A DNA stretch of 63,555 nucleotides, counting the filler, from Salisapilia sapeloensis CBS 127946 (Eukaryota; Protista; Oomycota), in NCBI GenBank assembly GCA_023334545.1. It is 7 parts of 7 records of this genome, joined end to end, with 100 filler letters (N's around TTAATTAATTAA, not from the genome) between each part and the next. Parts side by side here need not be neighbours in the genome. Positions count along the whole stretch, not along the records: positions 21,018 to 39,131 come from JAADVB010000324.1; 6 more parts are not named here. The stretch is one strand, 5' to 3'. The position numbers were made by a program, and so were the translations under genes. Each line of letters opens with the position of its first letter. Position 1 is the first letter of the stretch. The notes under the pieces are model-generated. The model was not told the origin of the DNA and did not search any database. It saw nothing but the letters and a program-made list of their open reading frames with translations. This document shows positions 1-63,555 of this stretch, in pieces.

Positions 1-240
1 CAACAACTTTCTGGCAACTTTAATTTGCGAGGTTTCCATCCAATTTCGAGCGCATGTTTCTCTACAACTATCCTACGCTGTCCGACACCAGCTTAAGAGC
101 AACAAATTAAATGTAGAATAAGTCTAAACCGTGCTTCAGATAAAATATATCGAGCTGCTGCACTACATTTTTCCTTTTCAAATTCTCAGACTATATGCTG
201 TGTATTACGCACAGACTAAATACGAAGTAGCTCAAACATC

Positions 241-318
241 CATTAGTCTCACCTAGACTAATTGTAGTTAATTCACGAAGGTATGGCACACAGATCTTAG
301 TCTGGGTGAGACTAAATG
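241..318. repeat. Inverted repeat built from two 19-bp palindromes (TTAGTCT-N5-AGACTAA)
   Basis: 243-261 TTAGTCT-CACCT-AGACTAA and 297-315 TTAGTCT-GGGTG-AGACTAA; arms 241-261 and 297-318 are near-perfect reverse complements. Confidence 0.75.
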
Positions 319-481
319 CAGTAGCCGAGAGCTACTCGCCAAGTCACCTCGTGGTGGTACGAACCCATCTGTCTTGCACACCTCTATCTAGCAACCTCCG
401 CCGTGGGGTACTGCAACGAGACATTTTTATCCCGATATATTACCGCATTAAATCTGCACCAGCCGACACAACTTCATACAA

Positions 482-1673
482 ATGAGTGAAGCAGGTCGTA
501 AGGTTAGCGCCGCGGAGATCGCGAACCCGTTCGGTTCAGCCATCCGAAGCTACATCTCGGAGCAGCTGGGTGGCCAAGGGCCTATGCTCGTAGGTATCCT
601 CGCTCACGGAGATCCGGCTGCGAAAAAATATGCCGAGTGGACTGGCAAAGCCTGCAAGCGTGATGGTGGGTCTATGTTTCTTCTCTTTTAATGACATTCC
701 GACGTTAAATGGTCTGCCTATGTGGCTAATGTCTGTGGGTGATGTAGGCATCCGATACGAGCTGCGTGAAGTGGCAAAGGAAGATGTTGTGGAGGCATTG
801 GAGAAAGCGAATAACGATCCGAATGTGCATGGCATCATCATCTACTACCCGTGCTTTGGCTCATTCCCATCCTTCTTTGGAGGCACCATGGACGACTTTC
901 TCCGTGACTCTATCTCTATCAAGAAGGATGTCGAGGTACTAAAAGTATAGAAACTGTAGGAAGTATACAGACTAAGTAGATGCGACGTAGGGATTATGCC
1001 AATTCTACCGAGGCAATTTGTACCGGAACATTCGGTACGTTGACGACGCGCAGACGCAAAAGTGCGTCCTACCCTGCACTCCTCTCGCCATCGTGAAGAT
1101 CCTCGAACACCTCGGCATCTACGACAAGTCGTACGTTCATCCTTCCTGCTACTATAATACAATTTTAACAAGCAATCTAGGAAGCCTAATGGAGAGCACT
1201 TGTCTGGTGTGGACGTCACGGTCATCAACCGTAGTGACATCGTCGGCCGCCCACTCGCCGCGATGCTCGCCAATGACGGTGCCGACGTCTACAGCGTCGA
1301 CATTGATTCGCTCTACCTCTTCCGTCGTGGAAAGCTCATTGAAGTACTACTCTCCTCTCCTTTTATCTATATATAAATACTAATATAAATGGTCTAGACG
1401 GATGCCAAGCCGGAGGATGCGTGCCGCAAGTCTCGTGTGATCGTCACGGGCGTTCCGTCCAAGGACTACAAGCTCCCGCTGACGTGGGTGTCGGAGAATA
1501 CGGTCGTCATCAACGTCGCGTCGTTCAAGAATGTTGATGAAGAGCAGCTTCTGCAGATCCCTGGCGTCCAGTACGTTCCATTGGTGGGTAAAGTCACCGT
1601 CTCGATGCTCCAGCGCAACTTGATGCGTTTGTATGAGAATTTCCATCTGCAGCCGAAAAAGTACTGGCAGTAG
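482..1673 (+). CDS. MTD1: NAD-dependent methylenetetrahydrofolate dehydrogenase (yeast Mtd1-type), 5 exons
   Basis: Exons 482-665, 748-935, 991-1130, 1181-1343 and 1398-1673 join in frame via GT-AG introns; motifs YAEWT, GIIIYYP, KDVEGLC, LPCTPLAIVKILEHL, VINRSDIVGRPLAAMLANDGA, KVTVSMLQRN. Confidence 0.92.
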
Positions 1674-1753
1674 ACTAGCGCGTAAAGGCATTTTCTTGTG
1701 TAAACGGTCATCGGAATACAAGGGAATCGACACTGCTGTTATCATGCGTCTAT

Positions 1754-2692
1754 TTAGAATGGAACCTGTCGACTAGATTTCTGTCGCAAGCCAGACACAC
1801 TCGGATTCGTGTGATATGACGATGACGTATCGACTCTGGTGTCCAGCACACTGCGGTTGGCGAACTGCACGACTCGGTACAGAAAGTCGTTGAAATGGTA
1901 CATGTCGACTTTTAGCGGCTCGGCGCTCTACTAGACACATGAGTCCATGTTATAGTGTAGATACATCGATATCCTACCGTCTCCATCCGTTCTGTATGCC
2001 TCAATCCGCTAGGAAGGTTGTCACTGTTGCGTCGCTGGGTTACCAAATCTTTCTTGTTGCCAATCACGAGCTTCGGAAGGGCATTTAGCTACATGCCGTC
2101 TTTGTTATACTACTCCTACAGACTGATAGAGTAAAGTGGATACGGATGGGATGGTGCCCGGAGCACCGTAGGATGGGAGGACACATCCCTTCTGTCGCTG
2201 TGTCTCTACGAGCTCGCTACAGACTGATGTGAGAAGCAGGAGGTGGTGGATAGAAATGCTGTCGTACTCATGCCAGAGCTTTAGATTATCACGGGATCGA
2301 CCGTTGGATAGGTCGTAGACAAAGATGACGCCTTGGATGTCGTTGTAGAACACTTGTCGGCTGATGTCGTACTTGGGATGACCGCCAACGTCGATGAACT
2401 CGACGTACATTTCTTCCGATGGACCATTTACATGCTCCTGACGATCACAGTGCTAGTATAGTGACAATCCAAAGGTATTCAGCTATTTTTCTATGAATGC
2501 ACATCTTCTAGATATGCAATACTGTACCAGGACGTGGACATCGCATCCGATTGTCCATCGATGCTGCTCTTCATGGTCTTTATCCACCTTATTCCGTGGT
2601 TTTTCAACGCTTTTACATAGCTTTCGTAGCAGCATCGTCTTGCCTACACCTGAGTCGCCGACTACGAGGACTCGTAGACTTGGTACATCCAT
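1754..2692 (-). CDS. RABL3: Rab-like protein 3 small GTPase, 5 exons
   Basis: LVVGDSGVGKT P-loop, WTIGCDVHV, VEFIDVGGHPKYDISRQVFYNDIQGVIFVYDLSN, VIGNKKD; four GT-AG introns, last exon 1754-1927 ends in TAA. Confidence 0.85.
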
Positions 2693-2867
2693 CTAGAGGG
2701 CCAATCCTTCCAGCTAATAAGCTACAAGTTCCCAAATCGATATAAAAATCGAAAGTTGATACTTTCATGTCATTAATCTCACATAAATATTACCAGTTAA
2801 TATAAATCACTGTGATTGAAATATCCCTCGTTTTACGGATAACACAATTCCGATACGAATATTCGAC

Positions 2868-4076
2868 ATGGCAGACGACGGTGCGAATTGGGCGTATGAG
2901 GAAGCCTCGGACTCGGAGAAGCTTCAGATTGCTCAGCGTTATCTTCAATCTTCCCCTCCAGGTCAGATCCATGAGGTCTTGAGAGACGTGGCCAAGCTCT
3001 GTCCGTCCAATGTCCTCACGGATGATGCTGTCCATGATGCATTAAGATCCTACAACCTCGAGCAGTTCCTACCGGTTACTGCACCTGACGCAGACTACAA
3101 AGTACGTCTGCGTATAGATTGTTAGTATTTACATTCATATACTAAAGCGCCTTGGTCCCGCTTGCATACAGGTGCTGATTTGCAAAGATGGAGAAGTGGA
3201 TGCGACGCATTACGCCGATCCCATCGGCAAGCGTCTCCTCACCTTCGACCACATCTCTCAGGTAGCTACTCCCGATCATTTCATTCTTGTAACTCCAATG
3301 CTAACTCATTCTTTGGTATAGAAATTCGATCCTGCGGACGTGAACGAAAATCCTAGTAGCTTTGATACACAACATGAGGACGCCAGGTATCTTATACAAG
3401 TAGTTTTGAAGACTCACAGGCTAAGGTAGACACTAGAATGACTGTCCAAAAGGCGCTGCAATCCTACCTCGAATTTGAATACATGCACGAGTACGCTACC
3501 TCTAGTATAGAACCCAAAGCCATTGTCTCATGACGTATGAACAGAGGAACGGCAGGTGTCTACATTCGCGACTCAACTCTTGTTATCAACGTTTGCACTG
3601 AACGAGTCAACCTACGAAACTTTTGGTACGTATGGTGCCACCTATACTGCTACACGCCTAACTCGTTGCTGTAGGAGTGGTCGATGGAAGTCGACATGGG
3701 AGCTGGACTTGAATGCTCCAAGCGTTCTAAACGGAACGATCAACCTCCACGTACATTACTTTGAAAACGGCAATTTACAATTGAAGGACGTAAAGCAAGT
3801 ATCAGAAGATGTTTCGTTCAATTCGACGGAAGAGATGGGAGACGCTGTCGTGCGTGCCATGAAAACAGCGGAAGACAATCTTCAGACGCATCTGGAGGAC
3901 ATGTACATCAACATGTCTCAAGAAACATTCAAGGAGATGCGTCGTGTCATGCCAAGTACCTTGTAGATCTATTCTAAACTTATCATCATCCACTCATTTG
4001 TTTCCTAGTCACGAGGATGAAGATGGAGTGGAGCTTAAACGCCCATCGTACAGCTAAAGACTTGGGCCGAAAGTAG
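2868..4076 (+). CDS. CAPZA: F-actin-capping protein alpha subunit, 7 exons
   Basis: QSSPPGQIHEVLRDV, NLRNFWSGRWKSTW, NLHVHYFENGNLQL, FKEMRRVMPITRMKMEW after removing six short GT-AG introns; TAG at 4074-4076. Confidence 0.93.
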
Positions 4077-4253
4077 ACTATATCCACATCGGACCAGTAT
4101 CTCGTACAACTTTCGTAGCTCTAGCACAAGACAAACAGAACAAGTTTTACAATTGTCATCCGTCCATTTTCTGCCTCGTTCCCATTGATTACAGAAAACA
4201 GCAAGTATCCTCTTGATTAAACGATTGTTGTTTTATGTATAAATCTCATGTGC

Positions 4254-7076
4254 TTACTTTGACGTACTGATCACGAGGTTCGTGACACGATCCCACATGG
4301 ACATGCCATCCTGTTCCTCAGACTTTTCAGACGAACTGGTAAACATCCTCTTGCTTTCGTCCGTCTCGACACCCTTCTGACGTTCCGACTGTCGAGTCTT
4401 ATAATTAAATCGCTTGTGTTTATACTCGACAAAGTCATCTTCGTGATGCGACCGCTGGCGCATCGAATCTGCGTACGATTGATGGGCATTCGAGTTGTAT
4501 GAAGCGCACTTGCGACGCTCTGCCTCGGTCAAGACATCCACTTGGTGTCTCCAAACAGCTACTTGTTGTAAGACACTTTCCAGTTCCTCCGAGTGCTCCT
4601 CTGCCAGACGCTGGAGGTAGTCGTCATGCTTCTTCTGCACTTCAGCAACGGCATTATCCACCTCCCACTTGGTCCGTCGCTTCGATCGCTCAGCTGCAAT
4701 GTCAATGGACCGATTGGACAGCTTCAACAGTCTCTCCTCCTCTTTTTTAACGTGTTCGCTACTTTCCTTTCGAATCTCCTCCACCTCTTGCTTCTGTCGC
4801 CGACGTTCCTGCACCACTTTCTTCTTATACTTGCCTACTTTTCCCTGTGCGACGCTCAATTCCTTTTCTTTCGTAGCTAAAGCAGCTTTCAACGCATCAA
4901 TCTCATCGTCTTTGCTTTCCACCTCTTGTTCAAGACTTTCAATCTCTTCCTTCCCATTGCCAATTGCCATTCGACTTGCATATACGTCCTTTTCCAGAGC
5001 AGATATGTGATTACGTAGAGACACGTTGCGTGTGAGAGCAAGCTGCAAGTGGCGTGTCAAGTCTTTACTAGCGTTGGAGATGTGATACATGTCTTCCTTG
5101 TCTGCTTCAGAGGTAGGAGAGTCGACGTCACATTCCATCGTCTCCAAGAACGGACTATAGTCATCAAAGTAGCGGAAGACGACTGTCGTTGGTCTCGATG
5201 CCTTCTTCCACTTGGCGATGACATCGGCATAAGACTGACCAAACGTCGAATCATCATTAATCCCGACAAGGACCATGCCTTTCGTCAGTGTCTCGTTCTT
5301 CTGGTTGCAACCTGTCGGATCACGAGATAGCATGACGCCATGGACTTGTTGGATGGAACAAGGCTGCAGGTACAGCACGACAGGACCTGTTTCCATATTC
5401 AAAACTCCTACGCACTCTTGTCCTTGATTATCTCCGTCATCCTGCTCGAATAACGTGATGAAGCCTTTAATCACATAGTCCTCATACGCTCTTGACACAT
5501 CATCCCATGACGTCGTCTGCGGTTTTTCATCCTGCGATCCATCCTTGCCAAAGAAATCCCCCAGCATATTCCCAAAGAAACTGCCAGACTCGATCCTATT
5601 CTTAGGTCGGACAATGCTGTCCGAGCTAAAGTCCGAGTCTGCAGTAGACCCAGTCAACGACCGCAGACGTCTCGTAGGATCGAGCTCGCTGCTTTTCCCT
5701 TGGTCCAACGGACTTTCAGATAGATCAAGTGATGGCTGAGATGTCAATTCCAGACGAAGTACTGAACCAGACGTTAGGAGTCGACCCACAACCTGTTCAA
5801 ACGGTTCGTCACGAACGTCTACACCATTCATCCGGCCTACTTTGGCACCGATTCGAACGATTGTGAGCTCTTGGAACTTGTCTTTCGATACGTCAGAGAC
5901 TGTTGCTCCAAAGTGCATCTCGTTTTGTTCGTATGTAGGACGTAGCTTTAATCCGAGACTAGCAGACAAGTCTACCTGGACAGAAGAACCTGTTTGTGAC
6001 GGGCGTAGAGGAGACGTGAGGTGCATTTCGATCTGAACCTGTTCCTTGGGCACGGCGAAGCGTGGCAAGCCTTCAAAGTACCGTGGGAAGGCATGATTGG
6101 CACCTGCAAGAAGAAAAGAAGAAAGAAGGAAGAGAGGTTGTCTGTCTTTTGGATTGGTCGCATCCAAGTGGCAAGAAGTATCGAATGACTTTAAAGAATC
6201 ACTGCAATAGCTTTCACTCGCGAAACTACTTTCTTCCTCACTGTCAACAACTTGCTTCATGGGAAGGTAGTACCCCGTCGTGTTCTTGACCACTTGTTGT
6301 AGCCATTCATATAGTGACTGGAGACGAGCGTCACAGTCTTTTGCGTAAAAGAGATTCAAGTACGATTGAGCTAGTGTTGGGATGATACTCTTATGATCAC
6401 TCTTGTACGACGCATACTTTTGAAATTGTCGATATCGACGATAGATCTTCCATCTACATGTTCTTTAGTATTATATCAGAAAGAATAGAAGAGATAAGTA
6501 CGTCTTTTGTTCACTGTTGCGACTGCGAAGGCGACATTCAAAGACGTATCTGAAGCAATAGAACGAGTGAGTACATGAGAAGATAGTTGCATGCTAGTGG
6601 GACGTACATATCGATGGCTTCAGGAGACCGATAGTAGCCTAACGGTCGAATCTCGAGCTTCGACTGCACCAACTGCTCTGTCAATTGTGGCCATGTTTCA
6701 AGTAATGCGAACGCACAATTCTTTTCATGCAAGTGGGGCCGAGGTAGTCCCAATGCAATCGAGAGGTGTTCGACGACGTCTGAGTCGGTCATCAAATAAT
6801 CAAGTACGTTGTCTTGCAGCTTGGACGCCAAGTGATGACTAAGAAGTACTCAGCGACTGCGTCACTCACGCGATGTGCCGTCCCTGAAAACGAACTGTAC
6901 AATAAACTATCGAACAATTCTACTCTCTTTATAAAAATTCGAGACGTACGGATTAGAAGGAAACGACTGCCACCTGTAGTAGTCACCTGCACTTCTCTAC
7001 CTCTGCCTGGACGTAATCTCCTGGAGTACAAGCAAGACGAGGTAGAAGATGAATCAATCTTCCCCTGCTCGTCCAT
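4254..7076 (-). CDS. PX-domain protein with two PDZ-like domains and C-terminal coiled coil; 5' exons uncertain
   Basis: Splicing intron 6454-6501 gives TWKIYRRYRQF...ARLQSLYEWLQQVV (PX); PDZ-like segments VGRMNGVDVRDEPFEQVV and VLVGINDDSTFGQSYADVI; heptad-rich E/K region. Confidence 0.65.
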
Positions 7077-7777
7077 TGTGCGCCATCTTCTGTTGAAGTT
7101 GAAGTTTCTATTGATATGCTCGTTGCAGCATGAGTTGTGTGAAAATTGCGACAGGGAGGTGTCCTTTTCCGGGTAAATCAAGCCTCAATCGGAATATCCT
7201 TCGACATAGTCTACTTTGTCAATTAGACGGAGCCAAAGTTTGAAGATCGCGCATAAATTATCCATCGACTGTGTCCATGAATACTTCCACCGGCCTGCAG
7301 AGTTACTGGACTTTTAAATGATCAACATCCTATAATCCATATCAGCTACCTTCATAAGTAGCTGATATAGAAATGCCAGAGGAAAAGGTATCAGAATGGA
7401 GCGAAACAAAACATCAGTACCCAAGACATGAACTTGTAAGACGATTTTCGACAACTTTGGCTTTTCCTAGTAAGGTTTTCTTCTTTCTACTGCTCGTAGT
7501 ACTGCTTTGCAAAGTCCTTTTCGTATCGTATTTCCCGTCAATATATATGTATGGGAACCGAGAGTACTATAGTTTAAAGATCCGACAGACCGGGTGTTGC
7601 GATGCAATGAAGCGCCAAAGGAAAGGTAGAGTAGAACGTACAGTAAGATTCGTATTTGCGTCTTGTTCAAATTCTTTCTTCAAGAAGGAAACGAAAAGAG
7701 AAAAAAGGGTCCACCCTCGCGTCTTGCTTCTCCATGCCCACTGCTCACGAACTTCAAAACAACATCCATGACGACGG

Positions 7778-9087
7778 CTAGAGGTTCCGGTCGACCCTCG
7801 TGGACAGCACAACTCCTTTTTCGCTTAATCGAGCCGACGTCTCGGCCGGGAAAAAGTCTCCATCCGCCGACTTTATCCTAAACTTGACTGCAGACGATAT
7901 CAGCACCTCATCTATCAAATACAAAAAAGCTAGAGCACGTACATCGACACGTCTCTCCCAACGTATTGAACTTTTGGAATACATTGCGCACATCATTCTT
8001 CTCGTCCTATTCAAAACGTCAGTACACATCTCGTAGAGATAAACAGGAGATGAGCGTACGGGATGGACGAGATCGAGGAACGAGGTCTGACCGGCCATGA
8101 GCTGGTGACTCTGGTATCCGAGCACTCGCGTGTGCGAGGAGGATGTGAACAGGAACGGGACGGACGGATCGGGAGAGACGAGTGCCATGAGGTCGAGGCA
8201 CTGTTCGCACAAGTGCTGGTAGATCTGCAGCTGCTCATTCTCCGTCTTGAGTCCTTCCACATACTCCTTCTTTCGCGCGCGGCTTTTCCGCGAATGATTT
8301 CGATTGCGCAGTCGACTCTGCTCTTCCTTGAGCATCGCCGCTTTCTCTTCTTCATTCATATTTTCTACATCAAACGTCAGACTTTGTAGGATACTAGTGC
8401 ATCAGCAAGTATACCAAAGTTGCTCATCCGCTCCGGATTGTTTTTAAACATGGCGGAAAGGAGTTCTGGAGATAACGTCTGGGAACCGAGATCCGCCATG
8501 AGGTTCGTCTGCATCTTATCCATGCCACCCATGGATCCTCGGCCGGTCGACTGCTGCACATTCTCCTGGACGGGAGGTGGCGCGTGCATGGGTGTTCCGT
8601 GAAACCCAGAGCTTGGATCGTACATGCGGTTCATGTCGTTGAATGCAAGCTCACTGGATCGATCGTATACGTTGCTTGATGGAAGGCCTTGGCCCATGAA
8701 CATGCCAGAGGAGGCTCCACTACCGAGTCCAGCAGGGAGCGTCATAGACGTGGCATCCGTGTCATTCCCACCGAGTTCTCGACTGCGATAGTAATTGTCA
8801 AAGTAGTTGGCGTTTTGCTGCGCCTTGTTCGGGTCCGGCAGATTGGACGCGGGCATGGCGCCGAGCTCGTCTCCAGGCATCTCGAGCTTGATCCCCATGA
8901 GTGCCGCATAGTCCTCGACGTTCATGGCGCCTTGCTGCGGGGGAGGATTTGGCGCGAAGAAGCCGTTAAAGTTGGGCTGCTGCTGTCCGCCCTGATGCAG
9001 GCCTAGCTGCGCAGCGATCTGTGGGTCGAGCATCGCGTCTTCTCCCATGCCCATGTTCACGTCGTCGTCGTTGGCATTGAACTCCAT
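7778..9087 (-). CDS. bZIP-PAS transcription factor, 4 exons
   Basis: Low-complexity exon 1 joins via intron 8365-8414 to RLRNRNHSRKSRARKKEYVEGLKTEN (canonical bZIP); then a PAS fold FLFTSSSHTRVLGYQ...SFLDLVHPDEK...KFRIKSADG after two more GT-AG introns. Confidence 0.85.
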
Positions 9088-9409
9088 ACTAGCTCTCCGG
9101 TCAGGAAGAGGGAACTAGGCTATACAATCTCGCTAGCTGATCTGGGACGGCCTAATCCCTTTGTAATGATATCAAGAAATAACTTGTTAGCCAGGAAGCA
9201 CGAGTCCTGCTCCAGACACGGTTCGTATAAAAATGAGTTTTTCTCTCCTTGCTATGCAAGCCGAAAGCCTCTTGTTTTTTGGTCCACAACAGAAAATATT
9301 CTGGGCATTAGACAACGAGCCCATTGTTGGGTGCCAGACGGTTACGAAGCTACAAAGGATGGATTTTCAAGGTACAACGGTAGAAAAGCAAGCCATTCGA
9401 TTCCGACCC

Positions 9410-10240
9410 TTAGACGGGGAAGTTGCTCACGTGGTCTGAACCGGAAAAATACTTCTCGTCCAAGCCATCGATAGCTGTAACTTGCTCTCTTGTTAACACG
9501 ATCTTAACTCCATGCAGGTTTTCTGCAAGTCGCGCTGGGTTAGTTGACTTGGGCAATGTCACAATGCCCTTTGCGATACACCAAGAAATGAGCACTTGAG
9601 CTGGCGTCGCCCCCACTTCTGTCGCCACTTGACTGACAACTGGATCGCCCAGTTTCTGCGATCGTGCCAGCGGAGAAAACGCTTGGACGAGAATACCATT
9701 GTCTTGGCAATAAGCTACTAGGTCCTTTCGTTGCAGCCACGGGTGGAACTCGATCTGGTTCACGGCTGGTTTCACCTTCCATGTTTCCGACAGCTTTTTC
9801 AAGTGTCCGATGCCAAAGTTCGACACGCCAATATCCTTTAATATGCCCTCTGCTTGTAACTCTTCCAATGCTTGCCATGTGCCGGCTCGACGTTCACTAT
9901 CAAATGGCGTATGGAGTAGATATAAATCGATGTATTCACATCCGATCGTATCGTTACTTTCCCGTGTTCCCTTCAATGCGTTCTCGTATCCCCAATTTTC
10001 GACGCGAATCTTGCTCGTGATGAATATGTCGCTTCGCGGGATACCTGAGTCACGTACCGCACGTCCTGCATCCGCTTCATTCGCATACAACTTGGCGAGG
10101 TCGAGATGGCGATACCCAACTTTAAGTGCTTCCACTACCATGTTGTATGTATCATCTCCAGGGGGCACCTTGTACGTGCCAGCACCGATGACAGGCATCT
10201 TCGCTCCACTCGGGAGCTTGACATGTGGAACTTGTTCCAT
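9410..10240 (-). CDS. Aldo-keto reductase (2,5-diketo-D-gluconate reductase-like), intronless
   Basis: GYRHLDLAKLY (Asp/Tyr), FITSK, LYLLH, IGVSNF, NQIEFHPW, AFSPLA, LPKS motifs; 276 aa. Confidence 0.93.
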   Translation of the reverse strand: MEQVPHVKLPSGAKMPVIGAGTYKVPPGDDTYNMVVEALKVGYRHLDLAKLYANEADAGRAVRDSGIPRSDIFITSKIRVENWGYENALKGTRESNDTIGCEYIDLYLLHTPFDSERRAGTWQALEELQAEGILKDIGVSNFGIGHLKKLSETWKVKPAVNQIEFHPWLQRKDLVAYCQDNGILVQAFSPLARSQKLGDPVVSQVATEVGATPAQVLISWCIAKGIVTLPKSTNPARLAENLHGVKIVLTREQVTAIDGLDEKYFSGSDHVSNFPV

Positions 10241-11376
10241 GACCTCCCCACAAATTTAGAAAAGAAACGTTTTACACTGAAAAAAACACAAAAACATACA
10301 ATTTCAAATAGGAATGAAATTTATCGTGGCTACTTGTGTTTTTGTACGGATGATTTTATCATTTACTCAAGCTACCAGCAAATAAGAATCCTTCGTGTCA
10401 GCATAAAGGCAGTATGATCGATGAAAAACCAGTGCATGAAAAAGAAAATGCAGACTACGTAGCTGGGATGAGCGGAAGTTGGAAGCTTCGTACTGACGTT
10501 GTCGAGTTGACAGGTACGATAGGAGCACCAGAACATTCTCAACGCTTTTTTCGTATCGATATGGCGTATACTGTACCTTATATCGGTGGATGAATTGAGT
10601 TATTTCCTATGCTTGAGAGAACCGAGTGACAGCAAAAGATACGAGTCGTACGCTTCGAAAGTTGCTGAAACGGAGAGCTGAAAAATAAAGAGCTATAGAG
10701 GATGCTTTCATAGGATCATGTTTTTGATTGGAATGTAGCCGAGGTGTCTTTAAAATATATTTAGTCGGCTTCGACACCAAGAGTATTCATCCATGTCGAT
10801 TCAAGCTGGGAAGGGTTTGCGAAATGAGATCCTTTTGCAGCATATACAATGCAGTGCTCTGTATCTAGAGGCACTTGTACTAGCAGCAGGTGTCAGCACA
10901 GAGACAAGTTTTCGGAGAAGCGGCAATAGCACTCTGATTATCCTAAGAGATATCAGGATTTGCTACTTTCATTTCGATCTTGAATCTTTGGACTAGTTAA
11001 CGATGTCGGCTGGAAAGGATATTTGCCAGGCAACAGTATATCATAGTGGTAAGTACAGAGCCGTTTAAGTCGGTTGAATTTGCCAACATGTCAGCAGTGT
11101 ATTTGCGAAAAAATATCAATTACGTTGCTATTTACAAATAAATGTGCATGGAACAATATGGAGTAACTCCGTCTTATGATTTCATTATTCGCAAGGAAGA
11201 CACAAGCTAAGTATCGTTTGGAAAAGTAGCTCTGCATGACTAGGCTGTTTGTCATTTTAGCTGTTCTCTCCTATCCGAATGGTAGCGTACAAGCGATTAA
11301 AATGAGAAACAATTTAAAAGTTTAATTAGAAGAAACCAATTGACATTGATCATAGATCAACGTATTTCTTATTCAT

Positions 11377-11589
11377 TTAGAGGGATTCATCTTTGCGTAA
11401 TGAATGGTGTTGCCTAATGTGTTGTTGGATTTTGTAGACATTGCAAATAGAACCTACATCTTGTTGATATAATTTATAAAGCAGCACTCTCAAATAACAA
11501 TAGTAACCACGAACGCCTCTTTGTGCACATGTAAAATAGAGTCTTTCTAGTTTTTTTGTCGCATCAGCACAAAAATGAAGCCCACCCAT
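11377..11589 (-). mobile_element. Possible degenerate MULE/FAR1-type WRKY-GCM1 zinc-finger remnant
   Basis: YFTCAQRG...C...H...HH spacing (C-x9-C-x25-H-x3/4-H) in an AT-rich gene-free tract; resemblance only. Confidence 0.25.
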
Positions 11590-11977
11590 ACCTGAATTAG
11601 GCCCAGAGTTGTTGGCCAGCTTAAGATTGCTAAGCTTTGATCCATTTATTTAATGATCATTTTTCAAGGTTCAGATTCACCTATCGATGAGCTTGGTTTT
11701 TCATGGTAATTGGTAGATGGCTACCTTGAACTACGATTAAAAAGAAAGCACAAGCGCGAGGAAGCAGGTAAGTTGCTGTTTTAGGATAGATACGCAGGAT
11801 AGCAATCATCATGTTTGTTACATCGGACAAGATATGGAGATGTGAAAGATCGTATATCATGAAGGGAAAGTACGATACGCAGCAAATTTTTATCATAGCA
11901 AAATGATTTGTAATAGCAACTCAGTCCCTGATAGCTCACTTTGGATAGGTAAAATGGCCGCTTCGAGGCATTATTTA

Positions 11978-12798
11978 GGGCCTGTTTGGATTTCAGCAAT
12001 ATTGAATTGTAATTTCAAAACCACGGGGTTAAATGGCTTAATGCTATGAATTCTAAATCCAATCATATGATTAAATCTAAGACAAGAAGCTGCCATGCAG
12101 CCACAAATCCGAAGAGATGCACTGCATGATAAAATACACTCTCCTTGGTCTTCATTTCGGTATTGCACATTGTTTGTTTGCGGTCGTTGAAATCCAGTCA
12201 TGGTAACCTTCGTGTTTCGATTTCATCTTGCCTCCTTGCATCAACTGGTGTACTGGTGCAAGGCATTTCAATCGGCTCCGTTCACCTTCCCGTCGATCGG
12301 TACGCGTTGGAGAAGAGGTGACCTCCAGGAAGATCCGGTCCCCGGAGGTCTTGCACGTTGAGCGCGGATTGCCTCTGTTCAGTTGCGCTCGCTATGGAAA
12401 ATTGGAGAATAAGCAGTTTGTTCAAAGCTTGAAAATAAGAGTGGATGTGACATCAGGCTGGAAAGATAGCCGAAAGGTCCGAAAGGACTATGATGGATAG
12501 ATGTAGCTAGAGAAGAGGAGATAGGAAACAAGTAAGCAAGAAATATATTGCCCAACGCAAAAAGTTTTTAAACTGCAGTCATTTTCCTCTTCCATCCATT
12601 ACCCTTCACAATAGCCGAGAAACTAATAAGATTGTCTTATTTTTACCGTTTCGAGAACGGCTACGTGAAGTCCTCTTCGTATCCTATTTCTCGTTAACTC
12701 AGGGAGTGCTTGGCAACGCAATTGTTCAAATAAGTACAATCAACTTTAAATTGCAACTTCAGGCTTTTGTTGTAATTCCGGCAACAATCCAAACAGGC
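11978..12798. mobile_element. Candidate non-autonomous PIF/Harbinger (Tourist-like) element
   Basis: TTA then GGGCCTGTTTGGATT at 11975-11992; perfect 13-bp inverted copy AATCCAAACAGGC at 12786-12798; no long ORF inside; right end lacks the terminal CC and a clean TSD. Confidence 0.45.
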
Positions 12799-12949
12799 AA
12801 TATCTATACGAATAAATTTCTTAAGAAAGAATAGGGATTAGGCAAAATTGTTAATAAGTAGAAAAATAGTTAAAGTCGCTTCACGCGTGGTAAAACGAGC
12901 GTAGGAGCGGAACAGTCGTCTGTTCATACATCTCAAGTACAGAATCCAA

Positions 12950-15053
12950 ATGTTTGAGGATGCAGATCTTGGCAGCATTCAATTCAGCAGCAAGCCAAAT
13001 GTATCAAGTGCCAATGCAACGACATTAACGCCGACGATCGAGTATCTTGATAGTGATGTTCAGACGGATGGGGAGACAAAGGATAGTTCGATGCAAACGG
13101 AGAATGCAACCACGACAATGAATGGAGGGAAGCATGCAAAAGGTGCCGTTGAAAAGCCAGAAGAGAGAGAAGGAATCAAAATGCTATTGCAACGAGTTGG
13201 TCCTCTTATGTTGCACGAAGTAAATGCTAGTGCAAAACTCAGCTCGTATTTCACCGGTCTACTCTAGTATTTATAATGTTACGAGCATACAACTCACCTA
13301 GTGCTTCTCCAAACAGGTTTTGAGCGATTTTTAGAAGAATCTGGAGAATCCGATATCACAAAGTTATTCGTGCTATCGTTTGACTACGATTCATACTTCC
13401 AACTTGCTACCCAGCAGAGTGGTACACCACTTCGCAATATCTAAGTAATGTAGTTTAACTCGTATAGCTGATATAGACAAGAGGGATCAAGCAAGTACCA
13501 AGGCAAAACAAAGTAAATCGAGAGCTCCTCAAAGCTCACTTCAACTGTCGTGCACAGGCGTTTCTTGGAATGCTTCAGGGGCAATGTTGGCAGTAGCTTA
13601 CGGCAGATTTGACCATACTGGATGGTGCAACTATCGTTCAGCCCTTTGCTTATGGCGAGTCTTTCAGGCAGACTTTATTCCGTCGAAGCCTCACATGGTT
13701 CTGGAAACCTCAGTAAGTACATTGTCTCTGTAAACACTTCACAAGCTAATGTTAATGTAGAGCGGCCTGATGTGCGTTGCCTGCCATCCTCATAACCCGT
13801 CTATCATAGCAGCTGGCTCTTACAACGGGGAAGTGTTTGTATGGGATGTTGAGCATGAAGATTACCGCTTCTTTGCTTCTGGCATTGGTGATTTTTTCCA
13901 TCGAGAGCCTGTGACGAAAGTGTCTTGGGTCTTCGACAACGCTTCCAATGAATATAACGTAAGCTTTAATACAGGCAATGAATAGTACCAAGCGTTAATG
14001 CAAGATCAATTGTAGATCGCAAGTGTGAGTGGAGATGGCAAGGTGCTCTTTTGGAGACTCAAAGATAAGCTTGCATTTCCTACCGAAGGCTACTTGCTTC
14101 GCAACCCGGCAAAAAAGAAAGCTTTGTTGCACAGCAAGACTGGCGATGTGAACGAGTTGGTGGGAGGTAAAGCCTTGGCATTTAGTCCTCTAGACCGAAC
14201 TAGTCGCTCGTTCGTGGCTGGTTCCGACGGTGGTGCTGTTACCCGATGCTTTGCAAAGCATGTTAGCGTAAGAGCTAGCGACTTTAAAGGAGAGAAGAAG
14301 TGGACAGCAACGGCCGCGAAGCTTGTTGGCAGGCTCCCAACTACCACACTGCAGGCCACTCGACGTCAAGTGGAAACGTATGCCTCCTCACCATCGGTCA
14401 AAACGAAAGAAATCTCATTATCGACTGTCTATTCCTCCAAGCTAGACCCGAACGTCTTATTTCCTAGCGGTGTCGACTTTGTCTTGGCGCCACATAATGG
14501 CCCGGTGTATGACATCCAATTCTCTCCGTTTAAGAAAAGTCTCTTGCTCTCGTGCTCGGCAGACGGTAGTGTCCACTTGTCATCCTACTTGCAACGCGAA
14601 CCACTACTTTCAATCGACGTAACTTCGCCTTCCAATGCCTACCTATATGCAATATCTTGGTCCAAGACAAGACCTATGGTGTTTGCTGTCGCTGCTGAGG
14701 ATGGCAACGTCTACCTGTACGACTTAAAAAGAAATCGGATTAGTCCAGTGGCTGTTCTTGGTAGTCAAGACGCTGCAACTCGGCCATCGACTGCATCAAG
14801 TAACCAGAAAGAAGAAAAGAGCCGCGACAAAAGACGATCGAGTGCAAGCTCATCATCAAATGCAAAAGTAGCGACTACAGCATCCACGTCTTCGCCCATG
14901 TTTGCCATTGACTTCAATCCCAAGCAACGCAATTTCCTCGCCGCTGGTGACAAACAAGGCGCAGTGCACGTGTGGAAGCTGTCGTGGCAACTAAGTAACT
15001 TGCAGTCAGGAGAAACCTCTTTACTCGATGACTTTGAATCGAATGACATGTAG
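12950..15053 (+). CDS. WDR34: Cytoplasmic dynein-2 intermediate chain (WD40), 5 exons
   Basis: Spliced product has LSCTGVSWNASGAMLAVAYGRFDHTGWC, LMCVACHP...IIAAGSYNGEV, HREPVTKVSW, SVSGDGKVLFW, HNGPVYDIQFSPF, WSKTRPMVFAV. Confidence 0.85.
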
Positions 15054-15163
15054 ACACTTTTCCTCAAAATTGCTATTTGTATTTTAACCGGTTAACATGC
15101 ACAACAACGCTGCGTGCGTATCACATGACAGAGCCACTGAATAGTTGCCAATGCTGGCAACCA

Positions 15164-17906
15164 TTACATCTCGAATGGATCGACGTACGAAAAGTCCATA
15201 AAGACTTGGCTTTTGCCAGTCGGCACGCTTTCACTCACGATACTGTCCTCGACTTGCTGTCGTTTGAAAAACTCTGGCACGTTATTCGTCTCGTCTCCGA
15301 CTCCTGTCATCGGTCGGAATGGTGGTGGAACCTCCCGTCGGAAGAGCTTTTCCCAATCGATGCCGTTGAAAAACGGATGCTCCTTAATCTCCTCTGCACC
15401 GGAGGGACCCGATCCGAGTCTCTTCGACGGGTCTTTGCAGATCAAACCACGCAGCAAACTCTTTGCTTCTTCGGAAAAGTACCCTGGCAGGCGAAGTGGC
15501 ATGCGAGCGATATTATCAAAATTCTTCTTCCTGTTGGCATTGTAGAAAGGAGTGTACCCGGCCAGCATTTCGTAGATCAAGATACCTAGACTCCAAAAGT
15601 CTGCAAAGCGTCCATACTTTTCCTTCCGAATGAGCTCCGGAGCTATGTACTCAGGTGTTCCACAGAACGTCGACAACTTCAGCCCATCTCGTCCGACTCC
15701 AACTTTATCGTGGGACAAGCCAAAGTCCGTGACGGCGAGGTACCCTTGTGCATCCATGAGAACGTTATCTGGTTTCAAGTCTCGATAGACGATGCCGTAC
15801 GAGTGCAAGTGTGCAAGAGCAAGCACCAGCTGAGCTGCGTAGAATCGAGCTCTGTTGTCATCAAACTGAAGTGCTCGACGCAGATGGAAGTGCAGCGTGC
15901 CTCCGTTATAATAGTCCATGACAAAGTACAGTTTCTGTGGTGTCTGGAACGCATAACGGAGTTTCACTAAGAACGGGTGATCGATCTCTTGTAGAATGCG
16001 TCGCTCCGTCTTCGTATGCTCCACTTGGTTCCGCTTGAATACGGCTGCCTTCTTCACGACTTTCATCGCAAATACGACACCTCGTCGACGCACGAGCATC
16101 ACTTTACCAAAAGCACCTTTCCCAATCACACGCATCAGTTCAAAGTCATCGATGCCCACAGGTTTATCTTCTCGAGGCGATGCAGCTGCCGGAGGATCAC
16201 GAAGCTGCTCGGCACCGACGACCGTCGTCGTCGTCGGATCCTTTGGTGTGAGATTGATTCGGTTGCTAATGCCTCGTGACCACGCGCGAACTCTTGATGA
16301 TCCATTCGATGGTGATGACGCAGGGGCAGAGCTATCTTTCTGTGGACGTGCAAACAAGTTGGGCGTCTTCACGCGGCTATTGGACGGTGATGACACTCCT
16401 CTGCCTCGTAGCTGCTGACCTAGAACCAACTTTTTATGCTGCTCATCAATTCGTTTCTGTAGTTGAAGAGATCGCTCGGCCGTGCGCTGGTACTCGTAGG
16501 CACTAGGAGAATCAAGGAAATCAAAAACAGCATCTAGAACATCTCTTGTCGTATATGCTGGGCTGCTATCCGCACTCGGACCTGGTCCGGCGGATAGGCA
16601 TAGACAGCCAAAGGAAGATACGCTAGAGGAAGACGGTCCACGCAGCGCAGCAGTGACATGTCGACTGTCCACATCTTTGGAGCTGCCAGAGCTAGCACTA
16701 CTACTCTCCGACTTGTCTTCTTTCTTGTCTGCTGCTGCCGATAGATCCGTTCCGAGAGGTTCAGGAGCACGCATCCAGCAGACGGAATGCTGTCGGAAGA
16801 ATGTCTGGAAGGTAGAGCTCCAGGACGCGTCGGCTTTGTGTGCTGACTCAATGAATGCAACGCTGCCGAGCCTAGATCGAAGTTCATGGCGGTACTTGTC
16901 GATCATTTCCGACACGAGTGCGCCTCCATACCCAAATGCGATGAAATGGATTTTGTGTGCACTGCTAGGAGCAATGTACTTGCGCCAGATGTGTTCGCAA
17001 TGTTCCTCTTTCGTGGAAGAGCCTTCGATCGGCAGTTTTTTCGATTGACAGTCTTCTGGGTCGAAAAGAACTTGCGAGTTCATGTTCGGATTCGCGACGA
17101 CGATACCATATCCTCTTCGCACGGCGTTTCGAAAGTATGGAAGCATACTCCCGACTGTTACACCTTCAGACAGCAAGAGATTCCGACTCCAGATACCTGT
17201 ACTAAGACCTCTCGAGGAACAGACAAACACGAGCAATTGTCTCGCGAGGTCGTATCGCTGGGAGGTATGGAAGATACAGCGTGGCACGTCACTGTCGATC
17301 ATCGTTCGGAAGCCGTCGACTGTCGAGCGGATGCTGGAAGAGGACGATCGGACGGAACTGTGGGATGACACGGTCGAGTTGGAAAAATCGCTTTTAGTCT
17401 GAGAGAAATCAAATGCCGGAATTGCCTGCTCTTCAAACCGGAGCTCATCGAGCATGAGCGAGTGGACGTGCTCGATGAGCGGCTGCAGCAGCTCTTCGCC
17501 ATACTGTTTGATATCGTCGTCCGAGATCGGCTCGTTGGTCTTTTGATGACGCACTCGGCCGTCCGGATGCAGCTTGAACCGGTCGTTTGACCATAATTGG
17601 CCAACGTACGGTGTCTCGTTCTCGGCATTCGCCGGTAGTGCGATCGTATCCTCTGAAATGGTTCCCATGTCCCTACATCCTGCATTAGTTTATTCTTATT
17701 TGGCTAAGGCTAGAACAATAGACGTACATTTTGTTGACATAGCGGCGCATGGGTCCGATACTAACGTTGGAGCTCCGGGACGAGCTAGTCGAGCTGGAAG
17801 AGGCTCGAGCGGTCATGGACACGCCCAAGGAGAAGGACGATCGACCGCCGCTCGTGTCATCCGACTCTTGCACTGCCTCGCGGCCGGCAATGTTCATGCG
17901 AATCAT
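15164..17906 (-). CDS. AGC Ser/Thr kinase (S6K/SGK-like) fused to an N-terminal Arb2/FAM172-like domain
   Basis: Kinase: GKGAFGKV, FAMK, YRDLKPDN, TDFG, TFCGTPEYIAPE, C-terminal FMDFSY. N-terminal GIWSRNLLLSEGVTVGSMLPYFRNAVRRGYGIVVANPN resembles FAM172A. Upstream exon joins in frame via intron 17673-17727; start codon 17906 tentative. Confidence 0.85.
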
Positions 17907-18499
17907 GTCGTCCGATTCCAAGTCCGACGGAGATACAAAAGTGGACGAAAAATGATGTGTCCGAGGTCGCACCGTTTGAACAGTATCCACTTGCGTCGAA
18001 GAGAGTCAGCACCATACCTCGAACAAGACGACACGACGGCCTTGTTTTTGTATGGCACCTGATATCCAGCTGCTTCGGCGGACTCTTACGTTTAGTATGG
18101 ACATGGTCTCAATATACTTCGTCGGGAGGACAAAGGGAACCAGGTCGGTCGCCTGAGGAGATTAGACGGCCGTTTAGTGCTCGTAAGCAACGGCCCGAAG
18201 CGCCTTCTTGCGACGAAGAATCCATTATTAAAGCGGCGAACTCGTTTGTCAATTGCTTACGTTCGAATCGAATCATCATCTACATAATGGACGCAAACGA
18301 TGAAGCGGCGGGAAAGTATCGAGTCATTGAATGTCATCTTCAGTATCTGGTCTTTACCGTCATACATGGAGGATGAGCACCAGCATGCCGAGATCAAAAG
18401 TACAAAATAAAGGATACGCGTGTTTCTCGTCTTACTTTGATCCGCAGTCACGGTCATTCGGATCGGGCACAAAACTAGCTTCGCATGATGTGACAGAAT

Positions 18500-19609
18500 C
18501 TAAAATTCCACAGACCCGTTACTGTTCACCGAGTTGTTGTCTCGCCTAGTTAATCGACCAGGATTGCCGTACACCTGGCGGTTTCTCGAAGCATCGGCGT
18601 CTTCAAACTGCCCGTTCGAGACTTGACTGTCTTCCGTTAATGCTTCAGCTGCCCACCACTTGGGCTGGTCCTGCGCTCCTCTTGCCGTATTGAATTCGTC
18701 GTCGTCATATCCGCTCATTTCACTTGCTCGGCCTCGAGCCGGTGGAGATGATGCCCTGGGAGGGGCGTTGAAACCTCCAGATGAACTTGAAGCTGCTGAA
18801 GATGACGACAAGATCGTACCTTCCTGAAGGCCAGAGCGGCGTCCACCTCTCTCGATATCAGGCGGTAGTTCGTCCTCTCTCAATGGCCCGCGTTTCGGTT
18901 CCCCCGACTGGCGTAATTGGTCAATTCGAGACCGCAAGGTGTCGTTCGATCCTGACGTCCGTGCGAATGGATACTGCGCTCGTTGTCCCGTTGGAGACGA
19001 TCGGTAATCGGCTACTCGTGTTCCCTGATCAAAAGGTCCCAACTTGGAATTGTCAAAAGAGCTCGTATTGTCATACAAACTATCATCAGAGTGATTCGTG
19101 CGAGGTGGAGCCGAATGCTGAGGCCCGGTCACATATCCACGACTATAGTTGGCCATCATGGGAGGTTGAGTAGCATTATAATTGTTCGTGTTGGCTTGGA
19201 CGGCAGGAGACCACTGATTATTCATGTTTGAATTCGCTGCGACGGTCGGTCCGCTCCCTCGATGAGCCGAAGGCTGACGAGGAACCGGCACCGGCTCCTG
19301 CTTTGAATACCTGTACGATTGTCCGTTCCCACTGGGATTTGAAAGCTGTGAACGTCTGTAAGGCGGTTGAGGAGGCGTTGTCGCTGCTGGCACGTAGCCA
19401 GTCTGTCTCTGCCGGTCACGCACCTGAATTGACTCCATGGCCTCTTCACGGCCTTTACGACGAGCCCGACGGAGACAGCAGCAACAGCAAAGCACGAAGA
19501 GAATTAAGAGGAGGGCGGCAGCGCCGACGATAATCCACCATATCCAATCCTCTAGACCAAAGAGGTCGTTAAATAACCCATCGCTGCCACTACCACTGCC
19601 ATTCGCCAT
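18500..19609 (-). CDS. Single-pass membrane protein with juxtamembrane Cys5 cluster and long disordered cytoplasmic tail
   Basis: Short GSGSGS N-terminus, TM WIWWIIVGAAALLLILFVL, then CCCCCLRRARRK (positive-inside) and a Pro/Ser/Gln-rich tail. Confidence 0.75.
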   Translation of the reverse strand: MANGSGSGSDGLFNDLFGLEDWIWWIIVGAAALLLILFVLCCCCCLRRARRKGREEAMESIQVRDRQRQTGYVPAATTPPQPPYRRSQLSNPSGNGQSYRYSKQEPVPVPRQPSAHRGSGPTVAANSNMNNQWSPAVQANTNNYNATQPPMMANYSRGYVTGPQHSAPPRTNHSDDSLYDNTSSFDNSKLGPFDQGTRVADYRSSPTGQRAQYPFARTSGSNDTLRSRIDQLRQSGEPKRGPLREDELPPDIERGGRRSGLQEGTILSSSSAASSSSGGFNAPPRASSPPARGRASEMSGYDDDEFNTARGAQDQPKWWAAEALTEDSQVSNGQFEDADASRNRQVYGNPGRLTRRDNNSVNSNGSVEF

Positions 19610-19956
19610 GTTTGACAGTTTATAGGAGTTGCTACTTGTGGGCTACAGTCGAAACGAAAGAAAGACTGGAGGCTGCTATGCCGCTTCGATATGCTTGAAC
19701 CCAGTGGAAGGCCCGAGGAAGACTAACAATTGGACGCTACAATGGGTGCTTCCATCATCGACCTTTCTTACAGAATATTATGTCACTCCCTGCCGTCAAT
19801 CGCGACGAGTGAAGAGACACAAACTACCTGTGAAATAGCATGCCATGGATTTTAGGTAGAAAAGCGGCTGGAAATTGACAACCTCTATTTCTTATATAAA
19901 TCAGCCAATGAAGTGCAACTTTATCTCGATCCTTACGAGTCTCACGGACTGATAAG

Positions 19957-20917
19957 ATGGATAGTCGCGAGGAGGATCCTGGGATTCTCCAGTATCTACT
20001 TCATGGAGACCCGAACGACAGAAAGGAATCGATGATTCGAAGCAAGGCGAAGAAAGCGAGTCGGACGAAGGGTAAAGACGCCAAGGAAGATGCCTTAAAT
20101 ACTCGGTTTATAATGGTCGATGAAAGCAGCCCCAAGCACGGACCTAGCAGACTCGATTTGGCTTACGTCAGCATTACTATCATCGTACTCGCTACCTACA
20201 TGTTTTCAGTGCTTTATGTGCTCTATGACCCATTGGATGCAAAATTACCTGCTGCCGATCTGTACAAGCAGCCGATCGATGTCTCGAATGTAGGCATCAA
20301 AATCCTATCTCCACGATCTGATGCCGATATTTCTCTACCTGTTAAACTTGTATGGCGATTGGAAAACTACCCAGTCGAACCTTTGCACAAGTATGGGTCC
20401 GAAATGTTTGAATTTAAAGTATTTGTCAATGGTCAGTTGATAAGACGCGAAGTTTCCATCCTCCAACCACCACTGGGCGCCGAAGAGATATTGGCCTCAA
20501 ATGTAACTGATAAAACGATGTACCTCACCTATCAAGAAGAGGTCCACCCTGGTCTGCTGGTAGAAGGTGGTGTCAACACGTTTTATGTTGAAGCAACCTT
20601 TGCTCACGCTGCAGATATGCTTGGAACGCTGTATCACATCTATGACGATGTTCGGATAGACACTACCCGGCTTCTAAATGATACTCCGCAGATTTATGTA
20701 TGGTCCGAAGACCGAGCAGCAAACAAGCAGCCATTTTCGGTCCGTTACCTAGCAATGCGTACGGAGAAGCCTCTCATGTGTGTGTTCGATGGAAATTTGG
20801 AGTACTCGTATGACGATTTGGTGGAGGGTCTGGTCAAGATGGACGAGCTGGCGCCTGGTCGACACACGTTCCAGATGCGAGCTCAGACGGCGGAGGGGGA
20901 GACGGTGCAGTCGAACG
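19957..20917 (+). CDS. Type II membrane protein with beta-rich (Ig-like) extracellular region, 3'-truncated by gap
   Basis: Open frame to the gap; one TM (LAYVSITIIVLATYMFSVLYVLY); IKILSPRSDADISLPVKLVW and PGRHTFQMRA-type strands. Confidence 0.7.
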
Positions 20918-21017
20918 NNNNNNNNNNNNNNNNNNNNNNNNNNNNNNNNNNNNNNNNNNNNTTAATTAATTAANNNNNNNNNNNNNNNNNNNNNNNNNNN
21001 NNNNNNNNNNNNNNNNN
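20918..21017. other. Artificial contig linker 44N-TTAATTAATTAA-44N
   Basis: 100 nt with a spacer carrying stops in all six frames at 20962-20973. Confidence 0.98.
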
Positions 21018-21516
21018 CGACAATGAGATTGAGACGTTCTGTCGCATCATTATGGAGAACCCGAAGAAGTACATGCGATCCATCTTCCTGAGCGTCTACG
21101 GCAAGATTTGCACTGGCCTTGCTAAACAGCACGCGCACGTTGCCAACATGCGGAAGCTAGAGTACATGATGCAGTATCAATCGAAGCAAGAGGGCGCACT
21201 AAATCGCAAGGTGCCTGACTGCGGCGTGTGTGGAAATAAACTTAAGGGCAGCGCAAAGCCCTGTCGCCTGTGCTGCCAAATGCTGTGCAACCGCTGCCAG
21301 ATCAAGCAAGAGATTTGCTTCATCATGCCGGACAATGAGCTGAAAAAGCCCAAGACCAGTTTCTGCGCTGCATGCATGCATCGTGTGGCGAAGATGGACT
21401 CGTATGCTATCGCTTCCGACCAGATTCGGATTGAGCGTGGCGGCCGTCCGATGGCAAACGCAAATACGTCCGCCTCAGCATCCAGCTCTCATTCCAACTC
21501 TCGTAGCAAAAATTAA
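21018..21516 (+). CDS. 3' part of oomycete START-like + FYVE-like zinc-finger protein
   Basis: Frame open from the gap; HVANMRKLEYMM followed by CGVC...CRLCCQMLCNRC...FCAAC; paralogous to 23731-24930. Confidence 0.75.
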
Positions 21517-23730
21517 CGCCATTTACACTGCTTCATCTGTGCTAAAATAAAACGCGTTTACATATCACTCTTATATGTTTTCGTTGTCACTCCATTCCCA
21601 TGAGCTCTCTCTTTCAAATGGAATAAATATATGGTTCTTATGGCCATGTACTTTTATAGAATGAAGTAGCACACCTCAAGTGAAAGAGGTCGTGCTCAAG
21701 CGCATGCCCATTCAAAATAGATAGCACGATAGCTGGCTTGTGAGCACTAAGCTATACGTAGAGAACCATAAGATTATAGCATTTGTGCTCTACTGCATGC
21801 GTGAAAAATCTGATCAGAGCTGCGCTCACGTCGTAGAAGTCGTTGCAGACAACGCAAATCAAATGATGACTGCGTTTCCAGTGACATCTTTGTGACGCAT
21901 TCACAGCCAGCCACATAAGCTGTCACGATAGTTTGTCGTCAAATCGCGCTCACTACGGCCGTTCACAGCATATCTTTCTGCTTTGCCCGCTTTACTACTT
22001 GCATCAAGGCCCTGATTTTACGATAGCCCTCCGATGGCCGCGGATGAAAAGCTATAGCTTTGCCATTTAAATGTTAAACCGGATTATGACCATTTGGAAG
22101 AGTCTCAGGAATACCTCACGTACAATTGTAAGTTGTGCAGCGACAGGAAGTGATGGTATCGTACCTGGCATAAAAATCGACCTAGCAACGCCTGCTGGAG
22201 AGGAAGCGCGTACGATTCGAGATTGACTTTAAGACCAATCGATAACGATGGGTAGATCACTTTTAAAGATAATGCTGCAATCTACGCATGTAGAGGAGGA
22301 AGCGTCGCGGGTGCTTATCTTAAGCTCAGCCGAACACGATTTATATGCGTTCGCGGAGTTGAAAATTCCAGCTTTATCATACCAACGATCAGGAGATGGT
22401 CGCTACACTTTTGGGTCTACTAGCACTGTGATGAAGAAAGCGTACAGGCACTCACTACAACGGCTCAATTAATTTCGACGACACGTATACCGCAGGAAAG
22501 TCGGTGTTGCCAATGCTAAAAGTCCTCTCGTTGTTTTGGCAGCTACACAAGGTTCCAAAACAACTTTTCACGTATACCTAGAGTGTCTGAATAGTCGACA
22601 TAAAGAGAGCTCTAAACGCAGCATGATATGATTGCGTCCAAAACATGCAATGCGGCATATATGAGATTCCTGGAACCAATTTCGACTTCAGTCCATCACA
22701 AACTGTAGGTTACCAATGTTCATTTTCGACCATTACCTTAAAAGTAGGTATTTATAACTTCATTTCATTCAAGCCTGTACCATACACTTATCTACTGCTT
22801 TAAAAGAATGCACGATTGCTGTTTACATCTAGTACTCGTCGGAAATGAGAGAAATACTCGAGTGATTCTACCTTGCCAGCGCGGATACGTGCCAAGTTTT
22901 CATAGCTGTACTCAGGATGAAATTAATGACCGCAACCGGAGCACCATGCTCAAGGGTCACGCTTGTCCATGGCAGCTTACGTTGCGACCGCGAAGAGATA
23001 TACTTAATGGCCAAAAGAGTCGGAGGAACATTGCTTAGTGACGATCAGCTTACAAAGCCTATCTCACACTAGAATGACTGATACGGTCTTTCATGTCCGA
23101 CGACAGAAACCGCCTGATCGGACAAGAAGCTGACCCAGATCCTTCGAACGCTATCAAAGTTTGACGCATGTCCGACCGACTTTGTAGTGGCTAAAAGTTA
23201 AAACGTCGTCGTGTCAAAGTCTATGCAATGCTTGCACGAAAACGCTAGCGCACCTAGATTGAAAATGAAAATTCGTCCTTATCTTCAGACAAAAGCCAAA
23301 ACCTTGGGTGGGGTTTGGAGCGACCTAGCATCCTCTTACCTCCTAGTGCCCAAGTCCCGTAAGGACATTGAGTCTGCCTACCTCATCCTTTCATCTGATC
23401 CCACTAAACTAGTTATATGTGCTCTCTTCGCTGGTGTATCCCTTTTCAAGCTGCCTTTCAACACGCGCCATGTGGGGCAGACTGTCGAGCTTTGTTCTAG
23501 CGATCAGCCATCATTCGACCCGATCTTATCCGCACCAAGTCTAAAATCGCGGATTAGTGTGGAAGCTCACCTATTCCAGAGAATGACGATCAACAGGATC
23601 CCCCCACGCAATGAACCGAAACTAATGCGAGCGAAGTTTTTCCACAATCGTTCGAATCGTCATAAATCAATTGCGACTAGAGGCAAGAGTTCGTCACTAG
23701 TTCATATATTCAAAAGCCTCTTCTGCCAAA

Positions 23731-24930
23731 ATGCCGCGTCCTCCGACTAAGTTCGTTAGTCCATTTGAGCCGCTCAACTTGGGAGACGCGGACAAGGCCG
23801 AGCTCAAGCGACTTGCAGACGACCTTGTCTTGGAACACATTCACGAGTATCAATCGTACAGGTCAAATAACGGCAAAAATCTCCCTGCGGAACGCTGGCG
23901 ACACGTGCGACAGGAAGACCGGACGAACTTGTACGTCTTACGACGCGACAAGTCGTCAAAGCGCTACGGCGGTGCCTCTGCTGGTACGAAATTTAATGAC
24001 CTCGACCACACACGCAATCTGGTCGACATGCGAGTCGTTGGGACAGTGTCTGGAAACCTTGATGACTGCATGTACGGCAGCATTTCGCCGACGCTCGACG
24101 CGCAGCGCATCATGTCGTCCTATCTCGATGACAACTTTGTCGACGGTGTTATCTTGGCCACACTCGAGGTGCCGACTCCAGAGGAACCGTACCGGTCGCT
24201 CAATATCAAGTATCGCGAAAACGCATATGAAGGACCGATCAAACTACTGGCAAAGAACCAAGACTTTATTTATTTAGAGTCCACAGGCGTTGCGAGACTA
24301 GAGACCGGTGAAGAGTTTGGCTACAAGCTTGCGCACAGCGTCCATTTTCCTCAAACCCACTCGCTCGATTGGACGGTCCGAGGGAACGTCGCGGTTTGCT
24401 TCCTCATGCAGCAAAACGGCGGGAACGATACGGACATTTACAGTCGAGTCGTCCTCGTAACCCCAAACGAGTACATGCGCCACTTTGTCATCCAAGCCTA
24501 CGGCAAGACAAATATCAACATTGCGTCCCAGCAAGCACACACGGGCCAGATGAAAAAGCTGGCGTGGCTCATGCGTCGTCGCAATCAGCAAGGACCGCCT
24601 CCATGTGGAAATGCGTTAAAATGTCATGTTTGCTCCGTGAAGCTCGACTCTCGAGCGAGAGCCTGTCGACTATGTAGCCGGACGCTGTGTACCGCTTGTC
24701 AAATGGTGAAAATCTTGAACGTCATCACTCCCGATGAACGCCTCCATCGCCCCAAATGTGTCTTCTGCGCCTCATGTGTCGATCGAGCGTCCAAGATGAG
24801 CGCCTTTACGGTTGCGGTGGAGGAAATCATGTCCGAGATGTCGACCAACAGTGATCATCGCTTGTCGCTGTCCGACTGTTCCTCACTGACTAGTAGCAGC
24901 GACTGCGCACAAAGATGGATCGTGCCGTAG
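23731..24930 (+). CDS. Oomycete START-like domain + FYVE-like zinc-finger protein
   Basis: VVGTVSGNLDDCMYG, DFIYLESTG, GYKLAHSVHFP, MKKLAWLM, then CHVC...CRLCSRTLCTAC...FCASC; typical expanded oomycete family. Confidence 0.85.
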   Translation: MPRPPTKFVSPFEPLNLGDADKAELKRLADDLVLEHIHEYQSYRSNNGKNLPAERWRHVRQEDRTNLYVLRRDKSSKRYGGASAGTKFNDLDHTRNLVDMRVVGTVSGNLDDCMYGSISPTLDAQRIMSSYLDDNFVDGVILATLEVPTPEEPYRSLNIKYRENAYEGPIKLLAKNQDFIYLESTGVARLETGEEFGYKLAHSVHFPQTHSLDWTVRGNVAVCFLMQQNGGNDTDIYSRVVLVTPNEYMRHFVIQAYGKTNINIASQQAHTGQMKKLAWLMRRRNQQGPPPCGNALKCHVCSVKLDSRARACRLCSRTLCTACQMVKILNVITPDERLHRPKCVFCASCVDRASKMSAFTVAVEEIMSEMSTNSDHRLSLSDCSSLTSSSDCAQRWIVP

Positions 24931-25390
24931 GAGACTGGGCATACTCGGTCGATGTAATAAGTTGTGCCTAGAGTGGCCTAACAAGTGCGTTTGCAGTATA
25001 TAACCATGCATGTTATATTCAATCGAAGAAGCTTCTTTTGTATCTACGAGCTACGAATTACTTACATGTTCAGTTTTGATGCAAGGATAGAAACATAGTC
25101 AGTAGAAAAGTAGCAGGAACTACTTTTGTTTCTTCATCGTATGATAGACGAAGGTTGATGGAAATAGTTCGAATGTACTGCTTAGCGGTATGGCGTGTTG
25201 TCATTTGGAGAAGATACTGGGTGTTCTGGTAGTTGAATTAGAAAAGAGAGTCAAGACAATGGATGCTTGAATTAACGATTGAGTGAACCCAAAATGAATC
25301 CATCGTCAAAGGTGACAGAAAGCGAGCCACAAAAGAAAAGAGAATTCAAACGCTAAAGAATTTCGTTGTTGCTCGTGCAAGGCATGCAGA

Positions 25391-26227
25391 CTAGGCCTTC
25401 TTGAATAGTTGGTGGATGTACTGGACGATCTCGGCTACACCCTTGTTTTCATTGATCTGGGCAAACACCGTCGGTCCGTCGCCGCGCATTCGCTTCGCGT
25501 CTCGACTCATGACATCCAGGTCGGCTCCAACCAAGGGCGCTAGGTCGATCTTGTTGATCACCAGCAAGTCCGCTTGGGTGATGCCTGGTCCACCTTTTCG
25601 GGGGACCTTGTCACCACCAGCAACGTCGATGACGTAGACGATAAAGTCCGCGAGCTCTCGGCTGAAGTTGGCCGCCAAGTTGTCGCCACCGCTCTCGACC
25701 AGAATCAGGTCGGCCTGAAACTCTTGCGTCAGATCTTCACAGGCCTGAAGATTTGCCGAAATGTCCTCTCGGATAGCAGCATGTGGACACCCACCAGTTT
25801 CAATCGCCATGATCCGATCCTCCGATAGCGCTTGGTGCTTGACTAGAAACTCGCCGTCTTCTTTTGTGAAGATGTCGTTGGTAACCGCCACCAACGAGTG
25901 CTCCTTGTCCAGTGCACGACACAGTTGTAGCATGAGAGCAGTCTTCCCGCTCCCGACTGGACCACCGATGCCGACCGTGAAAGCGCGCTGCTTGTAGTCA
26001 CGCGCTTCGTACACTGGCATGTCTCGACCGGCGAACGTGCCGGCGTGGTCCAGATGCTCGTGCGTGTGACCATGGTCTCGAAGTTGCTTTTCCTCGTCTG
26101 GGGTCGGGTCTCGACCACGAGACAACTGGAAACGACGGACTACCTCGTCTCCATCGATAGGAGCACCATGGGCGTGGTGGTGGTGTTCATGCGAATGCTG
26201 ATGGTGGTGGTCGTGCGAATGGTCCAT
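25391..26227 (-). CDS. ureG: Urease accessory GTPase UreG with His-rich N-terminus
   Basis: [18 protein letters not shown] Ni-binding motif, [28 protein letters not shown]; start at [11 protein letters not shown]. Confidence 0.97.
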
Positions 26228-26330
26228 GCTGAGAAAGGGATGCAAATCCTATTATCAGGCGATATAGGGATTTTCGAACAAATTCTGAACAAGTCAGTCG
26301 AACGAACAACACGTGAAAGAAAGATCGAAT

Positions 26331-27119
26331 ATGGCAAAAGTCGTCGGAGTCACGTTCGACCTGGATGACACGCTCTGGAGCGGATCCGCAGTACTTTCGC
26401 ATGCCGAAACGTGTTTCCACAACCACATCGCAGAGCATTTACCGGAAATTGCTGGTCGATTCCAGCCAAGTGACTTTCGACAAACCATGATCGAGCTCGC
26501 TCGAGAGCATCCGGACAAGGCACATAATTATACGTTTCTTAGGAAGTCGGCACTCCAGCAATGCGCCGAGCGTGTCGGAGCCGATAACTTTGCCTTAAAG
26601 AACGGTTTGTCTCTGGAAGCAGAGCTGAAGCGAGCGTACCAAGCTTTCCTTGTCCCACGCAGCAGTCCGACCTTATTTGCAGGCGTAGAAGATCTATTTC
26701 AGAATCTTTCCTCCCATTTAAAGGAAACGGCAGCATCGCAAGGGATTGATCCAACGCACTCTCTGGTCGGACTCGTTACCAACGGAAACTGCGACTTGGC
26801 ACATCTTCCGGCATCGTTTCTAGACCACGTTGCCTTCTTGCTGTCTGCCGAAGATGTCGGAAGGCCTAAACCACATCAAGAGATTTTTGACCAAGCGGCG
26901 AAGAGGTTCCCGTCGGGCATTGATCGGAGTCAGTTGGTGCATGTTGGCGATCACTACGAGTGCGATGTCCTCGGGGCGAAGAAAGCTGGGTTCCGAACGA
27001 TTTGGGTGTATCCGGACGCTGACACGTCGGAGCAAACCGGCGCTTTTGATGCCGCCGACGCGATTGTGGAGGATGTTTCAGAAGTTTTAACGGTAATCGA
27101 GAGATGGAATCGCGCCTAA
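26331..27119 (+). CDS. HAD-superfamily hydrolase (YigB/HDHD4-like)
   Basis: Motif I FDLDDTLW, motif II VTNGN, motif III KPHQEIF, motif IV HVGDHYECDVLGA. Confidence 0.92.
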   Translation: MAKVVGVTFDLDDTLWSGSAVLSHAETCFHNHIAEHLPEIAGRFQPSDFRQTMIELAREHPDKAHNYTFLRKSALQQCAERVGADNFALKNGLSLEAELKRAYQAFLVPRSSPTLFAGVEDLFQNLSSHLKETAASQGIDPTHSLVGLVTNGNCDLAHLPASFLDHVAFLLSAEDVGRPKPHQEIFDQAAKRFPSGIDRSQLVHVGDHYECDVLGAKKAGFRTIWVYPDADTSEQTGAFDAADAIVEDVSEVLTVIERWNRA

Positions 27120-27643
27120 AGAAACGAAACTCGTTACAGCTCGTGTGGCATAAATAGCTTGCTTCAATACAATCTTTACGACTCGCAGCGGATGGGTTTC
27201 GCCTGCAAAAGACAACGGCTCTAGCATACCTTGGCCATGTGTGCGTCTCAGGCGGGATGAGGGCAAGCGACAGGTGCAGGATCCATAAACAACACACACC
27301 TATTCGATCCGAAAGAGTTCAGACATCGATAAAAAACGAAACAAAAATTTGTAAGGATACAAATGCAGCCTAGCATGGGCGTCTTTCGATTTCTTTTCCA
27401 TCGTACGCCTCCTTAATACTATACAAGGTCGGAATGCTAGCGCCGTATCCGCATCAATTGCACGCATGGTGATAAAATGGTCCCGAGGAATTGATAGAAG
27501 TGATAAGTGTCATGATGTCGGCCAGCAGGATTTCCAATTGATCTCCGGCCGACGTCGACGAATGATTCCGTGGTCCATTAAACAGTAGTATATACCGTCG
27601 TCGACGGTTCGAGCAGGTGGTTGCAGCTCCTTTTGCACGCAGC

Positions 27644-28387
27644 TTAGGTACTGCGCTTCCTCCTCAAGATGGACGGAGTCCGAAACGAAAGGTAGGCAGT
27701 GTTCACGGCCTCTTCCGTGCGTCCGACGAACGTGGAGGCCCGTTCGCTGAACTTTTCAAACTCCTCTTTGCTGTAGAAGAGCTCCGATACTTGGTCATCA
27801 GCAATGGGCGGGATTTGGCGCACCATGACGGAGCCAAAGAACGAGACGTGGCGCTCCTCGCCACCCGTGACCGCACGCTTTCTGGTCAGCTGGTCTTGTT
27901 CCTGGATGACCGGATTGCCGACCGAATGGCGCTTCTGCGGACGATCCACTTCGTCCTTGACCGAGACGCGGTCACTGTTGGACCGGCGGTGCACGTCGCC
28001 GTTCATCTGCAGCCGGTAGAAGGCGGTGACCCATTGGGCGAGGTCGCCGCGACTAAAGAGCCGCGCGGTGAACTGCTTGTCTTCTTGGGTGCTGAACTCG
28101 ATACCTTGGTCGACTTTGGCGGTGACCTGGCCGTCGGTAAAGTGGACCATGGCGAGGGCCTTTCGCCTCGACAAGGAGTCTTCCCTCGAATCGAAGAAGC
28201 GCATCTCAAAGTTGCGTAGGACGACGTAGCGCGTGGCCCATGAGATCGAGTTGCGCTTTTTCAGGCGCATGTATCCTTCGCAATGAACGACGCCGGTGCG
28301 CTTGTTTTTGGGCGGATGGGACTCCTTAGCGGCTTTGCATTTTCGGCGCGAGATCTCGGCCGAGTCGATCGTACGATACTTCCTCAT
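27644..28387 (-). CDS. PH-domain protein with C-terminal RVxF-like motif
   Basis: HCEGYMRLKK...WATRYVVL...DLAQWVTAF (PH) and RHVSFFGSVMVRQIP...LFYSKEEF; start placed at the first ATG after the INR at 28541-28556. Confidence 0.8.
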   Translation of the reverse strand: MRKYRTIDSAEISRRKCKAAKESHPPKNKRTGVVHCEGYMRLKKRNSISWATRYVVLRNFEMRFFDSREDSLSRRKALAMVHFTDGQVTAKVDQGIEFSTQEDKQFTARLFSRGDLAQWVTAFYRLQMNGDVHRRSNSDRVSVKDEVDRPQKRHSVGNPVIQEQDQLTRKRAVTGGEERHVSFFGSVMVRQIPPIADDQVSELFYSKEEFEKFSERASTFVGRTEEAVNTAYLSFRTPSILRRKRST

Positions 28388-28540
28388 CAGTGCTGCGAGT
28401 GAAAAATTTAAGTGGGGCACGAGACGATGTGGGCTCGAAAGTATGCGAAAAGCGGTTTCAACAAATTCCGTGGGCGCAGTAGTGTAGGTCGACGGACGAG
28501 AAAAATATCTCCAACACGAGAACCTGTCTGGTAACACGAC

Positions 28541-28556
28541 AAAAGCGAGAATGAGC
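28541..28556 (-). promoter_or_regulatory. Oomycete INR+FPR core promoter
   Basis: GCTCATTCTCGCTTTT on the minus strand matches all 16 positions of the GCTCATTYBNNNWTTY consensus, upstream of the PH gene. Confidence 0.75.
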
Positions 28557-30370
28557 CTTTGGAGATGGGGCTACAACTTGGATAAACACAAGGTGCATCG
28601 TTGGACCTTTGTATAGGGGAAGAAACATTTGTAACTTGTCTGTGATTTTGTATTCAATACGAAAAAGAGGACGCTTATTAAAGTTAAAATGCATATACGA
28701 AGGCTTCCAAGAGCAATCACGTCTGGTCGCTGTACCCAGTCACCTAGTCCTACCGAGTCACCTTGACGCGTTCATTGGCTTAAATTCATCAGCTGACTTT
28801 CGATTTTTACACCTGACTCGGCTTTTAATTCTATATCTGGGCGACGGGAAGGCTTGCACCCATGCTACGGAGGGATCGAGCGGTATGGGTGGGCGCAATG
28901 GGTGCTGGGACTGTGTCCTAAGTGGTGCGTCTGCAGATAGAAAGCAGCAATGAAACAGTATGAGTTAGTAGTCGTTGCCCATCGTCCCTGCTGAGAACGA
29001 GAGACGCGATGCGGCCTTGCATAAACACGCCTAGATAGTGAAACCAAGTTTGATTACAACGGGTTCAAAGAGACGCTTTTGGTCATGGACCTCTCAAGAT
29101 GGTTTCTCGACCGGCATTTATGCTGCGGGTTCAAGCAGGATTCTTGAAATGGAAATTTGTCTAACGTGAACCCTGTCAGAAGATGTGTTCTTGGTATTCA
29201 TATCAGTCAATTCCTCCTTCTTTTTCACTCGACGCTTTCTGAATCATGATTTTATACTCACATCTCACCACAGCTGCTCCTCGGAACCGAGGCTATTGGT
29301 GGATAAAGATGCAGTTCTCTCAGCACTATCGGGATACAAATACAGAAAGCAGGAATTACCTACGGCGAAACCTGTCGGCGACTCATTTCGCATCCTCTTG
29401 CTCTATCTACGATGCAGTGCACGCCAACGGCAAGTGCTTGGCACTGATCAGTTAATCTCGTATAGTGTCACAGCGGCGGATGGATGGATTCGAAAAGTTG
29501 TGGACCAGCACACATCTCACCAAGAATCCAACAACTTCCGAGCCATACCCGCCAACAGAATGCAGCGTTACTACAAACCGACGCTTCTCTTTGTACCATT
29601 GGCTTGGCGTAAAGCGTCGACTACGAAAAAATATCTTGAACGATACCCATGCGCTGGACTATGTCCGCGCTCCACTTGATTTGTAGTGCATTTTACTCAA
29701 GAGCAAGACCATTCTGCCTGAATTCCCTTTCAAAAACTAGACAATCCGTCCAGTCGGTTTCTCTTGGAGTAGAAACACCGCGCCAAAACATGCTCTGCAT
29801 CGTCTGGAGATCTGGCTGAATACAACTTCGTCTGCGCTTCAATGCTCCATGCTCGCTAGCTTTGGTAGATCCAGACGATGCTCAAGAGATTGGTGGTTAC
29901 AGTGTCTGGGTTGAAGGCTACAACATGACACGATCTACAGGACGGAGCGCAGACTATGGCCTGCATAGACAAGCGACCCCGACGCATGGGAAGAAGAAAA
30001 TTTATTCGAAAAAGACAGGGCTGCGCGACTCCTATTCGCCTCCATGGACGATCACCTATCTTTTCTAATAGACAAGTCTAGATCGAGTGTCGGGAACGCT
30101 GCTTGAAGTAGTGAGGAGACATCCATCTTGTAGTCTGCTTTTGAAAAGCGGACAGCCTCCACACTGCTGCTGTCAACTGAATGTGTGCGCCAGACTGAAA
30201 CATACTCTCTTCCAAGCGGTTGAGAACCTTGATGAACCCACGCATTGGACATCAAGTATCAAAAATATACTTTATTGGATTTGTATAGCACATGCCGTAC
30301 TTTGCTACGAAGCATTCGACCTGTCAATCTCGTGATTAACTCTTTCTCTATTTCCATGCAAGACGACAGA

Positions 30371-32233
30371 CTACTCTTTGTGCAGACACAGCCACGGCAG
30401 TTTCTTGCCTCCCTTCCGTCGATGTCCGGACTTGACACCTTGGCTGGGCGTATGATCCGAGTCGGATCGGATGGGGAAGTGCATCGATCCTTCTAGAGAT
30501 CGTTGCGGTGCCCGGCTGAACGGCAGCGGATGGAAGAGCTTGAACGAGTCGATATTGTACCAGTCCGGTCGACTCTCTCGACTCTGATTCGCCTTCGGAG
30601 GACGGTCGACGTGCCTCAGGTAGACGTTCACAATGGCTTCGTCAATCCAACGCTCGATCAAGTCGGCTGTGAAGGCCTTTTCCTGCGACGACATGACACT
30701 GCTGTGCAGGAGGGCGTCGACGTGGTCTCGCCCGAGGTCATTCGTCACCACTCGACCTTTGGGTCCGAGCAGCGCACTCGCGTACAGCCAGTACAGATCG
30801 TCCGAAGCTTGTCCTGTGTCGCAACTATAGACGAGGTTGTTCTCCTGCCACTTGGCGACGAGCTTCCGGTCTTCGTCTGTGCGTTGTCGAAAGTGGACTT
30901 TACCTTCCTTTCGCTCCTTTTTCTTCTTCTTCGTCCGGAGATTGATGAGGAACGAGTCGTGGAGGTACTGTTGTGGCAGAGTGATGGTGACGGCATGCCC
31001 TCTCTCCAGCAAATCGTTGGCAATGTGCTCAATGTGGTCGAGACGCAGGTCGCCCATGTCAAAGTTCTGGTTTAGGTAGGCCAAGTTCGGACCGTCGAGG
31101 ATATAGTGGAGCTTCTTGTCATCAGCCGAAGCTTCCAGAGCCTCCTGTTTCTGCAGCAGCCATGCTTTAAATGGTTCGAGGACCTCAATTGCAGGTCGTC
31201 CATCTTGGTACCGCATGCCTCGATTCTCGAGAGCAGATATGAGTGTGGACCGCTCTGTAGACGTCAGTGGTAGTTTGTCGAGCTTCGTGCCACAGCATTT
31301 GCACGCAGGATGCATCTTGTGGTCGGATGGAATGATGCTGCCTTTAAATCCACAAGAATGGAACTGCTGCTGGAGTTTCTCAGCGTTGGCTGACGAGATC
31401 TCTTGGCAGGCGATACGAAGGTCGAGCAACAACTCATTCAGGTCGTTGGCTTTGCAGTCCAGAGCGTTCGGATGGTGGATCGAGTAGTGCTGCTCACAGG
31501 CGATGATGAGATCGACCAGGGTGTCTTCCATCGCAGTGCTCCACTCGATCCCGTGGTGCTTTAGTTGGTGCCACCGATCGATGACTCGAGGAAAGGCGAG
31601 TGGATCCGTCGGCACTTGTTGGCATTCGTACTCTAGAATGGTACGGACGGTGCGAAAGTGTAGGTTGTCCGTCGGTCCAAGCTTTTGCAGCTCTCGGATG
31701 ATGCTCCAAGCTGCGTCGATCTGCCCGTTGCGGACGTAGATGTTGATAACTGCAGCGAACGTAGCTTCATTCAGCGACTCATTTAGTTGGAAATTGGCTT
31801 TTGCGTCTTCGTGAAAAAGATTCTGGTGAAAGTAGTCTAGTACATCCTTTTGGAGACTGTCATCGATTGCTATTGTCGGCGGAGACGACTTGCCTCGTCC
31901 AGTATCGTGATGATGATGATGACTGTGGGATGAATCGTTCATTGCGTTGGCACAGTGAAAGTAGAACGTGTCTACGGCTTTGCGGTGCAAATTGCCATGC
32001 AGTCCGTTTGTTTCAACGTCCTTTTGGAGCATTTGAAAGACTTGGCGAAGCGACTTGCCTTCCTTCACAAGAGCCGTGTGGACGTTCCAATAAGGCCTTG
32101 GGATGGTGTCCTTGACGTACCATCGCACTGGATGGTAGCGAAAGTCTTTTAGAATGGACTTGGATATATTCCTCCATGAAGTTGCCTCGATAGACCTTTT
32201 ACGCAGCGTCAGTGGGACTCGTAGACGCAGCAT
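30371..32233 (-). CDS. PRORP: Protein-only RNase P (PPR + Zn + NYN domain), probably mitochondrial
   Basis: PPR-like repeats (EATFAAVINIYVRNGQIDAAWSII), CKCC zinc site, ILDGPN, SDDLYWLYAS, VVTNDLGRDH, C-terminal H...WLC; Arg/Leu/Ser-rich N-terminus from ATG 32233. Confidence 0.88.
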   Translation of the reverse strand: MLRLRVPLTLRKRSIEATSWRNISKSILKDFRYHPVRWYVKDTIPRPYWNVHTALVKEGKSLRQVFQMLQKDVETNGLHGNLHRKAVDTFYFHCANAMNDSSHSHHHHHDTGRGKSSPPTIAIDDSLQKDVLDYFHQNLFHEDAKANFQLNESLNEATFAAVINIYVRNGQIDAAWSIIRELQKLGPTDNLHFRTVRTILEYECQQVPTDPLAFPRVIDRWHQLKHHGIEWSTAMEDTLVDLIIACEQHYSIHHPNALDCKANDLNELLLDLRIACQEISSANAEKLQQQFHSCGFKGSIIPSDHKMHPACKCCGTKLDKLPLTSTERSTLISALENRGMRYQDGRPAIEVLEPFKAWLLQKQEALEASADDKKLHYILDGPNLAYLNQNFDMGDLRLDHIEHIANDLLERGHAVTITLPQQYLHDSFLINLRTKKKKKERKEGKVHFRQRTDEDRKLVAKWQENNLVYSCDTGQASDDLYWLYASALLGPKGRVVTNDLGRDHVDALLHSSVMSSQEKAFTADLIERWIDEAIVNVYLRHVDRPPKANQSRESRPDWYNIDSFKLFHPLPFSRAPQRSLEGSMHFPIRSDSDHTPSQGVKSGHRRKGGKKLPWLCLHKE

Positions 32234-32404
32234 GTCAGTACCAGCCACCAGTGGCGAGGTGTCTTCAAGTGAATAAGCTCAATCAAGTACGACGAGGACT
32301 GTTCTCGATCAAGTTCGATATGGACATTTGGTTCCGCTGGTACGCTACAATCGATACATGACATGGGAACTTGGAAGAGATAAAAGGGAGGTGTTTAAAA
32401 ATGT

Positions 32405-33644
32405 TCACTGATCTAGAATGTAGTCAAAATCGATGTACTTGGCGTAGTGCTCGCCACAGTTGAGCACCTTTTGACGATCGGTAGGACTGAATTTGGCTGA
32501 TGTCCAGGTTAGTAACTTGGCAAACTCTGGATATAGACATAGGCAAGGTACCTGTGAAGCTAGAGATTTTATCCATCGCATCAGACGTCGTCATGGGCGC
32601 GTACAGCACTGGTACTTTGGTGTTCGCGATTATGTCCATAATGTACTCTTGTGGCTGGTCGCCTGGTGGGACGCCCGTCAAAATGAGTCCTCCTCGGAAC
32701 TCTTGGCCGGACTTTTGCTCGTAGTTTTGGGCGTGGGACAAGAGACCGAGGATGATATCATTACGAGACGCATGGGTGACGAAGACTGTGTTATTGTAGG
32801 CAGCAGAGGACAGGTCGACCAGGAACCGCCGTAATCCGGACGTCACGAGCGCTGTCTTTTCAAACTGTTTGAAACGCCGATCTCGGCCTGAAAGCAACTT
32901 GACATCAAAGAGGGACTCAAAGTCCAGCATGCTGTGGTTTGCTAGCGACGGTAGGTTCGGCACGACGCCGATGAGAGGCAGACCTAGCTGCTTGAGAGCA
33001 CGAGGGAAATACTCTTGGAGCATCTCCATCTTTTCTGCATGGACTTTGTTCAAGATGACGCCACGCACTTTGACGTTGTAGTGTTTGCACAAGTAGTAGT
33101 TGAGCACCAAGTCATCAAAAGCAGAGCCCAAACCGCCGTTGGCGATGAGCACCATGTCAATGTTGAGCTCCGAGGCAACGCGTGCGTTACTGACGTCAAC
33201 GATGGAGCCGACGCCAGTGTGCCCTGTGCCTTCCACGATAGTGTACTATTATTCGGTTGTTAGCGCTCCAAGTTGCATCGCAAGCGGTGTATGTGATACC
33301 TCATTGGCGGCCGTGATGGTGTTGAATGACGTGTGGATCTTTTGAAGTTGCTCTTCAAGGGTAATGTTGCCGTCCAAAAAGGCGCGAGTATACCCAGAAG
33401 GGATGACGACGGGTGACATGTCCTTGTAGTTGCAATGGTTCAAGTCGAAGACCTCTTTCGCGACCGCGACATCCTTATCGACGGATCGCGTACCGTCCTC
33501 GACGAGCACGCTCTGCTGACCGACGGGCTTGAGGAAACCAAGACGATCGATCCTGCTGTTCAACCCGTGCAGCAAGCCGATGCAGGTGCTAGTCTTGCCA
33601 ACGTGCTGCCTCGTGGCAGCTACAAATACCGCTCGCTTCTTCAT
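32405..33644 (-). CDS. Stand-alone BioD-like (AAA_26) + DRTGG protein, i.e. phosphotransacetylase N-terminal module without catalytic domain, 3 exons
   Basis: FVAATRQHVGKT, GFLKPVGQQ, IVEGTGHTGVGS, GGLGSAFDDL, GVILNK, THASRNDII, GGLILTG; ends YIDFDYILDQ-stop at 32405-32407 after a 3' intron. Confidence 0.88.
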
Positions 33645-33805
33645 CCCCACGGGCGGAGCTTTTCGTTCGTTTTTGTCGTGAAACGCGCGATCTTCAACCT
33701 AAGTCTTCATGAATCCTATAAACAAAGCATACATTATTTAAGTGGTTTTGGAATTCATTCCATCCGTTTTCAAGGTCTACTCGAGCAGCGCGGCCTGTGA
33801 TCGAA

Positions 33806-35659
33806 ATGATCCAACCGGAAACTTCTCGTCTCCGCCGTCGCTCCTTTTACGAAGATACAGAGTCCGATTCAGAGACTACACCCATGAACACTGATACGGG
33901 CACATTCATTTCCATCCCGGACAATAGCGGGAACAACTCGACAGATCAAGAGTCCAACCCTCGTGCGCTCATCGTCTGGTGGCGGCTGCTTAAAACGTAC
34001 GTTCGCCGTCAATGGCAACTTTTCCCGAGACATCTGAGGACATCCTGGAGGTCATTTTGTCCATACCTGGATCTCGCGTGGGGTCTAGTAAGCTTTCGAC
34101 GATACCGAACGATCAAACATTGGGGCTACGCGACCCACTGGCTTTCGATGACGACGCTTTGTCTATTATTTATGCAATTGATCCTATTCTGGTACTTTCA
34201 GGAAGAGTTCTTTGACCTACAAGTTCGAGAGTGCGTATTCCAGCCAGGATTGCTCATCGGCTTCCCGAGTGCGCATGTTGGCGTCGACCCGACCATGTCG
34301 CATGAGCTGTACAAGGTAAAGAACGCAGCGTCATCACCTGTGGACCGCGTACTGGCGCGTCGCTTCGATCGGCAACATGTCGTGGCTTCAACGCTCAACC
34401 CCATGTCTGAATGGACGTGTGTGTCTCTAGTGGCAGAAGAGGAAGTCAAAGCCACTGAATTGTCCCGCTTGCTGCCTCGAAGTCGAATAGTTGACCCAGT
34501 CACTGCAGAGTCTTTATCAACGAGACTCGTATGGAATGTGGGTACCTGGACACGCACAAATCCTCTGATTGTATCTGCCGCAAGTGTTCCGTGGACGTTA
34601 TCAAAACAGGAGATCTTCCAAGTAGGTTTCCCTGACATCGTGATGGCGAATTCCGAGTTTCAGTTGCGGCAGTTACAAAAGCTACGTACCCACTTGACGG
34701 AGATGGGGGAAGAAACGCTGCGAGATCACGGGGGTGAGGACGAGACGAGTGTTGCTGATGCGAACAAGGAAACCAAAGCGTCGTCAAAAGTCGCTGACTT
34801 TGCAGTGTACCTGCTCCGATCGATGAGGAAGGACATTTATCAGCGGAAAATTCGAAAGCAGTGGGATGCTGTGCTACATGTTGCTGTTCTGTCGGAAACG
34901 GAGATCGAGAGCGATCCACATGATCCCGATCCGCAGTTCACGAAAGAGTTGCTGACGTTGTGGCTACAGCACCCGACATGGCCTACTTTGTACGTCCGCT
35001 TCGAGCGGTCGTTGCCGTTGTGCAATTCTCTACTCAAGTGGACACAAGCATTCCATAACGAAAAGGCACAGTCGGCCGATGTTCAAGCGGACCCATCTCG
35101 TCCCCAGCCGACGGCCCTACCTCGAAACATCGACTTCACATGTGATACACAGGCCAACTCCGAGGACGCTGTCAATCTGCTGAAGAATCAGATCGGCATC
35201 CATGCATTTATGGCTCCGAAAGCCAACGCGTTAGAGTATCAGGACCGAGTGCTGGACACCTTGTCTGCCGGAGCGTTCGCCATCACGTATGCGTCTCCAG
35301 TCATGCAAGAGTGGGTGCCTAGTCGAGACGGTATTCTTGCCGGGACCTTCCACGTCGTGGACGCGACGGAGGACAATCTGCTGGGCGGCGTTGATGTTCA
35401 CATGAGCTCCAGCGACGTGGAGAAAGCATTGCAAGTAGCACTCGAGCTGGATCCGGTGCATCTCGTCACTGCCGGTCGGAACGCCCGTGCGCAGTATCTA
35501 AAGCTGAGGACACACTTCATGTCGGCCATGGCTGCGTTCCACTTGGGCATTTGTGATCATGAAGAAACCGTTCAGACAGATTTGGCGGAGAAGACAACGG
35601 TCGGACACCGGAGAGAGCGGACGGTCGACATGGCTCCGCTGCGAGCGTTCTTGTATTAA
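33806..35659 (+). CDS. Membrane-anchored protein, possibly a divergent GT-B glycosyltransferase
   Basis: TM WLSMTTLCLLFMQLILFWYF; C-terminal IGIHAFMAPKANALEYQDRVLDTLSAGAFAITY weakly recalls a GT-B donor-binding region. The ORF is solid, the function weak. Confidence 0.55.
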   Translation: MIQPETSRLRRRSFYEDTESDSETTPMNTDTGTFISIPDNSGNNSTDQESNPRALIVWWRLLKTYVRRQWQLFPRHLRTSWRSFCPYLDLAWGLVSFRRYRTIKHWGYATHWLSMTTLCLLFMQLILFWYFQEEFFDLQVRECVFQPGLLIGFPSAHVGVDPTMSHELYKVKNAASSPVDRVLARRFDRQHVVASTLNPMSEWTCVSLVAEEEVKATELSRLLPRSRIVDPVTAESLSTRLVWNVGTWTRTNPLIVSAASVPWTLSKQEIFQVGFPDIVMANSEFQLRQLQKLRTHLTEMGEETLRDHGGEDETSVADANKETKASSKVADFAVYLLRSMRKDIYQRKIRKQWDAVLHVAVLSETEIESDPHDPDPQFTKELLTLWLQHPTWPTLYVRFERSLPLCNSLLKWTQAFHNEKAQSADVQADPSRPQPTALPRNIDFTCDTQANSEDAVNLLKNQIGIHAFMAPKANALEYQDRVLDTLSAGAFAITYASPVMQEWVPSRDGILAGTFHVVDATEDNLLGGVDVHMSSSDVEKALQVALELDPVHLVTAGRNARAQYLKLRTHFMSAMAAFHLGICDHEETVQTDLAEKTTVGHRRERTVDMAPLRAFLY

Positions 35660-35727
35660 GTTCGATTGTTGTGTTTTTCATCAGCTCCCTCGTCCCAGTT
35701 GAGAAAAGTTACGGGAGATAAAAAAGC

Positions 35728-36069
35728 ATGAAGTTCTCTCTACGTTTCCCAAAGGTGCCGGTGGTGCCGGTGGATGCAGCATCAAAGACTGGGGGCAAGT
35801 GGATCGACTACTTGAGAACGAAGGATCCGGAGATTGTTCCGCTTCTGGCATGCGATGCCATTGGCGTAGGACTAATTGGCTCGACGGGTGTCTATCAACT
35901 CTGTGCGAATCCGGAAGTGAACTTGCGACGTCGTCGTCGAGAGACGCCTACAGTCAATCGACTGGAAAAGGCCGAGGGAGAGGCGTACATGGCCCATCGT
36001 CGTGGCATGGCGACTTTGGTGCCGAATCCGATTAACATGCATCCGTCGTTTGAGCACACTCGTAGTTAA
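35728..36069 (+). CDS. NDUFA4/B12D (MLRQ-like) small mitochondrial membrane protein
   Basis: DPEIVPLLACDAIGVGLIG...LCANPEVNL pattern of the B12D family; 113 aa. Confidence 0.7.
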   Translation: MKFSLRFPKVPVVPVDAASKTGGKWIDYLRTKDPEIVPLLACDAIGVGLIGSTGVYQLCANPEVNLRRRRRETPTVNRLEKAEGEAYMAHRRGMATLVPNPINMHPSFEHTRS

Positions 36070-36743
36070 AGATGGAAATGAACGTTTAAGTTGGATGTAT
36101 GTCGTGTCTACCTTGCAAATTCTGCATCTTTTGGTCGTTACTTGGCGCGAAGGAGATGGATTGGCGGTACTCAAAACATCGTCGAAGAAACTTGATTGAG
36201 AAGGATCTATATGCTGCACTTGGTATATGTATGAGCCGATTGACAGATCATGATGCTTTCCTTCCAACTATACTTGCTTATGATATCGTCTGCCAAGGTT
36301 CGGTGAAAGCACTCTTGGCGAAGCCGAAATCGATCATGAAGTGATGCAGCTGCTATAAAGTACACTGCTTGTCCTTATACTTGTACAATACAATATCTTA
36401 TTTGAGTATTTGCGTGTAAGAGCAGTCAGGAGGGTGAATCTACATTTGGTTTCGTATGTCCTCCTACTTATCTGGCCCAAATGTCCTAAAGTAAATGGAA
36501 TTCAGGCACAATCCCAGGATCTTGCGTAAGTATGAATCAAGCGAGGATCTTTATGATTGTGGATTGTAAGGAATCCGTGGGTAGAAGGTTGAATTTCCGT
36601 CTTTCGGACCAAGGATTGCCCATTTGATTTCTACAATTGGTTGATACATTTATACGCGTGGTGAGCATCCTTGCATCAAAAGCCCATTCAGAGATTTATA
36701 CTTGACCCCAAAGTCCAGCGCGGAAACTGTTACAATTCGTGAA

Positions 36744-38835
36744 ATGAGCCAAAAGCTGCTGAGTCTACAGCTCTTGGCGTTGCTTGCTTGTCTCTTCGCC
36801 CAGGTGACATTCGGGATGCACGAAGCAAAAGAGAGTAGTCAAGGAGAGGAGTCAATGGACTGGGAAACGTTAAGGAAGAAGCAATCGGAAATGGATCCTG
36901 CAGACGTATTGAAAGTATGGGAAAAGCTTATGGAAGAAAAGAGTTACGAGCAACCTGAGGGTGTGGCGTACGTTCATGTGCTTGGTGTTTTAGAGATAAG
37001 TATGGTTCATAACGATGTCTACGTTTAATATAGCTCGCTGGATCGTAGGGCACTGCCAACGCTCAACGCCGATGACTACAAGCACGTCACTACCATGTAC
37101 ATCGTTGTACGATCCGTTTAAATCGTGAAGGACTAACTTCCTTGGCGATTGATATGAATAGAATGTCACGGAACGTTCCGTTGGAGAATACGACTGGAGT
37201 GTTTCATGGTCTCAAGGAGCTGTAAGCTGCCTCCTTTGTATAAACACATAGATTCAACATGACTGCTCATTCGTCTACAGCACCTTGGACCAAGCAAAAG
37301 TTAAGACGATTGATGGCGACAACTTTCCGGACCTCACCAAGCTGTATCTATCATGTACAAAGAATGCAAACTAAGACTGACGAATATTGCACGGGTAGAT
37401 CCATGAAGCACGGTGAGCTGGAAAAGATAAACGGCACCTGGAATTCTCTTGAGGAGATGTATGATGACTGCTATAGGCTTTATATGGAAACTTGACCTGA
37501 TATTTGCTTTGCCGCAGAGACGTTATTTGGAATCAAATCGAGAACGTCGACGTGAAAATGCCAAAGCTAAGAGAAGCGTATGCTGTATGATGATAGAGGA
37601 GAAAGACATGATTTGATTTTGCGTTAATAGGAAATTTGGATTCAATAAGATCCAAGTATTTCGAGGTACCTTTCCAGAGCTGAAGGAACTGTACGCACGA
37701 GTCTATGTATCGAATGCCAGATACTTTACTTACGGGGTATTTGGATATTCTAGGTCTGCTCCCAACAACAGCATTTTCAGCGACGAAGATAAATTCAAGC
37801 TACGCGATTGCAAATGTCTGGAAAAAGTGTACATACACTGCTGTTTCTACCGTAGCAGTACCTCTTCTCACGATGATGTCTTTTGGATAGTGACCTGAAC
37901 TACAACAGTATGACAGAGATAGGTGATTATCACGCCGCCAGCATGGAAAGTGTCAAAGACTTGTACGTCACTACAATACCAGTAGAACGGTCAACTAGCT
38001 CATGATATGTCAATGTTATTGTGTGTAGAAGGGTTGCTCACAACAAACTGAAACGTTGGAAAGGGATGTGGCCGAACCTTGTCGATGTGTACGTATCTAG
38101 CTTCAACAGCGGCTATGAGTCCATTAACAAGACTGACTTGTGTTTAAACAGAGACATGAGCTGGAACGACCTGAAAAAAATGGATCCGTATATCCCGAAG
38201 ATCCAGAAGATGTATGTATTTTACTTTAGCACATACGCGTTGCTTTCGAAGTGTTGTTGAGTCTAAAGTCCGTGTAGTTCCCTGGCGCATAATTATCTTG
38301 TTGGCTATCGCTTTTTCCCTTGGCCGAGGAAGGATACCAACAAGCTCGTGCTGAACGAACTCTATCACCTGTACGTCTTTGAATGCATCGCACGCTTCAT
38401 ATTTTGACATAACTATGCTCGTAGGGATCTGTCTTTCAATGGGGATAGATACCTTACCGCGGAGGATGAAGAGTTTTACCAAAAACTGTTCATTAAAGAT
38501 ACCGATAAGTTGAAATACCTGTACAGTATTTGAAAAGATTCGCACATTTGGGTGCGCTGTCGGGTACTAGATGCTAATTTATACATATTCTCCACTAGAA
38601 ATCTCGAGGATACGCCTTCCAGAGACGGCGATGCTAACGTTGTTGTGAGCGAATTGAAGAACCAACATTCGTACATCTCCATGACGGGATGGTATTCATT
38701 GTACTCATTTTAGCTATTTTTCCATTAACAATTTATATGCAACTTTCTACATGTAGTATTCTTCTAGATGGCGAGGACCACTGCAAAGATAAAGCCAAAT
38801 TTTTGTTCCATGGCGATGTTCATGTAACAAAATAG
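36744..38835 (+). CDS. Secreted leucine-rich-repeat protein, 15 exons, 405 aa
   Basis: Exons 36744-36967, 37034-37096, 37162-37221, 37281-37343, 37399-37458, 37518-37577, 37631-37690, 37754-37828, 37891-37962, 38029-38088, 38152-38211, 38278-38370, 38425-38520, 38599-38691, 38757-38835 give a stop-free 1218-nt CDS; signal peptide MSQKLLSLQLLALLACLFAQVTFG; repeats such as LRVAHNKLKRWKGMWPNLVDV. First and last junctions least certain. Confidence 0.88.
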
Positions 38836-39131
38836 ATTTCCTGGACTTAGACATTTGAATGAGTGCATAAGACACTGCTGCTCTTTTGCTCTACCACGCG
38901 TAGATTCAACGCTCGTTGCCTTCTTAACTTTCCAAACTTTACTCGATCAATTTCCATTCTACTCGATCGTCTTCCCGACTTTGCTCTTTCGCATCTTGGT
39001 GTCAGTTTTATCCTGAACTAGAGTTTGTCTTCTCCAGGTTTCCAAACACGTTTCTTATTGTTAGTTCATAGGAAGTAGAAATCTGAAGGAAAACATCTAG
39101 CTAGATTTGTCCAGGCACCGGGGTTTCCAGC

Positions 39132-39231
39132 NNNNNNNNNNNNNNNNNNNNNNNNNNNNNNNNNNNNNNNNNNNNTTAATTAATTAANNNNNNNNNNNNN
39201 NNNNNNNNNNNNNNNNNNNNNNNNNNNNNNN
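39132..39231. other. Artificial contig linker
   Basis: 44N-TTAATTAATTAA-44N. Confidence 0.98.
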
Positions 39232-40745
39232 GCTCGAACTGTTTTCGAGAGAAACATACAAGCTCCACTGATGCAGTGTCTCACGCAGTCCTGGACACAT
39301 CCAAGTGTCCACTGTGTCAGCTATCATCATCGGCCTTTCTGTGCCTCCAGTGCGACCTCCATTTCTGCAAGACGTGCTTTGATAGCGTACATTCTGTCGG
39401 AAAGACCAAGACGCATGAAAGGATGTGTCTTGAAAACGCCCCTGGATCGTCCTTGGTCAAAGGTGGATGGTCCAAAGATTTCCAGAAGCAAGTCCACTCC
39501 ACCGTCAGTCGAAAGGCAGCTGGCGAAAAATCCTATGCGGATGTATCTCAGACGACGCATGCAGGACAAAAGCGACCTCGTCCAACGGAGAAGGAAGTTA
39601 TTCTGATCGATGACTCGGATGACGAAGAGCCTCCATCGACCATCCCCAAGATTTCTGCTGGGCAGACTCACTCGACGATCCGTCCATCTTCTAGCAACTC
39701 TGCCCCTGCATATTTACAGCCGATTAACCCCGTAGTTTTCAGTGATGCTGCAACTGGCCTGGCGTCCGAGCCTCTGATGTCGACAGTCGGAACGGCATAT
39801 CCGGACATTGGATTCTCAGCAGAGTCTTCGTCCGTCAGTCGTCCGGTCTTTTATGAACCTAGAAACTCTGTATCATCAAACACGTCAACGTCATCCCGAG
39901 GCTCTACACCCATAGGCTCTGGCGAAATGGCTTCCAGCAACTTGACGCCTCGTATGGTTTCGTTCGGATTGGATGAAGACGCGCTGGATGAAGTTTGCTA
40001 CAAGAATTATTTGAAAGAGAATTTTGAAGTCGTTCGGATTGAAGGACAAATGCGGAAGCTGAATGCGGATATGCTACAGGCCTCGTCCGTCGACATGTCG
40101 ATGGCGAGAGGAATACAGGCCAAGCTTTACGAAATACGACGACAACTGCAGACGTATCTTGAAAAAAGACAATTGGCGTTGGTAAATCTCGTGCTCCAAG
40201 TACCAGTGCTCATGGAGAAAGTGAAGCAGCTCCGGCTGTCCATGCTGGGAGATATCCCGCAGGTAGTCGCACAGGCCCACTGGAAGGGATTGCAACTGGC
40301 CAAGCAGGTCATTCTGGTGAAACGGCAGCGTCAGGAACTCCAGCGGCAGCTGACGCAGACGATGGAGATGATCAGCAATGACTATCCCGACCTGTTCCAC
40401 GAACGAGTCTCGTACTACAACTTACAGCTGCAGACGGCAGATCAGTCTATCTCCAGACTCAAGACCTTGAGAGATGATGAAGCAGTGCGAGTTGTGCAGT
40501 ACTCGGAACAGATACGGGAGTTGCTAAAGGCTGAGTTCCGGCGTCATTCGCCAAGAACGCAGCAGAGAAGTGGAGTCCCGTGGCCCGCGACTCCATTGGT
40601 GACACAGACCAACTCGGAGGCGATGGCCATGCCGACGAGTTTCCAGACGGAGAACAACTACAGTACGACGTCGAGTGCGAATGTGGACATGGCGAACGCA
40701 GCGATCACCCAGCAGATTGAGCGCATCTGGCAGGCGCTACGCTAG
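39232..40745 (+). CDS. B-box zinc-finger protein with C-terminal coiled coil, 5'-truncated by gap
   Basis: Frame open from the gap; CPLCQLSSSAFLCLQCDLHFCKTCFDSVH...H is B-box-like; helical Q/L-rich C-terminal half. Confidence 0.75.
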
Positions 40746-40813
40746 GTCTTCTGTAAACGCCGGAACAAGTATTTATCGAGTTTGCAATTTCTATTCATAC
40801 TTCATTCTTTCGA

Positions 40814-41181
40814 TCATCCGTGCTTGAAGACGAGGAAGCCAATGTGGCCGATGTAAAAGTAGAGCATCCTGTAGACCAGCGTCTAGTCAATCAAGGGTCA
40901 AGCACAATAGTAAACAGCACATACTTTTTCACTTCGTGCGAGACAAAGGAGCCAAAGGACTTGCCGACGATGACGTGCCACGCGCCGCCTTGCGCTTGCT
41001 CCACCTCCATCTTGACCTGCTGGGCAATGTCTGAAAAGTACGGCTTTTCACCCTTGTAGAGGGACTTGAGGGCATTGGTGGCGCTCGTCACGATCATCTC
41101 CTGGACGTCGCTCGGGGCGTCTTTGTAGACCACTCGAACCGCTCCCACCACGACATCCTCCTTCTTCTGTGGTCTGGACAT
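40814..41181 (-). CDS. Dynein light chain (LC8/LC4 family), 2 exons
   Basis: DIAQQVK...GGAWHVIVGKSFGSFVSHEVK spliced to MLYFYIGHIGFLVFKHG-stop. Confidence 0.9.
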
Positions 41182-41250
41182 GGACAACTGCAGTAAAGCG
41201 ACCTTCTACTCTATAGACGTTACGTTTGGTACATGGCGCTGTATTTGAAG

Positions 41251-41904
41251 TTAGACGTAGGCACTGTAAGTTGGCATCAGGTCTGACTTTTTCGAGTCAA
41301 GACACGGTACGCTCAGCCACGCATAGTATGAAGCTACGCCACCGAGGATGTGGGTGCAGCCTTTCAAAACGCCCAAGGCGTGCTCATCATCCGAGCCAAA
41401 GTACATCGGGAGGAAGCCGGTGAGGGCTGCGAAGGCGGCTGCAATGACGGCGTTCTTGGCATAGTCCATCCGGATCGGAGCCATATTCCTGTCTTGGGAT
41501 AGAACGCGTCTGTAGATAGCGCCTAGGACGTAGCAAGTGACGAGAATAGCTTCGTACAGCGTGTTGTCCCATCCATCCTTACTCTTGGTCAGCCAAGCGC
41601 AGGCAAAGGCTAGATATCGCAGAATAATGTTGTTGTTTTCATCCGGAAAGCCCATCAGGTGGACACATATCAGCAAGAAGTATGTCAAGGACAAGACGTC
41701 CGAGATAAAGTGCCACTGGAGCTCTTTTAGAAAGACCGACGAATGGCCCACTTCCGCAATGTTGAAGCAGAACAAGATAAAAAGCTGGAAGACGCCAATG
41801 AAGAGCTCAAAATGACGACGATTCTGGCTCATTAGTTGTAGCGCGGGAAAGAATGAGACATTCGAAAGAGCCAAGAATACGAAGCGGCCTATCTCTACTA
41901 TCAT
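41251..41904 (-). CDS. Multi-pass membrane protein of the TMEM8/PGAP6 (DUF3522, CREST) type
   Basis: LALSNVSFFPAL start, FE..IG.F, LQWHFISDVLS, about 7 hydrophobic segments. Confidence 0.65.
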   Translation of the reverse strand: MIVEIGRFVFLALSNVSFFPALQLMSQNRRHFELFIGVFQLFILFCFNIAEVGHSSVFLKELQWHFISDVLSLTYFLLICVHLMGFPDENNNIILRYLAFACAWLTKSKDGWDNTLYEAILVTCYVLGAIYRRVLSQDRNMAPIRMDYAKNAVIAAAFAALTGFLPMYFGSDDEHALGVLKGCTHILGGVASYYAWLSVPCLDSKKSDLMPTYSAYV

Positions 41905-42066
41905 CCTCGCAGTCGCCCAAAGGGATAGATTGTGCGTTTCCTATTGACCAACATACAAAGGGCAAGTCAAACATGCTATCCAATTTAACGAGTTTATTTG
42001 GTTAGTTTCAACTTGTTTCGAAAAATTTCTCAAATCCCGATCAACGTATTTGAAGCAAAGAATCAC

Positions 42067-43071
42067 ATGGGAGACGGAGCTGCTTCTGGCATTCGCATGG
42101 ACGGTCGCGCTACGAGCACAGACATTCAGGAAACAGAGCTCAAGCCACGTTGCGCTGCATTCCATTCCGCTCACGGACGTCCAGTAGGACTTGCAGTCGT
42201 TGTCGTCGGTGACCGGAAAGACTCTGCGACGTATGTCCGGATGAAGCAAAAGGCATGTGCTGACGTCGGCATTCACTCTGAAAAGTACCAAATCGATGTT
42301 CCTAGTGAAGCTCTAGAGTATGGAGAGTCTACTCCGAACGTAGCTCAGGAACAAGTCATCGACACTTTGATGAAAACCATCCAAGACCTCAACGCCCGAT
42401 CGGATATTGATGGTATCATCGTCCAGCTACCTCTGCCTTCCTTCTGTGACGAAGCGAAGGCGCTCAAGTCCGTCGACCCGTCCAAAGACGTTGATGGTCT
42501 GCACCCTGACTCTCACGCAGCTCTCTTCCACTTCGCCACCACCAAAGCTACATCTGGCAAGAGCGATGCACTGGAACGAGAGCTACCGACATTTAGTGTA
42601 CCATGCACTCCTGCAGGTTGCTTGGCTTTGCTGGATCATTACAACATCTCGTTGGAAGGTAAAAACGTCGTCGTGCTTGGTCGAAGTAAGATCGTCGGTC
42701 TGCCAGTCAGTCTCCTGTGTCTTCAGAAGAATGCCACTGTCACCATGTGCCATTCACGCACGGCAGACTTGGAAGCCAAAGTGAAGGCAGCGGATGTCGT
42801 GATCGCTGCAATGGGAAAGCCGCAGTTTGTCAAAAAAGAATGGATTCAGCCTGGAGCGGCTGTTGTCGACGTCGGGATCAATCCGATCGAAGATTCCACC
42901 AAGAAAAACGGATACAGACTGGTCGGAGACGTCGATTACGAAGGTGTCAAGAGTGTAGCTGGAGCTGCCTCTCCAGTTCCGGGAGGCATCGGTCCGATGA
43001 CCGTCGTCATGCTCCTTCGGAACACTGTCGACAGCGCCTACCGTCGTCTCCAGCAGCCGAGTCTAGCCTAG
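42067..43071 (+). CDS. folD: Bifunctional methylene-THF dehydrogenase/cyclohydrolase
   Basis: YVRMKQKAC, GIIVQLPLP, KDVDGLHP, PCTPAGC, VVLGRSKIVGLP, VTMCHSRT, VVDVGIN, PVPGGIGPMTV. Confidence 0.96.
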   Translation: MGDGAASGIRMDGRATSTDIQETELKPRCAAFHSAHGRPVGLAVVVVGDRKDSATYVRMKQKACADVGIHSEKYQIDVPSEALEYGESTPNVAQEQVIDTLMKTIQDLNARSDIDGIIVQLPLPSFCDEAKALKSVDPSKDVDGLHPDSHAALFHFATTKATSGKSDALERELPTFSVPCTPAGCLALLDHYNISLEGKNVVVLGRSKIVGLPVSLLCLQKNATVTMCHSRTADLEAKVKAADVVIAAMGKPQFVKKEWIQPGAAVVDVGINPIEDSTKKNGYRLVGDVDYEGVKSVAGAASPVPGGIGPMTVVMLLRNTVDSAYRRLQQPSLA

Positions 43072-43199
43072 ACTCGCCTTGGACAATTTTGTCATCTCGC
43101 AGCAATTGCCCCGAGACTATGCAACGACTGATGGATTTTGATGAACAGTAAAACCGAATCAGAACGCTCTTGAATTGAAAATAAAAACAAAACAACATC

Positions 43200-44537
43200 T
43201 CACTCTTCCTTGCTCGCTTCCTCTGGCGTAAAGACTTCGCTCTCCCAATGCAAAATCGCCGCCAATAGATCATGGGCTCGGTCGCTCAGCACCGCATCGT
43301 CCTTTTCGGCATTCAGATCACAGAAACCGAGGAAGCGTGCTTTCCATGTCGATGGGTTCTCCAAATTTACCGTGAACCTCCATCCAAAGCATTCTCGCCC
43401 TTGCTTCAAGCCCGTCGCCGCTTCCTGTGGGGTCGGAATGGAGGTGAGACCGACATAGTAGCCACTAGCGTCGTGGTATCGAAAAGCAATGGACACCATC
43501 TCGCGGTGGTTCTCCAACGGCAATATACTGACGATGCGCTGGGTAGCGACGATGTTCTTCAACCCAGTAGGCTCCACTCGCATCGAAGAGGTTTCCATGA
43601 ATAGCTCTTTGCACTTTTCCGGGTCCGTCAAGCGGTCCCAGCATGAATTGGCAACCGTCAGGACATTGCTGCCCTCGATCGGACGCTGGATCTTAAAGTG
43701 CAAGCGCTGGTTCTTTGCCCAAAAGTTGGCTTTCCATCCCATCGTGTAGACGCGGTTGTTGGCGGCCTGAGGCTGTGGAGCAAAGTAGTGGAGCTGACGG
43801 ACGGCGGCGTCCATCGTCTGGCTGCACATGTATGGGGCGACCAGGAGAGGCACCTGGGGCAGAGGAGGAGGGGGTGTGTGGTATTTTGATACGAAGGCAG
43901 CTCGGCGTAGAGCAAACTGGATAAGCTTCGAGTAGCCATCCTTTTGCAAAAGCTCTTTCTTCTGGTCATTCACCTGCGCTCGTAGCGCTAGGACCCGCTC
44001 CTTTTCGCTCTGAAAACTTGTCTGGAGATCCCGTTCGCCCATGTCGCTGTAATTTGGGCGCTGATTTCCCCCTTGGGCAGACAGCAACTCGATCTGGCTT
44101 TTCACCTCCTTTATCCGATGGTCCAGGAACTGCTCCTCTTCCTTTTGTTTCTTTCGACGTCGACAAGATGCATCTCGCACTTGCTTCCGACGCCGATCTC
44201 TCCTCATGGCCTCGCCATAGTCGGTATTCGACTCCGAGTTCATGTCGATCGTCTCGATCGTCATGTCCTGTGGAAAGTTAGGGTAGTTGGGGCCAGTAGC
44301 CATCGGGTTTGCAGCGTGTTGGGAAGACAAAAAGTTGTTGGTGCGAGGGGTGATAGGACTTAGCGACCCGATGAACTGATCCATAAATTGGACGTCCGGG
44401 TCTGGCGCAAAGACACGTTGGTTGGGATCAAACTGCATCGTGTTCGCGTTGGTCGTGGCCGGTGGACCGTTCTCATGACGACCTTGTGGCACGAAGTTGC
44501 CGTGGGCGTCGTAATTAGGATGAATATTAATATTCAT
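43200..44537 (-). CDS. Val-type bZIP transcription factor with C-terminal START/Bet v1-like domain (paralog 1)
   Basis: RRKQVRDASCRRRKKQKEEEQFLDHRI basic/zipper; C-terminal MGWKANFWA...WDRLTDPEKC...REMVSIAFR...GRECFGWRF...FLGFCD aligns with 45072-46742; ATG 44537 tentative. Confidence 0.8.
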   Translation of the reverse strand: MNINIHPNYDAHGNFVPQGRHENGPPATTNANTMQFDPNQRVFAPDPDVQFMDQFIGSLSPITPRTNNFLSSQHAANPMATGPNYPNFPQDMTIETIDMNSESNTDYGEAMRRDRRRKQVRDASCRRRKKQKEEEQFLDHRIKEVKSQIELLSAQGGNQRPNYSDMGERDLQTSFQSEKERVLALRAQVNDQKKELLQKDGYSKLIQFALRRAAFVSKYHTPPPPLPQVPLLVAPYMCSQTMDAAVRQLHYFAPQPQAANNRVYTMGWKANFWAKNQRLHFKIQRPIEGSNVLTVANSCWDRLTDPEKCKELFMETSSMRVEPTGLKNIVATQRIVSILPLENHREMVSIAFRYHDASGYYVGLTSIPTPQEAATGLKQGRECFGWRFTVNLENPSTWKARFLGFCDLNAEKDDAVLSDRAHDLLAAILHWESEVFTPEEASKEE

Positions 44538-45071
44538 CCCTCGAGGAGGTACTTCTGGTGGAGGGCGCGGATTGAGAAATGAGCAGTGGAGGCGATGGGT
44601 CTCGCTCCAGATGTGGAAGGCCGACCAATATTCTGACTTTCCGACGGATGACACCAGGGATGATCAAGCTGTTCGAAAGCTTCGACGTGGTTTACTAGTC
44701 CCAGTCAAGCTGTCACGCAGATCATTCCCAGACTAGGTACGTGTGTGTCCAGAGTCTGTACAACGAATCGAATGTGTCGCCACCCAGAGAACATTCTAGC
44801 CTCTAGTCGGCAGCGGAACGTAAAGCAGTCATAAATGGTGGAACTCGGGTGGAAGAATAGATGCTTTCGAACGGAGCAGCAATTGGTCCTTGGTTTGGAA
44901 AAACAGGTACGCAACTCTTGGCCGGATCTATCGTCAGCCTGTCACTCGCTCCCTCCGAACTTGAAGTCGTCCTCGACATCTTTTCAGGATCGGCCTGCCA
45001 ATTTCGGAAAAGCCAGACCGCATACTCAAGTCAAGGTTGCAACCTTCTGGAAGAATTGACTTGACCCGACT

Positions 45072-46742
45072 ATGGCTGCTGGTCCTCACTATCAATTCTC
45101 CCTCACGCTTCTCCAGATGGATCAGCGGCCACCGTATAACATGGGCATCCCCCGGCCCGGGATGCCGCCAAGTAGCGAGAACATGCAGGGGCCCCCGCGG
45201 CAGATGCAAGGGTACATGGATAACATGATGTTCGCCGACCCCATGCAGCAGATGCAGCAGGGCATGTATCAGCAGCGCATGCCCATGAGCAGTGGCATGC
45301 AGAGCCACCCGCAAGGGTTGATGGCGCCGGAAGAAGATCCGCGCTTCGTCGACGACATCATGAGTGCGCTCAACCCGAACGATCTGGAAAACTCCATGCC
45401 GGACCAATCGCACATGAACCAAATGCCCATGTACGACCAGAATGTCCGTTCCATGCCTCCTCCTCCGCAGCATCAGCAGCACCAGCAGCATCAACAACAA
45501 CAGCAGCCGATGCGGACGATGGGCATGGCGCAGTCTGTGCCGATGAGCATGCCGCACCCCAGCATGTCTTCCCGTCTCCCTCAACCTCCTGTGAATTCTC
45601 AAATCGTGCCGACGTCGACGGCGACCACTTCACAAGCCACGAAGACGACAACGTCTGCTCCAGCTACGAACAGCAGCGACGAGGAGGGTGGAGACGATGT
45701 TCAGAAGAAGAAGGAGCGTCGTCGTCAGCAGGTTCGCTACGCGTCTCGTCGACGTCGTAAGAAGCAAAAGGACGAAGAGACCTTTTTGCGCGACCGTATC
45801 GATGAGCTAAAGGAGCAGATTCGTATCATCGGAGGAGACTTGACGGAGCAGGCGAGTCAGATGGCTGGTATGAGTGAACAGGCGTTGACGGATGCGTACG
45901 AGAAGCAAATGGCGACGGTCCAGTCTCTCCGGAAGGACAACAATCTGCTGAAAGAACAGCTCTTACAGCATGAAAACTTTGCTCGTATGATCCAGTACGG
46001 ACTGAACGCACTACCGAGCGACTGTCGCGACGTGGACAGGAAGAAGATTGCGAGCATGCCGATGTGGTTTGGCGACCAGATGAGTGCCTTGAAAGGTCCG
46101 ACACTCGTGGTGGACTTAAATCTCTGTCACGAAGCCGTGCGAGAGGCGTACAATGAGCTTAAGACGTTCGGTCCGTCCGTGACGTCCAAGACGAACGTGT
46201 GCTACGCCATGGGGTGGAAGACAGAGCTGTGGGCGAACGATACGTGTCTGTCGTTCCGAGCGAGTCGCTCCATTAGTGACAAGAACATCCGAGAGGTGGC
46301 CAACGCCAGCTGGGAGATCATCACGACGCCGGACAAGTGCAAGCGCATTTACCCAGACGTGAAGCAGTTCCGCATCTTGCAAAAGGTGACGGACGATATC
46401 GTCGTCGTCCACCGCATCCAGAGTGTGGCATCGGACTTGACGGATCGGGAGTTCATCAGCGTTGCCTTCCGTGTGCGAGACGATAACAATTACTACATTG
46501 GTCTCAAGACGATCCAGGTGCAGACCGAGTGCGCAGAGAACTGTCTGCGTGCAGAGGAGTGCCAGGGGTGGATGTTCACGGGCGAGTCGAACGACGAAAC
46601 GAGTCCTTGGAAGGCCCACTTTTTGGGTTACTACGACGTCAAAGGAGACAAGGACGACAAGATGCTCAACCAGCTGGCGAACGAAGCTATGTTCGGGATG
46701 CTCCGCTGGGAGAGCGAGGCCATGCATCCGCTCAGCGTGTAA
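45072..46742 (+). CDS. Val-type bZIP transcription factor with Q/M-rich N-terminus and START-like domain (paralog 2)
   Basis: RRRQQVRYASRRRRKKQKDEETFLRDRIDEL; MGWKTELWA...WEIITTPDKC...REFISVAFR...AEECQGWMF...FLGYYD; start at 45072 or 45117. Confidence 0.85.
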   Translation: MAAGPHYQFSLTLLQMDQRPPYNMGIPRPGMPPSSENMQGPPRQMQGYMDNMMFADPMQQMQQGMYQQRMPMSSGMQSHPQGLMAPEEDPRFVDDIMSALNPNDLENSMPDQSHMNQMPMYDQNVRSMPPPPQHQQHQQHQQQQQPMRTMGMAQSVPMSMPHPSMSSRLPQPPVNSQIVPTSTATTSQATKTTTSAPATNSSDEEGGDDVQKKKERRRQQVRYASRRRRKKQKDEETFLRDRIDELKEQIRIIGGDLTEQASQMAGMSEQALTDAYEKQMATVQSLRKDNNLLKEQLLQHENFARMIQYGLNALPSDCRDVDRKKIASMPMWFGDQMSALKGPTLVVDLNLCHEAVREAYNELKTFGPSVTSKTNVCYAMGWKTELWANDTCLSFRASRSISDKNIREVANASWEIITTPDKCKRIYPDVKQFRILQKVTDDIVVVHRIQSVASDLTDREFISVAFRVRDDNNYYIGLKTIQVQTECAENCLRAEECQGWMFTGESNDETSPWKAHFLGYYDVKGDKDDKMLNQLANEAMFGMLRWESEAMHPLSV

Positions 46743-46824
46743 TTTCTTTCTTTCAGTTGTTTCTTTTCTTTTTCAGTGGAGTAGCTTAAGAATCAGTTTT
46801 CGACTTGGAGTACTTGTGTTTGAG

Positions 46825-47970
46825 ATGAAAATTGTCATAATTGGAGGAAGCTTTGGCGGACTTGGGTGCGCCCAGACGCTCGCCAAGCAGCTCTCTCCAA
46901 AGGACGACGTCGACGTGCTGCTCATTGAAAAGAGCAATCACTTTTACCATGTCGTCGGGGCGCCTCGAGCACTCGTTGAAGAGAATTTTGTGCCAAAGCT
47001 GTTCATCCCGTACGACTATGCTCTGCCGCCTTCCTGCTCCTTTGTGTCCATCGTCCAGGGTCAAGTGACCGATATCTCCACTGCGAATATGGTCGTGTCC
47101 TATGAGCGGGACGGGGAGACTCTAACGACGGACTTTGACTACCTCGTGCTCGCGACGGGCAGTGCGTACCCCGTTCCCATCAAGCAAGACTTCCAGGACC
47201 CTTCGAGAGAACACATGGAGCAGGTGATGAGAGAAGCGAGAGACGAGATCGCTAACGCCTCGAGTGTCCTCGTCGTCGGAGGGGGTGCTGTTGGGTGCGA
47301 AATCGCAGGAGAAATCGTTTCCAAGTACTCGGACAAGTCGGTGACGTTGCTCGACTCTAAGGAAGAGCTGTTGGCCGGAAACAAGCTCCAGCCAAAGTTT
47401 CGTCGGTTGCTGAATGAAAAGATGGAGCAAAAGGGTATTCGTCTGGTGCTAGGAGAGCGCATGACGGAACGACTGCAGGGTCATCACTTTGGGAAGAAGA
47501 CTATCAAGACCGACAAGGGCACGGAGATCGAGACGGAAGTCCAGCTCTTGTGCGGAGGCTTTAAGCCCATGTCTGAACTCATGAAAAACGTCGATGAAGA
47601 CGTCGTGGATGAACGAGGTAGCGTCATTGTCAACGACGCCATGCAGGTCGAAAAGTACCCGTTCATCTTCGCAGTGGGCGACGTCAGCAGCCATCGTGCT
47701 CCCAAGACGGGGTATTGGGCTGGACAGCAAGGCATCCATTTGGCCAAACAGCTTACGTATCTCGTACGCTCCAAGGGAGAGCACAAGCTGGATGACTATC
47801 CGCATGATCAGACTGAGATCATATTGCTGCCGCTCGGACCTTGCCACGGTGTCTCCCAACTCCCAGTGCTAGGTGGTACTGTCATGGGAGATAAGACGAC
47901 GTGGCTGATGAAAGGTCGTGACATGTTCGCGTGGAAGCAGTGGCATGATCTTGGTGCATGTGCGCCTTGA
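46825..47970 (+). CDS. AIFM2/FSP1(AMID)-like FAD-dependent pyridine-nucleotide oxidoreductase (paralog 1)
   Basis: IVIIGGSFGG, FDYLVLATGS, VLVVGGGAVGCEIAGEI, IFAVGD, KGRDMF; true ATG at 46825. Confidence 0.92.
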   Translation: MKIVIIGGSFGGLGCAQTLAKQLSPKDDVDVLLIEKSNHFYHVVGAPRALVEENFVPKLFIPYDYALPPSCSFVSIVQGQVTDISTANMVVSYERDGETLTTDFDYLVLATGSAYPVPIKQDFQDPSREHMEQVMREARDEIANASSVLVVGGGAVGCEIAGEIVSKYSDKSVTLLDSKEELLAGNKLQPKFRRLLNEKMEQKGIRLVLGERMTERLQGHHFGKKTIKTDKGTEIETEVQLLCGGFKPMSELMKNVDEDVVDERGSVIVNDAMQVEKYPFIFAVGDVSSHRAPKTGYWAGQQGIHLAKQLTYLVRSKGEHKLDDYPHDQTEIILLPLGPCHGVSQLPVLGGTVMGDKTTWLMKGRDMFAWKQWHDLGACAP

Positions 47971-48103
47971 GCGCATCCTTCCCTTGAAGATTTCGCTGAC
48001 GGTCATTTAATTCGCAATCTATATCACTTTGCTCTTTTTCCACCAATCGTACTTCGAAGAAGTCGTAAACTACGTCAGAAGTTGCAACAAGAAGCTAAAG
48101 AGG

Positions 48104-49550
48104 ATGGCATCCAGAACTCCGTGTGCCTTCTTCGCTCAAGGCAAGTGCCGAAAGGGAGCTCGCTGCCAGTTCTCACATTCGGACGATTATGATGCGGCAA
48201 CTAGGTCCATGCCATGCAAATTTTACCTCCAAGGCCACTGTCGAGCAGGTACTTTACCATCATAACGACAGTGTCATTCCCATTCTTACGTTGATGGCAC
48301 ATAGGACGAAGCTGCCAGTTCTCTCATACAGCAGCTCAGCAGGCGCAGTCTCAGTCTACAGTTGTTAGTAGCACTGGTGAGGCTCGTTTGCGTCATGGAG
48401 CGATCCGCCAGACGTGCAAATTCTTTCTCGAAGGTACTTGCACCGCAGGCAGTCGATGTCCGTACATCCACGAGACCCGTCAGAAGGATAGCAATAGTGA
48501 TAGGAAGCAGACGCAGACGAAGAGTGGCGTGAAGATGCACGTACTGAAGAAGAATGGACAGAAAAGTAGCAAGGAGCAAGCAGAGGCACAAGACGCAGAG
48601 GAGAAGGCTCCGCCACCAGTCTCTGCGTGGACACAGTCAAAGGAGGAGAATGAGGAAGACGGGTCTGAAGGCGAGAATGGAACGGAATTGCGTGATCTGA
48701 TCTCGAGAGAAGAAGGTAAGTCCCTCACGACAGCAGTAGTGACAATTCCTTCTTACACTGTCGATAGATGTGTACTACTACGGCGCTCCTGGAGAGTTCG
48801 AGGACATTTCAGCAAACCCGACGCCAGCTCCACAACACTCGTATCGGGAGATCGCGTCGAAAAACATTGAAGAAGACTTTTCGGACCCAGTCCAGGAGCA
48901 TCCCGCCCCACCGTACGTCCTTTTAAGCATTATCCACTACCTCCAAAGCCTGACTTGATGCGATTAGAAAGCTCTGTACGTTCTATCTCCAAGGTCTATG
49001 CAGGTACGGAGATTCTTGCTTTTACTCTCACGACGAGAACGCGTCCGCCCGTGTCGATGAAGACGAGCAGGCGATTGTCGCCCAAGAGATCGAGGACTCG
49101 AAAGAGCTCGAGTGCAATATCTGCTATGACCTCGTCTACGACCGACAGGAGCGCTTTGGACTCTTACTCGGATGCAACCACGCCTTTTGCCTGTCATGCG
49201 TCCGTAACTGGCGAGGCCAGTTGGAGCAGTCGAGGCAGAGCGTACGTCAGTGCCCTGTATGTCGCGTGGAAACGCACTTCATCGTGCCGTGCAATCGGAT
49301 GGTGACTGATCCGGAGAGAAAGGAACGTGTGGTGGAAGAGTACAAGAAGAGCTTGGCTAAGGTCCCGTGCCGACACTTTGACCAGGGGAGAGGAACCTGT
49401 CCGTTCGGCACGAGCTGCTTCTACGCGCACAACTATCCGGACGGAACGCCTGCGCCACGAGAAGTGCGTACGGCAGTGGATTCGGAAGGAAACTACGATG
49501 TCTTGCGCCAAGTACGTCTGGAGAACTACTTGGGCCAGCCTCTGAGTTAA
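48104..49550 (+). CDS. MKRN: Makorin-type CCCH zinc-finger / RING E3 ligase, 4 exons
   Basis: Introns 48249-48304, 48716-48767, 48913-48967; four N-terminal/central CCCH fingers, RING CNIC...RFGLLLGCNHAFCLSCVRNWR...CPVCR, C-terminal CRHFDQGRGTCPFGTSCFYAH. Confidence 0.9.
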
Positions 49551-49615
49551 AAAGGAACAAGAGATTTGATTTTAGTTACCTATGGTAACCCTGGTCTACA
49601 AATCACGTTCATAGT

Positions 49616-50466
49616 CTAGGCAGATGGTAGTCGCACAGAGGTTGAGCCGTCCTCTTCTCCGAAGAGAGCCTTTTCGACCATGTCACAGAAGAGTCCGACT
49701 TCCACAACACCAGGAAGTAGTTTTACTCTGTCGTTCAATGTCTTTGGGTCCTCGATTTCACCAAACTAGACGAAAGATTAGACACTGCTGTCATGATGGA
49801 GCTAGAAGAAGATGTACCTCTACGTCTAAGATGAAGTTTCCATTGTCCGTCACAAGCGGACCTGCTTTTCGCTCGGCCATGCGTAGCACCGGCTTGCCCT
49901 GAAAGTCTGCCTCTAGACGCTGCATGATAGGAACGTAGGCCATGGGAACGACCTCCACAGGCACACCCTTGTGCCACTTTTGGCCTAACTTTTTGCTCTC
50001 TTTCCTGTAGTCGGCAATGACCACGAATTTCTTCGCAGCAGCCGCGACAATCTTTTCCTGGAGCAAGCAGCCACCGCCACCCTTGATACAGTTCAGTTGG
50101 GCATCCACCTCGTCTGCACCGTCGATGGTGACATCGATCACAGGGTCAGCGTCCAGACTCGTGATGACGAGCTTGTTGTCTTTGCACAGTTGCTGCGCCT
50201 GGAAGGACGTCGGGATGCACTTGATCGTCAAATGCTTTTCGAGCACCAGCTCTCCCAATCGCTCCGCAGCGTAGATCACGGTCGAGCCACTGCCGATACC
50301 GACGACGTGTCCGTCTCGCACGTACTCATCTACGGCCATTCGAGCCACCTGCACCACACAGCGGCCATCTCGTCACGAATCACACCACAAGTTAAATTTT
50401 CAGTCCAATGCATACCGTGCGCTTAGCTGCCTCATAGGAAGAAGTTGGTTGCATCTTGCCCTCCAT
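49616..50466 (-). CDS. RPIA: Ribose-5-phosphate isomerase A, 3 exons
   Basis: [46 protein letters not shown]; exon 1 50416-50466 joins via intron 50349-50415. Confidence 0.96.
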
Positions 50467-50609
50467 CGAAAAGAAAATAGAATGAAAAATAATTTATAAA
50501 GACGAGTGGCCTTAACTACGCAAACACGTTTTTAAAGAATGCGATGGGTAGGAATTAGACATCTAATTCGTCCTCAATTCATCCACCTGGATTGACACTA
50601 TCGATTGAC

Positions 50610-51367
50610 ATGTCAAGACCTCTTCGAGCGGTTCCCACCACCTTTACGAGGTTTCCACCGTCTCCATTCAAGCGTGTGGTCTACAAGAAGGATGCTGGCG
50701 GTTTGGAACATCACTGGACTCAAGTCCAGCGAAGATGCCATAGTTCCTCTCCAGACACGTCGAAACTGATGTCGGAACTTCGACACGCGCTCCAAGACCC
50801 GGATGCTTCGCGCCGATTGAGCGCCCATTTGTCTTCATCTACTGCTCGTGGTCTCTCATCCGCTCTGAAGCAAGTGCGAAAGAGTTGTCCTATACATCCT
50901 CAAACAGTAGTCCGAGTGAATCAGCGTGATCTGAGAAAAATCATGCTGCAGCACGGCCTGCCTTTCATCGCTTTTGGGTTGCTCGACAACGCCATCATGA
51001 TCATAGCAGGAGACTACATAGATCTAAAGCTCGGTGCTTCACTAGGAATTTCATCCATGGCTGCTGCTGGCATTGGCAATACCATCTCAGACGTCGCTGG
51101 CCTAGGACTCGGTGGTGTCGTGGAAGACTTTTGCGCTCGCCTAGGACTGCCTATTCCAGATCTTACTTCCCAGCAGGTACGCCCGCTAGTATGTGTATAA
51201 TTACGGTATGTAGCTGACATGACGGAACGTAGCTTATGCAAAAGGAAGTTCGACTGGCCAAAATGTTCGGAAGTGGCGTTGGTGTCGTCATAGGCTGTGT
51301 GATAGGTATGGCACCTTTGCTCTTCCTCGAGACTCGCGAAGATCAGGAAAATTCAATTGTCGAGTGA
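50610..51367 (+). CDS. TMEM65: TMEM65-like mitochondrial membrane protein, 2 exons
   Basis: LPFIAFGLLDNAIMIIAGDYID, MAAAGIGNTISD, GVVIGCVIGMAPL after intron 51177-51232. Confidence 0.88.
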
Positions 51368-51430
51368 GAAGTTATAAAGGAATAGACCAAGTAGAGGATA
51401 GCTGGAAGGAACTGTCGATATCGATTATTG

Positions 51431-52777
51431 TCATGCAATAGTGAACTGTTTATACGATTCCGGTACACCAACCCAGTCTCCTATCGTCTTCTTAAACCTT
51501 GTCTGCCGATCGAGATGCGTAACTTGGCCCATTCCATTCATATTTGAACCTGCAGCAACCTGCTCTTTTAGTGCAGAGTACGTCATCTCTTCCAATTTCT
51601 CTTTTGAAACTCCATCCTTGGTCTTGATGAAAACAAATGCACGCAACAAGGTCTTCTTCGATAGTCGAGACGCAACTTTTTCCACTTGCTGCGAGGTCAG
51701 TTGCGAAATCTTCTTTGCCCCTTGCTTGAGTCCAGTCGCTGCCATTAACCTCTCCACTTCATCACCTTTGCAAAATTTTGTCAACTCATGTTCGACGTCC
51801 GCGACTTTCCAATGCGCTTCATTTCGACTCCAGCTCAAGGCAAGAGGCGAAGGCTTCTTCTCAGGAGAAAGCACTAGTGACGGGTACATCGTATTCACAA
51901 TGTCCAGTTCACAAGGGTGGACGAAAGGCTGATAAGTACCAGAGGTATCTTGGAAACGGTCATAAACTGCGCGTTGGAGTGCCTGCTTCTGTACCTCTGA
52001 CGAGAAAGCATTCTCATCTTTGGAAACTTGAATGGACTGGATGAACAGCGGCTCGTACCAATTCAGCAGCAGTGTCCCTTGGACACCCAAGTGCATCCAT
52101 TTGGCTATCTTGTCCGAGCAGCTCATGGACAGAGTTCGCTTCGATGGTGGCAAATCCGAACGACCGGATTTAACACGCGCTATGCCTACTTCCTGATCAA
52201 ATTTCTTCTTGGGCAAAATCTCGCTATCATCCGATCCTTTTCTTTTCTTCATGTTTGATTTTGCTCCTGTGAACTTCAATTCATTTCGCACAGTGATATC
52301 GAACGATGCATCTTGGTTCTCTCGCTCTTTTCGATTTGTGATATATTCATCCAGAACGTCGTCTTTCAAGCGGTAGATGGCTGCGTCGCCACATGGAGAT
52401 TCGCTAATGTACATGTACAATCGAACGCCATGCTTGAATTGGAGTTTCTCGCTATGAGGATTCTTTTTAAATAGCGAATTAGGATTGTGCTCCGATGAGG
52501 CTCGAATAGAGATTTGCTCGCAGTAGAGGTAGCGCAGAAGAGCTCTTCGCGCTAGGATCTCCGCATGGCAGTCATTCAGCACAAGTCCTTCATTTTGTAA
52601 ATCACACTGTCCAAGGCATTTCGTTCCAGTGGCCATGGAAAGCACCGTGTTGGTTTGCGATAGCTCATTGTGTGCAACGAATGCAGCTAGGACCGTCGAC
52701 TCTTGACCAGCCAGTTGCTTTTGAAAAGTTTTATTCTTAGCAGTAGCGCTCTTCACGGCTTCGACAAGCGATGACAT
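51431..52777 (-). CDS. ADAT1: tRNA-specific adenosine-37 deaminase (ADAT1/Tad1-like)
   Basis: MATGTKC, DCHAEILARRALLRYL, YISESPCGDA, SMSCSDKIAKW; ADAR-type deaminase domain without dsRBDs. Confidence 0.88.
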   Translation of the reverse strand: MSSLVEAVKSATAKNKTFQKQLAGQESTVLAAFVAHNELSQTNTVLSMATGTKCLGQCDLQNEGLVLNDCHAEILARRALLRYLYCEQISIRASSEHNPNSLFKKNPHSEKLQFKHGVRLYMYISESPCGDAAIYRLKDDVLDEYITNRKERENQDASFDITVRNELKFTGAKSNMKKRKGSDDSEILPKKKFDQEVGIARVKSGRSDLPPSKRTLSMSCSDKIAKWMHLGVQGTLLLNWYEPLFIQSIQVSKDENAFSSEVQKQALQRAVYDRFQDTSGTYQPFVHPCELDIVNTMYPSLVLSPEKKPSPLALSWSRNEAHWKVADVEHELTKFCKGDEVERLMAATGLKQGAKKISQLTSQQVEKVASRLSKKTLLRAFVFIKTKDGVSKEKLEEMTYSALKEQVAAGSNMNGMGQVTHLDRQTRFKKTIGDWVGVPESYKQFTIA

Positions 52778-52945
52778 TAAAAATTGACGAGCTAGTACAC
52801 AAGCACGCTAATGAAGCCGGCAATCCTGTTTTTCATCTAGCAAACGGTCTACCGGATGGCACTATTTCGGTACAGCCACTTTCTATCCTTCCTACACGTC
52901 TACATATACTTCTTACTTCTACCACCAAACTCCTTAACAAAGTGT

Positions 52946-54454
52946 CTACAAGACGTATCGATTCGCCATTGCCTCCCGATCCGTTCGCATTCTTTCGTAC
53001 GACAGGATGGATTCGAGCGACGCACTTTTACTTAGTGACCGATGCGCCTTTGCGAACGCATTCACACATGCATCGAGACGGAAGACGCCCATAAAGTTAG
53101 CACCACAGGAATATGTTTGCCGCCCGATTCGAAGAGCCAGATTCGTTTCTTGATGAAAGTATCCTGGCTGCTTGATATTGCCAAAGACGCTCAAAAACTC
53201 CACTAGAAGCTTTCCTGTCGACACGGTCTTTGCCCGAGCTGAAGTGGCATCAGAGTACAAATGTGATGGGAAGATGGACGCAACCATCATGTACAATCGG
53301 TAGCTACCGAGACCTCCCGTAAAAGGCTTGTCCAAGTCGTTTTGGTGCAAAAATTCCTTCAACACTGCCACGAGCGCGAGGTACGGCCGTCCAAGGATAC
53401 GCTGCAAACCAGATACGATAGACGTCGATATACCAGGCCCACTGGTCAAGAATGCCTGCTCATGCACGCCAATGTCGATGGAGAACTGCGTATCCGGTTC
53501 GAGTACCATCAATATAGGAATCTTGGCTTTACGAAGAAGTTTGATCTCAAGCGATGGGCGCTCGGTACGGAGCAGTGCTCGTAGAGCATGGAGTCGACGG
53601 AGTTTATCACTACGATATGAAGGGTTCCATGGCGACTTCTCTTTCGTCCGCGGGCTTTCCATTAAAAGGTCAAGCAGAGTCTGTAGCTGCTCTGCATTCG
53701 TCTGACTGACACTCGGTGGAGCTATCGTTGGCGGAACGTAAATATTTAAAGACATGTCCATGTCGGTAGAATCTTCCGGCGAGCCGCTCTTATCGACGCT
53801 TGGTGACTGGTTTACATCGTCGTCCTCCACACTGTCATCGATGACAATAACCTCGGGCTCGTTTCGTATGTCGCACGGATCGATTTTGTCTCGCAGGTTT
53901 CCACCAACAGTCAAATCAACGTCGCTGCGAAAAGTCTCCAAGCCACTTTTGGAAGAGCCATACGCGTTTACGGAGGCAGACGGATAGGAAGTGCACACGA
54001 GATCTCGAATGTCAGCAACGAGATGATCTCTATGTGCTTTTTCATTTGGAGCAAGCTCCACCACCTGGGCGAACGCTTCGATCTGATCATCCAGAGAATT
54101 CAAGTGCTGGTCGGCTGCACCCTGCTTAGCACGTTTCTGCTTTTTGTTGGTTCTTAATCGTACATGGTGATTTGAACGAGTGTCAACCTGATCAGGGCGT
54201 GCGTGCTTGGTTTTGTGGGGTGTTTTCATGCGAATAAACCCCTTTTCGACCTCATGCTGCTGCCAGTTAGTTGTATGGGAAGTTGCGCGGTGTTTTCGCG
54301 GCTTGTGGCTCTTTTTCCGATGCTCAGGTCGCGGTCGCTTTCCTCCAACACCTCGCGCCATTGCTGTGTGCGAATCGTTGTTACCTGAGTACTTTGATAC
54401 GGAGTAAGAGATGATTTTTCGCAGGTCTCGGATGTAGCTAGATGTACGTGTCAT
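52946..54454 (-). CDS. Non-canonical poly(A) polymerase (TRF4/PAPD5-like nucleotidyltransferase)
   Basis: YGSSKSG...SDVDL, KAKIPIL, IDIG, DKPFTGGLGSY; basic N-terminus; start could be 54454 or the downstream MARG ATG. Confidence 0.85.
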   Translation of the reverse strand: MTRTSSYIRDLRKIISYSVSKYSGNNDSHTAMARGVGGKRPRPEHRKKSHKPRKHRATSHTTNWQQHEVEKGFIRMKTPHKTKHARPDQVDTRSNHHVRLRTNKKQKRAKQGAADQHLNSLDDQIEAFAQVVELAPNEKAHRDHLVADIRDLVCTSYPSASVNAYGSSKSGLETFRSDVDLTVGGNLRDKIDPCDIRNEPEVIVIDDSVEDDDVNQSPSVDKSGSPEDSTDMDMSLNIYVPPTIAPPSVSQTNAEQLQTLLDLLMESPRTKEKSPWNPSYRSDKLRRLHALRALLRTERPSLEIKLLRKAKIPILMVLEPDTQFSIDIGVHEQAFLTSGPGISTSIVSGLQRILGRPYLALVAVLKEFLHQNDLDKPFTGGLGSYRLYMMVASIFPSHLYSDATSARAKTVSTGKLLVEFLSVFGNIKQPGYFHQETNLALRIGRQTYSCGANFMGVFRLDACVNAFAKAHRSLSKSASLESILSYERMRTDREAMANRYVL

Positions 54455-55074
54455 GCTGGATCAGCACTTCCGCTGCACCCTCTGGGAGCGTAAGCAATGA
54501 ACCTAGCTTTTTTGTCCGTTCCATCGTTATCAGACGCGACGGATCGCTTGACGCAATTCCGAGCGCTGCTTGTCGCCAGAAATCTGCGCATACACGACGA
54601 GATATTAAAGATGCGTCTCCATAGAGTAGCATATCGCCGGAGCTCGGAAATGGGCAGTAAACGCAAATGACCCCATTACAACGTGCAGAAGGGGAGATGG
54701 AAACAGATCCTTAACGTATAGGATCGTGACAATAACTCTCGTTTCCCGCTTCGCTGCAAAATTTTTTGCACTGGGATGGCACTCAACGTTGGATGAAAGT
54801 ACTGTACGAGCGCAGGTGGTGAAGAAGCCGGTCTACTATTCGACACGTATGTATCCAAACGTTGAGTCATGGAGAGAGAGACGCTTGAAGAAGAGTTTCT
54901 TATGTTTTACGCATGCTTCGCTTCGCCCGATTTATCTTGGTGTTTGAAAGATTTGAGGACAAAGCAAACGCGACACCATGTGCGCTCCGTGATCGTCCCG
55001 CAGGTTGAGAGACCAGTGTTTTCGATAGTGCAGAGCACGGCCATAAATAGGGTAGTCACATCAGCATAAGAAGA

Positions 55075-55090
55075 GCTCATTTCTACATCT
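55075..55090 (+). promoter_or_regulatory. INR(+FPR)-like core promoter
   Basis: GCTCATTTCTACATCT, one mismatch to the oomycete consensus, ending about 30 nt before ATG 55122. Confidence 0.55.
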
Positions 55091-55121
55091 AACTCGGACT
55101 AGCAAGACCAAACCTCCTCAT

Positions 55122-56306
55122 ATGCCTCGCGTTGTAATTGTTGGTGGTGGACCCGCCGGGATTGGCGCGATGCTGACCCTGGTCTACCAACTCACGAGAC
55201 AAGATGACACGGAAGTCGTACTTATGGAGAAAAGCAAGTACACCTACCATGCCCTCGGCACTCCGCGGGCGCTTGTCGAGCCATCGTACACAAACAAGAT
55301 TTTCATCCCGTTCGACAACGCCATACCAGAGCATGCCAGCTTGTTTGCGCGAGTGATTCGAGGACTGACCATCGGTATCGATGGCGTCAAGAACGAAATT
55401 CGCTACATCCCCATTGGTGGCGAGGATGAGACTGCTTCTGGCGCTGTCAAGACCATCATGTTTGACTATTTGATCCTAGCTACAGGAAGCACCTACCCAG
55501 CACCGATCAACCAGTCTCCGAACATTTACACGCGCAAGCAGACCGAAAGCCAGCTTTCGCACATGCGCGACAAAATAGAAGAGTCTAAAAGGGTCCTAAT
55601 CGTTGGCGGCGGAGCGGTCGGGTGTGAAATCGCTGGTGAAATCAAGTCCAAATATCCGAAAAAGTCGGTCACTATCGTCGAGTCTACCCATTTGCTTGTG
55701 AACTCGAGCACAGTGCTGCCAGCTTTCCGTTCTCGTCTGGACCGATACCTGTCCCGCCTTGGTATTAAAGTGATCAAGGGCGAGACGCTAACACCAAAGC
55801 CAACGGATCACGTTTTCGAACCACAGACTGTGGTAACGAACAAAGGTAGAGAGATTAAGGCAGACATCCAAATCTGCTGCGTCGGCTTTAAGCCCTCGAC
55901 GGAGCTCATGATGGACATGGACCCAAAGATGGTCGATGCGAACGGATTCATCAAGGTGAACGACCAGCTCCAGCTTGACAGCGAAAAGTATCAGCACATC
56001 TTTGCTCTAGGCGACACGAGTAACCACCCGACTCCGAAAATGGCGCTGCATGCACGCTGGCAGGGCGAATTCCTTGGCATGGAACTCGTTCAGCTGATTA
56101 GAGGAGAACAGGAGCATCTAACAAAGAGGTACATTAGTCCTCCTGTCGCGACACTTGTTCTTCCACTCGGACCGAAGGGCGGTGTGACGCAGCTACCGTA
56201 TGGCAAAGGCATGGTGTTTGGTAATCTCGTGACGAGAACGATGAAGGGCAAAGACATGTTTGCTGGGAAGATGTGGCAGGCACTTGGCCAGACGATGCCA
56301 AAGTAA
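55122..56306 (+). CDS. AIFM2/FSP1(AMID)-like oxidoreductase (paralog 2)
   Basis: VVIVGGGPAG, FDYLILATGS, VLIVGGGAVGCEIAGEI, IFALGD, KGKDMF. Confidence 0.92.
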   Translation: MPRVVIVGGGPAGIGAMLTLVYQLTRQDDTEVVLMEKSKYTYHALGTPRALVEPSYTNKIFIPFDNAIPEHASLFARVIRGLTIGIDGVKNEIRYIPIGGEDETASGAVKTIMFDYLILATGSTYPAPINQSPNIYTRKQTESQLSHMRDKIEESKRVLIVGGGAVGCEIAGEIKSKYPKKSVTIVESTHLLVNSSTVLPAFRSRLDRYLSRLGIKVIKGETLTPKPTDHVFEPQTVVTNKGREIKADIQICCVGFKPSTELMMDMDPKMVDANGFIKVNDQLQLDSEKYQHIFALGDTSNHPTPKMALHARWQGEFLGMELVQLIRGEQEHLTKRYISPPVATLVLPLGPKGGVTQLPYGKGMVFGNLVTRTMKGKDMFAGKMWQALGQTMPK

Positions 56307-56557
56307 TGATTGTAGATGTTCTAGACGCTGATGATCCCGTAGGACGAATACTGGTGATCGCGCGCTTCGTGCATGTGGTGATAGATTGCGTAGATAAGGT
56401 GGTCAGTCGCAGAAGAATCAATAGAAGCTCTGTTTCTGCTACATTTTGTATTTATGAAGATTAAAGACCTTGGTGTCCTTGTCAATGCAGTAGATTCTTC
56501 TACTGGAGTTGTCAGCGTCTCGGAGCGATAGGTATAGCTAACTGTACATGGTAATAG

Positions 56558-56678
56558 TCGATCCAGTCGCAGGTGGCAGATACAAAGGCTGTGGAGGATG
56601 TCCAGTGCCTCGAGACCTTCTTCAAGATGCTGCATCAGGACCAAGACAGAGCTTACTACGGCTACAAGCATGTGATGA
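56558..56678 (+). pseudogene. PELO: Pelota/Dom34 C-terminal fragment running into a gap
   Basis: SIQSQVADTKAVEDVQCLETFFKMLHQDQDRAYYGYKHVM resembles Pelota DTKA..E...L..F..ML..EPDRAFYG; no recognisable upstream Pelota sequence in the about 250 nt after the previous stop. Confidence 0.6.
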
Positions 56679-56778
56679 NNNNNNNNNNNNNNNNNNNNNN
56701 NNNNNNNNNNNNNNNNNNNNNNTTAATTAATTAANNNNNNNNNNNNNNNNNNNNNNNNNNNNNNNNNNNNNNNNNNNN
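56679..56778. other. Artificial contig linker
   Basis: 44N-TTAATTAATTAA-44N. Confidence 0.98.
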
Positions 56779-58074
56779 CGCGAGCGGCTTGCCATGCTCG
56801 GATGCTGAGCTATGCAGTAAGGATAATAAAATGACAGTGTAAGACAATTAAAGTTATGAAGAGCTAGTTTTATTCGTTAAACACTATTCCATTTGCGACA
56901 TTTTAATGAACGCTTGCTAAGGCAGAGTAAATTTTATAGCCGAATGCGTTAACGCGACATAGATTTTCAAACCTATATTTTTACACAAATCTCTGAGGGG
57001 AAATAAAAAGAATGTTACATTTTAAAATTTAAATTTAAAAAATGTTACTTAATTCGAGAAACTAAAAAGATGTTACATCAGCTTTTATTTCGCATTTAAA
57101 CGGATATGGTAGCATGAAAATTTAGCTTTAAAACATGCTCACTCGACCTGACACTTTATAGGCGATGCTGCTCAAATGTCCCATTGGTTCCTTTTACCAC
57201 GACACGGCTATAGTAACGGAGCAAAATTGTTTGTCAAGACATGTACTCACGACCTGCTCTACGTCGAAAAATTTCCATGCGCTGTATAGCTCTATAGCTT
57301 TGCATGTGAATTTTATCAGTCACATTCTACCTTACTTGCCTTTTGTATACCCCAGACTACTACTTGTTAGAAATGCAAATCGTGTTGCGAATTCAATGTT
57401 AGATATCCGGAGCTATAAATTTTACTTACAATTGAACAGGCAGCAATACGGAATCGGCATACTCAAGGCAAGATGTAACAAACTGAACAGTTTCACATCT
57501 AGCTAGCCAGTATATTAGATACTTTCGGAATATAAGTGGATATTTAGGATCACTTGGAGCGACTTTAGCTCAGTTTGCAATTTGCTTCATATGCATTTCG
57601 CTGTAATTGCTACGGCAAGCATACACCAAATCCACTGGCAAATGTGATCCTTCAGGTTTTGTAGGGCGTTAATGGCAAAGTTCCGATGCGCGTTAGCGAT
57701 TCCGTAGGCAAACACTTCCCTGTCTTTGGAAGTTCTCTGTAAAGAGAGGTGGGGTATGTCGGCTTATAGTATCATCATAATGGGCATATTGCATTCTCTA
57801 ACTCTTTTAGTTCTGTTGTTGTTTATCCTTGCACGCATACCTACCTATTAAACTGTCCTTGTTCCACAATCTTCCTCTCTCACCATTAACGTTGCCTTTC
57901 ATTCTGTTTTACTTCAACTGCACACAGAGTCTGCGTTTGTATTTGTTGTTCAGTTTAAGCTAGCCCATATCTTGTACCTGTTCTAAATAAACCGCAACAA
58001 CACTGAAAAACAATTTGGTCTTGAAAGGAGTGATGAGTAACGAATGGTGCTACCCATAGTGCTGCTAGTCGAAA

Positions 58075-58391
58075 CTAAACGATAGAAGATTGAGAGGCAG
58101 CTTCCGAGCGAAGTGGACAGTGACGCTTGTTGTGCCCTGTAGCACCACATTTAGCACATTTGTAGGAGCGCTTCGAGTCTTCAACGAACTCTTTCGTTGC
58201 TCCTTGCGATTCAATGCGGCGCTTCTTCTTTGGCCTACCACGCTTCTTCAAGATACTTGGTGGCAAACAACCTTGGGCATTGAGAGCTCACTACGCACAA
58301 TTGGTGGGTGGAACGAGGTGCTTTCATCGCTGCTGTAAGCTTTCAGGTAAGTGCACGTCTTCCAAGTTTCGTCATGGAGGGAAGAAGCCTC
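58075..58391 (-). mobile_element. Mutator-like (MULE) transposase C-terminal remnant, frameshifted
   Basis: TYLKAY...FHPP in one frame, then LPPSILKKRGRPKKKRRIES and the CAKCGATGHNKRHC zinc knuckle in another; typical post-SWIM tail. Confidence 0.7.
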
Positions 58392-58491
58392 NNNNNNNNN
58401 NNNNNNNNNNNNNNNNNNNNNNNNNNNNNNNNNNNTTAATTAATTAANNNNNNNNNNNNNNNNNNNNNNNNNNNNNNNNNNNNNNNNNNNN
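58392..58491. other. Artificial contig linker
   Basis: 44N-TTAATTAATTAA-44N. Confidence 0.98.
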
Positions 58492-58588
58492 CAGTATGAC
58501 ATCGCCGTCGGACGAACACGTCTCCATCGTACCTCTCTGAATACGTTGCTCAGTCCGTTCAATTGCTTGACTTAGGAGCACGGTACTT

Positions 58589-59020
58589 TCACTGATTCAA
58601 GCATATACTTCGATGACTGCATGTGTTGGATCTGCCCAGAATATTTGTGTCAAGAGTGCTGGCAATGTCTGAAGTCAGGCGGTCACGTCCTTCCGCCATT
58701 CGAGCTGTGTTCACAAAGTCTTGCACCTGCAGATAGTTGGCGTCGTCTCTTGTCTGGTACTTGGTCACGCTGTGATTACCAGTGGACGCTCGGGGCTCTA
58801 GCTGGTGTATTTCCTCCAGTCCGCACATGCTGCTCGGGCACTAGTTGGGCGCACCATCCATGCTACCGTCCACAACGATCAGGCCGTCGCGGTGGTACAC
58901 TTGCGACTGCACCGGAGGCCGGTTCACTGGGATCTGCTGGTAGTTCACGCCGAAATGGTGGCGGTGCATGTCCGGGTACAAGTTCAGATGACCCTACAGC
59001 ATCTCATCCCCCGACGGTTG
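58589..59020 (-). pseudogene. Catalase pseudogene (C-terminal third)
   Basis: PSGDEML*GHLNLYPDMHRHHFGVNYQQIPVNRP...HRDG...GAPN*CPSS...DDANYLQV; in-frame TAG at 58994-58996 and 58841-58843; degenerate RLFSYPDTHRH heme-ligand motif. Confidence 0.85.
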
Positions 59021-59236
59021 ACGGGAATAGGATCGCGGATGACGAGTGCACTTTTTGAGCCGAAGAGTTCTATCGAAGAGTTACTCTTTCGGACGCAGAA
59101 ATCTGGATTCACTCGCTTCAGTGGTGCGGATGGAGATTGCACGTCTTAACGCAATGGGCGAGGCCGTGTTCGTTGAAGAAATAGTCGTGCATCATGCAAG
59201 GAATAATAGACAGTATAAAAACACGCAAAAACTGTA

Positions 59237-59713
59237 TTAGAAATCAACGCCCAAGTCTTTGGCGGTTTGTCCTGCTCTTACGTCACTATCTGCCTTTCCA
59301 GTCTTATCCATGTGTATTGTCCGTTCCTCTGTCAAGCTTTGGCAGGGCCTAGTGTCGAGCGTATCCTCAGAAGCCGTCCAGGTTGAAGTATCATTCGATT
59401 TACTTGCAACATTGACCTTTTCGCTTTTTTACTGGGACAGATACAGTGCGAGTCGAAAATACCACTCAACTATTTCGTCCACCACTGTACTGTGTTCCGA
59501 AATAATAGCGAAGGGCTCACTAGCGCAAGTAAAGCGAAGAGCTCACCATGCCTTTCGCGCGCTTTTTCGAATTTGCACACTTCGAGCATCCGGCGTGGTT
59601 TGAAGTCTACTCGAAGATCGTTTCTTCCTGATTGCATCAATCACCAAGACAGAAACAGACCAAGAGTAGGAATTCGCATCTCCATTGACAGTACAGAACT
59701 CTCGCTTATGCAT
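59237..59713 (-). pseudogene. Interrupted 159-codon frame, possibly a Crinkler(CRN)-like N-terminal relic
   Basis: ATG 59713 to TAA 59237 with two internal stops; MHKREFCTVNG...DAIRKK...DARSVQI...W loosely parallels CRN MVKLFCAIVG...AIK.K...DA..LQLFLAK..W; no LFLAK motif. Confidence 0.25.
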
Positions 59714-60090
59714 TCGATTTAGTGGGAGAAAGATCTATTGAAGTATTGCGTTAGGTTTCCATAGCATGTAGCTACTCTGAATCGCCAATTCTTAACGAAC
59801 ACAGAGTTGTCCAATTCGATCCCCATAAATACAATTACAAAAAGTGAGTCCCCAATCATGACTTATCAATATCCAGCGCGACCACGACCTAAGCTTGCAT
59901 CGATCCCTCTATACCTTCTTGTGTCCAAATCATCAAATATATTTACGAACCAAAGAAAGACTGATAACATGCAAATGGTATTGCAACACACAAGTCATAG
60001 GTAGCAAAGGAGTACATGTTAATTCAGGTCGATGTTGAATGAAGTAAAGAGAAAGCTAAAATGGCGGACGCCCTTACTTTTCCACAGGGA

Positions 60091-60190
60091 NNNNNNNNNN
60101 NNNNNNNNNNNNNNNNNNNNNNNNNNNNNNNNNNTTAATTAATTAANNNNNNNNNNNNNNNNNNNNNNNNNNNNNNNNNNNNNNNNNNNN
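60091..60190. other. Artificial contig linker
   Basis: 44N-TTAATTAATTAA-44N. Confidence 0.98.
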
Positions 60191-60678
60191 CAGCAAAATC
60201 AGAAGTTCAATAAGTAGGCATAGGATTAACACAATAGATGCCAATGGGCATCCCTGTCCAACCTTTCAAGTCCTTTACGAAGGGGCCAAAGCCAAATCTT
60301 CGCATGATCGTTCTCATGTTAATACTTTGCTTTTAGAAGTACAGAGTTAATAATATTCTTGAGTTAAAATCTTCATAGAAACTCGTTGAGACGAAAATGT
60401 TAGCTGGCTGAGCCAGGCAGCAGAGCTGCCATATCATACCCGGTGTGAGCAAGTCAACCCGCCTACTTCTATTGACCGCATATTGACAGCACGAATTTGA
60501 TCCTGAAAAGCAGCTTTTTTATTCGAAACGTGCAACAAATTTACCGCTCAAGGCACACGGAATCGACGAGCAGGCGAACCACTGGCGATTGCATTGAAAA
60601 GCAAGCTTGGTGTGCATTTGCTCATTTGCGCCGAAGTGGCCACCTCTCTACCCTTCGCTCAACCATTGCAGAATAACG

Positions 60679-61267
60679 ATGAAAGTTTTCGCTGCTATCG
60701 CTGCCATGGCCATGGTGTCCATGTCGTTCGCAGTCGCTGATGAGTCTGCGCCATCGAACGGTCGCGGATAAGACCTCGCGTTCGACACGCTCACGGACGA
60801 GTACATGACTCACATTCTGACACAGCGCAAAGGCGGCAAGGGCGATCCTGCTGACTACGTGACCATCGAGCAGGACGGTCGTGACCCAGGATTTAATGAC
60901 GATACGGGAGTGATTAACGTTGCTGTCGACGATGACGCCATTTTCAACACGCAAAACACACTCCGTCGCTCAGAGCTGGTGCAGACTGTCGAGGCGAACA
61001 CGGAAGGCACGACGTCTTTCTGTGTGAGCGTGATGAAAGAAGAAGCGTTCGTGAACAAGTACGAGTGGCAGATAATCTTCCCAGAGTCACACGCGTTCGA
61101 AATACGAGTGGATGCCACGGCGGACACACCGATGATCATCTACCTAAACGGTGGCTCGTATGATCCCAAATGGGAGACCGAGTTCGTGCTTGGTACATGG
61201 TACAACTTTGCCATCGACGTGTCAAAGAGCAATTCGGGCTCGCACATGGACTTTTACGTAAGCGAGA
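60679..61267 (+). pseudogene. Secreted GH131-like beta-glucanase with premature in-frame TAA (60769-60771), 3'-truncated by gap
   Basis: Signal peptide MKVFAAIAAMAMVSMSFAVA is in frame with NGRG*DL...RRSELVQ...YEWQIIFPESHAFE (GH131-type motifs); INR GCTCATTT at 60620. Confidence 0.75.
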
Positions 61268-61367
61268 NNNNNNNNNNNNNNNNNNNNNNNNNNNNNNNNN
61301 NNNNNNNNNNNTTAATTAATTAANNNNNNNNNNNNNNNNNNNNNNNNNNNNNNNNNNNNNNNNNNNN
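61268..61367. other. Artificial contig linker
   Basis: 44N-TTAATTAATTAA-44N. Confidence 0.98.
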
Positions 61368-61418
61368 GAAAGAAAAGGCGTGAGTCCACCTGCTGTACAT
61401 TAAATCGATAAGGCACTC

Positions 61419-61434
61419 TTTCATTCTCCAACTT
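61419..61434 (+). promoter_or_regulatory. INR/FPR-like core promoter
   Basis: TTTCATTCTCCAACTT about 70-80 nt upstream of ATG 61501. Confidence 0.45.
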
Positions 61435-61500
61435 ACCACAGACTCCACACGACCATCTCGATCTCCATCCGCATAGTACAAACTTCACAGCACTTTTGCC

Positions 61501-63555
61501 ATGAGTACCAACATTAAGGTAGAGCCATGTCCTTATCGTTTCGTCCACCGGCGCAACATGTGCATAACTTGCTGTATCGGATAGACATGGAATATTACGG
61601 ACGAAGTTTCCATCCGCACAGGAGACAGCGATGCGGAGAAGCTGCCGCCAAAGACACTTATTCAATTGTTTCAGGAGACGCTAAAGGAACATGCATCTGT
61701 AAAAGCTTTGAACGTGAAACGAAACGGCGAGTGGTATGTAGATATACTTAGCACTGCCATCTTATCCACCGCACAAATCTTTGAATGCTCACTTGCCACT
61801 AAATAGGCAATCCCTGACGTACCAAGAGTACTATGACAAGTCCATCGCGTTCGGCAAAGCGTTGCTGTCTCTCGGCTTGGAGCGCTTTCAAGGTATCAGC
61901 ATCATCGGCTTTAACTCTCCTGAGTGGATGATTTCCGAAATTGGTGGCATCTTTGCCGGAGGTGTGACTGCTGGCATTTACGCAACAAACTCCCCACCAG
62001 CCTGCCAGTACATCGCCCATCACTCGGAATCGATTGTTGTCGTGTGTGACGGTGAGCAGCAGCTCTCGAAACTCGTCCAAGTGCACAAAGAGCTTCCAAA
62101 GCTCAAGGCTCTCGTGGTGTACAATGAGGAAAGTGTGCCTAACGCTGAGTGCGATATACCCATCTACACTTTTGAACAATTCCTGGAGCTCGGGTCAGAA
62201 GTACCCGCGGAGCAGATGACAAGCAGGATGATGGAGCAGAAACCTGGCCATTGTGCTACTCTCATCTACACATCCGGTACAACAGGCGATCCGAAGGGAG
62301 TGATGCTCAGCCATGACTCGATCACCTGGACATTAAGTGCCGCGAAGTCCAAGATGGAATCGTCCCTGAACGGAGACAAAATCGACTCTTCATGGCGAGT
62401 CGTCAGCTACTTGCCACTCTCTCACATTGCAGGCAAAGGAGTGGACATCTACCTGCCCATTTGCGCTGGAGCCCAAGTCTTCTTCGCCCAACCAGACGCC
62501 TTGAAAGGATCACTCATCCAGACTTTACATGAGGTGCGTCCAGTGCTGTTTGTGGGTGTACCAAGAGTTTGGGAGAAGATGTACGAGAAGATGCGTGCAG
62601 TCGGAGCCCAAACGAAAGGCATCAAGAAGAAGATTGCGATGTGGGCAAAGGCAAAAGGTAGCCAGAAAACGCAGCTGGCCCGATACGGTGCTTCCGGAGG
62701 AGAGCCTTGTGGGATGGGTATCGCCAATAAGCTCGTTCTGAACAAAGTAAAAGCTGCTCTGGGACTGGACGAAGCCCGCATGTGTGTCAGTGCCGCCGCG
62801 CCGATTTCGACGGAAGTGGTAGAGTTCTTCGGAGCGTTCGACTTGCCTGTGTACGAGCTCTTTGGTGCAAGTGAGGTGACTGGACCAGAGACTTTCTGCC
62901 ATCATGGCGTGTGGAAGATTGGCACGAACGGCACGGCTCTACCAGGCTGCAAGATGAAGACAGATCCTGACACAGATGAGCTATTGCTGTGGGGACGGAA
63001 TGTCATGATGGGTTACCTCAGGAATGAGGAGCAGACGAAGGTAACGATTGATGAGAACGGGTGGATGCATACTGGAGATTGTGCCCGTATAGACGAAGAC
63101 GGGTTCCTGTACATCACCGGTCGCATCAAGGAGCTGCTGATTACAGCCGGGGGAGAAAATGTATCGCCTGTGCCCATAGAAGACACCTTGAAGAAGGAGC
63201 TACCGATTCTCTCGAATGCCATGCTCGTCGGCGACAGACGCAAGTTCCTGTCCGTGTTGCTGACGCTTCGAGTAAAGATTGACCCAAACACCGAGGCGCC
63301 AACAAACATGCTGGACGATGAGGCAAGGAAGATCTGTGCAGACATTGGCAGTTCCGCCACGACTGTGGAGGAGGCAAGAGCGTGCTCGAAGATCAATGAG
63401 TACTTGGACAACGGCGTGAAGCGGGCGAACGAGCAGGCGGTTTCGAGAGCGCAGAACGTCGGTAAATTCACGATCCTCGACGGAGACTTTTCCCTCGCTG
63501 GCGGAGAGCTGACACCGACGCTCAAGCTGAAGCGCAAGGTGGTTGGCGAGAAGCA
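61501..63555 (+). CDS. ACSBG: Long-chain acyl-CoA synthetase, bubblegum family; runs off the window (missing from ORF track)
   Basis: Exons 61501-61518, 61585-61733, 61807-end; IIGFNSPEW, LIYTSGTTGDPKGVMLSHD, SYLPLSHI, GVPRVWEK, GWMHTGD, ITGRIKELLITAGGENV. Confidence 0.93.

Follow-up and report, generated by a model that had tools for sequence, protein, structure and literature searches.

The stretch of Salisapilia sapeloensis CBS 127946 DNA analyzed here (63,555 nt in all, hereafter the window) includes an 18-kb piece derived from JAADVB010000324.1 (positions 21,018-39,131; assembly GCA_023334545.1), near the end of which lies a gene encoding leucine-rich repeats (LRRs). A search for GT..AG introns using the exon sizes proposed in an initial annotation gave one consistent model, a single open frame of 405 codons on the plus strand at positions 36744-38835 (ATG at 36744, stop codon at 38833-38835), divided into 15 exons by 14 introns and encoding a product of 405 aa. 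All 14 introns are of the GT-AG type, 53-78 nt in length and in phase 2, with donors resembling GTA(C/T)(G/A). The internal exons (exons 2-14) measure 63, 60, 63, 60, 60, 60, 75, 72, 60, 60, 93, 96 and 93 nt, respectively; all 13 are thus multiples of 3 in the range of 60-96 nt, and all are symmetric (2-2). The recomputed model was identical to the exon sizes, intron lengths, splice sites and uniform phase claimed in the initial annotation, and the remark that the ORF track misses the gene was also correct, as the mechanical ORF list contains just 36702-37028 at this locus, which is exon 1 plus read-through.

All features of the gene are on the plus strand. A 5′ UTR delimited by RNA contigs (36631-36743) precedes exon 1 (36744-36967, 224 nt; junction found in RNA), which starts with Met1 and a signal-peptide-like segment (residues 1-24, 36744-36815) and also encodes an acidic N-terminal region without repeats. 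Thereafter each exon encodes a single LRR unit: exon 2 (37034-37096, 63 nt), the first and a degenerate unit; exon 3 (37162-37221, 60 nt), with an NTT sequon; exon 4 (37281-37343, 63 nt); exon 5 (37399-37458, 60 nt), with an NGT sequon; exon 6 (37518-37577, 60 nt); exon 7 (37631-37690, 60 nt); exon 8 (37754-37828, 75 nt), with an NNS sequon and a CKC pair; exon 9 (37891-37962, 72 nt); exon 10 (38029-38088, 60 nt); exon 11 (38152-38211, 60 nt); exon 12 (38278-38370, 93 nt), a long unit of 31 aa; exon 13 (38425-38520, 96 nt), a long unit of 32 aa; and exon 14 (38599-38691, 93 nt), the final and again degenerate unit. Gene model, RNA and repeat register agree for all of these exons, and exons 6, 7, 9, 10, 11 and 12 were also recovered by the motif scan. 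Exon 15 (38757-38835, 79 nt including the stop codon) encodes a C-terminal tail and is coding in the spliced minor form only; the 3′ UTR (38836-38938) is defined by RNA contigs ending at 38923-38938. The intervening introns 1-5 occupy 36968-37033, 37097-37161, 37222-37280, 37344-37398 and 37459-37517, introns 6-10 occupy 37578-37630, 37691-37753, 37829-37890, 37963-38028 and 38089-38151, and introns 11-14 occupy 38212-38277, 38371-38424, 38521-38598 and 38692-38756.

Assembled transcripts of the locus were present in all four RNA runs of this organism (X1-X4) as contigs of 1252-1594 nt with no mismatches to the window, and junctions 1-13 occurred at exactly the predicted coordinates in contigs of every run. 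Transcripts began at 36631 in three runs, while the X1 contig extended ~66 nt upstream of 36600. The ATG at 36744 is the first of the transcript, with none between 36631 and 36744. No LRR exon was seen to be skipped or repeated in the contigs of the four runs, which are assemblies from which rare isoforms are dropped. Splicing of intron 14 (65 nt) was different. In X1-X3 the sole long contig was unbroken from 38599 to about 38936 and retained the intron, and only X4 had a spliced contig (depth 10.2), alongside an unspliced piece (depth 20.1). Introns 1-13 are therefore constitutive and intron 14 is alternative, so that the proposed 14-intron model held in the RNA for its first 13 introns and needed amendment at the last, which is mostly retained. 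Among the 14 introns, intron 14 combines the weakest donor (GTATTC) with the lowest GC (0.26). Its retention adds W-Y-S-L-Y-S-F followed by a stop codon at 38711-38713 and replaces the last 26 residues, giving a product of 386 aa, and as retention predominates, this form lacking the Cys-bearing tail is probably the commoner product. Introns 7 (37691-37753) and 10 (38089-38151) are both 63 nt in length without an in-frame stop, and their retention would add 21 residues in frame; no such transcript was found among the RNA contigs. Low-depth RNA contigs (depth ~4) also covered the spacer between the LRR gene and the upstream B12D gene (36093-36525), and may belong to a longer 5′ UTR, to an LRR transcript that starts further upstream or to background transcription.

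When the protein was cut at the exon junctions, the units aligned to the consensus L-x-x-L|x-L-x-x-N-x-I/L-x-x-I-x-G-x-x-P-x, with the intron inside the codon of the fourth residue. Junctions 2-13 (12 of 14) split the codon of this hydrophobic residue (L4) in LxxL|xLxxN, which bears out the claim that splicing falls at a constant LRR position from exon 2 to exon 14; junction 1 (EGVA|SLD) is a weak match and junction 14 (MTGC|ILL) is not LRR-like. The residues encoded by the split codons of junctions 1-14 are A, I, L, L, I, A, L, V, L, V, I, L, L and C. At 13 of the 14 junctions a hydrophobic residue is already determined by the two bases of the upstream exon, irrespective of the third base, and the array would consequently tolerate gain or loss of an exon. 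A strict LRR motif occurred six times in the protein compared with 0.12 times expected from shuffled sequences (maximum of 2 in 2000 shuffles), and a looser motif had eight occurrences outside the signal peptide. When the 13 exon-encoded units were combined into a profile and searched against the PDB, all 38 sequences matched with an E of 10 or less were LRR proteins, namely repebodies, VLRs, chondroadherin, ALS, LRRC15/23/72, decorin, TLRs, APL1 and internalin B; with a profile of 19 positions, the best E-value (0.0033) was modest. Tandem units with the pattern LxxLxLxxN/CxL, together with this similarity to known LRR structures, place the protein in the LRR superfamily, as the initial annotation had it, and suggest a probable LRR solenoid fold. 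Pfam returned no family even at an E of 10 or less for the 20-65 aa pieces submitted, which were single exons or read-through pieces of introns 7 and 10. A search of the ESM Atlas with exon 12 (30 aa) returned transposase fragments with scores of 0.78 or less, which we regard as noise.

The hydropathy profile of the whole 405-aa product showed a single strongly hydrophobic region, at residues 4-26. It contains a 15-residue hydrophobic core (residues 5-19) followed by T-F-G, which fits the -3/-1 rule and provides a plausible cleavage site, so that the N-terminus is signal-peptide-like as judged from hydropathy and the -3/-1 rule. Beyond residue 26 the profile has no further hydrophobic window above 1.6, and hence no TM-like stretch; there is no kinase either, the last unit being followed by only 26 residues. 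In these respects the predicted signal peptide and the absence of TM and kinase described in the initial annotation agree with our analysis. The protein has three N-x-S/T sequons and, in its mature part, four Cys (216, 218, 380 and 389), of which C380, encoded by the split codon at junction 14, and C389 belong to the tail. A signal peptide (by hydropathy) and a single LRR domain with nothing else constitute the layout of secreted LRR-only (sLRR) proteins, and the product is probably secreted. A regular-expression scan downstream of the signal peptide revealed no occurrence of RxLR(-dEER), LxLFLAK (CRN) or CHxC, and an identity as an effector of the RxLR/CRN type was rejected on this basis.

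The LRR gene was also compared with its neighbors. Its GC3 (0.56) is within the range of theirs (0.54-0.72), and the lower overall GC of the gene is due to its introns and amino-acid composition rather than to foreign origin. Between 33150 and 36100, the neighboring stretch covered by RNA, the GT1-like and B12D genes are intronless, and the sole intron is at 33246-33299 in the DRTGG gene (minus strand, 54 nt; phase 0 by frame arithmetic on the ORFs). Fourteen introns in 2.1 kb are thus exceptional locally, where neighbors have none or one. A 2316-nt RNA contig (33756-36071) spans the GT1-like (33806-35656) and B12D-like (35728-36066) ORFs, which are 72 nt apart, and may reflect overlapping UTRs, a read-through or bicistronic transcript, or an assembly merge. 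The intronless 617-aa ORF at 33806-35656 (plus strand) had no Pfam match, and its nearest ESM Atlas clusters were from Oomycota, comprising oomycete glycosyltransferase family 1 proteins, and giant-virus proteins. It had a single sequence homolog among 5.8 billion proteins ([Pythium] brassicae, 36% identity over 83% of the query) and is a fast-evolving, oomycete-restricted GT1-like protein.

Five neighboring genes (HAD hydrolase, PRORP, AAA_26/DRTGG, GT1-like and B12D) are syntenic with an 18-kb contig of [Pythium] brassicae (SMMQ01003400.1). This microsynteny spans positions 26313-36069 of the window with local rearrangement, the DRTGG gene having about 70% amino-acid identity with its counterpart, and makes an oomycete origin of the locus well supported, in agreement with the initial annotation. 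SMMQ01003400.1 also has a PPR gene and a CAP-Gly/LRR/ubiquitin-like (TBCE-like) gene with no counterpart in the 18-kb piece. In [Pythium] brassicae it is the DRTGG gene, not an LRR gene, that comes after B12D, which puts the LRR gene at a synteny break. The final ~180 nt of the piece (38956-39131) form a terminal repeat at 3-4x depth, represented by extra DNA contigs with a word depth of 97-156 vs. 41.9 for the unique contig that ends at 39020. An 8.2-kb RNA contig enters at 39020-39131, and together with the extra-depth contigs it indicates that a transcribed repeated element or gene adjoins the LRR gene. Searches with the B12D-like (113 aa), GT1-like (617 aa) and PRORP (620 aa) ORFs found no annotated copy of the locus on record.

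The layout of one repeat per phase-2 exon was thus confirmed, but it is less rare than the initial annotation implied, since phase-2 LRR exon arrays have been published for rice, Tetrahymena and the LH receptor. The group-5 LRR-kinases of rice (ERECTA type) have one LRR per exon and a phase-2 intron that splits the first Leu of xxLxLxx (PMC3050792). The LRR gene shares with them short exons that are multiples of 3 and the same intron position and phase; however, the plant genes have 72-nt exons corresponding to the 24-aa plant-specific LRR, compared with 60-96 nt and units of 20-21 or 31-32 aa here, and encode a TM segment and a kinase, neither of which is present in the LRR-only product of S. 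sapeloensis. Tetrahymena possesses tens of thousands of LRR exons of exactly 90 bp with phase-2 introns and a 2+1 junction codon (PMC6564038). Tandem LRR exons, classical phase-2 introns and the 2+1 junction residue are common to both organisms, and the last three repeat exons here (93, 96 and 93 nt) are near the 90 bp of Tetrahymena. Nevertheless, the ciliate has thousands of such genes, with young copies that share nucleotide identity (PMC6564038), whereas we found one locus with mixed exon sizes and saturated synonymous sites. The LH receptor is cited in PMC11378527 as having an LRR ectodomain whose introns are all in phase 2, and as far as it is described there it resembles the present gene in that and in exon size; glycoprotein-hormone receptors are GPCR fusions with animal-type 24-aa units, and on that description are related to the LRR gene by nothing beyond the LRR fold.

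Closer in taxonomy are the ROCO genes of brown algae, in which one LRR is encoded per 72-bp exon and shuffling and many splice variants have been reported (PMC11378527; PMC3341825). The resemblance consists in a stramenopile host, one LRR per exon and symmetric exons, and a role in recognition has been proposed for the algal proteins. On the other hand, LRR-ROCO genes encode ROC-COR GTPase domains and have exons of 72 bp that have clearly been shuffled recently and give rise to many splice variants; none of these features applies here: the 405-aa product, consisting of signal segment, linker, LRR units and 26-aa tail, has no room for ROC-COR, and neither near-identical exons (by exon identities) nor transcripts with multiple exon combinations (in contigs of the four RNA runs) were found. 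According to the algal study, exon nucleotides 3-71 encode whole codons (PMC11378527); the intron phase of brown algae may thus be classical phase 1, which would make the gene described here closer to those of plants and Tetrahymena than to those of brown algae. In layout, the protein can be likened to the secreted LRR-only proteins of fungi (ZtLRR and relatives) and one from Phytophthora infestans, a group for which suppression of PAMP-triggered responses has been reported (bioRxiv 10.1101/2025.08.22.671746). These likewise consist of a signal peptide and a lone LRR domain in a filamentous osmotroph; the paper makes no mention of introns or exons.

The initial annotation regarded the locus as a diversifiable cassette system. 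In its strongest form this means that duplication, deletion, swapping or alternative splicing of LRR exons goes on today and varies a secreted recognition or effector surface, as has been proposed for brown-algal LRR-ROCO genes. As every internal exon has a length divisible by 3 and 2-2 phase, any of them could be skipped or duplicated in frame; moreover, the hydrophobic junction residue would be kept at 13 of 14 junctions whichever exon came next, the last intron is alternatively spliced, and the gene lies at a synteny break relative to [Pythium] brassicae and next to the 3-4x repeat at the contig end. Sequence comparison between exons, which had been suggested as a means of detecting shuffling, nonetheless pointed the other way. 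Gapped DNA identity of exon vs. exon was 0.50, equal to the value for shuffled sequences (0.50). Among the six 60-nt exons, ungapped identity was 0.40 compared with a null of 0.26 ± 0.014, and by codon position it was 0.37, 0.53 and 0.29 for positions 1, 2 and 3, respectively (null 0.26), placing position 3 at the random level. By this measure the exon units are homologous, and identity confined to the first two positions implies that the units were duplicated long ago and have undergone no recent duplication or conversion. The RNA was equally uniform, as all 13 repeat exons occurred in one form in each of the four assemblies and variation was limited to whether intron 14 was retained. In the organism's own DNA run (23 Mb, all contigs) no second copy was found at 80% identity or more, the source contig being the only match, and tblastn with the spliced protein found no paralog in the 18-kb piece and no ortholog on the [Pythium] brassicae contig. 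With the same 80% cut-off, the DNA runs of two other organisms, which are too distant, gave no match to the LRR gene and only fragments of 35-85 nt of a neighboring gene. A search of 1.84 billion representative proteins with exon 1 (74 aa) found no ortholog; its two weak matches (E of 5e-4 and 8e-4) were to proteins of 1481 and 873 aa, each in 4-5 separate stretches, and were judged non-specific. Taken as a whole, these data do not uphold the diversifiable cassette, and we think it unlikely that the array is being actively rearranged.

The gene might instead descend from a plant-type, host-like LRR ectodomain acquired by horizontal transfer, with the phase-2, exon-per-repeat structure of its donor intact, and now serve as a receptor mimic. 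This would account for the intron position and phase shared with rice LRR-kinases (PMC3050792) and for the absence of the gene from the syntenic [Pythium] brassicae locus, and mimicry of plant receptors has been suggested for LRR-only proteins secreted by fungi and by one Phytophthora (bioRxiv 10.1101/2025.08.22.671746). This scenario is hard to reconcile with the native GC3, with introns of 53-78 nt similar to the 54-nt intron of the neighboring gene, or with units of 20-21 aa instead of the 24-aa plant-specific type encoded by 72-nt exons. The best PDB-profile matches, furthermore, were "typical" LRRs of animals, and none of the 38 were plant proteins. Given its native GC3, intron size and repeat type, we rejected a transferred gene as highly improbable. 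Somewhat less improbable, though still unlikely, is that the product is not secreted at all and acts as an intracellular or membrane-associated LRR adaptor, its N-terminus being a signal anchor or the result of a mis-chosen start. The commoner transcript form without the Cys-bearing tail and a mature part with four Cys only would be in keeping with such a protein, but 36744 is the first ATG of the transcript, the hydrophobic core and T-F-G fit the -3/-1 rule, and the three sequons and the lack of any other hydrophobic window above 1.6 also speak against it.

We therefore favor, with a probability of roughly 0.65, an expressed oomycete gene for a probable secreted LRR-only protein whose array arose by old tandem exon duplication or was inherited. 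Its product comprises a signal-peptide-like segment, an acidic linker and about 12-13 short LRR units, mostly of 20-21 aa with the last three of 31-32 aa, to which the minor splice form adds a short tail with two Cys. Each unit corresponds to one symmetric (2-2) exon, with the intron after the second base of the L4 codon in LxxLxLxxN. The array most likely originated by repeated tandem duplication of a single unit of LRR exon plus phase-2 intron, or alternatively was inherited from an LRR gene that was already exon-per-repeat. It may have been kept because loss of a single intron gives no advantage and short exons splice efficiently. At present, splicing is ordinary and constitutive except at the last intron, whose weak splicing leads to retention, either regulated or leaky, and so to a swap of the C-terminal tail. 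The most likely function is that of an extracellular binding surface for a protein or glycan ligand, such as a host, cell-wall or self-surface partner.

A further, speculative possibility, to which we assign little weight, is that the locus is one member of a diverged family (below 80% identity) of secreted LRR genes built from cassettes, in an oomycete whose genes otherwise have few introns, with phase-2 exons being gained, lost or skipped. If this were true, such changes over evolutionary or regulatory time would vary the extracellular binding surface, alternative splicing of intron 14 would switch a disulfide-capped tail on and off, and the family would be an oomycete counterpart of the LRR exon arrays of brown algae and Tetrahymena.

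On present evidence, the LRR gene does not reveal a new diversity-generating mechanism. Full-text searches of the literature returned no description of an oomycete LRR gene built with one repeat per exon, and the gene is a further example of a known architecture in a lineage where this is apparently undescribed. Genes of this type will be missed in surveys of oomycete secretomes by gene finders that are based on ORFs or expect few introns. The widespread design of one LRR per phase-2 exon occurs in an oomycete as well, with the intron at the same residue and in the same phase as in plant LRR-kinases. This bears on the question of whether the intron position is ancient in eukaryotic LRR genes or has been reached repeatedly via exon duplication.
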